A stretch of 64,000 bases of DNA, from the IMG/VR virus record IMGVR_UViG_2744054974_000002, positions 4,951 to 68,950 of that record; one strand, given 5' to 3'. The position numbers and the translations under genes were made by a program. The stretch comes from a virus (lineage: Duplodnaviria; Caudoviricetes). The first letter of the stretch is position 1; every line of letters begins with the position of its first letter. Positions 1 to 64,000 of this stretch are shown here, piece by piece. Under the pieces are notes generated by a model. That model worked only from the letters and a program-made list of their open reading frames with translations. It had not been told where the DNA came from and made no database searches.

Positions 1-81
1 CGAGTCTCGTATAGACTGCAATTCATATTTTATGGTTTTTTTGGTTAATAACCAGTTTATTGTTTCTGTAAAAAGCAATGG

Positions 82-216
82 TAAGTAGTGTCGGAATTGG
101 TTAGACGATAATTGAATAAGTATTTAGGAGACATAGAAGTGGAATTCTATGCCGCCTGTCAGATAATTTCAGAAAGATATTCAATACCATTTCAGGTTCG
201 AATCCTGACTACTTAA
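82..216 (+). ncRNA. tRNA-like RNA with enlarged anticodon arm
   Basis: Acceptor stem TAAGTAG(82-88)/CTACTTA(209-215); D arm TCG-GAATTGGTTAGA-CGA; T arm TCAGG-TTCGAAT-CCTGA(192-208); 8-bp stem ATTGAATA(111-118)/TATTCAAT(178-185) enclosing 59 nt instead of a 7-nt loop; no encoded CCA. Confidence 0.7.
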
Positions 217-398
217 CGACATTCTTTTTTTCATAAAAACACTTCAACGCTGAGCCAAGTCAGCAAGTATCTGCAAAGGGTTTAAGGAAACATCCCCAAC
301 ATAGTACTAAATATTCAAGCAGGCGATATTTGAGAATTCAGATCGTGTAACGTTACATATAGTGAGTGTATACGTAGCTATATTTTATAAAAAACTGA

Positions 399-608
399 AT
401 GTTGAAGTGTTTTTTAAATCAATGTATCATGGCGAAACAGACAAAAACAACATTGCTTCCTGATAACACAGTTGTCGAGGTTGTGATGAGAAAAACTATG
501 ACACTTGCCGAATATGAAAAAATGATGCCGATTAGTAAAAGTAAAGGTTGGAAGGTACAAGCTTATCAAGAGGGTGCATATTCCGATGGATTAGGTAAAA
601 AGGTTTAA
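399..608 (+). CDS. hypothetical phage protein (likely start at ATG 429)
   Basis: ORF in operon context, ending 2 bp before the next gene. Confidence 0.65.
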   Translation: MLKCFLNQCIMAKQTKTTLLPDNTVVEVVMRKTMTLAEYEKMMPISKSKGWKVQAYQEGAYSDGLGKKV

Positions 609-610
609 TT

Positions 611-1138
611 ATGAAATCAAGATATTTTTTAGGTATTGATCCTGGCAAACAAGGTGCACTTGTTGTAATAGATGAAGACTCAAAAGTAGTTGAAATGGTA
701 GGCATGCCTTTGATAGGTAATGAATATGATAAAAAAACTATTATTGATTTTTTAAGATCATATGATTTTGTACACATTGGATTAGAAAATCCAAGCATTA
801 TTGTTTCAGTTTCTAAATCATCTGTTGCCAGCCTCTTTAAATGTGTTGGAATGTTTGAAGGTTTGTTAATGGGATTAGGTATTTCTCATTCTCTTGTGAA
901 TCCTAAAGTATGGCAGAATGAAGTTTGGGAAAATGTAAAAAAACAAACCAAACTAACTTCTGATGGTAAGAAAAAAACTGATACAAAGGCTACTTCTACT
1001 TTAGCGGCTAATAGCTTATTTGCATCTGTAAATTTTAAGGTAACAAATAAGCTTTCTAAAAGCAAGAATTATAATGATGGAATGATCGATGCTGCTTTGA
1101 TAGCGGAATATGTAAGACGAAAATTTAAAATTGAGTAG
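611..1138 (+). CDS. RuvC-like Holliday junction resolvase
   Basis: N-terminal LGIDPG, a central catalytic E (IGLEN), P..W motif and C-terminal DG..DAALIA. Confidence 0.85.
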   Translation: MKSRYFLGIDPGKQGALVVIDEDSKVVEMVGMPLIGNEYDKKTIIDFLRSYDFVHIGLENPSIIVSVSKSSVASLFKCVGMFEGLLMGLGISHSLVNPKVWQNEVWENVKKQTKLTSDGKKKTDTKATSTLAANSLFASVNFKVTNKLSKSKNYNDGMIDAALIAEYVRRKFKIE

Positions 1139-1140
1139 GT

Positions 1141-1314
1141 ATGTTAGAGCAAGCCCCTCCTTATGGAATAAGAACGCAGAACGAATTATACAACGAACGT
1201 CTAACCGAAATAGTTGACGCGATTGTACGCTACCGAAAATCAGAAATGGCTATTCCTACTGAATGGATTCAAGAATACAATACGATAATTGAGCGAATTA
1301 AAAATGAAAGTTAA
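1141..1314 (+). CDS. hypothetical phage protein, 57 aa (not in ORF track)
   Basis: Own translation MLEQAPPYGIRTQNELYNERLTEIVDAIVRYRKSEMAIPTEWIQEYNTIIERIKNES; fills the gap between neighbouring genes. Confidence 0.7.
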   Translation: MLEQAPPYGIRTQNELYNERLTEIVDAIVRYRKSEMAIPTEWIQEYNTIIERIKNES

Positions 1315-1495
1315 ATGTATTGAATGTGGAGTTAGTTTTTTTGATAAACCCCTACATAGAACAACTGAAAAAGGAAGCAAAGACCCTCAATGGATGTGTG
1401 AGGAATGTATAGTGAAAAATCATGATTTAAGTTTAATTGATGAAGAAGTGTTGAATGTAACAGATATAATTTCAAAACATATACAAGATGGATAG
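1304..1495 (+). CDS. small Zn-finger-like protein
   Basis: CxxC...CxxC (CIEC, CEEC); ATG at 1304 overlaps the end of the upstream gene. Confidence 0.65.
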   Translation: MKVKCIECGVSFFDKPLHRTTEKGSKDPQWMCEECIVKNHDLSLIDEEVLNVTDIISKHIQDG

Positions 1496-1754
1496 TTTAA
1501 ATTTTGGAAAAGCTTTAGAAGCATTAAAAGAAGGAAAAAAAGTATCAAGAGAAGGATGGAACGGAAAAGGCATGTTTGCTTATTATGTTCCTGGAGGTGT
1601 TTATAAATCTCAAACAGATGTAATTAAAAATACATTTGGAGAAGAAGTTAAGTATAGACCTTACTTGGCCTTAAAAACTGTTGATAATGACATTGCTACT
1701 TGGACTCCTAGTGTAAGTGATATTCTCGCAGAAGACTGGAATATTGTGGAATAA
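1488..1754 (+). CDS. tad2: DUF2829 / Tad2-like cyclic-nucleotide sponge (anti-Thoeris candidate)
   Basis: Hallmarks FG.ALEALK.GKKV.R.GWNGKGMF and W.PS.SDILAEDW. Confidence 0.85.
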   Translation: MDSLNFGKALEALKEGKKVSREGWNGKGMFAYYVPGGVYKSQTDVIKNTFGEEVKYRPYLALKTVDNDIATWTPSVSDILAEDWNIVE

Positions 1755-1772
1755 TTAAAAAGTAAAATTGCT

Positions 1773-2006
1773 ATGAAACAAGAAACTACAGCTCCAGCTG
1801 TTCATGACGCAAGATCAAAAGGAGAACAGATTATAGGTCGTTTTAATAACGAGAATAGAGAATCCGTGGATTTGATTAAACAAAAAGCTTCTGAATTAGT
1901 AAACTTAATTGAAGAATACGGAAAGGATCCAAGAAGAAAAGCTGCTGCAATCACAGATATCGAAAAAGGTACCATGATGGCTGTTAAATCGCTTTTTGAA
2001 TCATAA
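1773..2006 (+). CDS. Acb2/Tad1-like helical-hairpin protein (putative immune-signal sponge)
   Basis: Pattern FN...V..IKQKA.EL..LIE...R..A.AIT.IEKG.M.AVK resembles the Acb2/Tad1 hairpin family; adjacent to the Tad2-like gene. Confidence 0.55.
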   Translation: MKQETTAPAVHDARSKGEQIIGRFNNENRESVDLIKQKASELVNLIEEYGKDPRRKAAAITDIEKGTMMAVKSLFES

Positions 2007-2026
2007 GTAAGATTAGTTGTGTTGTA

Positions 2027-2060
2027 AAGGCTGGTTTCTCGTAAGCCAGCTTTTTTATTT
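2027..2060 (+). terminator. intrinsic terminator
   Basis: Hairpin GCTGGTTT-CTCGT-AAGCCAGC followed by a T-run. Confidence 0.65.
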
Positions 2061-2069
2061 TGAAATGTT

Positions 2070-2267
2070 ATGAACGAGAAAGAATTAAAGAAAATAGAAA
2101 AACACTTTGCCAAGGCCAAAGCAATTCACTGTTTGAAGCTGAACAAAGAAGTAAACATAAGCAACGTTCCTCGATTGCAGTATAATCCGGATGAAGATAC
2201 AGTAACAAGTCCTTCTGGTATTATCTGCTTTTGGAAACAGGGCGAGTTCGCAAAGATTATTAAGTAA
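2070..2267 (+). CDS. hypothetical protein
   Basis: ORF in operon context. Confidence 0.65.
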   Translation: MNEKELKKIEKHFAKAKAIHCLKLNKEVNISNVPRLQYNPDEDTVTSPSGIICFWKQGEFAKIIK

Positions 2268-2282
2268 CTAAACGGATTAATT

Positions 2283-2579
2283 ATGAGGGCAAGTGGAAAA
2301 ACAACCAGAATGGTAGATGAAGCTATTCAGGTGCTATTTACAAAAGGAAGTATTTATATTCCTACAAAAACTCACATAGAGAAAAATATAAAAGACTCTG
2401 GTAGTATTAAGAAAAACATGAACTACATAGTAGATCCTGATTGGGATAAAGGGCGTTCTCAAGAACAACTCTTTTGGACTATAATTAAAAGACTTAGAAG
2501 TGAACACAGATTAGGTGAAACGAAAAAATTAACACTCAATGCAAAATATAGAGTAATCATTTATAATATAGAGAAATGA
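2283..2579 (+). CDS. hypothetical protein with N-terminal R.SGKTT motif
   Basis: ORF; its stop overlaps the start of the next gene (ATGA). Confidence 0.65.
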   Translation: MRASGKTTRMVDEAIQVLFTKGSIYIPTKTHIEKNIKDSGSIKKNMNYIVDPDWDKGRSQEQLFWTIIKRLRSEHRLGETKKLTLNAKYRVIIYNIEK

Positions 2580-2860
2580 AACTATTAGGAGATAGAATTT
2601 TATGCACTCGCATAGTTGAAGAAAAACAAACCACAAGCGGTTTAATCTTACCCACAAACTACCAAAGTGAAGATGAATACAAAGTAGTTGATATCGGGGT
2701 AAAAGTGAAACATATCAAACCAGGTGATCGCGTTAGAAAGTTTAAATACTCGGATGGGGTTCAAAGTGTTATTGATGGTATTGAGTATCTTGTTTTGAGT
2801 GAAAAGGATGATGTTGATATTATAAAACAACAATCTGAATTACAAGACATTAACCTTTAA
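2576..2860 (+). CDS. groES: GroES-like co-chaperonin
   Basis: MKLLGDRIL...E.QT.SGLILP...VV.IG...IKPGDRV...DG.EYLVLSE.D matches the Cpn10 pattern. Confidence 0.85.
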   Translation: MKLLGDRILCTRIVEEKQTTSGLILPTNYQSEDEYKVVDIGVKVKHIKPGDRVRKFKYSDGVQSVIDGIEYLVLSEKDDVDIIKQQSELQDINL

Positions 2861-2904
2861 TCAATTAAATAAAAAAATATTGTTTTAACATATTTTTAAC
2901 ATAC

Positions 2905-2929
2905 AAGTGTAAATTATTTTTTACATTTG
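2905..2929 (+). promoter_or_regulatory. Bacteroidota sigma70-type promoter (-7 TACATTTG) overlapped by palindrome TGTAAA-N6-TTTACA
   Basis: TAnnTTTG at 2922-2929; 24/25 identical to 61591-61615. Confidence 0.6.
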
Positions 2930-2946
2930 TCCAAGTAGAATAAAAG

Positions 2947-2983
2947 AAAAAAGTAGTGCTACTATTATTCACACTACTTTTTT
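2947..2983. terminator. bidirectional terminator-like hairpin
   Basis: AAAAAAGTAGTG-N13-CACTACTTTTTT. Confidence 0.6.
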
Positions 2984-2987
2984 ATGT

Positions 2988-3083
2988 TTACAAATCAGCT
3001 ACAGTTATTATCGTTTTTATAGCATAATATGTAAACATCACTAAGTTTCTTAGGTGTTCCATTATGTTTTTCTTCTTCTTCAT
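2988..3083 (-). CDS. small basic/hydrophobic peptide, candidate type I toxin (31 aa; 40 aa if the ATG at 3110 is used)
   Basis: Own translation MKKKKNIMEHLRNLVMFTYYAIKTIITVADL; a minus-strand TATATTTG promoter lies at 3349-3356 and a terminator sits just downstream of the stop. Confidence 0.45.
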   Translation of the reverse strand: MKKKKNIMEHLRNLVMFTYYAIKTIITVADL

Positions 3084-3146
3084 TTTGCCATGAATTTGAT
3101 TGTTAAACATAAACTGCTCAGCACCCGAAGCGAGGTTTTTTGATAA

Positions 3147-3183
3147 TAAAAAAAAAGTTGAAATTAGGCCTTCAACTTTTTTT
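3147..3183. terminator. hairpin terminator
   Basis: AAAAAAAGTTGAA-ATTAGGCC-TTCAACTTTTTTT. Confidence 0.6.
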
Positions 3184-3493
3184 GTTGTTTATCATTAATT
3201 TCTTAAACTGAATACCGCTAATTTACTACTAAGATTATTCTATATCAACTCTTTTTTAGATTAAGTTATCAAATTTTGTTAATAACTTTTACACTATTGA
3301 GTCTGTATGGGTTTATCTTGATTTTGTAAATCTGAAACATTCACTTTGCAAATATAAATAGAATTTCAATACGGTCATTTTTCACAAAATACCATTGTAA
3401 AATTATCTATCAGTTCGATTTACTTTTTCCCGAAACTTTAACTTTTCAAATAATTATATTACGTTTGGTGATTATTTTTATCACCTGTTAATT

Positions 3494-4315
3494 ATGAAAG
3501 ATTTTCTCGGATCAATATTTAAAACAACTGAAGAAAGGCTCAAAAATCCGTTTGTTGGGTCTTTTATTATATCCTTTATCGCATTCAATTGGAAACCTAT
3601 ACTAATAGTTATATTCTCAAACATTCCAATTGAAGATAGGGTTTCTTATGTTTCTAATAATTATTCAGACGTTGCTTATTTGTTAGTGCTCCCTTTGCTT
3701 CTTTCTTTATTTTATGTTCTTTTTTTACCAAAAATAATGTGTTGGATAGATGAGAATACATTTGAGTCATTTAAGAAAAGAAATGAACACTTATATCATT
3801 CAAAAACTGTTGATATAGAAGGACAAATCACTATTGCTGATAAAGAAATAGAACTAGAAGATAAAAGAGCAAATTATAAAGAAAAATCTGATTTAAATAA
3901 TCAAATTAAGCAATTGAAAAATGAAATAGATATCTATAAGGCTGATATTGATGATTTGACAAATAAATTGAATGATTCAACAATTAAAAACAATGATTTA
4001 AATAGTCTTTTTAATGCCCGAGAAAAAGAAATTAAAGTTTTTCTTGATAAGAAATTAATTGAAAATGATTATTTACAGGAATATCTAAACACTCCCTCTT
4101 CAACATTAAAAGAGTTTAGTGAAAATTTTTATGACATCAATTATATGACTAATAATAGAGAAAGCAAACTATTACTAGACAGGTTTATTTCTCTTAACTT
4201 AATACGAAAACTAAGACCAGAAGAGCTAGGTTTAGATAAATCAGAGAAATTCACATTAACTGATAAAGGGTGGTTTTTTGCAAGAAATAAATTTGAAGAT
4301 GAACTTAAATATTAA
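3494..4315 (+). CDS. accessory (moron) membrane protein with coiled coil
   Basis: Two hydrophobic segments then heptads; very AT-rich; own promoter TACGTTTG at 3460-3467; convergent with the structural operon. Confidence 0.75.
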   Translation: MKDFLGSIFKTTEERLKNPFVGSFIISFIAFNWKPILIVIFSNIPIEDRVSYVSNNYSDVAYLLVLPLLLSLFYVLFLPKIMCWIDENTFESFKKRNEHLYHSKTVDIEGQITIADKEIELEDKRANYKEKSDLNNQIKQLKNEIDIYKADIDDLTNKLNDSTIKNNDLNSLFNAREKEIKVFLDKKLIENDYLQEYLNTPSSTLKEFSENFYDINYMTNNRESKLLLDRFISLNLIRKLRPEELGLDKSEKFTLTDKGWFFARNKFEDELKY

Positions 4316-4896
4316 GTATTATTAACTCTAGCCCAAAGCAATTTCACTGTTTTGGGCTTTTCTTTTTTATTTAGCTTTTCAATGATTTCAGCTTTAATCA
4401 AATCGCTTTTAGAGGCTTCTTTTGAGTTATAAAGTTCAGTAGGTATATCTATCTCCCCAGCTAACATTTCGTGCATTTCTTGGCAAATTTGACGTGCTTT
4501 CGCAGTCATGGCATAAATATGCTCGTTTTTGTTTTTGCCTTTAGCTGCACGCGATACATATCCCATTCGGATAAGGCTATCGATGTTCTTGTAGGTATAT
4601 CGTATCTGAGCGATTTCTTTTAGATCGCCAGTCATGAAATAGTTTTTAGGAACCAGGTATAAAATGGTTTCTAATAGAGTAACACTGATATCGTACTTTC
4701 TTTGTAAGGCATGTCGGACGTAACCAAAGTTCTCGAGTAAGTCATAACCTTTGTAAATCCTCGCGTACTGTAACCTGGTATATACTTCCTTTTCTTGTCC
4801 TTTGTGAAAGGCCTCTACAATTTTTGTTTTATCATTCTCCATTCGTTTTTTAGCCAATGGAGGAAGTTTGAACATCAAATCTAATCGTTTGCTCAT
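4312..4896 (-). CDS. putative winged-helix DNA-binding protein
   Basis: MarR-like pattern LETILYL...I..LIR.GYV.R...IY.MT.KA; last gene of the structural operon. Confidence 0.5.
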   Translation of the reverse strand: MSKRLDLMFKLPPLAKKRMENDKTKIVEAFHKGQEKEVYTRLQYARIYKGYDLLENFGYVRHALQRKYDISVTLLETILYLVPKNYFMTGDLKEIAQIRYTYKNIDSLIRMGYVSRAAKGKNKNEHIYAMTAKARQICQEMHEMLAGEIDIPTELYNSKEASKSDLIKAEIIEKLNKKEKPKTVKLLWARVNNT

Positions 4897-4899
4897 AGT

Positions 4900-5727
4900 T
4901 TAGAAGTGTCGAATTATTTCGTACAGTTTTATGTTTAGTCGGTCTAGCTTAGCTTTGTGAAGTGTTGTTTTGTACCTCAACAAGGCGCGTTGTTTTTCAT
5001 TGGCAGGAACGTTTCTTCTTTTTTCAATACAGGCATAGTAAATCCAATTCTCAAGAGTTTCTTTTAAGTCCTTGTGAATGGTTATTTCCTCCTCGTTTAG
5101 TTCCGCTTGCAAACCGTCTGAGATATACTCGATAACTACTTCCTTATCCATTAAATCGGAACTGAATAGTATATTTCCTTTTCGATCGTCGATTACAAAC
5201 TCACCATATTTTGAAACCTTACTTGTATCTAGGTATTTACCTTGACCACAACTGCCCAAATCAGAAACTTTATATCGCTTATGTGGATGCACATAGGCAT
5301 TGGAAGAATCGGAAGTCAAAATCATTCCGTTGTTATCAAACAACAAATCTCCTTTATGGTCTTGCAAATATCCGATTGCTGTATTTATGTTTCGGTTTTC
5401 ATTTAGAGGCTGAAGAACAAATCCGTTTGTAATTGGATCTCGTGTAACTAAGGAGATACGAACCCAATTCACATAATCCTTTGGAACTACAACAACCAAG
5501 TTGTCGGGTACCGTAATTTCAAAAGCTAGAATATCATTAGCTGCTTCTTGATTTAGATTTCTGATTCCCTCTTTTGCGTATTGAATAAATCTAAAACGCG
5601 GAGTGTTCTTTAAATAACTATCATCATCTAATGATTCTGTTACCATATCGTTGATCACTTTACTTAAAGCCACATACTGATATGCTCCATGACCATCTTT
5701 ATTGTCTATGTATTCTAAATCTGTCAT
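4900..5727 (-). CDS. tail ring/adaptor protein (crAss-like)
   Basis: Position after the capsid genes; motifs P.DYVNWVRIS, I.FSSDL..K.VV.EYISDGL. Confidence 0.7.
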   Translation of the reverse strand: MTDLEYIDNKDGHGAYQYVALSKVINDMVTESLDDDSYLKNTPRFRFIQYAKEGIRNLNQEAANDILAFEITVPDNLVVVVPKDYVNWVRISLVTRDPITNGFVLQPLNENRNINTAIGYLQDHKGDLLFDNNGMILTSDSSNAYVHPHKRYKVSDLGSCGQGKYLDTSKVSKYGEFVIDDRKGNILFSSDLMDKEVVIEYISDGLQAELNEEEITIHKDLKETLENWIYYACIEKRRNVPANEKQRALLRYKTTLHKAKLDRLNIKLYEIIRHF

Positions 5728-6440
5728 TAGCTTTGCATTTCTTGGTTGAACTCAATGTTTTGTTGCTGGGCCATTATTTGCTGTAAATCTTGTTCTTTCA
5801 AGTTTATTCCTACTTTTTGAAGTGTTTTTATAATTACGTTTGACACCTCGCTTTGGTGGATATCCAAATCTTGGAAGTCGGAAGCATCCGGATTAAACAC
5901 TTCTGTGTCATTCACTACAAAAAATGTCCAATTAGGAACTTTAGGTTTTCTCAAATAACTGAGGGTTGCTTCATTATAACCGTTCGGGTATATAACAATG
6001 GTAGTAGCATCACTTTTATACCCTATTGGGTATGTTCTGTTCGCTGTATTTTTAACTATTTGGAACTCTCTAAGGCTTTTTAATAACTCTACTTCTACCT
6101 CATCAACAAATACATTATCAAGATATCTAACATCGTTAGGAAGCGATATTTTGCCACTAGACACACTTACTTCTTCTGACTTTAAGAAGTGGTTTATTTT
6201 ATCCCTAATCAAATCGGGAATATTCTCTAAGCCGTTTCCAACTAAACCTTTGTTTTGACGATTGAGCATTCGGTTTAGTTCATAGAAATAGGATTCGTAT
6301 ATCTCTTCAACTGTTGTGTTGATCAATAGTCTAATATCAGATGGTTTTACATTTCCACGGACTTCTGAATTCGCGATAGTTAAAACAGTTCGGTAAACTA
6401 AATCAATTAAATACATAGTAAATAGAGTTAAAAAAAGCAC
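5727..6440 (-). CDS. tail ring/adaptor protein (crAss-like); likely start at MYLIDLVYRTVL
   Basis: VY.TVL.I.N.E.RG...P..; Y.RKP..PNW motif typical of crAss-like ring proteins. Confidence 0.7.
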   Translation of the reverse strand: MLFLTLFTMYLIDLVYRTVLTIANSEVRGNVKPSDIRLLINTTVEEIYESYFYELNRMLNRQNKGLVGNGLENIPDLIRDKINHFLKSEEVSVSSGKISLPNDVRYLDNVFVDEVEVELLKSLREFQIVKNTANRTYPIGYKSDATTIVIYPNGYNEATLSYLRKPKVPNWTFFVVNDTEVFNPDASDFQDLDIHQSEVSNVIIKTLQKVGINLKEQDLQQIMAQQQNIEFNQEMQS

Positions 6441-6458
6441 CCTTTCGAGTGCTTTCTA

Positions 6459-7526
6459 TTATTCGCTTAATTTTCTTAAAATCCACTCAAGGTCGTTTTT
6501 TACATTCGGACCAGGTTCTTTTCTAAACTTCTCAATATACTTTGCTGTAGCTTCTTCCAAAGTCATTTCTACTTTATTAGTAGCTTCTGCTTGAGTAGAT
6601 GGAGTGTTTATTTCATGAACACTTCCTTTGTTAGCAGCTTCTAATTGAGCTTTCAACTGTGCGATTTCATCGTCTTTAGCTTGAAGTTTACTTGCAGATT
6701 CTGTTTCTAATTCAGCTAGTTTTGCATCTTTAGCTTGAAGTTCTTTTTCTGAAACTGAGTTAACTGGGGTTTGTTCTTCTTGCTGAGTACCAATGCCTAG
6801 TTTTTGAGAAATAATCTGTAACATGTTGTAACTTTGCTCATTGTTTTGAGAAAGCAATCTTGCTAACTTCTCTACTCCAATTTCACCAGTACCTAATGTT
6901 AAGATTAGGTTTTCTGTATCAGACCAAACTACAGCAGTATGACCAAGGTTTGTTTTTACGATCTTATCAATAAATGCTTTCGCAGCTATAAATTGAGACT
7001 CATAATCCATTCCTTCGATTTTAGAAATAACTTGTGTAGGATTGCTGAAGGCTAATTCTTTTAACTTAGCCATAGCTACAGTAGGTAAATAATGCATCGC
7101 ATCTACGCCTAACACAACGACGCCTTTAGCTCTTACTTCTAAATCATTTGCTGACTCAATCAGTTTTAAAGCTTTCTCAATGTTGTTGTACTTAGATAAA
7201 GCCCTCTCACTTTCAATTTCTTCACTGAAGATTTCAAACTTTTTACCATAATGCGGATGTAACTTTAATAGGGTAATTAAGTTAACATCTGTATTAGGAA
7301 CAGTTAATTCAGTTTTGTTTGTTGAAGGATTGAATTCAAAAGCAGGAATCAATTGTGGTTTTAAATCTTTGTTCTTGATATCCTCAACAAAAATAGAATC
7401 TTGTCCAGGATAGTATGCAGCAAATTTTAATCCAACTCCTTTTTTTTCAATCATTAAGCCATTTTGCTTAACACTCCAACTTGTAGGACTTCCTTTTAAT
7501 AAAACGAATGTTGTTGTATTTGACAT
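6459..7526 (-). CDS. capsid-adjacent hypothetical protein with C-terminal coiled coil
   Basis: Position immediately downstream of the MCP. Confidence 0.7.
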   Translation of the reverse strand: MSNTTTFVLLKGSPTSWSVKQNGLMIEKKGVGLKFAAYYPGQDSIFVEDIKNKDLKPQLIPAFEFNPSTNKTELTVPNTDVNLITLLKLHPHYGKKFEIFSEEIESERALSKYNNIEKALKLIESANDLEVRAKGVVVLGVDAMHYLPTVAMAKLKELAFSNPTQVISKIEGMDYESQFIAAKAFIDKIVKTNLGHTAVVWSDTENLILTLGTGEIGVEKLARLLSQNNEQSYNMLQIISQKLGIGTQQEEQTPVNSVSEKELQAKDAKLAELETESASKLQAKDDEIAQLKAQLEAANKGSVHEINTPSTQAEATNKVEMTLEEATAKYIEKFRKEPGPNVKNDLEWILRKLSE

Positions 7527-7588
7527 GTTTTTATTTTTTACAGTTAAAAAAATAAGTAGGGAGACTAACTCCCTACCTCTATTTTATA

Positions 7589-8950
7589 TTACAGATAGAA
7601 ACTATCTGATTTTCTTCCCACAAAGAAGTTATTTGCTGCGGCAATATCTACAGTTCCTTCAGTCAAATAAGTAACGAAAGATTTATCATCTTCTACTTGT
7701 TGACCAAATTTACCAAAGAACTTAACCTCTTTTTCTCTGTTTACTAATTCGTTCTTACGATAACGTAATTCTAAATAAGGTTTAGAAATTGTATTCCCAT
7801 TTTCAGTTACATGAGTATTTCCAGAAGGCACACCAACGTAAGCAAAAGATGTTTTGTCAAATTTTGATGCCCCTAATAATGTTGGATCATCTGGTATAGC
7901 CCAAGAAACAAAATGGAACTGAACACCATCAATGAAAATAGACACAAAATCTAAGTTCAAAGCCATCTCTTTGCTATTGTTAAATGCTCCATAATGAGAC
8001 CCATTTACAAATGATGCATTAATCCCCGAAGCTAATTCTCGAATCTTGGCCATTTGTTCATGTCCCATCCATAAAGTAAGCTCACGACAAGTACCTTGTT
8101 GCTTTAAACGTAAAGCCATGTTTGATAAGTCAGATAATGTTGATATGAAGTCATTAGACACATTACCTCTTGCTTCAATAAGAGGAATAACTCCATTCAT
8201 ACCTTGAGCAAATCCAGCTTTAGTTGAATCTGCATCATCAGCTGCTCTTTCATGAGTTAAGAATGTTAATTCATTCTTATTGTCGTACAAAGTATTTGTA
8301 CGTTCCATTTCAAGATTAAACCAACGAGGGCCTTCTGGTGTATTTATCCACGTTTTATGAGCCAAATCTGAATCAGCAATACCATAATATTCTTTAAAAA
8401 TATGAGTATGGTTTGTGTAAATTGTGGGTTTCCAATGTTTTCCTTCTTTAAATCCTTTATCTCCCTTTAAGAAACGAGATGAAAAATCAGCATTTACTGT
8501 AACAGCAACAGTAGGAAAATCCCCCACAGCATCATTCAATCCGATAAATTTCGTTTTAGAAATAATCTGAGAAACAATTGCTTGATACTCATTTTCTCCA
8601 TCAGAAATCTTCACTACATCATTAACTCGTAAATTGTGAGGTTTAGGGCAAGTAAACTCATTGTTTACAATCGTTACACCTGCAATGGAATTGTGTAAAC
8701 GATTCATTTCAGCATGCTGAATCGTATCTGATTCATATCCACGTCCTGTTTTTCCTGCAGTAGCACGTAAAAAACCTAATATTGATCCTTTACCATTCGC
8801 GTAAACAAGATCAGGAATTAACTCAGGTTGATAATGCATCGCATAATCATACAAATTGATGAAGTTATATGGAGTAGCCACCAACTCATTATTTGTGTTT
8901 TCATTAATAGACAACCCTGATAAGTTATTTTCTTTTAATTCAAAAGCCAT
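7589..8950 (-). CDS. major capsid protein (crAss-like)
   Basis: 453 aa; gene order terL-portal-scaffold-MCP; G..G....I..RGN and AANNF motifs; followed by a hairpin at 7554-7578. Confidence 0.8.
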   Translation of the reverse strand: MAFELKENNLSGLSINENTNNELVATPYNFINLYDYAMHYQPELIPDLVYANGKGSILGFLRATAGKTGRGYESDTIQHAEMNRLHNSIAGVTIVNNEFTCPKPHNLRVNDVVKISDGENEYQAIVSQIISKTKFIGLNDAVGDFPTVAVTVNADFSSRFLKGDKGFKEGKHWKPTIYTNHTHIFKEYYGIADSDLAHKTWINTPEGPRWFNLEMERTNTLYDNKNELTFLTHERAADDADSTKAGFAQGMNGVIPLIEARGNVSNDFISTLSDLSNMALRLKQQGTCRELTLWMGHEQMAKIRELASGINASFVNGSHYGAFNNSKEMALNLDFVSIFIDGVQFHFVSWAIPDDPTLLGASKFDKTSFAYVGVPSGNTHVTENGNTISKPYLELRYRKNELVNREKEVKFFGKFGQQVEDDKSFVTYLTEGTVDIAAANNFFVGRKSDSFYL

Positions 8951-8955
8951 AGTTA

Positions 8956-9996
8956 TTATCTATTTTGATTAAATACTTCTTTAATAGTCATTGTTTTAGG
9001 CTTTTCTTTACTTGACAAAGTATTTGATTGAGTTTGGTAGTTAACGTTACCACGTTGTTTCATTACTTCTTCAATTGCTTCGGCTCTCGCTTTATGCATT
9101 AAAGACGAAATTGCAGTCTCTCTGTTTTTAGGATTCAACCAAAAAACATCTTCAGCGAATTGCTTGTGGTTAAAGCCTTGTTCGCTTTCATAGGTGTCTT
9201 GAACATACTTTCCTAAATCAGAAACTATTGACACAGCACTGCTCCTGTCGTTATCTGAATAGTTATAGTCATAGTTCAATTCTTTTTGCTCTCCATTATC
9301 GTCAACCATAACTTTAAATGAAGTTGCTGTAACACTGTTCACAGCTTCTTGTACCATTTGGTTATGTTTGACTTTGTTTTGTTGAGCAATTTCAAAATCA
9401 GATTTTTTCATATACGTACCATTGGCCAATGCTACATATTCATCTTGATTTGTATTTTGGTTCTGAGGAACTTCTTGTTTAGGGATTGGTTGTCTGTATT
9501 TTGACTGTTCTTCTAAGCGGGCATCTTTTATAGACTTTCCATATTTTGACAACTCAATTAAGTCATTGGTAGTTAGGTTGTCCATGTCATCAATGCCTAA
9601 TTTGTCTTGTAGGTAACCATTGATCTGATCGTTAGATAGTTTCATCCCAGCTTCTTTTAGAACTTGCGCTCTTGCGAATTCAATAGGAGGAACATCATCT
9701 AGATTAGTACGTAAAGATTCAAACTCTTTACGGCCTCTCCCCGTTTCTTTTTTGTATTGAAAAAAAGCTTTGTCCTCATCATCCATTAAATCCTCATATG
9801 GATTCACTTCTTTTGTTTCAATCACCTTTTCAGGTTCTTTAAACAAGTCATCAAGTGAGGAAACCTCTCTACCTTGTTCTTTAAAGTAATTCAACACAGC
9901 TGTTTCATCAACTGTATTTACTACTGGTGTTTCTTGTTCAGCAGGTGGATTCCCATTTACATCTGGTAAGTCATTAGTATTATTTCCTTCGTTCAT
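8956..9996 (-). CDS. putative scaffolding/head assembly protein
   Basis: Acidic protein between portal and MCP; F..YKKETGRG..EF motif. Confidence 0.6.
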   Translation of the reverse strand: MNEGNNTNDLPDVNGNPPAEQETPVVNTVDETAVLNYFKEQGREVSSLDDLFKEPEKVIETKEVNPYEDLMDDEDKAFFQYKKETGRGRKEFESLRTNLDDVPPIEFARAQVLKEAGMKLSNDQINGYLQDKLGIDDMDNLTTNDLIELSKYGKSIKDARLEEQSKYRQPIPKQEVPQNQNTNQDEYVALANGTYMKKSDFEIAQQNKVKHNQMVQEAVNSVTATSFKVMVDDNGEQKELNYDYNYSDNDRSSAVSIVSDLGKYVQDTYESEQGFNHKQFAEDVFWLNPKNRETAISSLMHKARAEAIEEVMKQRGNVNYQTQSNTLSSKEKPKTMTIKEVFNQNR

Positions 9997-10009
9997 AGCA
10001 ATTTTGTTA

Positions 10010-10056
10010 ATAGATTAAAACTATCAAGTAGTTCAAAGATAATAAATAAAACTTAT
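10010..10056 (-). promoter_or_regulatory. late promoter (minus-strand TATCTTTG) flanked by two ATAR-N7-YTAT boxes
   Basis: CAAAGATA at 10034-10041; boxes at 10010-10024 and 10042-10056. Confidence 0.55.
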
Positions 10057-10095
10057 TTTACATGTAATTTATATAAAATATTACATGTAAAAATA

Positions 10096-12480
10096 TTATT
10101 CAAGCCAACTACTTTCCTCAAAATCAATTGGTGCTAAATTATTATGTCGTTGAGTAATCATTTTTGACTGTTGAGAAGCTTGTATTTTGGTTCGTTCATC
10201 TTTCTTGGATTCCTTATAAGCTTCCAAATTTTCTTTGCCTTTAGCAGCAATCTGTGCTAAATACACATCTTGTTGAAACTTCTCGTCTTCTTTTGGTTTG
10301 TTAACCTCATTCATCGCTTGCTGTTTCATCACTTCGATTTGTGCCATTTCAGAAGCGAATTGCAAATCAATTTGTTTCTTATATTGGTAAGCTTCTGTAT
10401 CAGCTTGAACTTTAGCCTGTGCAGCCATTGCGTCATTTTGAGATTTAACTTGAAGTATTCTCTCATTTTCATCTGCTCTTATCTGCATGTTCTTTCTACG
10501 GCGATACGCTAGATATTGTTTAGCAAGTTTTGGATTAGTTTTAAAGATGTTCATTGCTTCGGACTTTTCTTCAACTGAAATAGAACCTTCTTGTAAAGCA
10601 ATATTCATATCTTCTCTAAACTCTTGCATCGCTTCCATTGCAGGTACAATATTGAACGTGAATCCAAACTCGTGAAGATGTCTATTCTTTAAAACAGATA
10701 GATGATCATTGAAGTGTTTTGAAATTACATTGTCGTACAATTTTCTAATATGAGAAGCTTCTGAATAATTATAGATAGATTGAATGCGTGTAGAAATCAA
10801 TTCGCTTAATTTCAATCGGAATCTTACCCAGGTATCAACGATATCCTTTGTAGCACGGTTACCCGCTAATCGGTTCATTTCAGAAACTCCAACTAGTGCA
10901 TTTGAACCTATAGAGCCATCTACAGCTGGGTTAATACCTGTGTTTTCTCGTATTAAATTGTAGTCAGTTGCCCAACTGTTCAATAAAGTAGTTATTTGAT
11001 TTCCTTGTCCAGCAGGTTTTACATTTACTGCTCCAGCATCTTTGATTCCATCTTCACCAAGATTGATTCTTTTTTTAAGTACAATACTTTTAGTTTCGAA
11101 TAAATCAAATGCTTCTTGCCAAGCTGCTCTTTTAGTTCCTCCTTCACTTGGTAATTCTGCTAATGAATCTAAATCTATTTCAATTACATCGGATCTCAAT
11201 TCATTCAATAACTGTTTAATCTTTAAGGCAGTTAGTTGCATGTTATCTGCGATAACTTCTATTTCATCAGTAAATGAATATAGTTTATTGTTATAGATAT
11301 CAAGCGCATGTGTTAGGAATGGTGACATGGCTTTGTTCATCACATCGTCATATAGATTTTCGCATTCTTTCCAATCATATAAATAATCAGTACCTATTAC
11401 ATAGTTGCCTTCAAACCAAGTATCAAACGTTTTTTCTAAAGTTCCTGTATCAATTCTATTAGGGGCTTCAAAATCATCATTTCGCTTAGATAGCTTATAT
11501 ACCTTACCTTGACGAATATTTTGTTTGTACTTGAGTGTTTTAACTGTTTTCCAAGCGAATCGAAGCACATCAACCTTATGACCTTGTAGTTTGTCATAGT
11601 TTTCTGCAGGAGTCAATCCTGTATTCCAATTATAACCATATCCTTTGGCTACATCTCTAGCTTTTTCTAAACTAAGTCCGCTCTCTCTAATCAAATCAGA
11701 AATAGTAATCGTATCAACAACCCCTTCGTAGAACTTGTCATCGAAATTATTTTTCTTGACAAAAGAGTGCACATAGTTTTCAGGGTCCACATAAGCTAAT
11801 TTTACTCCATCGCTTTTGTCGGTATAAACACGAGTAATCATGATACCACAGTTGACTAAATCTGCACGAAGTTGGGCATCAAGTTCTAGCCAATCATTTG
11901 TTTTAAGAATCCAATCGATTAGTAGCTCTTCAGCAATTTCAATTTTTGGTCTGTCTTTTATTGCAACAAATAATTCAAGTTCTTCTTCGTCTTCAGGTAC
12001 AAATGAATTAGGCATTAAATCGATTCCTAATTCTTTTTTTGCTTTGTTTAATAGACTAAAGCTTGTCATATACTTTCGATACTCATTCATCTTCTCTTCA
12101 TTCATTTTAACCGTTATCTTATCGGTTGAACGAATATCAAGAGAATAGTTTTCTGGCGACATACCATTAATCACGATGTTACAAAACTTTCGAGCGATAT
12201 TGATATATCGGAAGTCAATGTTTAGATACTTTAAGCTGTTTTTATTGCTCGCTAAAAGCTTTTTGAATTGATTAACGTCTTTCTCCCCACGAACAAACTT
12301 TCGTTTATTTACAATGGACTCTCGTCGAGTATTGAAAGCACAATTACCACTTCCTATAATTCCACCTGCAAACCATTGGCTAGAAATGAATCTTGCCACG
12401 TTAAGTCCGTACTCTTTTTCTTTCTTCTGTTCAAATGGAACAAAAGGATCTATTGGTTTTAAATTGTTATCTTGTTTCAT
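10096..12480 (-). CDS. portal protein
   Basis: 794 aa directly after TerL; YVDP.N...S, IR..TGIN...DGS motifs and a Q/E-rich helical barrel at the C-terminus. Confidence 0.85.
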   Translation of the reverse strand: MKQDNNLKPIDPFVPFEQKKEKEYGLNVARFISSQWFAGGIIGSGNCAFNTRRESIVNKRKFVRGEKDVNQFKKLLASNKNSLKYLNIDFRYINIARKFCNIVINGMSPENYSLDIRSTDKITVKMNEEKMNEYRKYMTSFSLLNKAKKELGIDLMPNSFVPEDEEELELFVAIKDRPKIEIAEELLIDWILKTNDWLELDAQLRADLVNCGIMITRVYTDKSDGVKLAYVDPENYVHSFVKKNNFDDKFYEGVVDTITISDLIRESGLSLEKARDVAKGYGYNWNTGLTPAENYDKLQGHKVDVLRFAWKTVKTLKYKQNIRQGKVYKLSKRNDDFEAPNRIDTGTLEKTFDTWFEGNYVIGTDYLYDWKECENLYDDVMNKAMSPFLTHALDIYNNKLYSFTDEIEVIADNMQLTALKIKQLLNELRSDVIEIDLDSLAELPSEGGTKRAAWQEAFDLFETKSIVLKKRINLGEDGIKDAGAVNVKPAGQGNQITTLLNSWATDYNLIRENTGINPAVDGSIGSNALVGVSEMNRLAGNRATKDIVDTWVRFRLKLSELISTRIQSIYNYSEASHIRKLYDNVISKHFNDHLSVLKNRHLHEFGFTFNIVPAMEAMQEFREDMNIALQEGSISVEEKSEAMNIFKTNPKLAKQYLAYRRRKNMQIRADENERILQVKSQNDAMAAQAKVQADTEAYQYKKQIDLQFASEMAQIEVMKQQAMNEVNKPKEDEKFQQDVYLAQIAAKGKENLEAYKESKKDERTKIQASQQSKMITQRHNNLAPIDFEESSWLE

Positions 12481-14710
12481 ATGCTTTGGAAATGTAACCT
12501 GAGTTATCGTATGTAGTGAATGGATTTATATCTAGTGGTTTTTCGGGTTCTTCTAGTTGAACTTTTACTCTACTTTGATTCGCAATTAATGCAAGTGAGG
12601 AAGAAATGTAAGCATCATATTTAGTTCTATTATTTGGGTCAACATCTTTCCATTGTATTAAAGTCCTAGTAAAAGGCATGTTTCCCATTTCTCCAATTGG
12701 TCTGTTTGAACTATCCCTTGCTACTCCAATATGATCTTCAATGAAAGCCTCGACAGCATAAAATTGTTGGTCTCCAATTTTACTATCTTGAGGAGGCACA
12801 CCGCCATATTCTTTTTCAGTAGGACTTAACTCTGACCACTTCTTAAAAGGATTATTTAAAACGAAATGTCTATATCCTCTATCTTTTACATATTGCAAAA
12901 ACTTTTCATTTGAAAGCTCTGGTAGAAATGGCATTGAGTAATAAACGTGAACCATAATTACATCTTCAAAGAAGTAATCTACTTTCTTTGCTCTATCAAT
13001 GTATTCAACTATAATTTTTTCATTTGGAAAATAAGCATTGTATTTTGTAGCAATATGTATAGAACCTTGAGAGCCTCGCCCATCTACTGTTTTACTTCTA
13101 TTGTAAGGATCGACTCCTCCTGCTCCAATATGAGTATTTTTAGGAGCCCAAGCCATAACCCCATGAAACATTCTCTTCTCTTTTAAGTTTCGTATTTCTT
13201 TCGGAGGATGACAACCTTTTCTAATCCAAAATCTTCCACTTACAGGATCTGGTTTCCAAATAACTTCTGTATCTTGTATTCCGTCCTTCCAAATTAAATT
13301 ACCTCTTTCAACATCATCATTAACGTAGGTATTCGCATCTTCATCAAGCTCATCTGAATTATGCTCAATTTGTTCAGTTAGATGAACTAAATTAAAAGCA
13401 CAATCATCACTTTCGTCACGGAAAGCATCTGAAGGAGAGTCTGGAAATTGACGTTTAAATTCATATTCTTTTTCGGGATCATCTTTTAAAGCTTCTATTT
13501 CTTGTTTCAAGAATGTATCTGCACCAATTGAAACCTTTTTCCCAAGGTCATTTGTAATTGGCTCTTTCGGGTCCTCAACAATACTAAATCCGTATTCATC
13601 AAAGAAACCTTCTAAACAATATTTAGCAGCAATAAATATTCGATATAATCCTGATTTTGTTTGACCGTTTTTGTTTCGGTTTTCTACATTACTATCATCC
13701 CAAATTTTCTTGAATCCTGCACCTCCTTTTTTCATTGCGTTTACAGTTGAAACAACCATCGACTTTCCAACGATATTACTACCCAATCTATGGGCAGTTT
13801 TTACAATTTGCCAATACTCATCAAATGGAACTTCTTTAGGGTATTTTCCTGATTCATCTAAAAGGGAGCGGAATATTTCCTCACCATCCATCGCATTCAT
13901 TTCAGTATTATGCCAGGAGATAGAAGTATCTAAACCTTGACCTTCTTCCACTGTTTCGCCTTGCTTACGTTTCTTAGTTTGCTCAGTGAATACAAGTTCG
14001 GTCTTAGGAGTATTGGTACCGTCTGTTTCGGGTTTAAAGAAAGGAGGGTAACGTTTAAAGGCACGTACTAAGCGATTGAAAATCTTTTTAGCGTCATTAC
14101 CTTTCTTGGAGATCATCCCAAGTATTTTGTTTTCGTGGATAGAACCACTTTCAAGCATTTCATTATTACCAAGTGCGGATGCTCCAAAACGTCTATTCTT
14201 AACGTACTGCATTCCATAACAGCGTTCATCGGCTTTACAAGCCTCCCAAAACACCATTAATTCATTTTGGATAATACGAAGCTTAGGATAATCAGAACCT
14301 TCGCGAAACCATTGCAGAAAATGCCAGTAAGTACCAGTCATGTAAACTGGATTGCCATTTAAGTAAATCCAAATCCCTTCATCACGGTACTTGAATTGTC
14401 GTTCTACAAATTCAGTAAACTTTGCATCCCAACAATTTTCAGCATTCATTCCTTTGGGTAATTCTTCTCGTACCCATTTTTGAAGCTTTTGAGGTTTGTC
14501 AAAATTGATTATTTCTTTTTTATCAGGTATTTGAGGTAACCCGATTGGTATGCCATAAACATCAAATATTTCGCCAAGAGTACCATCTTTTGAAATAATT
14601 ACAACATCTATAATAGCGTTATAACCATACTCCCAAGATTTTGTTTTATTCTTGGCAATACGGAGTTTTTCATCAACTCTATCTTCAATCTTAGTACCTA
14701 AGTAATACAT
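12467..14710 (-). CDS. terL: terminase large subunit
   Basis: Walker A variant KNRRFGAS, Walker B LLDESGK, coupling motif VST, nuclease motif GVDPY, late YD..ISS. Confidence 0.92.
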   Translation of the reverse strand: MYYLGTKIEDRVDEKLRIAKNKTKSWEYGYNAIIDVVIISKDGTLGEIFDVYGIPIGLPQIPDKKEIINFDKPQKLQKWVREELPKGMNAENCWDAKFTEFVERQFKYRDEGIWIYLNGNPVYMTGTYWHFLQWFREGSDYPKLRIIQNELMVFWEACKADERCYGMQYVKNRRFGASALGNNEMLESGSIHENKILGMISKKGNDAKKIFNRLVRAFKRYPPFFKPETDGTNTPKTELVFTEQTKKRKQGETVEEGQGLDTSISWHNTEMNAMDGEEIFRSLLDESGKYPKEVPFDEYWQIVKTAHRLGSNIVGKSMVVSTVNAMKKGGAGFKKIWDDSNVENRNKNGQTKSGLYRIFIAAKYCLEGFFDEYGFSIVEDPKEPITNDLGKKVSIGADTFLKQEIEALKDDPEKEYEFKRQFPDSPSDAFRDESDDCAFNLVHLTEQIEHNSDELDEDANTYVNDDVERGNLIWKDGIQDTEVIWKPDPVSGRFWIRKGCHPPKEIRNLKEKRMFHGVMAWAPKNTHIGAGGVDPYNRSKTVDGRGSQGSIHIATKYNAYFPNEKIIVEYIDRAKKVDYFFEDVIMVHVYYSMPFLPELSNEKFLQYVKDRGYRHFVLNNPFKKWSELSPTEKEYGGVPPQDSKIGDQQFYAVEAFIEDHIGVARDSSNRPIGEMGNMPFTRTLIQWKDVDPNNRTKYDAYISSSLALIANQSRVKVQLEEPEKPLDINPFTTYDNSGYISKAYETR

Positions 14711-14736
14711 TCCTATTTAAGCTTTTAAACTTCAAT

Positions 14737-14760
14737 AGGCTTTTTGTTTTGACAATTATT
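14737..14760 (-). repeat. 24-nt direct repeat copy 1 (leader of terL)
   Basis: AGGCTTTTTGTTTTGACAATTATT, identical to 16806-16829. Confidence 0.85.
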
Positions 14761-15115
14761 TTTTGGTGTGCCTTTTTAATGGGTTTTTATTGGCTGGTGT
14801 TGATTTAGATTCTTCTTCATTTTCTACAACATCCCAAAATGTAGGATCATTAAGTTCTCTTTCTAATTCATTAATCTTTCCAAGTATCCCATCTGCTCTG
14901 TCCAAAGCAGCATCTCGCACACCTAAGAAAGAATACAATTGTTGTTCTGCTGTTTTTAGTATATCTCCATCTTTATCTGTAATATCAGTGAAAGTAGGAA
15001 GTGGTTTAGACACAGCATTAAAAGTATCATCTACTAACTTTTGATATTTCTCAATAAGCGTCGGAATCTCATTTTTTCGCTTCTCTTGTAATTTTCCGTT
15101 ACTCATACTATCCAA
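14756..15115 (-). CDS. hypothetical protein, possible terminase small subunit
   Basis: Helical 119-aa protein directly upstream of terL; assignment is positional only. Confidence 0.45.
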   Translation of the reverse strand: MDSMSNGKLQEKRKNEIPTLIEKYQKLVDDTFNAVSKPLPTFTDITDKDGDILKTAEQQLYSFLGVRDAALDRADGILGKINELERELNDPTFWDVVENEEESKSTPANKNPLKRHTKK

Positions 15116-15701
15116 CTTTAGCTAAACAATCTTTTGTTCTAATCCAAGTATATTCTTTACCATCGATATACACATCAACTCCGTAGTAGTCGTTATAACG
15201 TATGGTGTCACCTTTACTTACTTCATCTCTAAGCAAATCATCATTTGGAATTTCGACAATAGCTATTCCTTTTAATGCTTTAGGTTTTGAAATTTCAGTA
15301 ATTATTAAACCGGATTTCTTTTCTTCTCCAGAATCCATCACTTTAGAAACGATTACATTTTCATTAAAACCTTTCCATTCGCTATTTTCATCCTTTCGGA
15401 TAGCAAGTATCATGTTTGCTTGAACTTTAAAGAATCCTTTGTGTCCTGATATTTCATTGTTAACTCCTTTTCCATGGTCATAAAGGTTTTGAAAATAAAT
15501 TGTTGGATCAATAAAAGCTTGATATCCTACAATGTCCTCGCCCTCATAGTTTAATGGCATTGCTTTAATTTCTACTTCTCTTTGAGCCAATCGTTTTTGT
15601 AGGAATCGGTTATCTCCAAAAAGTTCTAATCCACTTTCTGTTTTGAAAGTTTCATTAAAGACAATGTCTGTATAAACAATAAAGTCATGTATTGATTTCA
15701 T
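15108..15701 (-). CDS. GroES-like (tandem Cpn10-like domain) protein
   Basis: Two segments with KTESGLEL and KKSGLII mobile-loop-like motifs, plus GD.I.Y...G.DV.IDGKEY. Confidence 0.6.
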   Translation of the reverse strand: MKSIHDFIVYTDIVFNETFKTESGLELFGDNRFLQKRLAQREVEIKAMPLNYEGEDIVGYQAFIDPTIYFQNLYDHGKGVNNEISGHKGFFKVQANMILAIRKDENSEWKGFNENVIVSKVMDSGEEKKSGLIITEISKPKALKGIAIVEIPNDDLLRDEVSKGDTIRYNDYYGVDVYIDGKEYTWIRTKDCLAKVG

Positions 15702-15746
15702 AGATAAAAACTATTACGAGTTAATTCAAAGATAGAAAAATTCTAT
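15700..15746 (-). promoter_or_regulatory. late promoter flanked by two ATAG-N7-CTAT boxes
   Basis: CAAAGATA at 15727-15734; boxes at 15700-15714 and 15732-15746. Confidence 0.55.
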
Positions 15747-15786
15747 GTAAATTTTATACAAATTACACACAAAACAATAAAACCGA

Positions 15787-16230
15787 TTATTTTAATAATC
15801 GGCTTAGTTTTTTCAAGGGTTTTCTAAATATGTAAATAAGAAATACTATTAGAATTAAAGGCAGAATAATCCCCCACCAATTGAACTGCTTTCGGTCAGT
15901 TATTTTATCTTTTGTTGTGCTCTTATCCTTGGTGCTTTCTTGAATATCCTCTTCTTTTTTATTTTCTTTTTCAACACTTTCTTCTTTTCCTTTTTCCTTT
16001 TCTTCGGAACTCGGATTATAGATTGTTCGTTTACCATCTTTTTCAACTATAGAATCGGCTTTAAAAATTCTTGAAGTCTCGTATATTTTAATCTTACTTC
16101 TTTCAATTTCAAGCTCTTTTATTTTTACACTAAGATTGGTTTCGATATCATTGATTCTCTTTTGTAATTCTACTTTACGCGAACCGCAGTTCATTAAAAG
16201 AATTGAGAGTAGGATGATTGAATACTTCAT
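15787..16230 (-). CDS. lipoprotein with C-terminal TM helix, putative unimolecular spanin
   Basis: Signal peptide ending LMNC-GS, C-terminal hydrophobic helix, directly after the endolysin. Confidence 0.65.
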   Translation of the reverse strand: MKYSIILLSILLMNCGSRKVELQKRINDIETNLSVKIKELEIERSKIKIYETSRIFKADSIVEKDGKRTIYNPSSEEKEKGKEESVEKENKKEEDIQESTKDKSTTKDKITDRKQFNWWGIILPLILIVFLIYIFRKPLKKLSRLLK

Positions 16231-16784
16231 TAGGCTTTAAATTTAAAGTCATTTAATCGATTCATCCATCCATTAATAAATCGTTTTTGAGTAGGATTGT
16301 TTTTTACAATATCATTTAAAAACTTTACTCGTGCATCAAATACTTTTTTGAAAAATTCTGCTTGGTTAACAGCATTCAAAGCATTAATTGTTTTTGGACC
16401 AACAATACCATCCTGGGTAACCCCTAAAATTCTTTGAGGAATAATGATTCCCCACTTGCCAGATCCCCAATACCAGTCAACAAGAATATTAGCTACTGAT
16501 TGATTTTTTATTTCATTAGCACGCCATTTGTCCCAGTATCGGCGGAGCACGTATTTAAAATCGGATTGATTTAATAATTTTATGTCTTCAGCATCAATCT
16601 TACCATCATTGTTTTTATCATAGCCATAGTGTCGCCATGTTTCGAGAGTAATTCCCATATTAGTGGCCCCTCCTTTATCTATTGGATCATTTACAAACCC
16701 ACCTTCCCATTTAGCAATTATGGGACCGAGTAATTCTATTTCTGCATCTAAAGCGAAATTTTCGAATGTAGTATAAGTTGCCAT
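16230..16784 (-). CDS. endolysin, glycoside hydrolase family 108 with peptidoglycan-binding domain
   Basis: [18 protein letters not shown] motif, DGIVGPKT and F..GW.NR; start moved to ATG 16784. Confidence 0.9.
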
Positions 16785-16805
16785 TTCAATTCGATTAAAA
16801 GTGAA

Positions 16806-16829
16806 AGGCTTTTTGTTTTGACAATTATT
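16806..16829 (-). repeat. 24-nt direct repeat copy 2 (leader of endolysin)
   Basis: Identical to 14737-14760. Confidence 0.85.
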
Positions 16830-17352
16830 CTTCTTTATTCTTACTATCAAAGAAGGCTTTTAAATCGCCATTCTTTTCAAAATCATAAAGCTTTTTCATT
16901 ATAAATTCAGGTGGATACTTTCCATTGCTCATAATGTATACATTCTTAAAAACTTTGGATGTTGGGTAAAGTAGAGTAGTAATTTGAATGGTTATTTTAA
17001 ATAGTTCTCCTACAATATTATTTCCTGCGGTATATCTCAACATTTCAAGCATAATATAAACAACAGAAACAGTTAATATCATTATCCCATTTCTAGCAAA
17101 GAAACCTCCCCAACTAAAGCTTTTATTCTTAACATGGAATGCAATACCAACCCCCATATTTATAAACAATGCAATACACATAAACTGCCCGAATTGCTTA
17201 TTTTCTGAAAACCACCAACCAACTATATCCACTAAAAATGCAATCGGAGCTAATCTGTATAAAATAGATAAGTAGTAATCTATCCTATCTGGCCACTTAA
17301 CACACGGTTCTGACAATAATGTTATTCTAGTAAGGATTTGTTGTATGTTCAT
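16825..17352 (-). CDS. putative holin
   Basis: Three to four hydrophobic segments, immediately upstream of the endolysin. Confidence 0.65.
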
Positions 17353-17657
17353 TACTCCATGTTTTTAAATTCCCCAGTCATCTGATTGATATTTACTCTA
17401 CCGTATGTTTGCGTAAACTCGTTTATGAGCTTTTGCCTTTCAAAAAGAACTTCTGAATTGGAGCCATCTAAAACGTTTTTTGCTTGTTTCAGTTCAAACT
17501 CACGTTGATATAATTCTGCGGCTTGTTGGTTGATTTGTTCTAACTTCTGATTAGATTCTTGCAATTTTGCCAAATGTAACGGAGAGATTTTGTTTACTGT
17601 TTCTTCAACTTTATCCTCTACTGATGTTTTTGTTTGTGTTTGTTTTTCTTTGTTCAT
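17352..17657 (-). CDS. coiled-coil hypothetical protein
   Basis: Heptads; C-terminal YG.VNIN..TGE. Confidence 0.7.
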   Translation of the reverse strand: MNKEKQTQTKTSVEDKVEETVNKISPLHLAKLQESNQKLEQINQQAAELYQREFELKQAKNVLDGSNSEVLFERQKLINEFTQTYGRVNINQMTGEFKNME

Positions 17658-17668
17658 TTTTTCTATTT

Positions 17669-18556
17669 TTAAATTAAAGGTTCTTTTCTGAAAATTCCTG
17701 ACCTAGCTTCACCAATGTATATCTGAAGAATAGGCAAATCATTTACGTTTAATAGATTTCTATCTATCGTTATTTTGTTTTGGCGGAAAGCTTCAAAAGA
17801 CAGCTTCTGTCCAGGTTGTATTAAGTTTTCGAAGTATCGAATACAGTTAATTCCTGATATTGCTTCGATATATATTTTAGCGGGATATTCTCCATTTAAG
17901 AACGTATTGAAGAAGTCAATTACTTCTTGGCTATTGGTTGTCAATGTTGAGTTGTTGACACTATAATTTAACGCCTCTGAAATATCCCTATGATTGATAT
18001 ATTGAGTTCGCTCTAAATTAAAAATATTCAATTGAGCAAGGACATTAAAATTCAAAACTATATGCCCTATAGAACCATAATCTGTCGCTTCTGCATACAT
18101 ATAATAGAATCGCTGTCTTGTATCTTCTGTAAATCTCACTCCATCATCTGACCATAAGAAGTCAACATGTCCTACGCGCGTTTCATATTGTCCAGCTCCA
18201 CCACCATAACTAAAACCAATTTGATTATTTTCGAGATTATCTTTTTTTATGATATCGCCAACAATCAAATCTCGGTGAGGGTGACTTGCATAATCGCTAC
18301 TTCTTACATTCATATTAGATATTTCAGCAATTTTTAAAGCTTTGAAATCTCTTCCTTGATTTGGCTTATATGGTGGAAAAGTGTCTGTTGTTACATCAAA
18401 TAATGTTAGATTGTAACCTTTCGCTGTATCATTTACAATACTATCTAATTGGTTATCGTGTGTAATATCCTTGTCCGTCCAAGTGATTACGTTGCTTCCT
18501 GTTCTTATACTTGAACTTGATGTATCTCTTACTGCTATTAATCTTAATTCTGCCAT
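17669..18556 (-). CDS. putative tail-associated protein
   Basis: In the fibre cluster; N-terminus resembles that of the neighbouring gene (M.EL+.IA...S/P.R.G). Confidence 0.6.
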   Translation of the reverse strand: MAELRLIAVRDTSSSSIRTGSNVITWTDKDITHDNQLDSIVNDTAKGYNLTLFDVTTDTFPPYKPNQGRDFKALKIAEISNMNVRSSDYASHPHRDLIVGDIIKKDNLENNQIGFSYGGGAGQYETRVGHVDFLWSDDGVRFTEDTRQRFYYMYAEATDYGSIGHIVLNFNVLAQLNIFNLERTQYINHRDISEALNYSVNNSTLTTNSQEVIDFFNTFLNGEYPAKIYIEAISGINCIRYFENLIQPGQKLSFEAFRQNKITIDRNLLNVNDLPILQIYIGEARSGIFRKEPLI

Positions 18557-18558
18557 AA

Positions 18559-19353
18559 TTACAATCCGCTATATTGACCACTTCCGATGTCAGCAACATC
18601 GAATGTGATGATTGTTGTAACCCCTTCTGCTGTACCTGGAGGATAAAAAGCTTTCATCTCTCCCGATTCTAAATTAGCTGCCATAAATTCATCTCCATTA
18701 TTAATACGAACTCCATTAAAAGTTATGATAGCAGTTCCTTGTATAACACGCGCAATTACTTTTAAAGGCGCGTCATTTTCAGGATCTCCATAAGGAGGTG
18801 TAGTATCAAACGTGAACGCATTTATATTGATAGGTACTAACACCCCAATCGGACAGTCTATGGTGTTATTTCCGATAGAATTTGGCGGTTGATTGACTCC
18901 TGATACAACATCAATAAATAACTTAGCAGATTCATTGATGTAATCTGAAATTGCACTACTACCCGAATCGAAAGCGGATGCCGTGTATTCCACATAGTCA
19001 CTCCCTATTGTATTTCCTTTTACTTTAAAAAGGCTCCCGTCTAAATTAGATTTGCTTATTTCTCCATTTTGTACAGTGTTATTCACATAACGTAATACTT
19101 GACCATTATTGGTCAAAGTGGCAATTGTAGCAGTTCCTGAAGGGCGCAAAATATTCTCTACATTTATTCCTGGTGCAAGTACTTTTATCCCAGCAATTGG
19201 CCTTCCAAATTCATGTAGATAACTAGGGGTTGAGTTAGTTAATTCTGCCCTCGTGATATTTACTGTTTGCCCAACAACAACTCTCACTCGTACATCTCCG
19301 ATTCTTTCAGGAGGAAGGTTATTGTTGGTCGCTATTATCTTTAGTTCTGACAT
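18559..19353 (-). CDS. putative tail-associated beta-sandwich protein with two similar domains
   Basis: Repeated N.PP..IG and T..TP.Y segments. Confidence 0.6.
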   Translation of the reverse strand: MSELKIIATNNNLPPERIGDVRVRVVVGQTVNITRAELTNSTPSYLHEFGRPIAGIKVLAPGINVENILRPSGTATIATLTNNGQVLRYVNNTVQNGEISKSNLDGSLFKVKGNTIGSDYVEYTASAFDSGSSAISDYINESAKLFIDVVSGVNQPPNSIGNNTIDCPIGVLVPININAFTFDTTPPYGDPENDAPLKVIARVIQGTAIITFNGVRINNGDEFMAANLESGEMKAFYPPGTAEGVTTIITFDVADIGSGQYSGL

Positions 19354-19363
19354 ATTTTATCTT

Positions 19364-22300
19364 TTAAAACATCCAAGGATTGAAATAAGCTACGCTCTCA
19401 TTAATTGAATACCCAAAAACTCTTTCTGTAAAGCTTGTTGAAGATCCTGCCATCAATGAACCTTTATTGATACTATGGAACATGTTTCCATTCTTAACAT
19501 CACCAACTAAGTTTTGTAATTCAACAGACATCTTGCCAAGATAATATCCTCTAAGTAATACAGATTTCATATCAGATAATGCAATTCCTAAAACTGCACT
19601 ATTAGAAAGATTTCCTTGTTCAGCATTTGCACTGTTATTCCATTTTCTCCAGATGCCATCATTACCTAAATAAACTAGTGTAGGTTTATCAACATTAGAG
19701 AATTTCTGATCGGCTAATATTTCACCCGTACCCTCGTAAGGAGAATTACCTAACTGTTCGTTTGCTTTTTGTTCTTCGAATACACTTATCTGTGACCCAT
19801 AATTTGAAACCCAATCTTCCGAACCATTACCATCTCCACCGCCAATATTATCTTGAATGAATTTCCAGTTTGGAATATCCATATCGCCGAATGAATGTTG
19901 GTTTTTATACGATTGGACATTTGCAAATTTTCCTTTACCGTCTGAAAACATCTCATACGCATTGCTACGTATATAAGCTGACTTTCCATTTCCAATAATG
20001 AATAGTGGTGAATAATTATTTATTGTATTGGTAGTAGCATTTTGAATAGGATGATTATAACGACCAGTTACAGTACACCCTCTTTGGTTGTTTTGTAAAA
20101 AAGGACCGGTTACAACTCCTTCCATTGCTGTATTTACAGAATAAGGACCTACTACTGTACCATAAGTTCCAAGATTAACGCTTAATGGACCTACAACTAT
20201 ACCATCATTTCCATCTGAATTAACAGATGTTCCAATTCCTATTGCATTAATTTTTGTTGCCCCACCTCCTTTTGTAATCGCAATAGCTCCATCGCGAGTA
20301 GCAAGTGAATCATAATTTCTGATTTTTAAACCTCCTTGTGGTGTATGTTCCCAAATCGAGTCAGCTCCTTGAGCTAACTTAGCTACAACATAATCAGCCA
20401 ATACTTTAGTGGGCCATACTCTATTAGAAGTATCCGTTCCAGCATTAAGTAATGCTAATGTTCCAGCTGAATAAGTTGTGTTTGTAGGAACAACCCATGT
20501 ACCATCCTCTCTTAAATATCTTGTAGCAGTAGTACCACCAGGCATAGGAACTAACCCAGGAACTGTTCTAGTAAACACAGAATATGTTGTATCGGTGGTC
20601 ACATAACCTCTAGATGTAACCCAATCTTGTGTTGCAGGATTTACTAAATTACCTGAATGCCAAAAAGAATACCAATCTCTATAATTACCTGCTTCCAATC
20701 CTCTAAACCAAATATTTGCATTTCTACTTGCTATTTGAAAACCGTAATCTGCTAATCCTGACAATGTAATCACTGTTGAATTAGTATTGTTTGGTCTATT
20801 AGCTCCTGTAGCATATACAACAGAATCTTTCTGTAAGTCTAAGTCTGCACCTACTGATTTACTTCTAAAGATTCTATTATCTCCTAAGTTTAAATATTTT
20901 CCAATATGTGTACCCCAATCAAAAGCTTGTTTCCATTGAGAAGAATCTCCATGTAAATTTGTCTTTATAGTACCGACAACATCTAAAGCTTCTGAAGGTA
21001 GTATAGTACCACTTAATCCAATACCTACTTTACCATCAGTTGTCCACCTAATAGTGTTTGTTTGATTGTACGCAGTACCTCCAATGTAACCATATCGTAA
21101 TATACCTCCTTCACCGTAATGACCTATAACATCTAATGATATATCGTTATGCTTAGTTCTGTGTAAAGTTCTAGCCCAAGCACCATTGATTGTAACCATA
21201 TCTCTTTCTAATAGAGCATAGTTATCAGTTTTCATTATTAATCCTGTAGAAGCTGAAGAAGTTAAAGGACCTGTCATAGTATCCCCTGTTTTCTTAACAA
21301 ATCCTGCAGTACTAGCAGTGATGTAGCCACTATCATTATTTAATTGAGAAACATTAGTCAAGTTACCATCATGATAAATCTTATTATCTCTACCCCATTC
21401 TCCTTCAGTATTTGTATGCGATAAGTAAAAATCTTGAGGTGTGTTCATCGTACTTTGCGTATGTGCAGGTCCAGAAATCTTCCAAGCAGCATATAATGAA
21501 GTCCAACCTTTACTTATAATACTTGTATGATACCTATTATTAATATAATGAAATAATGAAAATGTTGTAGATGAGGGTATGATTCGAGAATTTGGTAGAT
21601 AATTCACAGTACCGTCTGACTCTAATCCTGATTGTGTACTTCTAGTATCTATAACAGTAGTTCCAAGATAAGTTCTAGTTGTTTCATTACTTGATGTACT
21701 GTCTGAGTAATTAAACCTAAGACCGTAGTTTGGTGATGCGAGTACAGACAATTTAGTAACAATGCTAGACGCATTACCCGTATGCCATAGCTCGTGCCAA
21801 CCATTAGTTGCATTTGCTGACCATCCTCGTATGAATGCTCTACCAGTCCAATGTCCTGCTAAATCAAAAGCATATCTCGAATTACCAACATATGAAGTAC
21901 CATATATGTTATCACTAATACCTGTTATTCCGTGGTCGCCTCCTTTATGTAAAGATGTGACTAATATTTTTGTTTTATCCCAAGAATCAATTCCAGATAA
22001 TCCTGCAGTACCTAAACCATAATCTCTAAAATCCCCTCTATTGAAAGCAGTGTCCCAATTCGATATTCTAGGATCGTCAGAAAATAAAACTGTTGCATCT
22101 GTCAAATCTGTTTTTACTATTCTCCTAAAAGCTGGTGTACCATTCATTGCAATAGGAGCCATAAATGAAGTACCTTGTAATTGGTTTTTTAAGGATACAA
22201 CTAAACTACGATTATTGTAATCTAAGCTTTCAGTATTTAAATTAAAGATAGAAGGAAATGCAACTGATAAACCTGGCATATATGATTCCTTACTAGCTGT

Positions 22301-22432
22301 ACTTATTGTTCCTAATTCTCGCTTAAATAAGTTTCCATCAGTTTGAACAATAGCAGAGAAACTACTATTAGAAGTAGGTAAGTTCTCAATAGTAGCAGTA
22401 CCTTGAATTATAAAATCTCCTTCTATTCTCAT
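19364..22432 (-). CDS. long tail fibre / receptor-binding protein
   Basis: G/S/T/N-rich; repeated W..+WH.GN knob ends; V.K.GDTMTG.L; YadA-head-like G..VVGP.S repeats. Confidence 0.8.
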   Translation of the reverse strand: MRIEGDFIIQGTATIENLPTSNSSFSAIVQTDGNLFKRELGTISTASKESYMPGLSVAFPSIFNLNTESLDYNNRSLVVSLKNQLQGTSFMAPIAMNGTPAFRRIVKTDLTDATVLFSDDPRISNWDTAFNRGDFRDYGLGTAGLSGIDSWDKTKILVTSLHKGGDHGITGISDNIYGTSYVGNSRYAFDLAGHWTGRAFIRGWSANATNGWHELWHTGNASSIVTKLSVLASPNYGLRFNYSDSTSSNETTRTYLGTTVIDTRSTQSGLESDGTVNYLPNSRIIPSSTTFSLFHYINNRYHTSIISKGWTSLYAAWKISGPAHTQSTMNTPQDFYLSHTNTEGEWGRDNKIYHDGNLTNVSQLNNDSGYITASTAGFVKKTGDTMTGPLTSSASTGLIMKTDNYALLERDMVTINGAWARTLHRTKHNDISLDVIGHYGEGGILRYGYIGGTAYNQTNTIRWTTDGKVGIGLSGTILPSEALDVVGTIKTNLHGDSSQWKQAFDWGTHIGKYLNLGDNRIFRSKSVGADLDLQKDSVVYATGANRPNNTNSTVITLSGLADYGFQIASRNANIWFRGLEAGNYRDWYSFWHSGNLVNPATQDWVTSRGYVTTDTTYSVFTRTVPGLVPMPGGTTATRYLREDGTWVVPTNTTYSAGTLALLNAGTDTSNRVWPTKVLADYVVAKLAQGADSIWEHTPQGGLKIRNYDSLATRDGAIAITKGGGATKINAIGIGTSVNSDGNDGIVVGPLSVNLGTYGTVVGPYSVNTAMEGVVTGPFLQNNQRGCTVTGRYNHPIQNATTNTINNYSPLFIIGNGKSAYIRSNAYEMFSDGKGKFANVQSYKNQHSFGDMDIPNWKFIQDNIGGGDGNGSEDWVSNYGSQISVFEEQKANEQLGNSPYEGTGEILADQKFSNVDKPTLVYLGNDGIWRKWNNSANAEQGNLSNSAVLGIALSDMKSVLLRGYYLGKMSVELQNLVGDVKNGNMFHSINKGSLMAGSSTSFTERVFGYSINESVAYFNPWMF

Positions 22433-22435
22433 TTA

Positions 22436-23638
22436 TTATGCTATTGTAATGATTACTACTTTTACTTTATTTAAACCAGGAGGTCGTCCAAATGAAGCTT
22501 GTATTTGAGTATTGCTTATAGGTAAATAATCAACTAATATTTTTTGTTCTGATGGCATTTCAAAAAATTCTGCTATAAGATTCCTTGTATTAGCTCCATG
22601 AGTTATAGGATATTTAATATTTGTGGTGTCACCAAAAACAGCCGTATAACCTTGGTTAACCGAGGCATCCACAACAGCCTTAACCTTAGCAGGTGTCATT
22701 ATTGTTGTGTTGTCTGTACCTTCTAAAGCTTCTGCGTTTGTGGCTATCTTAGCAAGACCTGTACGAGATTCAGTAGCTGTTCTAGCGGATAATCCAGCTG
22801 GAGTAATTGCTTTAGTATTGTTTGTACCTGTTTGAACTTCGGCATTTGTTGCTAGCATAACCATTCCTAGGATAGTAGTAGTCGCTTGGTCCGCATTAGT
22901 CTGCAAGAAAATATAATCGTTTGCATTAGTATTGCTAGGATTATCCTTATTTGCAATAATTACATCCCCCACTTGAAAAGGAACTCCTTGGATAGAACCT
23001 GCAATGGTTACATACCAAAAATCTGCTTTCTTTGTATTGGTGCCCCCTGGAAAGTTTGTATTGGCAGCCGCATCATAACCACCTACTAATTTACCTAATC
23101 CAGCTACTGCAGCATCAACATAAGCTTTTACAGCTCCACTTGTTACAAGTGAAGCTCCATTTGCTCCTGATAAATCATTTGCATTAATAATTGGAATCGC
23201 TGAAGATACACCGGTACTTGCAGCAGTTCGACCAATAACGGTCATTGTCGGAATATCATTTATCTTAGCGAACGTGATATTCTTATCAGTTACTTTAACT
23301 GTTGTTACTGAATTCGAAGCTAATTTTGCAGTAGTAACACCTGCATCTTTTATTCTTACAACACCTGATCCTATTTCGATTGTAGTGTTATCAAGATTAA
23401 GATTTAGTGTTGCAATTCCATCAGCTTGAGCAACATTGATGCCTCCATCTGTGTTTTCTACCTTATCTAAAGAACCTAACTTAACCCATCTTGTGCCATT
23501 CCAAAATAAAATAGCTTTATCTGTTGTGTTAGTGTAAATTTGACCTTCAACAGGATTTGCTGGCGGTTGAGGGCGTGGATCTAACGGTATATTAATTACC
23601 GCATATTGATCTACATTTAATACGTCTCCTATTCTCAT
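22436..23638 (-). CDS. tail fibre protein
   Basis: VTTAKLA/VTTVKV repeats and T4-fibre-like AT...G...+ATNAE repeats. Confidence 0.75.
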   Translation of the reverse strand: MRIGDVLNVDQYAVINIPLDPRPQPPANPVEGQIYTNTTDKAILFWNGTRWVKLGSLDKVENTDGGINVAQADGIATLNLNLDNTTIEIGSGVVRIKDAGVTTAKLASNSVTTVKVTDKNITFAKINDIPTMTVIGRTAASTGVSSAIPIINANDLSGANGASLVTSGAVKAYVDAAVAGLGKLVGGYDAAANTNFPGGTNTKKADFWYVTIAGSIQGVPFQVGDVIIANKDNPSNTNANDYIFLQTNADQATTTILGMVMLATNAEVQTGTNNTKAITPAGLSARTATESRTGLAKIATNAEALEGTDNTTIMTPAKVKAVVDASVNQGYTAVFGDTTNIKYPITHGANTRNLIAEFFEMPSEQKILVDYLPISNTQIQASFGRPPGLNKVKVVIITIA

Positions 23639-23640
23639 TC

Positions 23641-24072
23641 TTACTTGATTAATACAATTCCAGTTTGGGGCTTTCCGAACTTGACAATGATTATATTTAA
23701 ATCTTCTTCGTAATGTATAGTAGTTAAAATCTTTTCTGTTCCGATTATTACTGTTGGTTCTACGTATCTACCTAAGTTATGAGGAATAACAACTTCAGAT
23801 AAATTACTGAATTGGTAAGTTTTGCCTGCAATATCCTTTGCTGTAGCGAACTTGTCAACTCCATTTTCACCATCATTAATTAAATCAGATGTTTTTTTTG
23901 GTACCTCAAAATCTATTTCAACCTCTTTTTTAATTACTTCAGTTAAACTCTTAACTGAAAAGGTTTTGGTTTGAAGCACTTTTTTATTAGCGGAATCAGT
24001 ACCTATAAGGTAATCTTCAAGAGTTACATTGTAATCTTCAGGGTAGACCTCTTTATTACTAATCTTTGCCAT
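23641..24072 (-). CDS. tail fibre-associated protein
   Basis: MAKIS..YP...D.LIGTD start, VP.KTSDL.ND and I.HNLG motifs. Confidence 0.65.
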   Translation of the reverse strand: MAKISNKEVYPEDYNVTLEDYLIGTDSANKKVLQTKTFSVKSLTEVIKKEVEIDFEVPKKTSDLINDGENGVDKFATAKDIAGKTYQFSNLSEVVIPHNLGRYVEPTVIIGTEKILTTIHYEEDLNIIIVKFGKPQTGIVLIK

Positions 24073-24073
24073 T

Positions 24074-24133
24074 ATAAATAAAATCTATTATTAAATCAAA
24101 GATAATAAGTTTTATCTATTATTTGTATATTTG
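24074..24133. promoter_or_regulatory. divergent late promoters
   Basis: Minus-strand TATCTTTG (24097-24104) between ATAA-N7-CTAT boxes at 24074-24088 and 24105-24119; plus-strand TATATTTG at 24126-24133. Confidence 0.55.
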
Positions 24134-24168
24134 TTATATAAAAACTGCTGATTATAAAACTTTTAATT

Positions 24169-27100
24169 ATGCCAAACATCAGAAGAACATTTGTAAAAGG
24201 AGTAATGAATAAGGATGTTGATGAACGTCTTTTAGATGATGGTTACTACCGACATGCTGAAAATATTATAATAAACACATCTGAAGGAAGTGATGTTGGT
24301 GCAATTGAAAAGTGTTTGTCCAACAAGCAACTCATAAATTTTTCAGGCTTATTTAGCCTTGGAAGTAATATAGAAACAGTTGGCTCATACAGTGATGAAG
24401 CTAAAAACAAACTTTATTGGTGGGTAATTTCTAGTAAAGGTTGTTACCTTTTCGGGTACGATTTTAATACAAAAACTATTGAAGGAATACTACTTGATTC
24501 TAGGCCTTTATCAACAAGAGTGCTTAAGTTAAAAAGGAATACCAAAATCACAGGGATAGCTAAGATTATTTCTGAGGATGATTCAAAAGACATGTTGTTG
24601 TGGACAGACAATAATATGGAAATTTGCTGTATTAATATTCAGCGCGCAAAGTCATATTACGCAAATGAATTTCAAAAGGAAGATATTTATTTAATCAAGA
24701 AACCGCCAACTAAAGCACCAAGAATACAAAAAACATTTGATAGACTTTCTTCTAATAATATAGAAGAAAAATTCATCTCTTTTTCCTATCGTTATAAATA
24801 TCTTGATGGAGAATTTTCTGCAATGGCCCCGTTTACTGAATGCGCTTTTGAACCAAAAGAATTGGAAATTGATTTTTCTACTCAAGATAACTTGAGTATG
24901 ATCAATAAGTTTAATTCGGTAAAGGTTTTTTTTAATACTGGAGATAAACGTGTAAAAGAAATCCAGGTTCTTGCAAAAGAATCAAATTCTAACAATGTTT
25001 ATATTGTTGAAACTTTCAATAAGAAAAAAGAAAGTATTGGTCACAATCAAGAGAAAAGCTTGAGTTATTCAAATAATAAACTTTACAAGGTTTTGCCTGA
25101 AAAAGATTTTTTCAAGCAGTATGATAATGTCCCAAGAAAAGCAAAAGCCCTTGATGTTATTGGTAATCGTGTCGTATTAGGCAACTACACAGAAGGTTAT
25201 GATTTAAAGGATAACCAAAAAAAAGATATTAATATTGATTTTAGATTAAGTAGTACTTCATCAGAAATTGATAAGGGCTTAATAACTTCTGTTAATTCAG
25301 GAACACAGCAATTGAAGTTAAACAACAGACTAAATCTATATAAAAAAGGGTACGGAATTAAAGTCTTTTTAGACGTTTTGAATGATTATTATTCTGAAGG
25401 TAATCCGAACTATGAGGCTACCTTAATTTCAGAAACATTTTTATTTACACTGTATAAAGATTTCTCTAGTCTAAATGAAATATATAATGACAATGCTTTT
25501 TCTGATTTTACTAACAGTATTAATTATTATATAGAAGCAAATATTGCCAATTGGAAACTAAGTCCAACTGATACTATAAATGAGTACCCGAAAGTGAGTT
25601 TTCGATTTTTAGGCAATGATTTGTTGTTAAATATTAGTCATGGATTGCTTACACAAGGACCAGCAGGAGGAGGCCAATTATGGACTAAGTTTTCCGATGA
25701 AGCCTATTTTTCAGTTGTTGAGGCTGGGAAAGGACAATCCTTAAAATCAAATCGAGATTATGAAGCAGCAATTGTCTATGCTGATGAATTTGGGAGATGT
25801 TCAACTGCTATAACTTCTTTAGAAAATTCGATTTATATTGATCCAAGCAAATCAGCATCAATTAATAAGTTGCAGATAGAGATAAAAAACAAAGCCCCTT
25901 ATTGGGCAACCTCTTATAGATTTGCTATCAAATCGGCTCCCTTAAATTATTCAAATATAATTGTAAGTAGGTTTTATGTTGAGGATGATTTTGTATGGTG
26001 TAAACTAGAAGGAAGTTCTAAAGACAAAGTCAATGAAGGTGATATTCTTATTCTAAAAAAAGATACTTCTGCAGAAGCAACTAAACTCACGACTATCCCT
26101 ATCCTTGAAAAGAAGAGCCAACCTAAAGATTTTATTCAGGGAAATAAAGATGCTAGTGGAAATGATATCATAGAAGAAGCAGGTACATATATCCGGATAA
26201 AAGCAAAAGATTTTGTAATGAATGAAAACAATTACAAAATTTATCAAGATTCAAAAAGCGATACTAGAAAAAGTAGAGGTAGATATCCAGACGTAACATT
26301 AGTTCTTCCTATTGATGGAAATTGGGGAAGTTTAGACTTAACAGAAGGATCAAGTGTTTATCTATGGATGTATTCTAGAAATCATTTAGACGAAGGTTGG
26401 CAAGAAAATACATTTGAAAAGGAATGGTTAATTAATAAAGAGAATTATAATCTTCAAAAATGGTTTGATGAATATATAAATGGAAAGGATTTATGGGGTA
26501 CTTCTGGAAATGATATTAAAAACTATAATGAAGAGATTCCTGGTAGAAGAAGTGAGATAAAAAAAGTTAATGTGAATGGTAAAGACGGGCTTTATATTGA
26601 TGGAACTCATAGTGCTTCATCTGGTGGAAGAAGAGGATATTTAGATGCGAAAATGGTGGTCCGAACAAATACTGGATATTACATTTTTGAAACAGAGGAA
26701 AAAAAGAATTTGGATACTGGTATATTTTACAAAACATCGCAATCATTTGACATCATTAATGGGTTACATCAAGGTAACTTATCAAATCAAACATCAAATT
26801 CTGCCGCTAAAATTGAATTAGATTTCTTCAACTGTTTTGCTTTTGGCAACGGATTAGAATCATATCAAATAAAAGATAAGTTCAATGCGAATGCTTTGAA
26901 TATTGATTTGCAACCAACTTCAACAAGTGAAGATGATTATTCGGAAGTTACTAGGTATTCTGATTTGACTTATTCCGAATCATTTATAGAATCTACGGGG
27001 TTCAATGGGATTAGTAGTTTCAACCAAACCTTAATCAATTGGAAGGAATTAGATAAAGGGAATGGTCCCATTCAAAAGATCGTTGCAAGAGAAGGTAATT

Positions 27101-28470
27101 TGCTTGTTTACCAAACAGATAAAGTTTCTCAAGTAATGTATGGAAAAGATGTGATGTATAATGCTGATGGTACTTCAAATGTAGCCAAAGTTCCCTATGT
27201 ATTAGGTGAATCCGTTCCTTATGCAGGAGAATATGGAATGTCACACCCAGAATCATTTGAAAAAGAAGGTAATCGATGTTATTGGGTAGATGCTAAGCGT
27301 GGGCAAGTACTTCGCTTATCAAATAATGGAATTAGCCCAATTACCTATGGTTTGGAAGGATGGTTTAGAGATAATTTAACCAATAAACAAAATGCTAAAA
27401 TACTCGGAGGATATGATCCTTATACTAAACTATTTAATTTGACAATTGGAGATACACCAAATTATATCTCTCAAATAGTTAGTGGTTCTGAATTGGCAAG
27501 ATATCGAGTAAGTGATGAATTTGTTTTTGAATTAGCCTTGTCTAGACGAGTTGGTCAAACTATTTTTGAATACGATATTACAGAGGGCAGAGCTACTATT
27601 TCAGCAACATACGCTGGACGAGAATATGTAGAATCCAATGTGACCGGAATCGGACAACTTATTATCAATGTTGACGAAACAGAAACTACAGAAATACAAA
27701 CAACAGTAGTTCCTACAACAGAAACTGCGACATATTCTATTCGCTCATTTTCCCCTGAAGGAATTTCACAACGAATCACATTTATTACCTTGTCAAATGA
27801 TATGGTTTATGGACTTAATGTGAATCATAGTATTTCTATAAATGGCGGGCCAGAATTCTTTGATCAATTACTTATAGAAGATAATAACATAAATCAGTTT
27901 TCAGAAGAAATAGGCATCCAAGGAGAAGGTAAGTTCCCTAAGAAATCTGATACTATAACATTGAGAAGTTATAGTGATAACGATATAGCTGATTTAGCTA
28001 TTGGTTATGTTATATCAGATGAAAATTATTCAGAATCAGATCTACCTAAACTTATTAGCCAGGTTGTTCCATTAAAAACTACAAGCGGAAAAGAGATTGA
28101 GGGTTCATTTGATTTTACTTCTGAAGGTAATATTTATTTCGTCTATAATTATGGAGGATACAACCCTAATTATGAAAAAGTGTTGCCACCCTCTTATTTT
28201 GAATTAGGAATTGGAGCAGATAAATCCTCAATCGATGTTAAGTTTAAAAATGAGCAGGATAATTCCATTGTGAAAGGAAATGAAATCTCATATAGAAACT
28301 CAAAGGAAACACAATGGAGTGAAATTATATTTATTCCATATGTTGATAGTACTGAGCAAAATCACACTATTTCTGATTTATCCAATGGGTCAGAATATGA
28401 GGTAAGAATTAGAACAATAGGTATTGATAATAGTACTTCTGATTATTTAATTGAAACGATTGCACTATGA
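24169..28470 (+). CDS. tail stabilization/muzzle protein (N-terminal part) with added C-terminal domains, including an Fn3-like domain
   Basis: F.KG.MNKD.DER...G.YR.A.N start; FSYRYKY.DGE.S; GNR.V.GNY.EGY; YAGEYG.S.PESF; GGYDP; C-terminal ISDL..G.EYEVRIR. Confidence 0.8.
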   Translation: MPNIRRTFVKGVMNKDVDERLLDDGYYRHAENIIINTSEGSDVGAIEKCLSNKQLINFSGLFSLGSNIETVGSYSDEAKNKLYWWVISSKGCYLFGYDFNTKTIEGILLDSRPLSTRVLKLKRNTKITGIAKIISEDDSKDMLLWTDNNMEICCINIQRAKSYYANEFQKEDIYLIKKPPTKAPRIQKTFDRLSSNNIEEKFISFSYRYKYLDGEFSAMAPFTECAFEPKELEIDFSTQDNLSMINKFNSVKVFFNTGDKRVKEIQVLAKESNSNNVYIVETFNKKKESIGHNQEKSLSYSNNKLYKVLPEKDFFKQYDNVPRKAKALDVIGNRVVLGNYTEGYDLKDNQKKDINIDFRLSSTSSEIDKGLITSVNSGTQQLKLNNRLNLYKKGYGIKVFLDVLNDYYSEGNPNYEATLISETFLFTLYKDFSSLNEIYNDNAFSDFTNSINYYIEANIANWKLSPTDTINEYPKVSFRFLGNDLLLNISHGLLTQGPAGGGQLWTKFSDEAYFSVVEAGKGQSLKSNRDYEAAIVYADEFGRCSTAITSLENSIYIDPSKSASINKLQIEIKNKAPYWATSYRFAIKSAPLNYSNIIVSRFYVEDDFVWCKLEGSSKDKVNEGDILILKKDTSAEATKLTTIPILEKKSQPKDFIQGNKDASGNDIIEEAGTYIRIKAKDFVMNENNYKIYQDSKSDTRKSRGRYPDVTLVLPIDGNWGSLDLTEGSSVYLWMYSRNHLDEGWQENTFEKEWLINKENYNLQKWFDEYINGKDLWGTSGNDIKNYNEEIPGRRSEIKKVNVNGKDGLYIDGTHSASSGGRRGYLDAKMVVRTNTGYYIFETEEKKNLDTGIFYKTSQSFDIINGLHQGNLSNQTSNSAAKIELDFFNCFAFGNGLESYQIKDKFNANALNIDLQPTSTSEDDYSEVTRYSDLTYSESFIESTGFNGISSFNQTLINWKELDKGNGPIQKIVAREGNLLVYQTDKVSQVMYGKDVMYNADGTSNVAKVPYVLGESVPYAGEYGMSHPESFEKEGNRCYWVDAKRGQVLRLSNNGISPITYGLEGWFRDNLTNKQNAKILGGYDPYTKLFNLTIGDTPNYISQIVSGSELARYRVSDEFVFELALSRRVGQTIFEYDITEGRATISATYAGREYVESNVTGIGQLIINVDETETTEIQTTVVPTTETATYSIRSFSPEGISQRITFITLSNDMVYGLNVNHSISINGGPEFFDQLLIEDNNINQFSEEIGIQGEGKFPKKSDTITLRSYSDNDIADLAIGYVISDENYSESDLPKLISQVVPLKTTSGKEIEGSFDFTSEGNIYFVYNYGGYNPNYEKVLPPSYFELGIGADKSSIDVKFKNEQDNSIVKGNEISYRNSKETQWSEIIFIPYVDSTEQNHTISDLSNGSEYEVRIRTIGIDNSTSDYLIETIAL

Positions 28471-29186
28471 AAACATTAGGGTTTAAAGAAAAAGAAACTG
28501 GATGGGTGTCATTCTTTAGTTTTTTGCCTGACGCTTATTTACGACTTGGCGGAACTGCCTTTGTTATTAAAGACGGAAACCTTTGGCAGCAGAATGATAA
28601 ATCTAATCCAATTACCAATACTTTTTTTGGTGTAAAGTATCCATCAAAAATAAATACAGTGTTTAATGAGGTCCAAACCGATGACAAGATTTTCAAAACA
28701 TTTGTAATCGAAGGTAGCTCGTCTTGGGATGTTGAAATAAAGACTAACCTTACAAGAACTTCTTTAAAAGCTACGGACTTCAGTAAAAAGGAAAGTAGAT
28801 ACTTTGCTTATTTGCGAGGAAATGAACAAGTAGGTGACTTTAGCGGAAATGCACAAGGAATAGGAATTTGCCAAAGTAATAATTCTGACACCTTATTCTT
28901 TAAAACTGTTTCTGTACTTAGTAATATTGGTGATCAACTATTCAAACTAGATGGTGATAAATCACTTTTTGTCGGAAATATTATTGAAAAAACAGATAGT
29001 TCAATTCGAGTAGATGTCAGTCTAGTGGATAACCTCAACGGTTTTTATTTTTTCTCTAGCCGAAATGCAAGAGCAGATGGCGGAGAAATACGAGGTTATT
29101 ATGCCGATATAGAAATGGAAAATAACGATGATAAGCAAGTTGAATTATTTGCTATCAATGCTAACGTAATTAAATCATATGTTTAA
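28467..29186 (+). CDS. C-terminal portion of stabilization/muzzle protein encoded as a separate gene
   Basis: TL.F.E...GW.SF.S..PD, N.FFG, F.KKE, G.+RGYY and ELFA+ motifs; ATGA overlap with the upstream gene. Confidence 0.65.
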   Translation: MKTLGFKEKETGWVSFFSFLPDAYLRLGGTAFVIKDGNLWQQNDKSNPITNTFFGVKYPSKINTVFNEVQTDDKIFKTFVIEGSSSWDVEIKTNLTRTSLKATDFSKKESRYFAYLRGNEQVGDFSGNAQGIGICQSNNSDTLFFKTVSVLSNIGDQLFKLDGDKSLFVGNIIEKTDSSIRVDVSLVDNLNGFYFFSSRNARADGGEIRGYYADIEMENNDDKQVELFAINANVIKSYV

Positions 29187-29580
29187 CGCACGAGTTTTAA
29201 AAGAAGAAGATTACCAAGAATTGGTTTCTTGGTGGACCTGGTGGAGATTCCCTCCTCCCCTACAAGAAATGTTGCCTAACAATGGAACTTGTGGTATTAT
29301 GCTTTCAAAAGAAGGTGTTAATATCTGTGCAGGATTCATATACTATACTAATTCAAAAATGTGCTGGATTGAGTTTATTGTGTCGAATCCAAACTATCGC
29401 GAATCCGATAGAAAAGAAGCCTTAGTTTCGCTTATTAATGAACTTGGAGAAATAGCTAAAAGTAAAGGATTTAAAGTTGCTTATACCAATCTAAAAAACG
29501 CTTCATTGATTAATCACTTCTCAGATTGTCAATACATTAAAGGATCTACTCATACTATAGAAATGATTAAACTGCTATAA
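29179..29580 (+). CDS. putative GNAT-like protein
   Basis: ICAGFIY.TNS..CWIEFIVSNP.YR; sits before the ejection genes, as in podoviruses. Confidence 0.55.
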   Translation: MFNARVLKEEDYQELVSWWTWWRFPPPLQEMLPNNGTCGIMLSKEGVNICAGFIYYTNSKMCWIEFIVSNPNYRESDRKEALVSLINELGEIAKSKGFKVAYTNLKNASLINHFSDCQYIKGSTHTIEMIKLL

Positions 29581-29654
29581 GTTTTAGTTATAGTAATTTA
29601 AAATACAATAGATTTTATTTATTATCTTTGAATAACGTAATAAGTAAAATCTAT
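29577..29654 (+). promoter_or_regulatory. late promoter TATCTTTG with three ATAR-N7-YTAT boxes
   Basis: -7 box at 29623-29630; boxes at 29577-29591, 29608-29622 and 29640-29654. Confidence 0.55.
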
Positions 29655-29659
29655 TTTTT

Positions 29660-30430
29660 ATGGCCGCAATAACTAGTGCTGCAATAGGGGTTGCAGCTGC
29701 AGGATACTCGATATATCAAGGAGAAGAACAAAAAAAGAAAGCAAAAGCAGAGTTTAATTCATATGAAAGAAATGATTTAAATAACGCTTATGAAGAAGTT
29801 GGTATTTCAACAGTTGGTACTAATTTGATGAGAGAAGAAGCTCAACGAACTACCGCAAATATTGTTGATGCTTTACAAGGCGGAGGTAGCAGAGGGCTTG
29901 CTCTATTACCAGCTTTACAAGCTAATACTAACCAAGTTAATCGACAGATTCAAAAAGATATTGATGATCAAGTCATCCAACGAGAATATGCAATCGCTGG
30001 AGAAGATTCTCGTATCATGGGTATTAAAGAACAACGAGATAATCAAAATATTGCTGCTCTTGGAAGTCAATATATGGCAGGAGAACAAAATACTTGGAAT
30101 GGAATCAATGGAGCGATTGCGGCTGCTGGTTCATTAGGTAGTGCTATTGGTTCAAATCCTAATACTAGTCCAACCCCACAGTCGGCCAATGAAATTCCTA
30201 CACCGCAATCAAGAACTAACATGTCTCTAGCAGGTTCTATTTCACATCCTAGTTTTCAATCATTATCCCCAATGACAAATAGTAGTGGACGAAGAATGGA
30301 AGCTTCATTATCTAATTCAATAACTCCTTCTTACATGGGTTATGATCCATTTTTTAATTCAAGGTTCCAACTATCGCCAATAGTTCCCTTTACTACAGAA
30401 AAAAATATGAATTATAAAATTAATATATAA
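29660..30430 (+). CDS. internal virion (ejection) protein 1
   Basis: A/G-rich hydrophobic N-terminus, Q/N-rich helical body. Confidence 0.65.
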   Translation: MAAITSAAIGVAAAGYSIYQGEEQKKKAKAEFNSYERNDLNNAYEEVGISTVGTNLMREEAQRTTANIVDALQGGGSRGLALLPALQANTNQVNRQIQKDIDDQVIQREYAIAGEDSRIMGIKEQRDNQNIAALGSQYMAGEQNTWNGINGAIAAAGSLGSAIGSNPNTSPTPQSANEIPTPQSRTNMSLAGSISHPSFQSLSPMTNSSGRRMEASLSNSITPSYMGYDPFFNSRFQLSPIVPFTTEKNMNYKINI

Positions 30431-30432
30431 TT

Positions 30433-31875
30433 ATGGCAGGAAATCACACTAGCGTTTATGCTCCATCTCAAGCTTCTGGTTTTAATCTTGCTGAAACAAT
30501 AGGTCAACAGGAAAGATTGAATCTTGCTCGTAAGGACCAACAAATGCGTGAGCAACAACTAGAAGAACATCGCCGAGACAAACAACTTGCTCGGGATGAG
30601 AAGTTGCGTGAACGTCTTATGAAAACGATTCAGAACTATGATACTGGCTCAGCTTCATTAAACGAACTACAAGGGCGTATGATTATGCAGGCTGTTAACC
30701 GTAAAGGGGAAATATACAATCAGCTACGCAAGGGGAATTTGAGTGATTCAGAAAGGATTAAACTCGAAATGGAAAACATGAACTTAGACAATCTTCCTTC
30801 AAACCTAAAAGTGGCTACTCAAAATTTCACTAAAATGAATCAGGACTACATGGAAGGAGTGAAAAGCGGATCCCTTTTCAGAAATCTCGATTTTGAAAAA
30901 AAGGTATTGAATGGTTTTGAAAACTACTTGGGAGGTATAGATGAAAATGGTTTTCCGTTAGTCGGTTTTAAAGATATAGATGGTGATGGAAAAATGGATT
31001 TAATGCCATGGGATAATTTAAAAGATGGTATTGGTGTTTGGGAGTTTCAGCCTAAAATGGATTATGACAAAATGATTACTGAGATGTCGGAAGGATTGGG
31101 AACTGTAAAAACTAAAGACCGAGAAGGTTATGATATCATAACAGAAAAAGGAATTCCTCTTGAAGTGGCTCAATCTTCAGCCCAATCCATGATGTATGAT
31201 TCAAACGGATACTTAACAAACTTTGCAAAATCAAGACTTACAGAGCTTGGTTATGATCATAGAAACCCTGACGAAGAAACTTTAAAAGGTATAGAACGAG
31301 ATGTAGCTGAAAGAATTCTTAATTCAAAGGACCGAGAAAGTTTACGTGAACGCGATACAACTTCAGAGCAAGGAGCGCTGAATCGTGCTCAACGCGAAAG
31401 GATTCATCAAGACAATAAAGCAAAAGAAACAGAAACGAGTATTGGAGAATCCGTAGAACCAACAAAAAACACTTGGGGAAATCACTACGAAAAAATTGCT
31501 CCTGGAGCTATGAGTGTTCCCGTTGATGGAAAAGTGAAGTTAGAAGCAATCGATCTACAAGATAATGGAAAGCCAAAAACATTATCCAATGTAACTGTTG
31601 ACAACTTCACCTATTCTAAAGACGGAAGAATGATTATTACGGGAAGTTATCCAGAAGGCAAAACCACTGTAAATCTTGGTCAATTTGGAGAAGGTGGTAA
31701 AAGCACTTCTACTGAAAACAAAAAAATGAAAACCATTGTTTCGAAAGAAACAGAAAGCCGAATAGCAAAGATGCTTAATACTACTACTGAAGAATTAAAG
31801 CAACGTGCGAACTACACTAAACAAAATATGTCAACCAACGAATTGCCCGATTTTAATGAACTACCTGATTTATAA
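30433..31875 (+). CDS. internal virion (ejection) protein 2
   Basis: Position and coiled-coil N-terminus. Confidence 0.6.
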   Translation: MAGNHTSVYAPSQASGFNLAETIGQQERLNLARKDQQMREQQLEEHRRDKQLARDEKLRERLMKTIQNYDTGSASLNELQGRMIMQAVNRKGEIYNQLRKGNLSDSERIKLEMENMNLDNLPSNLKVATQNFTKMNQDYMEGVKSGSLFRNLDFEKKVLNGFENYLGGIDENGFPLVGFKDIDGDGKMDLMPWDNLKDGIGVWEFQPKMDYDKMITEMSEGLGTVKTKDREGYDIITEKGIPLEVAQSSAQSMMYDSNGYLTNFAKSRLTELGYDHRNPDEETLKGIERDVAERILNSKDRESLRERDTTSEQGALNRAQRERIHQDNKAKETETSIGESVEPTKNTWGNHYEKIAPGAMSVPVDGKVKLEAIDLQDNGKPKTLSNVTVDNFTYSKDGRMIITGSYPEGKTTVNLGQFGEGGKSTSTENKKMKTIVSKETESRIAKMLNTTTEELKQRANYTKQNMSTNELPDFNELPDL

Positions 31876-31878
31876 TCG

Positions 31879-34800
31879 ATGGACAATAAAAAATACGCTT
31901 TCAACGGAAAAGAATACTCCTATTCAGATTTACAATCAAAATATGGAGATAAAACAGATCAAGCTATTTCTAAGTTTGGTTTTAAAGAAGTAATTACTGA
32001 GCCAAAATACACATTTAATGGTAAGGAATATTCTCGTTCACAACTACAAGACAAATATGGTGATAGAACCGATGAGGCTATTTCTAAGTTTGGCTTTGAA
32101 CAAGTAGGTTCAAAAAAAAAAGATGTTTCCGATTCTTCTGTTCCTCAGCAAAATTCGGAATCCAATTCGAAAAATGGTTCTGTGGATTATGGAAACAGAA
32201 ATGATGGCACCAAAAAAGGCAGAGGCTATTTTGGTGAACTAAAAATGAAAGATGGTAGTAATGATTTTGCTACTGAAATATCTATCGGAGTTAATATTGA
32301 TGGAAAAGAAAGAGAAATACCAACTTTAGTACCTACTCTAAGTGAATCAGAAAAAGATTGGCTTTTAAAAGGAAATGATCCTAATGATAGAAGTGAAATA
32401 GGTGAGAAAATTATTGGAAAAGCTATTAAACATGCTAGAGGAAGAATAGCCTCTAATAAATCTCCTTTTTATGAAGGAAACGTCGAAGGTACACTTGCTT
32501 GGAACCAACAAAAAATAAAAGAAAGCACCCCTGAAATAACCAAACTGTTTGATACATACCAAACAGCTAAAACTGTTTCTGACGAAAAGAAACAAGAAAT
32601 TATTCAGTCTGTTGAGGATGAAGTAAATCAAAGTGGTTGGTGGAATAACATCAAAGCTTATGGTAAAAAAGGATTTAATGCGATGGTGGATGCTGCCGTT
32701 TCTTTTTCTGGAATTCCCAAAAGTAGCCACCAAGACATAAAAGAGAAGTTTCAATTACAGACCAATCCACTTGCTAACGAACTCAAAGAAGTAGACAATC
32801 AAATTAAGCAAGAGGTAGCAAATGCTAAAAAAGAAAATAGACCTGCCAAAACATTAACTGATGATCAGCGAATTACTAAAGCCAAGGAGCTGAAAATTGA
32901 AAAAGAAATTACCTCTCAATCCGAAACTCAGGTTAGGTCATATCTAAAAGATGCTCAGAAAGAAGTGGACAAATTCGGTATGTCTGACAAGGACAAGCTT
33001 AATTTATTTCAAACAAGCGAACTCGCCTCTTTATCAGAGAAAGACAAACTAAACCTTACTCAACAAAACATTCAGCGATTAGAGATTGACAATATCCAAA
33101 ATGAAGTAAAAAATCTAGTTAGTAAAGCCCAGAAGGGAGAAATTACTGAGGAAGAATATATTCAACGAGGACAAGAATTAGATTCGCGATATAAAGGTGT
33201 AATTCAAGAATCTTTAAACACATTTCAAGAATTTGTTTCTAATCAAAAAGATATTGGAGAAGCAAAGGATAATATTGATGTTTTAAAGCGTAATTATGGT
33301 TGGTTGAAAAACTTTGCTGACAATGCAGGTGCAACGGGGTTAGATTTGACAGCCGGGCTTCTTGATGTTATGAATTGGGCAAACGAGGTTAATGGCTTTG
33401 AAAGTTCCAATGCTACAAAGCAAATCAGAAATGCTTCTAAACTATTAACTGACACTGCAACAGATGTACGCGAAGGAATAGCTAAACCTATTTCAGTTGA
33501 AAACATAAATACTCTAGGTGATTTTGGACAGTGGTTTTCAAATACTGCCTTGGCTTCTCAAATTCCAATTTATGCAGCAGTCGCAACAGGAATTGGTGGT
33601 ATAGGTCTTTTGGGTATTTCTGCTACTGGTACTCAATGGGAAGAAATGCAAGAAGAAATAGACAAAGGCGAAGTGGATTATAACTACTTGCAAAAAACGT
33701 TAGTTCCTCTTGGATATGGGGTTTCTGAAACTGTTTCCGCTTATGTTGACCGTCTTGTTTTGATGAATTCCGCAAGAATCATTCAATCGGCTACGGCTCC
33801 AGAAAGAAAAATGATTGCGCAAGGAATGTGGAAAGGTGTTTTAAATACTGGAAAAGAAGTCGGGAAGAATGCTGTTTTTGAAGGTTCTGATGAAGCTGCT
33901 ACTGAAATCATGCAAAATTTAATGGATATCTACGCTCTTGATAAAAAAGATGTAGGTGTGTTTGATAATGTTTTGGATGCTTCTGCAGCTGGTTTTGCTA
34001 TGGGAGCAATTATTCCATTTTCCGCTAGTGTTGTTTCAAGAGCAATTAAACCTTTCTCTTTAGATTCAAGAATTGATCAAGCTAATCGTGAAATCTTAAA
34101 ATTAGAAAAAGCTTTAGATGACAGCTCTTTATCTCTAGCTAATAGAACTATCGTAGAAAGTCAATTGTCTAAAGCAAAGTTGAGAAACCAAGAGCTACTT
34201 GAAGAAGAGGTAAAAGGTATTTCAAATTTATCTAACCAGGAGTTTGAAGCAATTAAGAGAATTGAAAAAACACAATCGAATTTAAAGCAACAAGCAAAAG
34301 AGATTCAGTCTTCTGAATTAGAACAAGGTTTAAAGGACCAGATTGTTTCCAATTTAAAACAAGAGTTTGAAGCAATAGAAAACGACAGAATCGGTATTTT
34401 AAACCGAGATTCTAACGCTTTACTTAATCTACTTCCACAAGAAGAAGTTATTCGCTTAAAAGACGAAGCAGGTAGAGAATTGATGCAAGAGAAAAATCCT
34501 GATGGTACCAAAAACATTACCATTGAGGATAAAGAAATTTCTGAACGTGCTTTAGAAAATTACAGAAAACAAAGTTTACCAAATGAAACAGCACAAACAG
34601 AAGATATTGTTGATGATGGAAATACTCAACCTTCAAATGAGCAGTTGGACTCAGTACAAGGAGAACTTAACAACGGGAAGAAAGGAGATAATCAAACACA
34701 AGAGATACAATCCGCCGAAACAACTGAACGACCTCAAGTAATCAAAGCTTCTGATAATGGTCGAGAATACTCCATTTCAAATGAAGAAGGTAGAATCGTG

Positions 34801-37800
34801 TTTAAAGACAGACAGGGTAATTTACCTAGTAAAAGAACGCATAATCGCCTTTCATTGGAATATGCTAAACAAACTAATTTAACAGAGGGTAAACGCGCTC
34901 ATGAAGTTGAAGGTGTTACTGATAGTAGCGAACTAGCTAACATGACAGCAAAAGAAGCTAATAAATTCATTGCAGAAAAGTCTGAAAGTCCACTTGAAAT
35001 TGCTGAAACTATACTTGGTAATGAGATTGAAGATTATAGAAATGGAGTCGATTATAAGCAAAAGGTAATTGCTGAGAACTTGGGGCATGTCAGCCGTGAA
35101 AGTTTTATTCAAAATTCTGACGAGGTACATGCAAAAGAAGGAGGAAGCATCCCTATTCAATATCTACGTAAAGACGGAACTCCCCTAGATACTAAAGCAA
35201 AAGAACTAAGCGAAATCGCAGGAATTGAAATTACAGAACAAGATATTGTTGATTTCATTCTTGAGAATCCAACCGGTCCACAAACGTTTTTGAATAATGG
35301 TTTTCATTCGGATATCAATTCTTTAAAAGCGAAGTTTGAAGAGTTAACAGGATTGCCAGCGACAAATGAAGTTATCCAAGAAATTGTAAGTCAGAATGAA
35401 AGAAAATTACAACTTCAAGAACAAATGACCTCAATAGACTTTATGTCTGATGAAGAATTATTACATTTACTTAACCAAAGAGAACAATATGAGCAAGAAA
35501 CAGCTAACGCCAGCACAAAGGGAGTACGTGAAATTGCAGATAGCAAAAACAATGAAGGAGAATCCAGAGTACAACAAGATGGTTCAAGAGAGAATCAAGG
35601 AACTGAAAGCTCAGGAAGCCGAGAAGCCGAAGGAGAACGAGTAAACCTACCAAAGTCCACTTTCAATAAACTAGTACAAACGTTCCAAAAATTCTTTGGA
35701 GCAGGTAATGTGCATAGTGATTCTAACAAACTTGCCAAAGTATTAGGACAAGATCCTGAATTTGTTAAATTTCAAGTAAGTGATTCCAAAACACGTGAAT
35801 TATCTATTAGAAATGACATCAATAGTCTTCGAGATAAATTATCTGAATTAAAAAAAGGAAAGACTTTCAGTGAATATACTAAAGACACGAGGGTTAAGTC
35901 TGTTTTAAAAGAAATTTCCTTATTAACAGATGAATTGACAACTTTAAAAAACAAACCAAATCCAACTTCTAAATCCAAAGAAGAAAAAAGTTATAAAAAT
36001 AAACACGAAGCTCCTGGTAAAAACGATACCCCAATACATGATTTATCGAGTGTTTATGGGGAGGATATATATTCAAATCAGGCTCATTATTATTATGGGG
36101 ATAAAATATCCAGTGAAATGGATAAAAAAACACTTTCTATTCTAAAAGATATAAAAGATAAACCAAATTCAACAATTACCGTTTATCGCGCAGTCCCTAA
36201 AGGTGTTTCCGAAATTAACAGTGGAGATTGGGTAAGTATTAATAAAGAATATGCAATAGGACATGGAGAAAACCATCTAAATGGAAAATACGATATTATT
36301 TCAAAAGAAGTTAAAGTGGATAATGTCTTTACTGACGGAAATTCTATAAATGAACAAGGTGTTGAATTCATGCAAACTCCTGATGGAACCATCTGGGGTG
36401 CAACCTATTTAAATGAGCAAGGACAGCGCGAAATCTACATTAATGAATCCTCTTTAAGTCCCGAAACACTATTACATGAAGTTTACCACCCATTTGATGA
36501 TATGATGAAACAAGCATCAGAAAACGATGACGTACATGCTCTAGTCGCTATTGGTAGACTTGATAAACTAGCAAAAGAAAATGGGTATTTAGAAACTGTT
36601 CAAAACAACCCTAACTACGCGAATAAACCACTAGAACAACAACAAGCCGAAGCAAGAGTTCAAATGATTGGTGAAATCGGTAATAAACAATTAGATAAGT
36701 CTTTCTATGAAAAATTAGAAGCTGCAGTTATTGATGCTATTGAATGGTTAGCTAAACAGTTTGGAATGTCACTTAAAAATTACTCTCCTGAGCAAATTAT
36801 TAATTTGAAACTTGAAGATATTGTAAAAGCTAGTTTGGCTAGTGCTCAAAAAGGGGAATTTAAAACTAAAAACACTTCGCCTGTTAAAATAAAAGACAAT
36901 ATAATGTCCGAATTAGAAAGCGGTAAAATAAATATAGATGATGCTATAGCTAGAGAATCGGAAGTATTAAGTAACTATAACGATGTTTATGGAAAAGATA
37001 GTAATCAAGTTTCTGAACAAAAGAAAGTCGTTGAATCTCTTCAACAATTTAAATCAGAATCAAGTAAACCTAGGGTGCAATTTTCTATAAGTTCTAAAGT
37101 GAAAGATTCTTTTGATAAGTTAAATAACAAAATAAATAAAAGTATAGGACGTGATTTAACTTTATCATTAGAGAGTTCAACAAAAGCAAATAATGAAGTT
37201 ATTTCAAAAGTAAAAAGATTATGGAATAACACATTTAAAAGCAGTGCTGGACTAAGTTCTTTTAATAAACAAAATGTTGATTTTTTTGAAATTATTAAAG
37301 GATTAGAAAGAAGTGAATCTAGTGTTATAGATGGATTAAAATATGAAACAAAACAGTTTAAATCAATACTCAGTAAAATAGGAAATAAAGACACATTAAA
37401 AGTTAAAAATGCAAAATTAAGATTGGTAAATGACTATATGTCTGGGATGGATGTTGACATTACTTTTCTTGATGCAGAAACTATTTCTCAAATAGATTTT
37501 TTCAGATCTAGAATAGATAATCTATCTAATAATATTATAGGAGTATTGCTAAAAAAAGCTTCGAAATTAGAAGATAGTTTATCAAAACAAAAAGAAAACT
37601 CTTTAACTTCTGATAGAATAAAAGAATCTATTATTAATATCTATAAAGTCATTGAAAAAATAGAAGATAATAAAGGTAAATACATTACTCGTTCATATCA
37701 AGCCTTCCTAGATAACAAATATATAGATAGGCTTACTGTTTCTAGATCAAATATGAGTGAATCGAATAGAAAAAAAATAGATAAAGCTGTGGAATATTTA

Positions 37801-39954
37801 ATTAATGAGGAAGGATTATCTAAAAAAGAAGCAGAAACTAGTATATATGAATACCTTGACTCTATTAAAAAAGGGTTTGATTCAAAGGGATATGCGTCAT
37901 CTAATAATGGAGCTGCCAAAGCACCTTTTTTAAAGAAAAGAAAAGATTTATCAAAAGAATTTAGGGAATTACTAGGCGAAGTACAAGAGCCTTTATACAA
38001 CTATGTAAATACTATTTATAGTATGAGCAACTATCTCTCTAGTCTTACATATCAAGAAAAATTATTAGAAGGGTTAATCAACAGTGGTGTTGGTTCTTAT
38101 GAATCAATTTCAGGATATACTAAATTATCTTCTAATTCAGAAAATTGGACTGTTTTATCAGATTTGTATGTGCCGAATGAATTTGCTCAAGCATTAAATG
38201 ACATACAACCTGAAGGAAGAATTAAGGAAGATTGGGCAAGAGTATTAGTAGGATTGACGGCTATTGCAAAGGTTGGCAAAACAGTTTGGTCTCCAACAAC
38301 AACAGCTAGAAACGTACTTAGCGGAGTGTTTTTAGGGGTAAATTCAGGTCATTTAACTTATAATGCAAAATATGTATCTAAGGCATTGAATCAAGCTTTT
38401 AGTACAAAATCAGTGTTTACAGAAGCAAATGCAAAACAATTAAGAGCAGAACTTATTAAACAAGGAGTTATAAATGATGGTGTTAATTCAGGAGAGTTAA
38501 GAGCAACCTTAAATGATTTTAAAAAGAATATAGATAGATTAGTTAAAACTAATGCTTTAGAAAAATCAGCTGAATCTGTTCAGACGTTATATGCTTTTGG
38601 TGATGACTTTTATAAAGTTATAGGTTACCTTACAGAGAAACAAAGATTTGTAAAGTCAGGCATGAGCGAAACAGAAGCAGCTACTAAAGCAGGTTATAGG
38701 ATTAGAGGTGGATACCCTACGTATTCTTATCTATCTCCTATGATGAAAAAATTACGAAGATTTCCTCTAATGGGAACATTTGTATCTTTTCCATACGAGA
38801 CTGTGAGAAGCACTAAGAATAATGCCTTGTATGTTTTGGAAGATCTTAAAGACGGTAGAACATCAATGGCAATGAAAAGATTAGCTGGAATGATTGTTGC
38901 TAGTGCATTACCTGCAGTACTTTCTGTTTATACCAGATCCTTAATTGGTTGGAGTGATGATGATGAACAAGCGTTAAGAAAAACACTTCCTGATTGGCAG
39001 AAAAACAGTTTATTAATATATTCTGGAATAAAGGATGGGGAACCTTCTTTTTTTGATGCCACAGCCCTATTTCCATCAGAAGTATGGTTAAAACCTATAA
39101 TGACAGCTATTGGTCAGAGAAAAGATTATGATTCTGCATTAGAGCAGCTTTCTAGTGGTATGGATGAATTTTTAAGTCCTTACTATGATGCTGATTTAAC
39201 AGTAAAAATGATGACTGAGCTATATTCTAATAAAAATCAGTATGAACAAAAAATATATGAATCAGATAATTTATTTGAAGCAATATTTAAAGACCCCGTA
39301 AAAGTAACTAATCATATAATGAAAGGAGCTGGACCAGGTGTTTATAATAATATTTCTGAATTTGCTAGAGCTAATGATATTATGCCTGAGTTCTTTGGAG
39401 AAAAAATAACAAGTTATGGACGTGAGTACACTAATGAGGACGCTTTGCTCGCTTTAGCAGGATTCAGATTTAGCACTATTAACTTTTATTCTTCAATGCT
39501 ATATATGGGATATGATTTAAAAGATGATGCAGCTAAAACAAGATATGATCTAGCTAAAAAAGCAAAAAGAAAAAAAGCTTTTAATGAAGAAGAGATTACT
39601 GATATTATTTCTGATTATAATAAGGGTTATTCTAAAGTAGAAAAGGATTTAACTAATATGATTAATACTGCCAGAAAATTAAATATGAGCGAATCTAAAA
39701 TACAAGACGCTATTTCAACCTCTTTTGCGCTATCTAAATCTGATTATCAATTTTATCTGCAAACAGGGAGACTTCCTTTGAAACCAATATCAGAAAAATC
39801 ATACAATGACTATTTAAATAAAATGGGTAATATTTACAAGGATGAAAGAATCAAATCTGATATTAAAACTTTCTTTGAGAAAAATGTAGAAAAAATTAAT
39901 AGATCAATCTATAAAGAAAATTTAAAAAAGTTAGAGAAGAAACAGCGCGGTTAA
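31879..39954 (+). CDS. giant ejection/polyvalent protein (2691 aa) with ADP-ribosyltransferase-like and zincin-like domains
   Basis: Duplicated N-terminal 35-aa repeat; H.AP...ITVYRAVP...IN.GDWVS...YA..HG...E motif set; ETLLHEVYH (HExxH); helical C-terminal region. Confidence 0.75.
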   Translation: MDNKKYAFNGKEYSYSDLQSKYGDKTDQAISKFGFKEVITEPKYTFNGKEYSRSQLQDKYGDRTDEAISKFGFEQVGSKKKDVSDSSVPQQNSESNSKNGSVDYGNRNDGTKKGRGYFGELKMKDGSNDFATEISIGVNIDGKEREIPTLVPTLSESEKDWLLKGNDPNDRSEIGEKIIGKAIKHARGRIASNKSPFYEGNVEGTLAWNQQKIKESTPEITKLFDTYQTAKTVSDEKKQEIIQSVEDEVNQSGWWNNIKAYGKKGFNAMVDAAVSFSGIPKSSHQDIKEKFQLQTNPLANELKEVDNQIKQEVANAKKENRPAKTLTDDQRITKAKELKIEKEITSQSETQVRSYLKDAQKEVDKFGMSDKDKLNLFQTSELASLSEKDKLNLTQQNIQRLEIDNIQNEVKNLVSKAQKGEITEEEYIQRGQELDSRYKGVIQESLNTFQEFVSNQKDIGEAKDNIDVLKRNYGWLKNFADNAGATGLDLTAGLLDVMNWANEVNGFESSNATKQIRNASKLLTDTATDVREGIAKPISVENINTLGDFGQWFSNTALASQIPIYAAVATGIGGIGLLGISATGTQWEEMQEEIDKGEVDYNYLQKTLVPLGYGVSETVSAYVDRLVLMNSARIIQSATAPERKMIAQGMWKGVLNTGKEVGKNAVFEGSDEAATEIMQNLMDIYALDKKDVGVFDNVLDASAAGFAMGAIIPFSASVVSRAIKPFSLDSRIDQANREILKLEKALDDSSLSLANRTIVESQLSKAKLRNQELLEEEVKGISNLSNQEFEAIKRIEKTQSNLKQQAKEIQSSELEQGLKDQIVSNLKQEFEAIENDRIGILNRDSNALLNLLPQEEVIRLKDEAGRELMQEKNPDGTKNITIEDKEISERALENYRKQSLPNETAQTEDIVDDGNTQPSNEQLDSVQGELNNGKKGDNQTQEIQSAETTERPQVIKASDNGREYSISNEEGRIVFKDRQGNLPSKRTHNRLSLEYAKQTNLTEGKRAHEVEGVTDSSELANMTAKEANKFIAEKSESPLEIAETILGNEIEDYRNGVDYKQKVIAENLGHVSRESFIQNSDEVHAKEGGSIPIQYLRKDGTPLDTKAKELSEIAGIEITEQDIVDFILENPTGPQTFLNNGFHSDINSLKAKFEELTGLPATNEVIQEIVSQNERKLQLQEQMTSIDFMSDEELLHLLNQREQYEQETANASTKGVREIADSKNNEGESRVQQDGSRENQGTESSGSREAEGERVNLPKSTFNKLVQTFQKFFGAGNVHSDSNKLAKVLGQDPEFVKFQVSDSKTRELSIRNDINSLRDKLSELKKGKTFSEYTKDTRVKSVLKEISLLTDELTTLKNKPNPTSKSKEEKSYKNKHEAPGKNDTPIHDLSSVYGEDIYSNQAHYYYGDKISSEMDKKTLSILKDIKDKPNSTITVYRAVPKGVSEINSGDWVSINKEYAIGHGENHLNGKYDIISKEVKVDNVFTDGNSINEQGVEFMQTPDGTIWGATYLNEQGQREIYINESSLSPETLLHEVYHPFDDMMKQASENDDVHALVAIGRLDKLAKENGYLETVQNNPNYANKPLEQQQAEARVQMIGEIGNKQLDKSFYEKLEAAVIDAIEWLAKQFGMSLKNYSPEQIINLKLEDIVKASLASAQKGEFKTKNTSPVKIKDNIMSELESGKINIDDAIARESEVLSNYNDVYGKDSNQVSEQKKVVESLQQFKSESSKPRVQFSISSKVKDSFDKLNNKINKSIGRDLTLSLESSTKANNEVISKVKRLWNNTFKSSAGLSSFNKQNVDFFEIIKGLERSESSVIDGLKYETKQFKSILSKIGNKDTLKVKNAKLRLVNDYMSGMDVDITFLDAETISQIDFFRSRIDNLSNNIIGVLLKKASKLEDSLSKQKENSLTSDRIKESIINIYKVIEKIEDNKGKYITRSYQAFLDNKYIDRLTVSRSNMSESNRKKIDKAVEYLINEEGLSKKEAETSIYEYLDSIKKGFDSKGYASSNNGAAKAPFLKKRKDLSKEFRELLGEVQEPLYNYVNTIYSMSNYLSSLTYQEKLLEGLINSGVGSYESISGYTKLSSNSENWTVLSDLYVPNEFAQALNDIQPEGRIKEDWARVLVGLTAIAKVGKTVWSPTTTARNVLSGVFLGVNSGHLTYNAKYVSKALNQAFSTKSVFTEANAKQLRAELIKQGVINDGVNSGELRATLNDFKKNIDRLVKTNALEKSAESVQTLYAFGDDFYKVIGYLTEKQRFVKSGMSETEAATKAGYRIRGGYPTYSYLSPMMKKLRRFPLMGTFVSFPYETVRSTKNNALYVLEDLKDGRTSMAMKRLAGMIVASALPAVLSVYTRSLIGWSDDDEQALRKTLPDWQKNSLLIYSGIKDGEPSFFDATALFPSEVWLKPIMTAIGQRKDYDSALEQLSSGMDEFLSPYYDADLTVKMMTELYSNKNQYEQKIYESDNLFEAIFKDPVKVTNHIMKGAGPGVYNNISEFARANDIMPEFFGEKITSYGREYTNEDALLALAGFRFSTINFYSSMLYMGYDLKDDAAKTRYDLAKKAKRKKAFNEEEITDIISDYNKGYSKVEKDLTNMINTARKLNMSESKIQDAISTSFALSKSDYQFYLQTGRLPLKPISEKSYNDYLNKMGNIYKDERIKSDIKTFFEKNVEKINRSIYKENLKKLEKKQRG
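35489..35644 (+). CDS. candidate overprinted small protein (51 aa, +1 frame inside the giant gene)
   Basis: MSKKQLTPAQREYVKLQIAKTMKENPEYNKMVQERIKELKAQEAEKPKENE reads as an amphipathic helical protein, while the host frame there is a low-complexity linker. Confidence 0.4.
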   Translation: MSKKQLTPAQREYVKLQIAKTMKENPEYNKMVQERIKELKAQEAEKPKENE

Positions 39955-40243
39955 TAGTGAAGTATGGTTTGAATATGAAAAGTTGGTGAAATAATAATTA
40001 ACTTTTGAATTATAAAATACTCAATACAAGCAAATTACACAATTACAATATGCATAAATAACAATAATTAACTATATTTTATCATAATACAACAAAAATG
40101 CATGATTACTTTTCTTTAAATAAAGAAAAAACAAATGCAGTTTTAAATAATTAATTTTATCATAAAAATAAATATTTATATGATAAAACAATTGCTTTTA
40201 AATACCATTTTTTAATAGTTTTGGTAATTATTAATATTTAAAA

Positions 40244-40435
40244 ATGAAAAAAACAACCATACTTATTATTGGCACACTTGTATTTGTTTTTATGACTTAT
40301 TTTAAGCGTAGTTTAGAATATTTAATATCTGTAAAAGATTGCTTTTATAAGGATTACATGTTTTACGTAGCTTTATTAATAGCTTTTTTATGCAGTTTTA
40401 TTTTTACAAGATTTATAAAATTTGAAAATAAATAA
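40244..40435 (+). CDS. small two-TM accessory membrane protein
   Basis: Two hydrophobic helices; promoter-like TAGTTTTG at 40216-40223. Confidence 0.6.
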   Translation: MKKTTILIIGTLVFVFMTYFKRSLEYLISVKDCFYKDYMFYVALLIAFLCSFIFTRFIKFENK

Positions 40436-40453
40436 GTATTAATATATTATACT

Positions 40454-40486
40454 TAAATAGAAAAGCCCCTTAATTGGGGCTTTTTA
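40454..40486. terminator. bidirectional terminator, near-duplicate of 41417-41451
   Basis: AAAAGCCCC-TTAATT-GGGGCTTTT. Confidence 0.75.
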
Positions 40487-40546
40487 CTATTAGAACAGTA
40501 TCTTTAAACAGCATTCCAATTACGCTGAGGTTAAAGAGCTATTCTT

Positions 40547-40789
40547 TTAAACTTCTGCAATACCTTTTAGAAACCTTTGCATAGCTTCATAATGATAAAC
40601 TAAATCATCTCTATGCTCTAATTTTAAATCTGCGAAATATTGAGTTCTAATAAATTGCATGAATAAAGTAGACATCGATTTTTCGATGTTAACTAATTCA
40701 TCTGTTGATTTAAACTCTCTAATAAGGTTAAATGATTTTAATAGTGATTCATAACTTGGTGTTGTAGAATCGTTTTTTAGGGCTCCCAT
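40547..40789 (-). CDS. accessory hypothetical protein
   Basis: ORF with a minus-strand TATATTTG promoter at 40851-40858. Confidence 0.6.
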   Translation of the reverse strand: MGALKNDSTTPSYESLLKSFNLIREFKSTDELVNIEKSMSTLFMQFIRTQYFADLKLEHRDDLVYHYEAMQRFLKGIAEV

Positions 40790-40904
40790 TAAGTTTTTAG
40801 GATTCTATGCCTATTAAGTAGACGAAATATCGTAGTCAATTTGACTAGAGCAAATATAATTAATTTCAGAATAAATACTATTTTAGTTATTAATAAAAAT
40901 CAAT

Positions 40905-41423
40905 ATGTTAACCATGAAATACGAAATAATTTTACCTTTCCTTGCCTTATGTGTTTCTATAATTACACTTTTTATTACTTATTTTCAAAACAGAAAATCT
41001 AGAATATCTCAGATACAAACGGCAAAGTTGGAAGAGCTTTTAGAATGTATTTATGAACTTTCTAAATTCTACAATACTTTTAAAGAACTCGAACCTATTG
41101 TTCAAAGGGTAAAAACTCGTGATTATGATCTTAATGAATATTTTAAAACATACTATCATGAGTTTCTTCAAAAAAGAATGGATCGAATAGCATATTTATT
41201 TTCTAGAATAGAAGTTCTAAATAAAGTATACGCAATCAATTCTACTAGGGAAAAAATAACAGAATATCATAACATTATGTATTCTTTCTACAAGTATGTT
41301 TTAAGTCTTGAATATAGACGAAAAGATGAATTTAAGAATGGGTTTCCATCAGAAGGTGAAATTAGAGATAGAATAACATATATAGAGAGTAATTTATTGA
41401 CTAGTATAAAAAAATATAAATAG
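40905..41423 (+). CDS. accessory membrane-anchored protein
   Basis: N-terminal TM helix; AT-rich; opposite strand to the early operon. Confidence 0.7.
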   Translation: MLTMKYEIILPFLALCVSIITLFITYFQNRKSRISQIQTAKLEELLECIYELSKFYNTFKELEPIVQRVKTRDYDLNEYFKTYYHEFLQKRMDRIAYLFSRIEVLNKVYAINSTREKITEYHNIMYSFYKYVLSLEYRRKDEFKNGFPSEGEIRDRITYIESNLLTSIKKYK

Positions 41424-41451
41424 TAAAAGCCCCATTAATCGGGGCTTTTTA
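41417..41451. terminator. bidirectional terminator
   Basis: AAAAGCCCC-ATTAATC-GGGGCTTTT between convergent genes. Confidence 0.75.
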
Positions 41452-41452
41452 T

Positions 41453-42508
41453 TTATTTGGTTTCTTTATTATAGTAACATAGGTAATAGTACATCTGTTT
41501 TTCTTCATCCCAACCTTTTTCTATGAATTTATCTGCGCTTTCAGGGTTGATAAAATCTAAGCGAATCTGAATATTTGTATCCAGGTTGATCACGTTTTTA
41601 AATTTCTTGCGCGCTTCGGTTACGGCCTTGTTTGAAATTGGGAAGGAACTCACATCTTCGATACTGTATTTTTCGCCTTTGTCAACTTTGTAGTTTTTGA
41701 ACTCGGAAATTAGGTCGGGGTTATCGAGTACTTCGTTTAAGAAGTTCGTTTCTTCAAAGTCATCATTCTTCGCGAAGTAATCAACTGAGCGATTCAGAAA
41801 CATTACTTCTTCTTTTTTATCTTCAGCAGGAAGGACCACTTCTTTCGCGAAGTCTTGGCAGAATTTCAAATACTTTTTGGTGTGGAAGTTTTCATCTTCA
41901 AAAATATCTAGTCCAAGGAAATGCTCTAACCAATAACGTGCATCGTAACGGTTGCTGTCAATTGTCAAGATTTTGTAACCTTCTTCTTTTTTGTAGTTGA
42001 AGATTAAAACTCCTTTGTCTAGTTTGCCAAGGTTTACCCCTTGTTCTAGCCGCATCTTTAGGTTTGATTCCTCCTTGTCGAATTGGATAAAATCAGTTTT
42101 TATCTCACTTTTAAAGATACCGATCGCGTCAACTACATTGTTGTCGATCGATACATTGGTTAGGTAAGTAACATAAAGCTCTCCGCTTTTGATATGAGGG
42201 TGTCCGGACTGCTCGTAAAGATGGCGAGCGATTTCTTTTGATTTATCATGAGCCGAATTAGGATTTTGGAAAATGCTCGTTGCGATATTATACATGGTGT
42301 GAAATTCTAAATCAACATCATGTTCAAATCGGAAATAGTCTTCGTCTTTCTCTCGGAACGGTTTAAAGAAATACTCTTTAAGCAAAGGTGCGATTTCGTC
42401 TGTTAACGTATAAGGGTTTTCAGTCATAAAAACACCTTCGCCTCTTGCTTTGTTATTGATTTGGTGGATTGAAAGGCTTTCAATCTGTGTGTTGAATAAA
42501 TTAATCAT
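41453..42508 (-). CDS. nucleoid-associated protein (NdpA/YejK-like, Bacteroidota type)
   Basis: IARHLYEQS.HP.IK.GELYV, AIGIFKSE, KLDKG.LIFN and YW...FL motifs. Confidence 0.75.
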   Translation of the reverse strand: MINLFNTQIESLSIHQINNKARGEGVFMTENPYTLTDEIAPLLKEYFFKPFREKDEDYFRFEHDVDLEFHTMYNIATSIFQNPNSAHDKSKEIARHLYEQSGHPHIKSGELYVTYLTNVSIDNNVVDAIGIFKSEIKTDFIQFDKEESNLKMRLEQGVNLGKLDKGVLIFNYKKEEGYKILTIDSNRYDARYWLEHFLGLDIFEDENFHTKKYLKFCQDFAKEVVLPAEDKKEEVMFLNRSVDYFAKNDDFEETNFLNEVLDNPDLISEFKNYKVDKGEKYSIEDVSSFPISNKAVTEARKKFKNVINLDTNIQIRLDFINPESADKFIEKGWDEEKQMYYYLCYYNKETK

Positions 42509-42541
42509 TGTGGTAAATTTTAATAGGGTTTGTAATTATTT

Positions 42542-43225
42542 TTAGTATCCGTAATAAATCATGATGTTGTTTTCCCAATCGAATGTTTTGTAAATTCTAA
42601 CTAACTCAAAAACTGAATACTCGTATTTACAGCTTTTTGTAACAGCAGTTCCTCTCTCAAGATTATAAGGTCTTCTGTCGTGTGCCCAATCAAAATGCAT
42701 CTGTTTCAGATGTTCTATGATTTTATAGATTGCATTTTGCTCCTCTTGAGTTATTTTAGAAAAATCAAAAGTGTGTTGTTCTTCAAGAAGTGTATTGTAC
42801 TTCGATTTTGCAGAGTTCAAAAATTCGCTATGTTGTCGTGAGTATTTTTCTTCTGTGATATCAGGAAAAAAAGGAACCAACATATCTTGTTGGTATTTCT
42901 GAACTTTTAAAGAATAATAATCAATGATATATGCAAGAAATTCCTTTGTAACAACATGCAAGTCATTACCCGAAGCATAATATTCTGTTGTATCTTCTTT
43001 TTCAAAGAATTGCTTTACTGAAGTTTCTGGTGGTGTAAAATCGGTGTATTTACCAAATTCATATAATTCAGTTCCTAAATCATAAATACCTACATGTCCG
43101 TTATCATCAGGATCTTCATCATTATACACTTCTCCTTTTTGTTCGAATAGTTCTTTTAAAGTCATCGCTTTAAGTTTGTCGTATTCTTCTTTAGGTAAAA
43201 AACCTATGTATGTTCTATATCCCAT
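42542..43225 (-). CDS. hypothetical protein
   Basis: ORF in the early operon. Confidence 0.75.
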   Translation of the reverse strand: MGYRTYIGFLPKEEYDKLKAMTLKELFEQKGEVYNDEDPDDNGHVGIYDLGTELYEFGKYTDFTPPETSVKQFFEKEDTTEYYASGNDLHVVTKEFLAYIIDYYSLKVQKYQQDMLVPFFPDITEEKYSRQHSEFLNSAKSKYNTLLEEQHTFDFSKITQEEQNAIYKIIEHLKQMHFDWAHDRRPYNLERGTAVTKSCKYEYSVFELVRIYKTFDWENNIMIYYGY

Positions 43226-43227
43226 AT

Positions 43228-43578
43228 CTACTCTTGATTTTCGTGGATGTTTCCAACTATTTCTATTTGAGGGTACATGTCATCGTCGAAGTGCCAAAAA
43301 GGAATTGCTTGTACTACCTCTCTATTTTTTACAGAACACATTTGAAAAGCATTATTGTAAAACATTGCAATGGCTCCGTCTTGGTCAATATCTCCTTCGA
43401 AAATCTTAACTCCATTTCGGTCTTCTTTTCCAGTATATTGCCTAATATATACTAGTGGTAATTCATTCCATACATCACATTTTTCTTTTATGTTTGATAT
43501 ATCGTATAAACCGTATTGTTTTTTAACTATACCGTTTACGCTTTTAAATCCGTATTCAAATAATATTTCTCTACTCAT
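43228..43578 (-). CDS. YopX family protein
   Basis: REI.F, QYTG..D.NG.KIFEGDI and EIVGNIHEN motifs. Confidence 0.85.
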   Translation of the reverse strand: MSREILFEYGFKSVNGIVKKQYGLYDISNIKEKCDVWNELPLVYIRQYTGKEDRNGVKIFEGDIDQDGAIAMFYNNAFQMCSVKNREVVQAIPFWHFDDDMYPQIEIVGNIHENQE

Positions 43579-43880
43579 CTTGTTTCTTTTTTAGGTTCAT
43601 GTTTAGGACAATTTTTTCTGATAAAATCAAAGTCTTTGTGCGCAGGTACTCCAAGTCCTGAATGTTCGCAATTATTAGTTTTCCAAGTCTCTAAAAATTG
43701 TGGTTCATCTTCCATTCCATTACTATCGTTAACTATACATTGATTAACACAAGTAAGGCAAGTTTTAAATTTTGGATTCTTCCAACATTTACAATTTTCA
43801 TCATGTGTCATAGCTTGGTGTTTTTTCCAAAATCCACGTCCACAATCAGAATAATATCGTATTACTTTTTTAGAGTACAT
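43575..43880 (-). CDS. Cys-rich hypothetical protein
   Basis: Multiple Cys/His; operon context. Confidence 0.7.
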   Translation of the reverse strand: MYSKKVIRYYSDCGRGFWKKHQAMTHDENCKCWKNPKFKTCLTCVNQCIVNDSNGMEDEPQFLETWKTNNCEHSGLGVPAHKDFDFIRKNCPKHEPKKETR

Positions 43881-43882
43881 TG

Positions 43883-44434
43883 TTATTCTTTTTTATAAAA
43901 CGCGACTAATACAATGCGCTTTCCGTTATGAATTTTTGCAGGGAACTTGCTGTGAAACAAATTTGATTTGTAAGTAACTAAGCGATTCGGCTCGCTAAAT
44001 AATATTTGCTGAATACTCCATTTCTCCCAATCGTTTGCATCTTCTGTAATCAGCCGATCGAACTCTTCGTTTGTAACATCTTCTGGTAGTTCTTCTCCGT
44101 GAATATGGTGTTTCCAGAATGCGGTGCCGTTTTCGGTAGTTCCGTCTTTTGGGTTGATGTATAATACCTTGGCAAGTGCTGTTTTTTCGCCTTGGATGAT
44201 GTTGTCTGCATGAATTCTGAGGTCAGTATCAAATTTGGACGTTGCTTGCCTAATGAATGTTGTAATTAGTTCGTGGTCTTCCACTTGTAAATGAGGAAGT
44301 ATTTCCTTTGGAGTTTCTAAAATATCGAACTCCTTATCGCCTAGTTTGATTCGTTGAAAATCTGTGTTTAGGCAATAGTTTTGCAGTTCCTCAAATAACT
44401 CTTGAGGAAGAAAATTGTCTTCGGTATGTTTCAT
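43883..44434 (-). CDS. 2OG-Fe(II) oxygenase-like protein
   Basis: IHAD (HxD), VLYIN, GTAFW, NRLV.Y....FHS and distal R..LV.FY. Confidence 0.75.
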   Translation of the reverse strand: MKHTEDNFLPQELFEELQNYCLNTDFQRIKLGDKEFDILETPKEILPHLQVEDHELITTFIRQATSKFDTDLRIHADNIIQGEKTALAKVLYINPKDGTTENGTAFWKHHIHGEELPEDVTNEEFDRLITEDANDWEKWSIQQILFSEPNRLVTYKSNLFHSKFPAKIHNGKRIVLVAFYKKE

Positions 44435-44444
44435 AGTATGTGGT

Positions 44445-44537
44445 TTAAGAAAAGATGTAATTCAGTACGATGATTGCAGTAGCTAAAGCAATCAATAGAG
44501 CCGTTTCTAAGGATGGGTATTTGTGTCTTTTTTGCAT
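44445..44537 (-). CDS. 30-aa membrane peptide (not in ORF track)
   Basis: MQKRHKYPSLETALLIALATAIIVLNYIFS; fills the intergenic gap. Confidence 0.5.
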   Translation of the reverse strand: MQKRHKYPSLETALLIALATAIIVLNYIFS

Positions 44538-44539
44538 AG

Positions 44540-44899
44540 TTATAGTAAGTTATTTTCTCTTTCTAGTTGTTCAATAATAGCCGTTAGTTTAGTAGGATCA
44601 TCCAATTCAACTATTTTAGCAAATCGAATTGCCAAATCACTTGTTACTATGCTATCCCCTCGTATTTTTATACCATTTATTTCAAGTTCGTAAAGTAAGT
44701 CATCAGTGTTACAATCTTCTAAATGGTCATAGTTACAACGTTCTTTAACTTCATTTTCATTTATCATGTCTAGCCTCCATTCTGCGTAAATTCTTACATT
44801 ATGGTGCCCTACAACCTTTAATACCTCATCGCTGTATTTTATAAAATACTTTTTACTGCCTTTGAGTGCATTTCTAAATAGTTTCTCTTGGATTGTCAT
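44540..44899 (-). CDS. hypothetical protein
   Basis: ORF in operon. Confidence 0.7.
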   Translation of the reverse strand: MTIQEKLFRNALKGSKKYFIKYSDEVLKVVGHHNVRIYAEWRLDMINENEVKERCNYDHLEDCNTDDLLYELEINGIKIRGDSIVTSDLAIRFAKIVELDDPTKLTAIIEQLERENNLL

Positions 44900-44901
44900 A
44901 A

Positions 44902-46284
44902 CTACGCTATTTTTTTAGATTCAAAATGTTTTAAAATTCCTAGAGTATTTGCGGTAGCAAGAGCTTTAGATATATTCACGTCAACAGCATTCCCAATGTA
45001 TTTTTTTTGCTCTGCCTGTGTTCCTTTTAAAATGTAATCTTTCGGGAAGCCTTGAATTTGTTTTAACTCAGGTATTTTAAGCATACGCATATAAATATCA
45101 CTTATGCCATGTTCAGTCATTAATGCATTAATTAAGTACAAAGGTGATTTATCTTGTCTGGCAATAACCGTTGGGCATGGTCGATTTATAGAAGTTGAAT
45201 GACCTCCATATGCAGGATTGAATATAAAAGTTAATAAATTTTGCTTAGGCGTTGTTGTAACTGTCCTAGAAGGTTCATTAATAGATGAACAAAATCCTGT
45301 TTTATATTGGTTAAAAATGAGTTGTATTTTTGCAAAACGATCTTTTGTTGTAACAGTTCCCGCTGGGCTATTTACAGAATTGTAATTTATACCATTCCCA
45401 TAATACTTATAAAGAAAAACATCCTCTTCTTCCTTTAATGCTTTTATAATTCCTTTATAAATAACTTCAAGAGTTTTATCAACTAATGGCTTTTTTCTGT
45501 TAAAAATAGATTTGCCATAATCTCCCAGCTCTAAAATTTCCTTTACAGAATTCCATTTTTGTAATTCCTTGTCGAATAGATTGTCTTCAGGATTTTTAGC
45601 ATTAGTTCTATCTGGCCAACATATTGGAAATCCTTTTTTGCTAAATTGTATGAATAGCCTTTCACGAGTCTGATATGAACCATAATCAGCTGAATTACAT
45701 ATTTTATATTCATAATCATATCCTTTGTTTTTTATGGAATCTACCCAAGGATGGTAAAAAGTCCCTTTCTTGGTTTTATCTGGTATGTTTATATACTTTC
45801 CCTGTTTGTTTAATGATAGTACAGAATATAATCCAGATTCATGTAAATCAGATTTTAAACGAATTGGTCCCCAGTCTAAAAATTCAGTTACATTTTCAAT
45901 ATAAAAATAATCTATATCTAAAGCATCCAAATATATGTTCATATGATTAGCTAAACTTCTAGAATCCCCATCCCGTGATTGTCCCCCTTTTGCTCTTGAG
46001 TGGTTTGTACATTCCAGAGACGCCCAAAGATTAATAACTACATACGGTTCTTTTTTACGGATATTATCTACAATGTTTTTAATTTTCTGTACAACTTTAA
46101 AATCGCGTATATCCTCTGTAAAGTGTATTGCGCTTGGATGATTTGCTTTGTGTGATTCAATAGCATTTTTATCATGGTTTACACACGCAAGTACTTCTGT
46201 ATTTTCTCCAACTAGGTGAATACCTGTTGTGGTACCTCCCCCTCCACAAAAGAGGTCTATCCAATAAATTTTAATTCTATTCAT
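44902..46284 (-). CDS. C5-cytosine DNA methyltransferase
   Basis: DLFCGGGG (motif I), WASLECTNHS (IV variant), ENV (VI), Q.R.RLF (VIII), RML...EL..IQGFP..Y, IGNAV (IX-X). Confidence 0.9.
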   Translation of the reverse strand: MNRIKIYWIDLFCGGGGTTTGIHLVGENTEVLACVNHDKNAIESHKANHPSAIHFTEDIRDFKVVQKIKNIVDNIRKKEPYVVINLWASLECTNHSRAKGGQSRDGDSRSLANHMNIYLDALDIDYFYIENVTEFLDWGPIRLKSDLHESGLYSVLSLNKQGKYINIPDKTKKGTFYHPWVDSIKNKGYDYEYKICNSADYGSYQTRERLFIQFSKKGFPICWPDRTNAKNPEDNLFDKELQKWNSVKEILELGDYGKSIFNRKKPLVDKTLEVIYKGIIKALKEEEDVFLYKYYGNGINYNSVNSPAGTVTTKDRFAKIQLIFNQYKTGFCSSINEPSRTVTTTPKQNLLTFIFNPAYGGHSTSINRPCPTVIARQDKSPLYLINALMTEHGISDIYMRMLKIPELKQIQGFPKDYILKGTQAEQKKYIGNAVDVNISKALATANTLGILKHFESKKIA

Positions 46285-46286
46285 AA

Positions 46287-46904
46287 CTAAATCTGGTCTA
46301 AAATTGATAATTGGTTCTTCTGAGCAACCTTTTCTTTCTCCTTGCGTTCCGCTTCTTTCAAAACCTTTCTTGCAATACCAATCATTGATTTTTCATCTTC
46401 TTTGTAGGCTTGGATTAAGCCCGTTAGATTGATTAAATCAACAAAGTTTACTGACGCGATTTCGTGTATAAATTCATCGAAACACCCTTGAACATCGTCA
46501 ACATCTTCTTCTTTTTTCTTTACGAAATGTTTGTAATCAGGTATCAATCCCTTTACTGCTTCTGATGCATGCTTTAGGTGTTTGTAGGCTCCTTTCATCA
46601 CTTGACTTTTGAGAGGGAGGTTTGGAAGTGTGTGTTCAAATAAAACACTAAGCGAGGCAGACATAATCGTGATTTTAGTCATGGCATTTGCCTTAGAATA
46701 AATCAACTCACTTTCTGTAATTGGTTCTACTTTTGCCTCGCCTAGTTGTCTAGCAACAATAATTGCTTGTGCCTCTTTGTTTGTGTTAGCATATGTAGCA
46801 TTTGCTAAATCACAGAAGTAATTATATTTCCCGTTGTAGTATGTTTTTTTACTGCCTTCACCTTTTGTGATGATGAAGTATTTAGGCTCGTTTTGTGTGT
46901 TCAT
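46287..46904 (-). CDS. hypothetical protein
   Basis: ORF in operon. Confidence 0.7.
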   Translation of the reverse strand: MNTQNEPKYFIITKGEGSKKTYYNGKYNYFCDLANATYANTNKEAQAIIVARQLGEAKVEPITESELIYSKANAMTKITIMSASLSVLFEHTLPNLPLKSQVMKGAYKHLKHASEAVKGLIPDYKHFVKKKEEDVDDVQGCFDEFIHEIASVNFVDLINLTGLIQAYKEDEKSMIGIARKVLKEAERKEKEKVAQKNQLSILDQI

Positions 46905-46905
46905 T

Positions 46906-47646
46906 TTAAAAAAGTTTTGTTTGTGAGGATTCGTTATTTATTCTTTCAACTCCTAAATCGAAGTAGACTTTTTCAATTTCTAAACAGTTGTATTCTTTGA
47001 AATTGAATTTCATAGCACTTAATGCACAGCTGAATGATCCAGCATGTGTGTTAATTACTTTAAAGTTCGGTTTTGTGAAGTTTTTGTAAATCCAATCGTA
47101 AAGAATGATTGGCTTTTCTGTTGGGTGTATTCTTTTTTGATTTAAGGTTTTGTCACCTTGCATTATATGCCCTTCATTCATAGATTTTCCTTGCAACATT
47201 CCATTCCACATAAATCTGAAAACAGTAGTTGGAATATCAAAGTTTGTGTATGCTAATTCGTAGTCATTAAAACTCGATTTTCCATTGCATTTATCCCATA
47301 TAATCCAATTCTTAGGATTTTTATCAATAAAATCTTGGAGCTCTTTTTGTCCTCTTGGTGTCTTAAAAGGAACTCCTATAAAATCAAAATAATTAGCTCC
47401 CCAAACAATCCAATGTTTACAAGTTCTTTTAAGTTCAATAAACCATTTTAAGTCAGGAACTTCCCAATTGTTTGTAATAGGATAATCTCTTCTTTTTATG
47501 TTTAGTTTATTTACTTTGTTTCCATAGTACCCTCTTTTTTCAGGACCTTTGAAATATGGTGGGTCTGCATCTCCTAAATCAAAATACTTATCAGGCTTCG
47601 TTTTTAAGAAATCATAACAACAGTTATTGATAGGAATAATGTTCAT
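46906..47646 (-). CDS. N6-adenine/N4-cytosine DNA methyltransferase (beta class)
   Basis: DPPY, IIWDK, HPTEKP..LY and THAGS.S motifs. Confidence 0.88.
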   Translation of the reverse strand: MNIIPINNCCYDFLKTKPDKYFDLGDADPPYFKGPEKRGYYGNKVNKLNIKRRDYPITNNWEVPDLKWFIELKRTCKHWIVWGANYFDFIGVPFKTPRGQKELQDFIDKNPKNWIIWDKCNGKSSFNDYELAYTNFDIPTTVFRFMWNGMLQGKSMNEGHIMQGDKTLNQKRIHPTEKPIILYDWIYKNFTKPNFKVINTHAGSFSCALSAMKFNFKEYNCLEIEKVYFDLGVERINNESSQTKLF

Positions 47647-48144
47647 TTATAAAAAGATTAATTTACCTTGTAAACCGCTATTGATGATTGTATTGGTATC
47701 GTTCTCTGTATAAGAAATCAATACAGATGGTGCTCCACCATTTGCTTTTGCTTTTTTGCCTTTCACATCATAAAATGTTAATCTGCCTTTTAAGAAAAAT
47801 ATCGAATGAGCATAATTAAATACTAGATCTTGAAAGTAAGTTGTTTCTGTTCTAGCAAACATTAAGCAAATTCCGTTCTTGTGATCTGCCATTTTCTTCA
47901 ACCATTTATGAATGTGATATCTGTTATATGGCGGATTTAACCAGACTCTACCTTCCCAATTTTGTTGCAAACCATCATCTTGAATTGTAAGATGTTTTTT
48001 TGCTGTGTGCCATGGTCTTTTTATTGGGGAACAAGGGTCTAAATCAAATTCGCCTAGTTTTTCCAATATTTCAGGTGGTGTTAACCACTCGTCATTTTTT
48101 CCTTCTGGTGCTTGATGCCCTCCAATTCCTTTCATTTTAAACAA
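47647..48144 (-). CDS. phage N6-adenine DNA methyltransferase (Dam-like)
   Basis: DEW.TP, FDLDPC, DGL...W.G.VWLNPPY, ART.T and GRL.F motifs. Confidence 0.88.
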   Translation of the reverse strand: MFKMKGIGGHQAPEGKNDEWLTPPEILEKLGEFDLDPCSPIKRPWHTAKKHLTIQDDGLQQNWEGRVWLNPPYNRYHIHKWLKKMADHKNGICLMFARTETTYFQDLVFNYAHSIFFLKGRLTFYDVKGKKAKANGGAPSVLISYTENDTNTIINSGLQGKLIFL

Positions 48145-48201
48145 TAGATTATCTGTCCGAGTTGCTTCGGATAGTGTTAAACAATAAGTTTTTGTTGATT
48201 T

Positions 48202-49104
48202 TTATTTAAGCCAATCCTCGATTGATTTGTTCTCGTTGATTCGCTTTTGGAATACTCCCTCTAAGACAATTTGCTGAAGTTTTAACTCGATTTTCTCGTG
48301 TTCGCTTTGTTGTACTTGGGAAAGGATTTGCTGTAAGAAAGCTCTATTTTGTGTACGTTCGGGATTGGAAATTTCATCCTTGATTTCTTTTTCTACCAAT
48401 TCCTGAGCTAATCGTCTTTTTTCAGAATACCATTCTTTGAGTTTAGGCGACGATTTTTCATTCGGATAAGGGATAACTCCTCTTTCTACTAATTCTTGAA
48501 ATACGTGGCTAAAAGGCGGTAAAAAAGACTGATTTGATTTGTATTCTTCAAACAGTCTTTCGATTGCTTGATTCATGATGTCCGTTTTTTGGCTTTCAGA
48601 AACGGCAGGAAGTTGATTTTGAACAGGAATTACACTTTCGCGAGTAATGTTGTGTTTTTGCTTTAGTTCGAGTTTCCAAGCTTCGTATTTTTGAAGAATT
48701 TCAGCAGCGTATCCTGTATCGAAAAGTTGATAGTGTTCAGTTTTACTTTCATACATCCGCATTCGCTCTAGTTCAAAAGCTTTGTAAATTTCTTCTGGTG
48801 TCAGGTGAGCATAAGCCATCATGAACATTCTCATGATTTCACTCATGGTCAGCTGATCAGTTTTTTCTTTCATCCCACTTAACGCAATTGATTTGGTCAA
48901 AACCTGAGTAAGCAACATAGACAGTGTTTCATCGTCCAATCGTTCCCGAATCGTTTTGCTTAGGTAAGTTTTTTTTACAAAACTAATTGGCGTCGCCAAG
49001 CATCTGCTTTCTAACTCGTTCAGCTGCTTCGTAACCAACATTGGCGTTGTGTTGGATTGTGTCGATTGATTGGCGACCGACAAACCTTTCTTGCTGTTGT
49101 CCAT
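48202..49104 (-). CDS. hypothetical protein, possible replication accessory (lambda P position)
   Basis: Overlaps the 3' end of the initiator gene; positional inference. Confidence 0.55.
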   Translation of the reverse strand: MDNSKKGLSVANQSTQSNTTPMLVTKQLNELESRCLATPISFVKKTYLSKTIRERLDDETLSMLLTQVLTKSIALSGMKEKTDQLTMSEIMRMFMMAYAHLTPEEIYKAFELERMRMYESKTEHYQLFDTGYAAEILQKYEAWKLELKQKHNITRESVIPVQNQLPAVSESQKTDIMNQAIERLFEEYKSNQSFLPPFSHVFQELVERGVIPYPNEKSSPKLKEWYSEKRRLAQELVEKEIKDEISNPERTQNRAFLQQILSQVQQSEHEKIELKLQQIVLEGVFQKRINENKSIEDWLK

Positions 49105-50029
49105 TCTGATTCTGATTTTTGTTATTACTCACCCACTCAGATTTAAAACCTTGCCACCCTCTGTTAATACATTCAATAAAAATTTCATTTGCATGTAAAT
49201 CGGTTTTGTTTATTTCACTGACTAAACTTTTTAAAGCAGTTTCACTAAACGAAGCCTTTTTCTTTTTTCGATGGTTGATATAATCATCAAGTATTTTTTC
49301 ATCTACTCCAATACTTAGAAAATGTTGTCTAAAAACTTCAGTCTCATTTATTTTTTGACTTTTTGGGAAGAATTTATTTAGCCAAGTTTGGAAATAAACT
49401 TTGTTGTGTGGAATTGCATGTTTATATAATTTTTCGAAATCAATTTCAACGCCCTCAGTTTTTTCTAAAAATTTTTCGAGATCAATTTTGAATGACATTT
49501 TCTTGCCATTGTAGATTTTCCAAATTCTAAAAACCTTAGACTTGATATCTTCATTGCCTTTTTCAAAATCTGATTCGCTAATATTATTAGATATATCTTC
49601 AGATATATCTTTATTAGTATTACTTAGTATAGTATTACTAATATTAGCTAATTCCCCGCTAGCGGATACACCGACGTCGGTAAACCCGCTAGCGGATAAT
49701 CCATCGGCGGATAAACCGTCGGCGGTTTTTTGTACCACGGGTGATAAAATCTCATAAATGATACCGTTAAAAACGCCTTTATCATTCTTGATTTTGTGCC
49801 TTAAAAGCAGGTTTTCATTTTCCAAATTCTTTAAAATTCTCTTGATTGTCCCTTCGCTTTCTTTGGTCTGATTAGATATTTTTTTTGCTGAAAACTCCCA
49901 GTCATTCGGTTTAGAAAGCAAGTAAACATAAAGCCCCTTTGACTCAAAAGTCAGTTTTTCACTATTTAGAATTTCATTCTGAACTATTGTGAAATTTCCT
50001 TGTGTTTTGTTTATAAAATTTCCCATCAC
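48983..50029 (-). CDS. phage replication initiator (wHTH)
   Basis: NFT.V.N.IL....LT.E.KGLY.YLLSKP.DW N-terminus, internal iterons, C-terminal GWQGF. Confidence 0.8.
   Translation of the reverse strand: MMGNFINKTQGNFTIVQNEILNSEKLTFESKGLYVYLLSKPNDWEFSAKKISNQTKESEGTIKRILKNLENENLLLRHKIKNDKGVFNGIIYEILSPVVQKTADGLSADGLSASGFTDVGVSASGELANISNTILSNTNKDISEDISNNISESDFEKGNEDIKSKVFRIWKIYNGKKMSFKIDLEKFLEKTEGVEIDFEKLYKHAIPHNKVYFQTWLNKFFPKSQKINETEVFRQHFLSIGVDEKILDDYINHRKKKKASFSETALKSLVSEINKTDLHANEIFIECINRGWQGFKSEWVSNNKNQNQNGQQQERFVGRQSIDTIQHNANVGYEAAERVRKQMLGDAN
49580..49725. repeat. putative replication origin: five 10-bp iterons with 15-bp period plus an AT-rich tract
   Basis: CCGCTAGCGG(49656), CCGACGTCGG(49671), CCGCTAGCGG(49686), CCATCGGCGG(49701), CCGTCGGCGG(49716). 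Confidence 0.75.
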
Positions 50030-50217
50030 TTTTTAACTAGTTTACGTGTCCTTCCATCCACTTGTACCCAAGTGTAACCTTTATCGAACTTTTTCTGTTC
50101 GCGTTCTTCATTCTTCTGAGAAAGTGTCTTTGCTATGTCTTTCAACTCAGCTTGTTCTTCCCAGATAGAAAGGGGCTCTTTTTCAAGAACCCGCTTCTTT
50201 TTGGTTTGCTTAGTCAT
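50026..50217 (-). CDS. hypothetical protein
   Basis: ORF overlapping the start of the initiator. Confidence 0.65.
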   Translation of the reverse strand: MTKQTKKKRVLEKEPLSIWEEQAELKDIAKTLSQKNEEREQKKFDKGYTWVQVDGRTRKLVKK

Positions 50218-50235
50218 TTTTAATAGGGTTAAAAA

Positions 50236-50787
50236 TTATTTTTGACTAGGAATAAAAAAAGAGATGTGATTTTTTGTTAAATCATATCCCTTTGTTATTA
50301 AAAAATCAGTATGTTTTTGTTTAGTATCTAATAGTTTACCACACTTAGATTTAAAACATTTTTTACTACTATCATATACTAGATAGTTATGAATTCTCCT
50401 ATGAGTTTGTTTGTCTAGAAAAAACACATCTTCAAAATGCTCATCTAGATAACTCCAGTGGTGAATTTCACATTCTTTAGGAGTGTTGAGTTTCCTAGAA
50501 AGATTTTTGTACTTAGCATTCTTGTAATTTCTTTTTTTATTTGCCTCCATTTGCTTTTCCTTATAGTTTAATCTCTCATATTTCTCCCTTCCTCTTTCTC
50601 TCTGCTTTTCAACCCAAGTAGGATCTTGTGATTTAATTCTACTATGTTTTATTGCTTCTGATTTACAACATTCTTTGCATTTGTTCAAGTGCCCATCAAA
50701 CATTTGCTTATGTTTGTAAAAATGACTTATAGGTTTAGTCACTTTACATTTTATACACTCTTTAGAATGGTAGATTGTCTTCATCAT
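50236..50787 (-). CDS. HNH endonuclease-like protein
   Basis: CxxC...F.K.....DG....CKEC Zn motif and EIHHWSY...H..IH; start moved to ATG 50787. Confidence 0.65.
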
Positions 50788-51196
50788 CTTCGTTGTACTG
50801 TGGTGTAGGAGGAAATTGATTACCTGGAGCAGGTTGACTTTGTTGATTCTGTTTCCATTGCTGATGAGCATCTGCTGCCGAACCTTGGCCGTGGTAAGTG
50901 CCATCTTGCATTTGCGGTTGGTTTACAGCTGCAGTAATTTTCCAAGCTTGAATTGTGTTGAAATATCTTACTTCGCCTTGTGGTGAAGTCCACTCTCTGC
51001 CTTTGAGATTTAAGTCTACCTTTACGTAAGTTCCGACTTGGAATCCGTCTAGTAAATTCACTCTGTCTTGAGTTACTTCGATTAGGATGTCTTGCGGATA
51101 TTGTTCATCCGTTGTAACGACAAACTCTCTTTTTTTAAAAGAAGAGCTAATATCTTGAGTGCTTCCTATTAGTTTTATACGTCCTTGTATGTCCAT
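50762..51196 (-). CDS. single-stranded DNA-binding protein (DUF3127 family)
   Basis: [18 protein letters not shown]...G...YFN.I.AWKI and acidic tail DDEDNLPF. Confidence 0.85.
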
Positions 51197-51198
51197 GG

Positions 51199-51366
51199 TT
51201 AAATATTTGGTGGTGAGATTGTTTGCCCATTTTCGTTATAATGAACACACTTATACCATTCGTTTTTTAGTTTCTCATACTCTTTTGATTTATGATCATT
51301 CCAACCATAAATACTAGCTTCTTTTTTAAGAGTTTCTATTTCTTTTTTAATCGTTTCTTTACTCAT
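51199..51366 (-). CDS. hypothetical protein, 55 aa (not in ORF track)
   Basis: MSKETIKKEIETLKKEASIYGWNDHKSKEYEKLKNEWYKCVHYNENGQTISPPNI; ends 2 bp before the SSB start. Confidence 0.6.
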   Translation of the reverse strand: MSKETIKKEIETLKKEASIYGWNDHKSKEYEKLKNEWYKCVHYNENGQTISPPNI

Positions 51367-51522
51367 ATTATTTTGCCGATTCCTACAATCGGGAAGTTTT
51401 ACTTATTATATTTACACTATACTTAACAATAAGTACTTTTAAGTATTATTTTAACTATAATTAAATTATTTATCTCAATAAAATCAGTAACTTTATTATC
51501 ATAAAAACAGGTTTCAACAAAA

Positions 51523-51861
51523 GAAAGCAAGCACAGTCTGTTTTTCATAATACAATTTTCAATCTAAATTTTATTTTATTGCTACTAGGGCTGTGCTTTG
51601 CTTTCATATAAAACATGAAAGAGGGTATAGGGACTTTTCTGCATCAATAAAAACAAAATGTTTTTATAAAAGTGGGGACTTCATTGCAGATTTTTAAACA
51701 TATACAACCTAGACCTCTTTCTACTATTTTAAAGGAAAGGAGTAGAAAATTTATTAAGTAGTCGATTGTGTATTAAATTAATTAGGTGTAGATTCAGTCA
51801 CAATGATTACAATCAATGGTAGTTTTAAATAACATTACAAAAATTAATTAATACTCCTTTC
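51523..51861 (+). ncRNA. candidate ncRNA array: three tandem stem-loops closed by GAAAG...CTTTC
   Basis: Units 51523-51605, 51617-51721 and 51735-51861 with 11- and 13-nt linkers; no long ORF; G-U pairs favour the + strand. Confidence 0.6.
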
Positions 51862-51882
51862 TCTTTTTCATCTTCCATCATC

Positions 51883-52278
51883 CTATAATTTTTCAATATC
51901 TACATCCCAAAGACCTAGTTTGCCTTTTACGTTTAGAATTGGTTTTTCATAGAAAACAGCGTCTTTTAAAACCCAGTGCCAAATACCTTCTCCTTTATCT
52001 GCCCAAATTGATTTGTGGTTTTGAACACAATCTGCAATAGTAACTTCGCCGATAATTGCACTAAGAGTTAATATTGGCTTCTGTATTGATTTTATGATTG
52101 TGTATTGCTCATTAGTTAATGAAGCATTTTTATCACCATACATTGGCGCGTGTATGTAAACACGTCCTCTGAATCTAGTTCGCCAAGTTCTGTTCTCGAT
52201 ATCCTTAACCCCTAGGCAGATTAACTCTGCCCAAGGTTGCTTTACTGAAAGTGCTTTAGTTATTTCTTTGCCAGCCAT
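51883..52278 (-). CDS. ASCH domain protein
   Basis: ALSVKQPWA.LI..G.KDIENR.W.T..RG.VYIHA and KG.LGLW. Confidence 0.9.
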   Translation of the reverse strand: MAGKEITKALSVKQPWAELICLGVKDIENRTWRTRFRGRVYIHAPMYGDKNASLTNEQYTIIKSIQKPILTLSAIIGEVTIADCVQNHKSIWADKGEGIWHWVLKDAVFYEKPILNVKGKLGLWDVDIEKL

Positions 52279-53218
52279 CTGCGATTTGTTTTAGGGTTTC
52301 ACGTTCTTTGTTTACAAGCCATTTACGCGCCATTGTAACTCTTCGAGTCATGTGTTTTATATCATCTTCTGTAAGAACTACATTGAATGATTTAAGACGC
52401 ATATGTGGAGGAATTGAAAAGTCTTGAATAGGATTGTAGAAGTCGTAACCAGGATATTCTTTTTTGAATTTTGCTACGTCGAAAATCATGTTTCGCTCTA
52501 GTTGAGCAACTTTGTAACGGAATTCTTCATCTGTGTCGTCAGGTTGTCCCATCTGAAACCACATTCTTCTCTTTTCATCCTCAATTAAGTGGAGTGGTGC
52601 ATTTACTAAACAGTAAACAAGCTCCGCTTCTGTTTTGGTTTCTAACTCAGGAAAATCGTAACTATGAGCAATCCACATATAGCCTTTTAATTGCCATTCG
52701 TACAGTGTTGTTAGTTCTGCGTTTTCAAAAGACTCCATGTCCCAATTGCTTTTGGTATCCTTGATTTTCTTTTGAAGATTATCGGGGGTTCCTTGGATAA
52801 AACCATTGCTTAGGTGTTCATCATTCTTTCGGTAGAAAAACTCATCGCGTTGAGAGTTTAAATCAAGTGAATCCTCTTCACAAATAGTTCCCTTGCTTAG
52901 ATATTTGTTTTCAAGGAATCTTCTGCGTTTCCAAAATTCATGGCGAAACACTTCTTCTAAATAAGTGATTGCACCTGTTGGAAGTTCATCGCCTTTTTCG
53001 CGATCATCTGTTAGTTTAATGAGTTCATCAGCTTTATTTTGAGTCCACTTAACTTTGTTACCGTTGGCATTTACTCCGTAATCTCGCTCATTGACTAATT
53101 CCTTGATTCTAGCTTCTCTTTTTTCCGCTGCTTCCTTGCTTGGAAGGTTTGTCATTAACTTACCAAATGAAGAACATCTAGCTTCCCAATTGGTGAATAT
53201 TAAGTTTTCTGTTTGCAT
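52256..53218 (-). CDS. YqaJ/lambda-like exonuclease
   Basis: R.SS.G.LM, KG...E, GTPD, DTK and YEWQL.GYM motifs. Confidence 0.8.
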   Translation of the reverse strand: MQTENLIFTNWEARCSSFGKLMTNLPSKEAAEKREARIKELVNERDYGVNANGNKVKWTQNKADELIKLTDDREKGDELPTGAITYLEEVFRHEFWKRRRFLENKYLSKGTICEEDSLDLNSQRDEFFYRKNDEHLSNGFIQGTPDNLQKKIKDTKSNWDMESFENAELTTLYEWQLKGYMWIAHSYDFPELETKTEAELVYCLVNAPLHLIEDEKRRMWFQMGQPDDTDEEFRYKVAQLERNMIFDVAKFKKEYPGYDFYNPIQDFSIPPHMRLKSFNVVLTEDDIKHMTRRVTMARKWLVNKERETLKQIADGWQRNN

Positions 53219-53220
53219 GG

Positions 53221-53640
53221 TTATTCTTTTTTACCACCGTGTATTCGGCTTAGTTGATATTGTTTTGATAGTTCTGGATTTCTCTCTAATTCGAGATTGT
53301 GTTCTAAACAACAAGGTTTCCAAAATCTGACATCTAAAAAGAGCGTTATCCCGTTTTCTCTTGCCCAATCATCTGCATAGCCAACGCGACCGCGGAGATG
53401 TTCCACAGTAGTAGCTTGCTTATTACAGCCTTCGATAAAACATTTTTGATTGTATTCTTTAGAGAGGAACTCTAGTCGGATAACTTTGTAGATTTCGTTA
53501 TCCTCTTGTCTTTTTTTGGAAACCTGATTGATTCGCTTAGGTTTAGCGTATTTCATTTTGCAAGAGTAAGAGCAGTATGGTTCAAGAGAATTGTACTGTA
53601 TAAACTCCTTGCCACATTTACAAATTTTAGGATTGGCCAC
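53221..53640 (-). CDS. Zn-binding HNH/NinG-like protein
   Basis: CxCG...CS..C N-terminus; C...GC...AT.VEH..GR...CC..H. Confidence 0.6.
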   Translation of the reverse strand: MANPKICKCGKEFIQYNSLEPYCSYSCKMKYAKPKRINQVSKKRQEDNEIYKVIRLEFLSKEYNQKCFIEGCNKQATTVEHLRGRVGYADDWARENGITLFLDVRFWKPCCLEHNLELERNPELSKQYQLSRIHGGKKE

Positions 53641-54586
53641 TTAATGCTCTCTTTTTGTCATCAAGCAAAACGATGTGTTCCATTTGCTCAATGTGAGGAG
53701 AAAGTTTTTCTAGGTCTTTTAAGTTTTCAATACCTTCGATTGCTTTTGGAATAAGTTCGCTTTCTTTGGAATTGTAAAGCTCTTGAAGTTCGATATTATC
53801 TGAATCAGCAACGGCTTTTTTTAGCTGCAAAAGAGAACTAAATTTATCTGCTTTATCTAAGTACTCTTTCAATCGGTTTAATTCTTTTTCTTTTATCTGT
53901 TCTTCTTTTGATAATCGAGTTGAACCAACCTCTGTGTAAGGAATATCCTCTGCATCGCCATCAGTAATATCTGTACCTTCAATGTGATTGTAAAGCCAAC
54001 ATTTTGCTTTACGTTCAGCTTTACCATTACAAGAATCTGTTGTTGCATAAGAACCTGCTTTTACTGTAAATTCAAGTAGTTGTTTGATTGGTTTGTCTTC
54101 TCCGATTTGGTAAGTAACTTCACAAGTAACTAAGGCGGTTTCTTTATTTTGAGCAAACGTTGTTGTTGGGTAAATAATACTGTAACGAAGTCCTTTTATT
54201 TTTTTAAGTAAATAAGTAAAACCCTCTTTTGTTACATACATATTACTCGCAATAATGTTGAATTGATTTCCAGTAGGATTTAACCCTAACAATACAGCGT
54301 CAATTAAACAATCCTTTACAGTTTCCAATGGATATGGTTGAGGCATTTGCCCTTTACTTGGTTTGTCTCTATCTGTTCTAAATCCAAGCTTAGATCCTGC
54401 TAAACTCATAATCGGTTGCATTACCTCTGGGGTTAATGTATTTCGAATAACTGAAATTGCATTAGCCATTGCAAAAGCATTTGTGAAGTTCTGACTCTTG
54501 TCGGATAAAACAGCTAATACTTGTGTGTTTATTGTTTCTGCTGCCGCTAATTGGTATTGTGGGAGTGTACTTATTTCGTTTGCCAT
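53627..54586 (-). CDS. putative recombinase/ssDNA-annealing protein
   Basis: Lies near the exonuclease; GL.P..NQF.II...Y.TKEG pattern is reminiscent of RecT-like proteins. Confidence 0.45.
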   Translation of the reverse strand: MANEISTLPQYQLAAAETINTQVLAVLSDKSQNFTNAFAMANAISVIRNTLTPEVMQPIMSLAGSKLGFRTDRDKPSKGQMPQPYPLETVKDCLIDAVLLGLNPTGNQFNIIASNMYVTKEGFTYLLKKIKGLRYSIIYPTTTFAQNKETALVTCEVTYQIGEDKPIKQLLEFTVKAGSYATTDSCNGKAERKAKCWLYNHIEGTDITDGDAEDIPYTEVGSTRLSKEEQIKEKELNRLKEYLDKADKFSSLLQLKKAVADSDNIELQELYNSKESELIPKAIEGIENLKDLEKLSPHIEQMEHIVLLDDKKRALSGQS

Positions 54587-54813
54587 TTTTGTAGGTCTTT
54601 AAAGGTTATGAATTTAATAGGTGTCATTTTCTTAGCATGATTTAACTGTGGTTTACCGTTAATCCAAAACTGTTTTGATGACTTATTTACAATTATAAAA
54701 AGCTCTAATTCTCCTTCGTTAATTGCATCTTTACGCTTTTCATAATCATTAAATAATAAGTGATTCTCAACTTCTTCTGAGAAGTCTAAAAAAAAATATT
54801 CGTTATTCTCCAT
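54571..54813 (-). CDS. hypothetical protein
   Basis: ORF in operon. Confidence 0.65.
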   Translation of the reverse strand: MENNEYFFLDFSEEVENHLLFNDYEKRKDAINEGELELFIIVNKSSKQFWINGKPQLNHAKKMTPIKFITFKDLQKWQTK

Positions 54814-55078
54814 TTGTCATGTAGTCTTTTAATGACTGCCTAGAAATTCTCCAAGATTTACCTGGTCGTTCAGCTTTCAGTAACCCAGATTTAATGTGAT
54901 TCAAAATCGTTGGTTCAGTAACTCCAGTAAATTTGGCGACTTGCTTAACAGTCATATATTGTTCGTTTAAGGGTTTTTCCTTATTCTCGCCACTAGGTAA
55001 TAATCCGAAAGCAACTATGTAATGCGCGATTTTTTTTAGTTGGTCGTCGCTTAAATCAACTTCAACTTTTAGTGCCAT
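54803..55078 (-). CDS. excisionase-like HTH protein
   Basis: MTVKQVA...GV...TI...IK.G.LKA.R.G.SWRI. Confidence 0.8.
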   Translation of the reverse strand: MALKVEVDLSDDQLKKIAHYIVAFGLLPSGENKEKPLNEQYMTVKQVAKFTGVTEPTILNHIKSGLLKAERPGKSWRISRQSLKDYMTNGE

Positions 55079-56571
55079 TATGTTCTAGTTAAAAATTCAA
55101 CAATAAAATCCTGGTCAATGTGTCCATGTTTGGATAAACAGTAATCACAGAAATCGTTTAAAAGAGTTTGTTGAGTTCTTTGTTCTGAGGTTAACTCAAC
55201 TAAAACGATATGATCATTGTCAACGGATTCGATATCCATTAAAGATGGTTCTTGGTCAATAAAATCCTCAGGAAATGCTGTTGTAGCCCAAGTTGGCGGT
55301 TCTTCGTACTCTACTTCTTTAATTTCTGCTTCTGGAATAGGTGGATTTTCTATTCTATACTTAGTATTGTTTAGTAAATCTTGAAACTCTTCTTCATCAC
55401 ATAAAATATCTTCAATAGGAAAGACAATTTTGCAATGTTCTAGGTTTAGAACTAAATCTTCATCGAATCCTAAGTTTTTCAAAGCTTGAATACGTTTAGT
55501 TTTCAGAAGCTCGTCTTTTTCTTTCTGTAATGCTTGTTTCTCTTCTTCTAAACGTTTGTTTTCTGCTTGGATACGTTCTTGTTCAGCTTTTTGGTTCGCT
55601 TCAATTTCCGCTTGCTTTTTAGCGTTTTCCTCAGCAATTCTTTTTGATTCTTCTTCCTGTTCTTGACGTTGTTTTTCAAGTCTTAAACGTTCTTCTTCTT
55701 GCTTATTTAGCAAAGTTTCTCGTTGTTCAAACTCTTTTACTAGCTCAGCGCGTTTAGCTGCGTATTCTGATTGAAACTCTTGAACGTTAATTCCTTTCTC
55801 TTCTTCAAATTCCTTTTTTAATATTTTAAATTTTTCAAAAGGAATAGAGTAAATCTTATTGATCCAACGATTGTAAAAGTCTTGAATCGCTTGCTTGTGG
55901 TTATTGATGCGTTCCGTTTCTTTTCGCTCGTTTTCTAATTTTTCGCGTTCAACTCGCAAATCTTCTTGCTCCTTTAGAGTAGCCTTTTTACTTGATAGAA
56001 CGAATTTTAAACTTTCCAATTCGCCTAGTAAATCTCCTTTAAACTCTTCAAAGTCATCAGGAGAAACCTCTACTCCATTTAACAAGGGTTTTACCTCATA
56101 TTCTAGCGAGTTAGCGTAATCTAAATTTTTGATTTCCTCTGAAACAGTAGCGACAATCGATTTGATGTTGTCTCGGTGCGCTTGTTTACGATTCTCTTCT
56201 TTTTGAAGTTTAGCATTGCGCTCGTCTTCCTTGATCTTCTCCCATCTCTTTACCTCCGTTTGTTGCTTCTCTTCATGAGGTTTAGTAATTTCGATAAACT
56301 CATCATATAAGTCTGAAATAGGTCCAATAATCTTTTCTTTTACTTTACCTATTACAACTTTCTTTTCTGAATCTAACGAAGTCCTAGCGGTTACTAATGC
56401 TGTTCGGTGCTTCTTGGCAAGTGTATAGCTTTCTGTATCGGAAATCTCTGTATAAGGATTTTCTTCAACTATTTTAAGTTGTTGTTCTCTCTTGTTCTTT
56501 ACTTCTTCTAAAGTGTTTACGTTAAAAGTTTCAAGGCTAAATGTTTGTGGTAGGGTTTTATTTTCTGACAT
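55078..56571 (-). CDS. long coiled-coil protein
   Basis: E/K/Q-rich heptads. Confidence 0.75.
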   Translation of the reverse strand: MSENKTLPQTFSLETFNVNTLEEVKNKREQQLKIVEENPYTEISDTESYTLAKKHRTALVTARTSLDSEKKVVIGKVKEKIIGPISDLYDEFIEITKPHEEKQQTEVKRWEKIKEDERNAKLQKEENRKQAHRDNIKSIVATVSEEIKNLDYANSLEYEVKPLLNGVEVSPDDFEEFKGDLLGELESLKFVLSSKKATLKEQEDLRVEREKLENERKETERINNHKQAIQDFYNRWINKIYSIPFEKFKILKKEFEEEKGINVQEFQSEYAAKRAELVKEFEQRETLLNKQEEERLRLEKQRQEQEEESKRIAEENAKKQAEIEANQKAEQERIQAENKRLEEEKQALQKEKDELLKTKRIQALKNLGFDEDLVLNLEHCKIVFPIEDILCDEEEFQDLLNNTKYRIENPPIPEAEIKEVEYEEPPTWATTAFPEDFIDQEPSLMDIESVDNDHIVLVELTSEQRTQQTLLNDFCDYCLSKHGHIDQDFIVEFLTRT

Positions 56572-56875
56572 ATTTCCCGTTGTTTAAAAAATGTGTTTTT
56601 CGTAAATTTTGTAGCAAGGTGGTAAACTTGCTTTTTCTTTCGCCTCTTCTGGTGAAGAAGCTAAAACAGTTATATCTGCGTGGTTGACGTGATCTCCGTA
56701 ACGGAAGTAAACTGTCACTACATACTGTCGTCTCTCGTTCATTTGTGATAAACTCTATGTGTTTTCGAATGGTACTAAAAAAGCCGTCAAAAAGAATTTT
56801 GTCGGCTTCTGTTTGTTCGGAGTAGGTCTTATCAAATAATTTCCAACGTCCATCTTCGATATAAGGTGTAGTCAT
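56558..56875 (-). CDS. hypothetical protein
   Basis: ORF in operon. Confidence 0.6.
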   Translation of the reverse strand: MTTPYIEDGRWKLFDKTYSEQTEADKILFDGFFSTIRKHIEFITNERETTVCSDSLLPLRRSRQPRRYNCFSFFTRRGERKSKFTTLLQNLRKTHFLNNGKYVRK

Positions 56876-56877
56876 AA

Positions 56878-56982
56878 CTACTTTCTTTTTTGCTTAGGTA
56901 GGCTTAAAAGAATAAAGCAAAGGGTAGCTACCAAAACACCCAGTACAGTTATGAGATCGGATAAGAAGTTAATACTAAGCAT
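56878..56982 (-). CDS. 34-aa membrane peptide (not in ORF track)
   Basis: MLSINFLSDLITVLGVLVATLCFILLSLPKQKRK; fills the intergenic gap. Confidence 0.5.
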   Translation of the reverse strand: MLSINFLSDLITVLGVLVATLCFILLSLPKQKRK

Positions 56983-57235
56983 TTCGACGTTCGTTTTTGG
57001 ATACAGCTATTAATTTTGAAGGCTTAGCTTCTTTTTCAGCTATAATATCGACAAGCTCTTGTTTACTGTAAAAACGCCTCTTATCCTCTGATCTTTCTGC
57101 ATTTCTATAAGATGTTAGTTTTCGACTGTAATTCTGATAGAAAGTTGTTGCTTTTATACCTAAAAAATCACACGCCTCGTCTAGTGTTAGAAACTCAATG
57201 TTTTCTTTGTGTGTGTCGATTATATTTTTTGCCAT
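56975..57235 (-). CDS. HTH (Xis/MerR-like) protein
   Basis: LT.DEA..FLGI...TFY...R.Y...EL. Confidence 0.7.
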   Translation of the reverse strand: MAKNIIDTHKENIEFLTLDEACDFLGIKATTFYQNYSRKLTSYRNAERSEDKRRFYSKQELVDIIAEKEAKPSKLIAVSKNERRNA

Positions 57236-57265
57236 TGTTTTGATTTAAAAATTGTTTGATTATTT

Positions 57266-57514
57266 CTAGCGTTTGTCTAGAAACATTTTGCCTTTACCTT
57301 GTAGTTGATATTCTATGGAAATACCGAATGAATCGCATAATTTTAGAACAACATCAATTCCTACATTGGTCCTTCTTGATATAAAGTCAGCCAATGTATT
57401 TGGTTCTATACCAAGTTCTCTGGATAGTTCTTGCCTAGACTGAACTTTTTTTGTTTTAATTAAATGATCGACAGATTCAGCAAAACGATCATTAATCTCA
57501 TATGCTATACTCAT
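57266..57514 (-). CDS. XRE/Cro-like HTH regulator
   Basis: SRQELSRELGI..NTL......R......V.KLC..FGIS.EY...GKG.MF. Confidence 0.8.
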   Translation of the reverse strand: MSIAYEINDRFAESVDHLIKTKKVQSRQELSRELGIEPNTLADFISRRTNVGIDVVLKLCDSFGISIEYQLQGKGKMFLDKR

Positions 57515-58218
57515 TGCGCAGCGGTGTTAACGATTCCTAATATTTTAGCGATGTACCCAAGTCCTTTTTGAGTAACCATTGTTTGAGGTTCTACTTTAGT
57601 GATAGTAGAGTCTCCTTTTTTAATTTGTATCATCGTCTGCTTCAATGCGAAGTAACCACGATTAACAAATTCTTGCTTTGGTTCTTTGGATCCTTTAAAT
57701 AGGATTCCTTTATCCCTTAAAATGTTGTAGAGGATGTTTCGTCCAATATCAAGACCCAGTGATTTTGAAGCTTCTGACATTGTTAACAGTCCATCAGAAG
57801 AAAAAACCTTATCAATGTATTCATCGCGTGGTTTCATTCTCTGGTTCTCTAAAAGCAATGCTTCTTTTTCTTGTTCGCTTTCCAAAAGCATAATTGCTAA
57901 ATCTTTTTTAGTGATTGATTCTAAACTTGGTTTAGCTGATTGCTTTTCTAATTCCTCCCAACGTATAATGAGTTTTGCTCTCGCTTCGTCATTAAATTTC
58001 GTTGCGATATAAAGACATTCTTTTTTTAATAGTTGGTATTCAGGTCTTTTTTCTCCTTTAGTGTCTATATAATCAACGAGGGAAAATTTACCTCCGTTAA
58101 CTTTTTCCCATGCAGATTCCATCTTTCGGATTGCTTTTAATATATCTGCATGAGATTTTCCAGTCATCGCAGCAATTTCTCTACTTGACATCGTATGGTT
58201 TATTTCAATTTGCTTCAT
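57511..58218 (-). CDS. Rha-family antirepressor with C-terminal ANT/KilAC domain
   Basis: MSSREIA.MTGK.H..I..AIR, Y.D.KGE.RP.Y.L, GRN.L...LR and VT.KG..YI. Confidence 0.88.
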   Translation of the reverse strand: MKQIEINHTMSSREIAAMTGKSHADILKAIRKMESAWEKVNGGKFSLVDYIDTKGEKRPEYQLLKKECLYIATKFNDEARAKLIIRWEELEKQSAKPSLESITKKDLAIMLLESEQEKEALLLENQRMKPRDEYIDKVFSSDGLLTMSEASKSLGLDIGRNILYNILRDKGILFKGSKEPKQEFVNRGYFALKQTMIQIKKGDSTITKVEPQTMVTQKGLGYIAKILGIVNTAAQ

Positions 58219-58289
58219 AAATACTTATATTTAAGATAGATTTAACTTATATATGTATTCACATCGTCAATATATATCTATATAATCCG

Positions 58290-58545
58290 TACTTTTGCAA
58301 GACGAATTATCGTGTAAAAACGATGATAAAAGAAAGCTAACACAGGCGGATGTATAACACAAGCCAGAACAGCGTTTGGTAGTAACATTGTGTTACACGT
58401 TTGATAGAGCAGTGCTTATCAGACTTTATGAAACCTGTGTTTTGCTTTCTGAAAGGTTTTTAATTTTTGACAGGTATTGACGCCCCTCGTGGCGTTTTGA
58501 AACAAAGCGATTAAAGTAGTTTAAAATATATCAAAATTAAAAATG
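58290..58545 (+). ncRNA. structured 5' leader/ncRNA with GAAAGC...GCTTTC basal stem
   Basis: Promoter TACTTTTG(58290-58297); hairpin 58307-58326; three-way junction 58331-58450; stem 58457-58470/58531-58543 covering the start region of the next ORF. Confidence 0.6.
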
Positions 58546-58812
58546 AGTATAGAAGAAGCTAAGGAGTTATTAAAAAAACTAGAAGCTTTAAGCGAATCAG
58601 AAAAGGAACGGTTAGGCATTCCGGTCGATAGATTTTTTATTATCCCATCAGGTATTGGAGTACCTGAATATTTGAAATTATGGGATGATGAAGAATTCTA
58701 TATAAACTCAATGCCTAGCCGAGTTGAATTTACTGTAATAGGAGTTATTAGATCTACATACAGTACTTTCGCAAAGATTGACTTAAATAGGTTTGGTAGA
58801 CTCCTCAAATAG
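58543..58812 (+). CDS. accessory hypothetical protein (89 aa) behind the structured leader
   Basis: ORF on the strand opposite the early operon, with its own promoter. Confidence 0.65.
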   Translation: MSIEEAKELLKKLEALSESEKERLGIPVDRFFIIPSGIGVPEYLKLWDDEEFYINSMPSRVEFTVIGVIRSTYSTFAKIDLNRFGRLLK

Positions 58813-58977
58813 GTCTAAATCGACAGAAGCAACTAAGATGTATTTACCATTTCTTTTAGAAATAGTGAAATCAGTTCCAGGGAATTTTTCCTGAAAATCT
58901 TCTAGTAGCTTATCTATTTTAGATTTGTCTTTTTCAAGTCTGTCCATGTAATTCTGCCATTGCTTTCTTTTGCTCAT
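58783..58977 (-). CDS. hypothetical protein, first gene of the early leftward operon
   Basis: ORF downstream of the minus-strand promoter at 59104-59111. Confidence 0.6.
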   Translation of the reverse strand: MSKRKQWQNYMDRLEKDKSKIDKLLEDFQEKFPGTDFTISKRNGKYILVASVDLDLFEESTKPI

Positions 58978-59103
58978 AATTAAGGATGATTAAAATTTAG
59001 TTTAACTTAATTTGCTTGTTTCCCGATATGTCAAAGATCATTTGATATCACTATACGAGTATATTTTAAAAAGAGTGTTCTCGTATAGTGATTTTTGTTG
59101 TTA

Positions 59104-59160
59104 CAAATATATATCAATTTAATTGATATATAAAAACAAAATATCAATTAAATTGATATT
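59104..59160. promoter_or_regulatory. genetic-switch region: two operators ATATCAATTWAATTGATAT and a leftward promoter
   Basis: Palindromes centred at 59120 and 59150; minus-strand TATATTTG at 59104-59111 overlaps the first. Confidence 0.7.
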
Positions 59161-59194
59161 TTTTATATATAATACTAAAAACCAATTACTTATA

Positions 59195-59995
59195 ATGGAT
59201 TTATTTGAAGTAAAGAAGGAGAGATTTATTGAGTCTATTAATTATTTAAAGTTCAAAAGTTATATTAAGAACAATAAAGATTTGTCTGATTTAGGTATAA
59301 TTAGCGAATCCAGCTTATCTAGAGCTTTAAAAGGAGATCCTAAATACCTTACTGATAATTTAATAAATAAATTTTGCAATCAATTTACTTTTTTTAATAT
59401 CAGTTGGTTAAATGGAGAGGATTTACCAATGCTTAAAAACCCAATCAATGAAAGAAGTAATCTATTGAGTGTAATTGAAAGTGAGGATGTATTAGAAGAT
59501 AATGATGTAGAAGTATTAACAAATAGTAATGGGAATAAGTTTTTTATCTATCCATCTGGTCTTATTAAAATTGAAGTACCTAAAGTACCCTTTGACGCAC
59601 ATGCTAGTTATCTAGAATGTTACTTTGACGATGTTAAGACTTTAGATGATTGGGATAAAATAACTTTTACAGTTGATCATATTGGCAGAGGTAGTTATTT
59701 AGGATTTCAAAGTCAAGGAGAATCAATGAATGGGGGGTTAATTGACGACACTCCAAGTGGAGCTGAAATATTAGGAAGAGAAATCGGAAATCACCTTTGG
59801 AAAGATGGTTTTAGAAAAACTAAATATGGTTTAATTTTAATTACCGAATCAGGTATTTGGCATAAAGATATTACAGATTATAATATAGAGAAAGGCATGT
59901 TAACATTAAGTTCAAGAAATAAAAAACATAATCCATTTGACTATCCGATAAATAGTGTAAAGCAAATATTTAATGTAATTAAAAGGAATTTTTAA
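59195..59995 (+). CDS. CI-like repressor (HTH plus S24-like C-terminal domain)
   Basis: HTH ISESSLSRALKG...N.SWL.GE..ML; C-terminal G.SM, K.I and L.S.N; divergent from the early operon; start moved to ATG 59195. Confidence 0.8.
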   Translation: MDLFEVKKERFIESINYLKFKSYIKNNKDLSDLGIISESSLSRALKGDPKYLTDNLINKFCNQFTFFNISWLNGEDLPMLKNPINERSNLLSVIESEDVLEDNDVEVLTNSNGNKFFIYPSGLIKIEVPKVPFDAHASYLECYFDDVKTLDDWDKITFTVDHIGRGSYLGFQSQGESMNGGLIDDTPSGAEILGREIGNHLWKDGFRKTKYGLILITESGIWHKDITDYNIEKGMLTLSSRNKKHNPFDYPINSVKQIFNVIKRNF

Positions 59996-60009
59996 ATAAT
60001 TCAAAATTA

Positions 60010-60036
60010 ATGCGGTCTGTTTAGATCGCATTTTTT
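60010..60036 (+). terminator. intrinsic terminator
   Basis: ATGCGGTCT-GTTT-AGATCGCAT followed by a T-run. Confidence 0.7.
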
Positions 60037-60077
60037 ATTTGTGTATATTTGGTTTTTGTTAACACAAAAAATGCCTT

Positions 60078-61007
60078 ATGAAACAAATATCTACTAAGAG
60101 ATTTTATTTATTTTTTTTAATCATTTTATTTTTTCAAGGTATTGTAATAATATTATCTGATAACCATCCAAAAAGTATTGGTTATGAATATCAAAAGATA
60201 CGTGAAGAATTTGAAAATGACAATCCTGGAGTTATAAGTTCTTTTGGTGAAAATTTACCTGATGATATTAAAATAGATCTTGCAAAAAAAATTTATATAG
60301 AAAAGAAAATTAAGCGTAAATCTGATAGTCAACTTAGATTATATATTAGCACATTAAATAAGGCGGATAAAGAAAAGCTCCTATTAAATTTATATGGAGA
60401 AGTTTCTACAATAAGTGAACATGATTCAGAATCATACAAATTAATATTACTAAAGCATGATATTGATGTTATAAAAGCAGGATATAATCCAGTTAATTTT
60501 TTAATGGAGAAAGTATTGAAATTAAATTCTCCTTTTTATTTACAATATCAAACAAACATATTCCTAATAATAATTACAATATTATTATTCATATGTGTTC
60601 TTGTTATGAAAGTAGTATTTTTGATAAAAACCACTAATAAAAATGATAGAAAAGAAGTTGTAAATTCACTTGTAATAAAAAAAAATAGTTCTATTGTAAA
60701 AGATAAATTAAAAATTAGTTTTAAATGTATGAAGAAAAAAGAAACGCTTTTTGTTTTGTGTATGGCAATAGTATCATTTTTTTTAGGTTTTTGGTTTAAG
60801 ATACCTAATAAAGAATTAACAAAGGAACTAATGTATGCAAGGGCTGAGTGGAAAAAAGAATTGTATTTACAACAATTAAAGAGTGAGTCGTTTTTTCTAG
60901 GAGATAATTTCGATTTTAACTGGAGAGTATCAATTCCTTTCTTTATTATATCTATTATATGTTTAGTAATCTACAAGAAACTTGTGAAAAAGAATATAAT
61001 TAAATAA
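60078..61007 (+). CDS. accessory multi-TM membrane protein
   Basis: Four hydrophobic segments; promoter TATATTTG at 60044-60051. Confidence 0.7.
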   Translation: MKQISTKRFYLFFLIILFFQGIVIILSDNHPKSIGYEYQKIREEFENDNPGVISSFGENLPDDIKIDLAKKIYIEKKIKRKSDSQLRLYISTLNKADKEKLLLNLYGEVSTISEHDSESYKLILLKHDIDVIKAGYNPVNFLMEKVLKLNSPFYLQYQTNIFLIIITILLFICVLVMKVVFLIKTTNKNDRKEVVNSLVIKKNSSIVKDKLKISFKCMKKKETLFVLCMAIVSFFLGFWFKIPNKELTKELMYARAEWKKELYLQQLKSESFFLGDNFDFNWRVSIPFFIISIICLVIYKKLVKKNIIK

Positions 61008-61222
61008 TGACTAAAAAAGCGTTTATAGTTGGTTTGTTGTCGATTTTTTTATTTTCTTTTTCAAGTCAGCAGCAAGTTTACATTTGCAAAGGTAAATCAA
61101 GTAAGAAATACCATAAATCAAGTAGTTGTAAAGGATTAAACAGATGTTCGACTAGTATTTATAAAGTCAGTTTAAAAGAGGCAAAGGAAATAGGAAGAAC
61201 GCCTTGTAAGATTGAGTATTAA
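61007..61222 (+). CDS. small exported Cys-rich protein (Ada metal-binding-like)
   Basis: Signal peptide then VYIC.G..SKKYH....C.GL..C......EA...GR.PCK. Confidence 0.7.
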   Translation: MTKKAFIVGLLSIFLFSFSSQQQVYICKGKSSKKYHKSSSCKGLNRCSTSIYKVSLKEAKEIGRTPCKIEY

Positions 61223-61237
61223 ATAAAAATATAACTT

Positions 61238-61456
61238 ATGAAACACGAAATTAGCCAAGAAGAGTTGGATATGATAATGGAAACATTCATGTGGGATCTA
61301 TTTTCATATATTAAAGCAAGCGAGTTGACCTCTATAGATCAACTTTCAGATAAAAAGAAGAAGGTATATGAGTTTTTAAAAAGTAATGGAACTAAATTTA
61401 GTAAAGGATATTATCCTCATGTAAAAATAGACGAGGAAATAAACAAGAGCTACTAA
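61238..61456 (+). CDS. hypothetical protein
   Basis: ORF followed by a terminator. Confidence 0.65.
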   Translation: MKHEISQEELDMIMETFMWDLFSYIKASELTSIDQLSDKKKKVYEFLKSNGTKFSKGYYPHVKIDEEINKSY

Positions 61457-61488
61457 AAGCAAAAGCCACTCGATTGAGTGGCTTATTT
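61454..61488. repeat. 35-bp direct repeat/terminator copy 1
   Basis: TAAAAGCAAAAGCCACTCGATTGAGTGGCTTATTT, identical to 62282-62316. Confidence 0.9.
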
Positions 61489-61654
61489 TTTATCAAACCG
61501 TTTTATCGTTAAATATCTCTATACTTATTTGTTACTTACATATACGTTTAGTATATTTATATGTGTTTAAACATTAAACAATATTTTGCGAAGTGTAAAT
61601 TGTTTTTTACATTTGCAATCACTTTTTAAGTAACCTATTTAAAAAGAGTATATT

Positions 61655-61789
61655 ATGAAAAAAGCCGAAATAATTAAAATGATCAAAGATATGTCAGAAA
61701 GAAAATCTTTGATGAAGTCTTATAGTAATGGTAAAATAACTAAAGATCAATTAGAACAAAGAGGAGTAAAATTAGTTAAACCATTTTAA
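61655..61789 (+). CDS. 44-aa basic protein (not in ORF track)
   Basis: MKKAEIIKMIKDMSERKSLMKSYSNGKITKDQLEQRGVKLVKPF; promoter TACATTTG at 61608-61615. Confidence 0.7.
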   Translation: MKKAEIIKMIKDMSERKSLMKSYSNGKITKDQLEQRGVKLVKPF

Positions 61790-61798
61790 TATAAAGAG

Positions 61799-62284
61799 AT
61801 GCCCTACCCTTTTGAATGGGATGAACATAGAAGATTATATTCTTTTACTACTGCAACAAATTTAACGTATGAATTATCCTTTACTAAAGATGAAAATCTA
61901 AATATTGGTAATGCTGATAATCCTATAGATAATATATATCATTTTGTTTTAGCTAAGAGAGAGGAAGATCAAAATATTAAATCAAATGATAAGGATATCT
62001 CTGAAACAATTAGGGCTGTCGTAACTGCCTTTTTCCAAAACAATATTAATTACACTTTAGTTTATACTTGTGATGATGAGGATAATAAAGGTATATGTAG
62101 ATTTGTGCTTTTTGAAAAATGGTATAAAACATGGGTAGTTCCAGATTACGAAAAAATTGATAACATAATTGAGTTAGATGATACACGCATCTTTACATCA
62201 ATAATCTTGCACAAGTCCAATGAAAATTATGACGTCATTATAGATAGACATAAAAACATTGTTCAAAACTACAAAAGAGAATAA
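61799..62284 (+). CDS. DUF6169-like protein
   Basis: Y.F.T....Y.L.F, D..I.ETI......FF..N and LVY.CD..D.K...R..LF.KWY pattern. Confidence 0.6.
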   Translation: MPYPFEWDEHRRLYSFTTATNLTYELSFTKDENLNIGNADNPIDNIYHFVLAKREEDQNIKSNDKDISETIRAVVTAFFQNNINYTLVYTCDDEDNKGICRFVLFEKWYKTWVVPDYEKIDNIIELDDTRIFTSIILHKSNENYDVIIDRHKNIVQNYKRE

Positions 62285-62316
62285 AAGCAAAAGCCACTCG
62301 ATTGAGTGGCTTATTT
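62282..62316. repeat. 35-bp direct repeat/terminator copy 2
   Basis: Identical to 61454-61488. Confidence 0.9.
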
Positions 62317-62700
62317 ATTTTTCCTAAGTTCTTCTAGTTCCTTGAGTATTCGGATTTGAGTTTTAGCGATGACATCTAGTTTTGCGATAATTTGCTGATT
62401 ACCTAAGATATCTACGTCTGTGCCGATTAAGTTTTGTTGCAACTGTTTAATTGTATGATCAACAGTAAATACGGGCAACTCCCCTTTTGTCAAAAACAAA
62501 TAGTTTATCTCTGGGCATTTTTCTATTGCTTTTTTGGCAAATGCAGGCGTTATGGAAGCGGTTCTTCCATAAACAATAGAATCAACCACTGAGTTGTTAT
62601 TATATCCTAATTTCTCTCCTAAGTGCATTGTAGCGATTCCGAATTCTTGTGCTAACATTTTAAGTCGTTCAGCTGGGCTTTCGATTATTTTTTTCTCCAT
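62311..62700 (-). CDS. XRE-like HTH protein co-transcribed with the integrase
   Basis: RLK.L....GI....LGEKLG...I..GR...IT...IN..FL..GE; starts 1 bp after the integrase stop. Confidence 0.7.
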   Translation of the reverse strand: MEKKIIESPAERLKMLAQEFGIATMHLGEKLGYNNNSVVDSIVYGRTASITPAFAKKAIEKCPEINYLFLTKGELPVFTVDHTIKQLQQNLIGTDVDILGNQQIIAKLDVIAKTQIRILKELEELRKNK

Positions 62701-62701
62701 A

Positions 62702-64000
62702 TTATATAGTTTGTTGCTGTTCCCAGAATTCTGCTAACATTTTCGCAGATTCCAAATTCGTTTGTTTATTGTATTCTAACATTTGCTTTTCTGATTTCCA
62801 CCCACAAACATCCATAATTACTTTGTTTGGCAATTTTCCGATATGATTTGTAGCAAAAGAACGTCGGCAAATGTGTGAAGATACTAATTTGTGCTTAGGA
62901 TATTCTCCTACTTCCTTTCTTACAGTATCTTCTCCTGTACTACCATCAACTTTAGTTTTTATTTTTCCGCCAATTATCATAGTGGAAATTTTAGCTAATT
63001 TACAAATTGCTTTTATTTCTCGGTTAAATTCTTGTTCAAACGTTTTAGGCGGTAGTCCTTTCCATTTTTTTAATATCTCCTTTACTTGAGGGTGTAATGG
63101 TATAGTTACGCTGTGATTTGTCTTAAAAGTTTTGATGCTGATAAAGTCTCCTTGGATATCTTCTGTTTTTAGTCTATTCAAAAAATCTGATACTCGCATG
63201 CCGGTCCATAATCCAATAATGAAATTATCGCGTATTGCATCTCTTTTCTTATCTGCAATCTTCAGTTTATATATTCTATTAATTTCTTCTACATTCAAAT
63301 ATGGGGCTTTATACTGAACTTCTGCTTTCTGTATGTAAACTATTTCACGATATCCTTTATTTACTTTTAGATTTAACTTCTCGGCACGTTCACAAAAGAA
63401 CTTTGCACGAGAAACATGTCTATGTACAGTTGTTTCAGAAAACCCGCGTTCATTTGATAAATAACTACTGAAGCTGTCTAGGAACTTATTATCAACATCA
63501 ATAAGCTTTATCGGGTCTTTGCCTTCAAAATCTATTAAAAGATCGCGTAATCTACTATTATGACTGATTGACTTTTCATTCATATACTTATTAGCAGCTA
63601 CTTTATGTGTTTGTGCTTTATTTTCAAGCCACCAAGTCGCAAAAGAAGTTAGGTATATTTCCTCTTTCTTTATTTTAAAATTACTCTCTGAAGTTGGCCT
63701 ATTAAAAAATTCATTCACCTTATTAGAGATCCAAAACTTGTCAATTGTTTCACCTTGGATATAAGATGAATTGAATTCTGTTAGGATAAAAACTTTAAGC
63801 TCACCTAATTTTAGATTGATTTCATTTCTATTCTTTACAGCAAGAACGTTTTTGATTTGTTCTTTTTTTGAATCCCAGTGATCAGGATTAATCGAAATTT
63901 GTATTCGATGAAAAACATCAATTTGTTTTGTATGTAAAAATCTTAGATACAAAGTCGAGGGGTTAGAATTCCCTCTAAGAAGAAATTTAACTGTAGCCAT
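62702..64000 (-). CDS. int: tyrosine integrase (arm-binding, SAM-like and catalytic domains)
   Basis: TGMRVSD (R), KT (K), SSHICRRSFATN (HxxR), GW and EY (Y); Bacteroidota-type N-terminus. Confidence 0.93.
   Translation of the reverse strand: MATVKFLLRGNSNPSTLYLRFLHTKQIDVFHRIQISINPDHWDSKKEQIKNVLAVKNRNEINLKLGELKVFILTEFNSSYIQGETIDKFWISNKVNEFFNRPTSESNFKIKKEEIYLTSFATWWLENKAQTHKVAANKYMNEKSISHNSRLRDLLIDFEGKDPIKLIDVDNKFLDSFSSYLSNERGFSETTVHRHVSRAKFFCERAEKLNLKVNKGYREIVYIQKAEVQYKAPYLNVEEINRIYKLKIADKKRDAIRDNFIIGLWTGMRVSDFLNRLKTEDIQGDFISIKTFKTNHSVTIPLHPQVKEILKKWKGLPPKTFEQEFNREIKAICKLAKISTMIIGGKIKTKVDGSTGEDTVRKEVGEYPKHKLVSSHICRRSFATNHIGKLPNKVIMDVCGWKSEKQMLEYNKQTNLESAKMLAEFWEQQQTI

Follow-up and report, generated by a model that had tools for sequence, protein, structure and literature searches.

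Inside the early operon of a Myroides-type provirus lies a tandem array of three end-paired units (51523..51861 of the window, the 64,000-nucleotide stretch analysed here) that is real, structured, non-coding and uncatalogued, while a fourth such unit occupies a promoter-RNA slot that opposes the leader of an antirepressor-type gene and is kept in these phages with its content swapped. We give a probability of roughly 0.35 to the reading that the units are antisense RNAs, unit 4 acting against the prophage's own early leader and units 1-3 being captured versions with other specificities.

The window comes from a 68,950-bp provirus record whose SSB clusters with proteins having Myroides odoratus as their named members. 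Three related proviruses, G001 (a sister prophage), G002 and G003 (also L001-L003), were compared whole with the provirus under study, which is G000 in these four-prophage comparisons. The operon runs on the minus strand, and the array is bordered on one side by an ASCH-domain gene (51883..52278, minus strand, by domain search), and on the other by the SSB gene and a 55-aa ORF (51199..51366, minus strand) that has no known family in Pfam or PHROGs and, in the alignment of the relatives, travels with the cassette that holds the array. The same operon carries three DNA methyltransferase genes (44902-48144, minus strand), and in the sister prophage an insert in it (6370-7995 of L001) encodes a 541-aa protein with 23-residue leucine-rich-type repeats. 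The virion module contains a crAss-like muzzle domain (28467-29186, plus strand).

All of the units reported in the earlier note, three in tandem and a fourth copy at a distance, are present where it had placed them, and folding of the plus strand resolves them as follows. Unit 1 (51523..51605) has 83 nt and a closing stem of ~17 bp with one bulge; unit 2 (51617..51721) has 105 nt, a closing stem of 8+4 bp and an inner three-way junction; unit 3 (51735..51861) has 127 nt, a 10-bp closing stem and a long inner hairpin, and is followed by a U-rich run; and unit 4 (58332..58449) is a 118-nt three-way junction. The AU-rich linkers on the same strand, of 11 nt (51606..51616) and 13 nt (51722..51734), are predicted cut sites. 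A GAAAG/CTTTC helix closes all four units, and the interiors are unique, partly unpaired and fold into further helices. Each unit pairs end to end in the folding check, with plus-strand z values against shuffles of -5.06, -3.96, -3.83 and -4.17 for units 1 to 4. The 69-kb record has 79 end-paired stretches, and by strength of the closing duplex units 1, 4 and 2 come first, third and fifth among them. Dinucleotide shuffles of the cassette gave a chain of two end-paired units with any ends once in 1000, and a chain of three sharing one terminal 5-mer in none of 1000. At the junctions 51596-51621 and 51717-51747, alternative hairpins across the linkers (7 and 8 bp) compete with the closing stems, and by sequence the interior of unit 1 resembles a reversed gene start.

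Pairwise comparison of the units bears out the claim that they share a terminal helix around unrelated interiors. It also upholds the proposed homology of unit 1 to the stem of unit 4 (kinship z 3.84), kinship beyond the terminal 5 bp being absent in the other five unit pairs (z -1.24 to 0.35). The compensatory G-C to A-T change between units 1 and 4 is there, but so is a pair-breaking change at position 7 that had gone unmentioned. An Rfam scan, one of the checks proposed earlier, matched no family at the gathering threshold or at E 5, ARAGORN gave no match in the array units, and the two small minus-strand ORFs (36-37 aa) that overlap units 1 and 4 had no PHROG match. As a candidate new ncRNA family, then, the set is non-random, non-coding and outside Rfam, but the homologues found are those of the sister prophage and one sequencing run.

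The island of about 500 bp described in the early operon corresponds to a swappable non-coding cassette of ~490 bases (51402..51892) between the 55-aa ORF/SSB side and the ASCH gene, which moves as a block. Its borders follow from relatives: contigs of sequencing runs X1 and X2 depart from the window at 51401 and rejoin it at 51892-51895, while the site holds ~100 bp in G002 and ~1.9 kb with other ORFs in G003. The early operon of these relatives runs without the cassette. G001 has no mismatch to the record over 51131-51911, whereas the 370 nt on the left side contain 40, which would be consistent with recent exchange or selection. Because the G001 copy is identical, covariation is unreadable in units 1-3, and the material that can be aligned comes to two unit arms with no variant copies. 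Run X6 covers 51694-51920 with one difference, and the sole RNA run among X1-X6 is from a relative that lacks the cassette; gaps in the cover of these runs carry no weight as to expression. Just outside the left border, a conserved hairpin (51367-51400) is kept in G003, X1 and X2 before different genes and is likely an exchange point for accessory DNA. A further module (61499-62327, plus strand), with its own -7 box, a ~44-aa ORF and a DUF6169 gene, is 99% identical in G001 and missing from G002 and G003, a distribution it has in common with unit 4 and the cassette. The start of the ~44-aa ORF matches unit 1 over 12 nt (-10.1 kcal), a pairing that is not among the best of that unit.

The distribution of the array is narrow, namely two sister prophages and one run. 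BLAST of the island and the units against phages and plasmids returned short weak matches only, the best of them (E 6e-4) being to a 45-nt piece outside unit 4; a match to a Chryseobacterium plasmid was set aside as lying inside a gene. Scans with the handle pattern, i.e. the paired terminal motif, found one locus in a viral collection (the sister prophage), four loci in a second viral search (two in the sister prophage and two within long ORFs), and one locus without a tandem in a one-genome-per-species collection (an Oscillospiraceae contig). Metagenomes gave 81 loci with 58 distinct sequences, 46 of these inside frames of >100 codons and 12 outside, the latter consisting of two CRISPR arrays, three loci without phage context and seven judged by fold and neighbours only. 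An array pattern whose positive control worked matched 33 viral loci, the sister prophage and 32 others that had no tandem of end-paired units. Such scans demand exact motifs and may omit very near records, and the rarity holds only at that sensitivity.

Inverted repeats around unrelated interiors, together with sharp cassette borders, would also be expected of DNA-level elements with no RNA role, such as MITE- or REP-like repeats, tiny invertible segments or recombination sites. We consider this very improbable, since the arms contain bulges, G-T pairs and mismatches and differ between units, the interiors form further helices, the four prophages contain no scattered copies bearing these inverted repeats at their ends, and the X1 and X2 contigs, at thin cover, contain no inversion.

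Whole-island folding distinguishes the strands (z -3.95 on plus, -1.02 on minus). The plus-strand transcript proposed in the earlier note is well argued for unit 4, where a promoter in the slot opposes the early operon, and for units 1-3 it is favoured by folding energy. The G-U pairs that had been offered as evidence of strand do not discriminate, with even counts on the two strands in unit 1 (2 vs 2), the island (7 vs 7) and unit 4 (4 vs 4). The -7 box TAACTTTA put forward as the promoter of the array (51488..51495, plus strand) is indeed near-consensus, with one mismatch to the Bacteroidota consensus, but it is one of three such boxes in a stretch that is 83% AT, the other two weak candidates being at 51407..51414 and 51434..51441 on the same strand. 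A seeming homology between the sequences that lead into units 1 and 4 did not stand up (P 0.16; 195 of 526 intergenic windows were equally good).

Unit 4 stands in front of a Rha + KilAC antirepressor-type gene (57511..58218, minus strand; Pfam PF09669 and PF03374), 114-231 nt upstream of it; this is the first gene behind the slot. The folding energy of unit 4 is equal on both strands (-39.2/-39.3). None of its 118 positions differs in G001, compared with 10 differences in ~180 nt of flanking sequence (P 0.002-0.03). An extended -7 promoter box (58289..58299, plus strand, with an exact -7 box at 58290-58297) faces from the antirepressor gene into unit 4. There are two such extended boxes in G000, one in G001 and two in G003, and in all three prophages having the slot one of them stands in it in the same orientation, G002 being without the region. 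The predicted transcript would start at ~58304 and read away from the antirepressor start codon (58218); it would open with a leader hairpin (58306..58327, plus strand), in whose loop the single G001 difference falls. A GC-rich hairpin with a short U run (58479..58496, plus strand), a putative terminator, is kept in three prophages and shows one A-U to C-G change, although with three sequences 175 of 500 shuffles score equally high. On the minus strand, a predicted early promoter (-7 box 59104-59111) with its hairpin (59047..59111) begins the antirepressor leader within which unit 4 falls, and this hairpin, compared in three sequences, is altered yet still pairs in G001 and G003. G003 retains the same box and the same GC-rich hairpin around an unrelated three-way-junction RNA, which is why we describe the slot as kept and its content as swapped. 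For the G003 RNA the best fold is that of the mRNA strand (z -4.31); this RNA lacks the GAAAG/CTTTC handle, and the slot therefore does not require one.

Antisense action would connect these features as follows. A lysogen would transcribe the plus strand at both sites, against the early operon, and cleavage of the AU-rich linkers would release species of 83, 105 and 127 nt, whose paired GAAAG/CUUUC ends might protect them or be read by the processing nuclease. Unit loops would initiate pairing with a complementary leader, and the resulting duplex would cause termination or be degraded through RNase III, so that antirepressor and replication genes stay off. Unit 4 would thus be a brake on the structured leader of the prophage's own antirepressor gene, while units 1-3 would be captured RNAs of the same type that recognise the leaders of other, possibly rival, phages; since units 1 and 4 agree in arms and orientation, the cassette may collect same-type RNAs with other payloads. 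A slot swap would change the immunity type because the RNA fits no leader but one that matches its sequence, and superinfection immunity would be broadened by having three different units in tandem. If true, the swappable promoter-RNA slot and the RNA tandem would provide a handle on the protein-free setting and widening of immunity in temperate phages of Bacteroidota. To our knowledge, RNA-based lysogeny control and RNA anti-CRISPRs have been described almost solely in enterobacterial and streptococcal phages.

Several observations favour the antisense reading. Unit 4 stands upstream of the Rha/KilAC gene, where P1 c4 and P22 sar act according to PMC12197685, and is invariant against diverged flanks in G001. 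A rare extended -7 box holds the slot with the same facing in three of three prophages, and the unrelated RNA in the G003 slot is what a swap of specificity would be expected to leave. That unit 4 folds equally on both strands, and the G003 RNA best on the mRNA strand, is as a sense/antisense pair should be. Units 1-3, finally, fold better on the plus strand and move as one block. On the other hand, the handle-less G003 RNA, the uncovered start codon and the weak promoter of the cassette count against the reading, and the common 5-bp end and the likeness to a Cas9 repeat considered below are left unaccounted for by antisense action alone. Searches for targets of units 1-3 were negative within their scope: over the seven of eight strands covered, the best pairings with 347 phage gene starts did not exceed those of shuffles, 15 of 16 segments gave P of at least 0.125 against 91 G000 gene starts (the remaining segment gave P 0/40), none of 12 antirepressor starts stood out, and three early leaders showed no significant pairing (P 0.3-0.93). 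Viral pattern scans and the prophage comparison found no phage with a leader like unit 1, 2 or 3. On its minus strand, unit 4 has a 10-bp match to the antirepressor start codon that is the best of 91 starts but fourth among 42 genes in a matched control, and that is missing in G003.

Among known systems, sar and OOP as well as c4 regulate antirepressor or cII, and c4 sets P1/P7 heteroimmunity, as set out in PMC12197685. The kept slot with swapped content follows the pattern of these antisense immunity RNAs, and hence supports a likeness in working rather than membership. With P22 sar and lambda OOP, unit 4 shares a promoter of its own that opposes the early or antirepressor transcript (the cassette has one-mismatch boxes only), but the predicted RNA covers the leader and not the antirepressor start or coding region, unit 4 is longer and end-paired, and three further units reside in a separate cassette. 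The c4 RNA folds into a three-way structure, as does P4 CI, and is cut from the antirepressor transcript; to the best of our knowledge no tandem array of different c4 RNAs exists. Likeness to c4 (RF01695) and P4 CI is confined to unit 4, a three-way-junction RNA of the ~80-120-nt class directly upstream of an antirepressor. The content of its slot differs between related phages as c4 does between P1 and P7 (PMC12197685), but there is no match to the RF01695 covariance model even at E 5, the promoter evidence puts unit 4 on the strand opposite the antirepressor transcript, and no significant target boxes occur at the antirepressor start.

The structures might instead act in cis within the minus-strand early mRNA, as RNase III sites or as attenuators that adjust the output of the antirepressor and replication genes, perhaps also releasing small RNAs from the operon strand, much as in the lambda N leader or the Qin dicBF operon. 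Unit 4 scores better on the minus strand (z -5.66) and comes after the early promoter and two conserved hairpins; UUUU follows units 1 and 4 on that strand; and end-paired leaders precede antirepressor genes of other Bacteroidota phages too (L030 and L036). We nonetheless judge this unlikely, and place it behind the Cas9 explanation taken up next, given that the island folds worse on the minus strand (z -1.02 vs -3.95), that relatives have the same operon without the cassette, and that both the conserved opposing promoter and the one terminal 5-mer common to three different stems are left unexplained.

The main rival to antisense action, which we also hold to be unlikely, is that the units are RNA anti-CRISPR decoys: units 1 and 4 would mimic the repeat:anti-repeat duplex of Bacteroidota II-C systems in circularly permuted form and soak up Cas9, and units 2 and 3 would either have drifted from that form or serve as decoys for related defence proteins that bind RNA. 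II-C repeats of Flavobacteriaceae start with a 16-mer similar to the 3' arm of units 1 and 4, as a search confirmed. The repeats compared, which may differ from those of the host, came from two metagenome arrays, in which ten letters were fixed by the search pattern, and from a plasmid with repeat, cas9 and tracrRNA (L111, L123 and L185 in all). In register with the first 16 nt of these repeats, the 3' arms match at 14/16 (unit 1) and 13/16 (unit 4), and the 5' arms match the anti-repeat at 12-13/15 with one deletion; of 685 other 16-mers ending in CTTTC, three reach 13/16 and one reaches 14/16. Since units 1 and 4 represent one event and the likeness was noticed post hoc, we put the chance of such a repeat match at ~1-3%. 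Also in favour of decoys, PMC7606464 gives GAAAG/CUUUC as the outer duplex end in clade X sgRNAs and lists a Cas9 for Myroides odoratus, grouped with that of Capnocytophaga canis, and phage RNAs that inhibit Cas9 are known from two reports (10.64898/2026.06.01.729453 and 10.64898/2026.06.03.729762). One spacer of the L123 II-C array, near 1590-1620, has an anti-repeat-like stretch.

Against the decoys, the near-invariant nexus and tail of tracrRNA occur in no unit (one three-mismatch match in the window, 0.91 expected), unit interiors do not resemble the tracrRNA body (P 0.09-0.96), and units 2 and 3 match the repeat at just 6-7/16. Pairing between the two arms of a unit (-24 and -19) is stronger than their pairing with either the tracrRNA or the repeat (-13 to -17), and the permuted form was found in none of 19 viral loci carrying a tracrRNA core. 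In the two reports on phage inhibitors of Cas9, vsgRNA and rAcrIIA1 are prophage-encoded RNAs of ~90-110 nt with pairing repeat- and anti-repeat-like arms, a likeness limited to units 1 and 4, but their order is guide-repeat-loop-anti-repeat-tail. Here the order of the arms is reversed, the anti-repeat-like arm coming first on either strand; nexus, tail and 3' hairpins are missing; and units 2 and 3 are without repeat likeness. The decoy explanation keeps its standing because a permuted topology would still place the interior on the Cas9-binding side. If true, it would mean a natural RNA in which the repeat duplex is permuted, on a scaffold not found among the phage sgRNA mimics of those two reports, and would be more striking than an antisense device. 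A CRISPR mini-array or solitary-repeat Racr was considered and rejected: 16/47 repeat positions compared match and the units share 5 bp, which falls short of whole near-identical repeats. More broadly, and also as an unlikely reading that we rate slightly above the decoys, the cassette would be a phage-made, memory-like RNA array whose end-paired units have a common handle and different payloads, either with an exapted Cas9 duplex in permuted order as the handle of natural guides or decoys, or as a collected antisense library against rival antirepressor leaders. Neither a permuted Cas9-duplex RNA nor an antisense library array was found in the literature searched, which was mainly open-access, and no paper on such an end-paired RNA array turned up there.

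Of the functions first suggested for the array (guides, antisense RNAs or decoys), decoys are kept in play by the partial likeness to a Cas9 duplex, but no hallmark of a retron, a type III antitoxin or a guide RNA was found. The units could still be trans-acting small RNAs or antitoxin-like decoys, directed at host mRNAs or at a host defence protein that binds RNA and is not Cas9; a protein of host or phage would then read the handle. The cassette occupies an accessory slot on its own strand, and its interiors are unique and partly unpaired, that of unit 1 being like a reversed gene start. We rank this last among the unlikely RNA explanations, as neither Pfam (64 proteins) nor PHROGs (16 proteins) named an RNA-binding effector, most of these proteins being without a family, and as the units do not resemble the tandem arrays of antitoxins or dCas12f guides, in which the copies are alike. 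Type III antitoxin arrays place tandem copies of similar sequence before a toxin gene; these units are unlike each other and have ASCH, SSB and the 55-aa ORF as neighbours, and that candidate was rejected. The dCas12f-sigmaE guide arrays of Flavobacteriales are, according to PMC13472631, tandem RNAs of 85-105 nt with a shared scaffold and a 3' guide behind dcas12f. They are comparable in tandem arrangement and size, but the present units share 5 bp and no scaffold, and no dcas12f or rpoE was named nearby. DicF of the dicBF operon in the Qin prophage is a single small RNA released by nucleases from the operon strand. Its intergenic position within a prophage early operon is alike, but folding here favours the strand opposite the operon and there are three units. 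The Bacteroidetes motifs of PMC2864571 did not fit.

Other structured elements came to light elsewhere. Nine phage loci (L152, L153, L158, L159, L161, L171, L174, L182 and L183) share, around positions 560-830, a cassette unrelated to the array, in the order sigma70 promoter, hairpin, end-paired leader of ~90-98 nt, SD, 20-aa ORF and terminator. The ORF product is basic/hydrophobic and an opposing promoter lies inside the leader; the cassette looks like a type I toxin-antitoxin family, and the three of the nine loci that were scanned had no Rfam match. In two Bacteroidota-like phages (L030 2800-3000 and L036 2810-3000, plus strand), leaders of Rha-type genes combine a -7 box and a 15-bp end-paired stem with an interleaved alternative hairpin and U tract, an attenuator-like arrangement without an Rfam match. 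Positions 79-216 of the window (plus strand) have tRNA-like ends, with D-arm-like and T-arm-like parts and a closing stem, around an insert of ~70 nt; missed by ARAGORN and Rfam, this element has a fold z of only -1.11 on the plus strand, is 97% kept in G001 and is mostly missing from the G003 alignment. Directly after it, at 235-414 on the same strand, a 14-bp long-range stem closes four small hairpins (z -2.81) and is possibly a second non-coding RNA.
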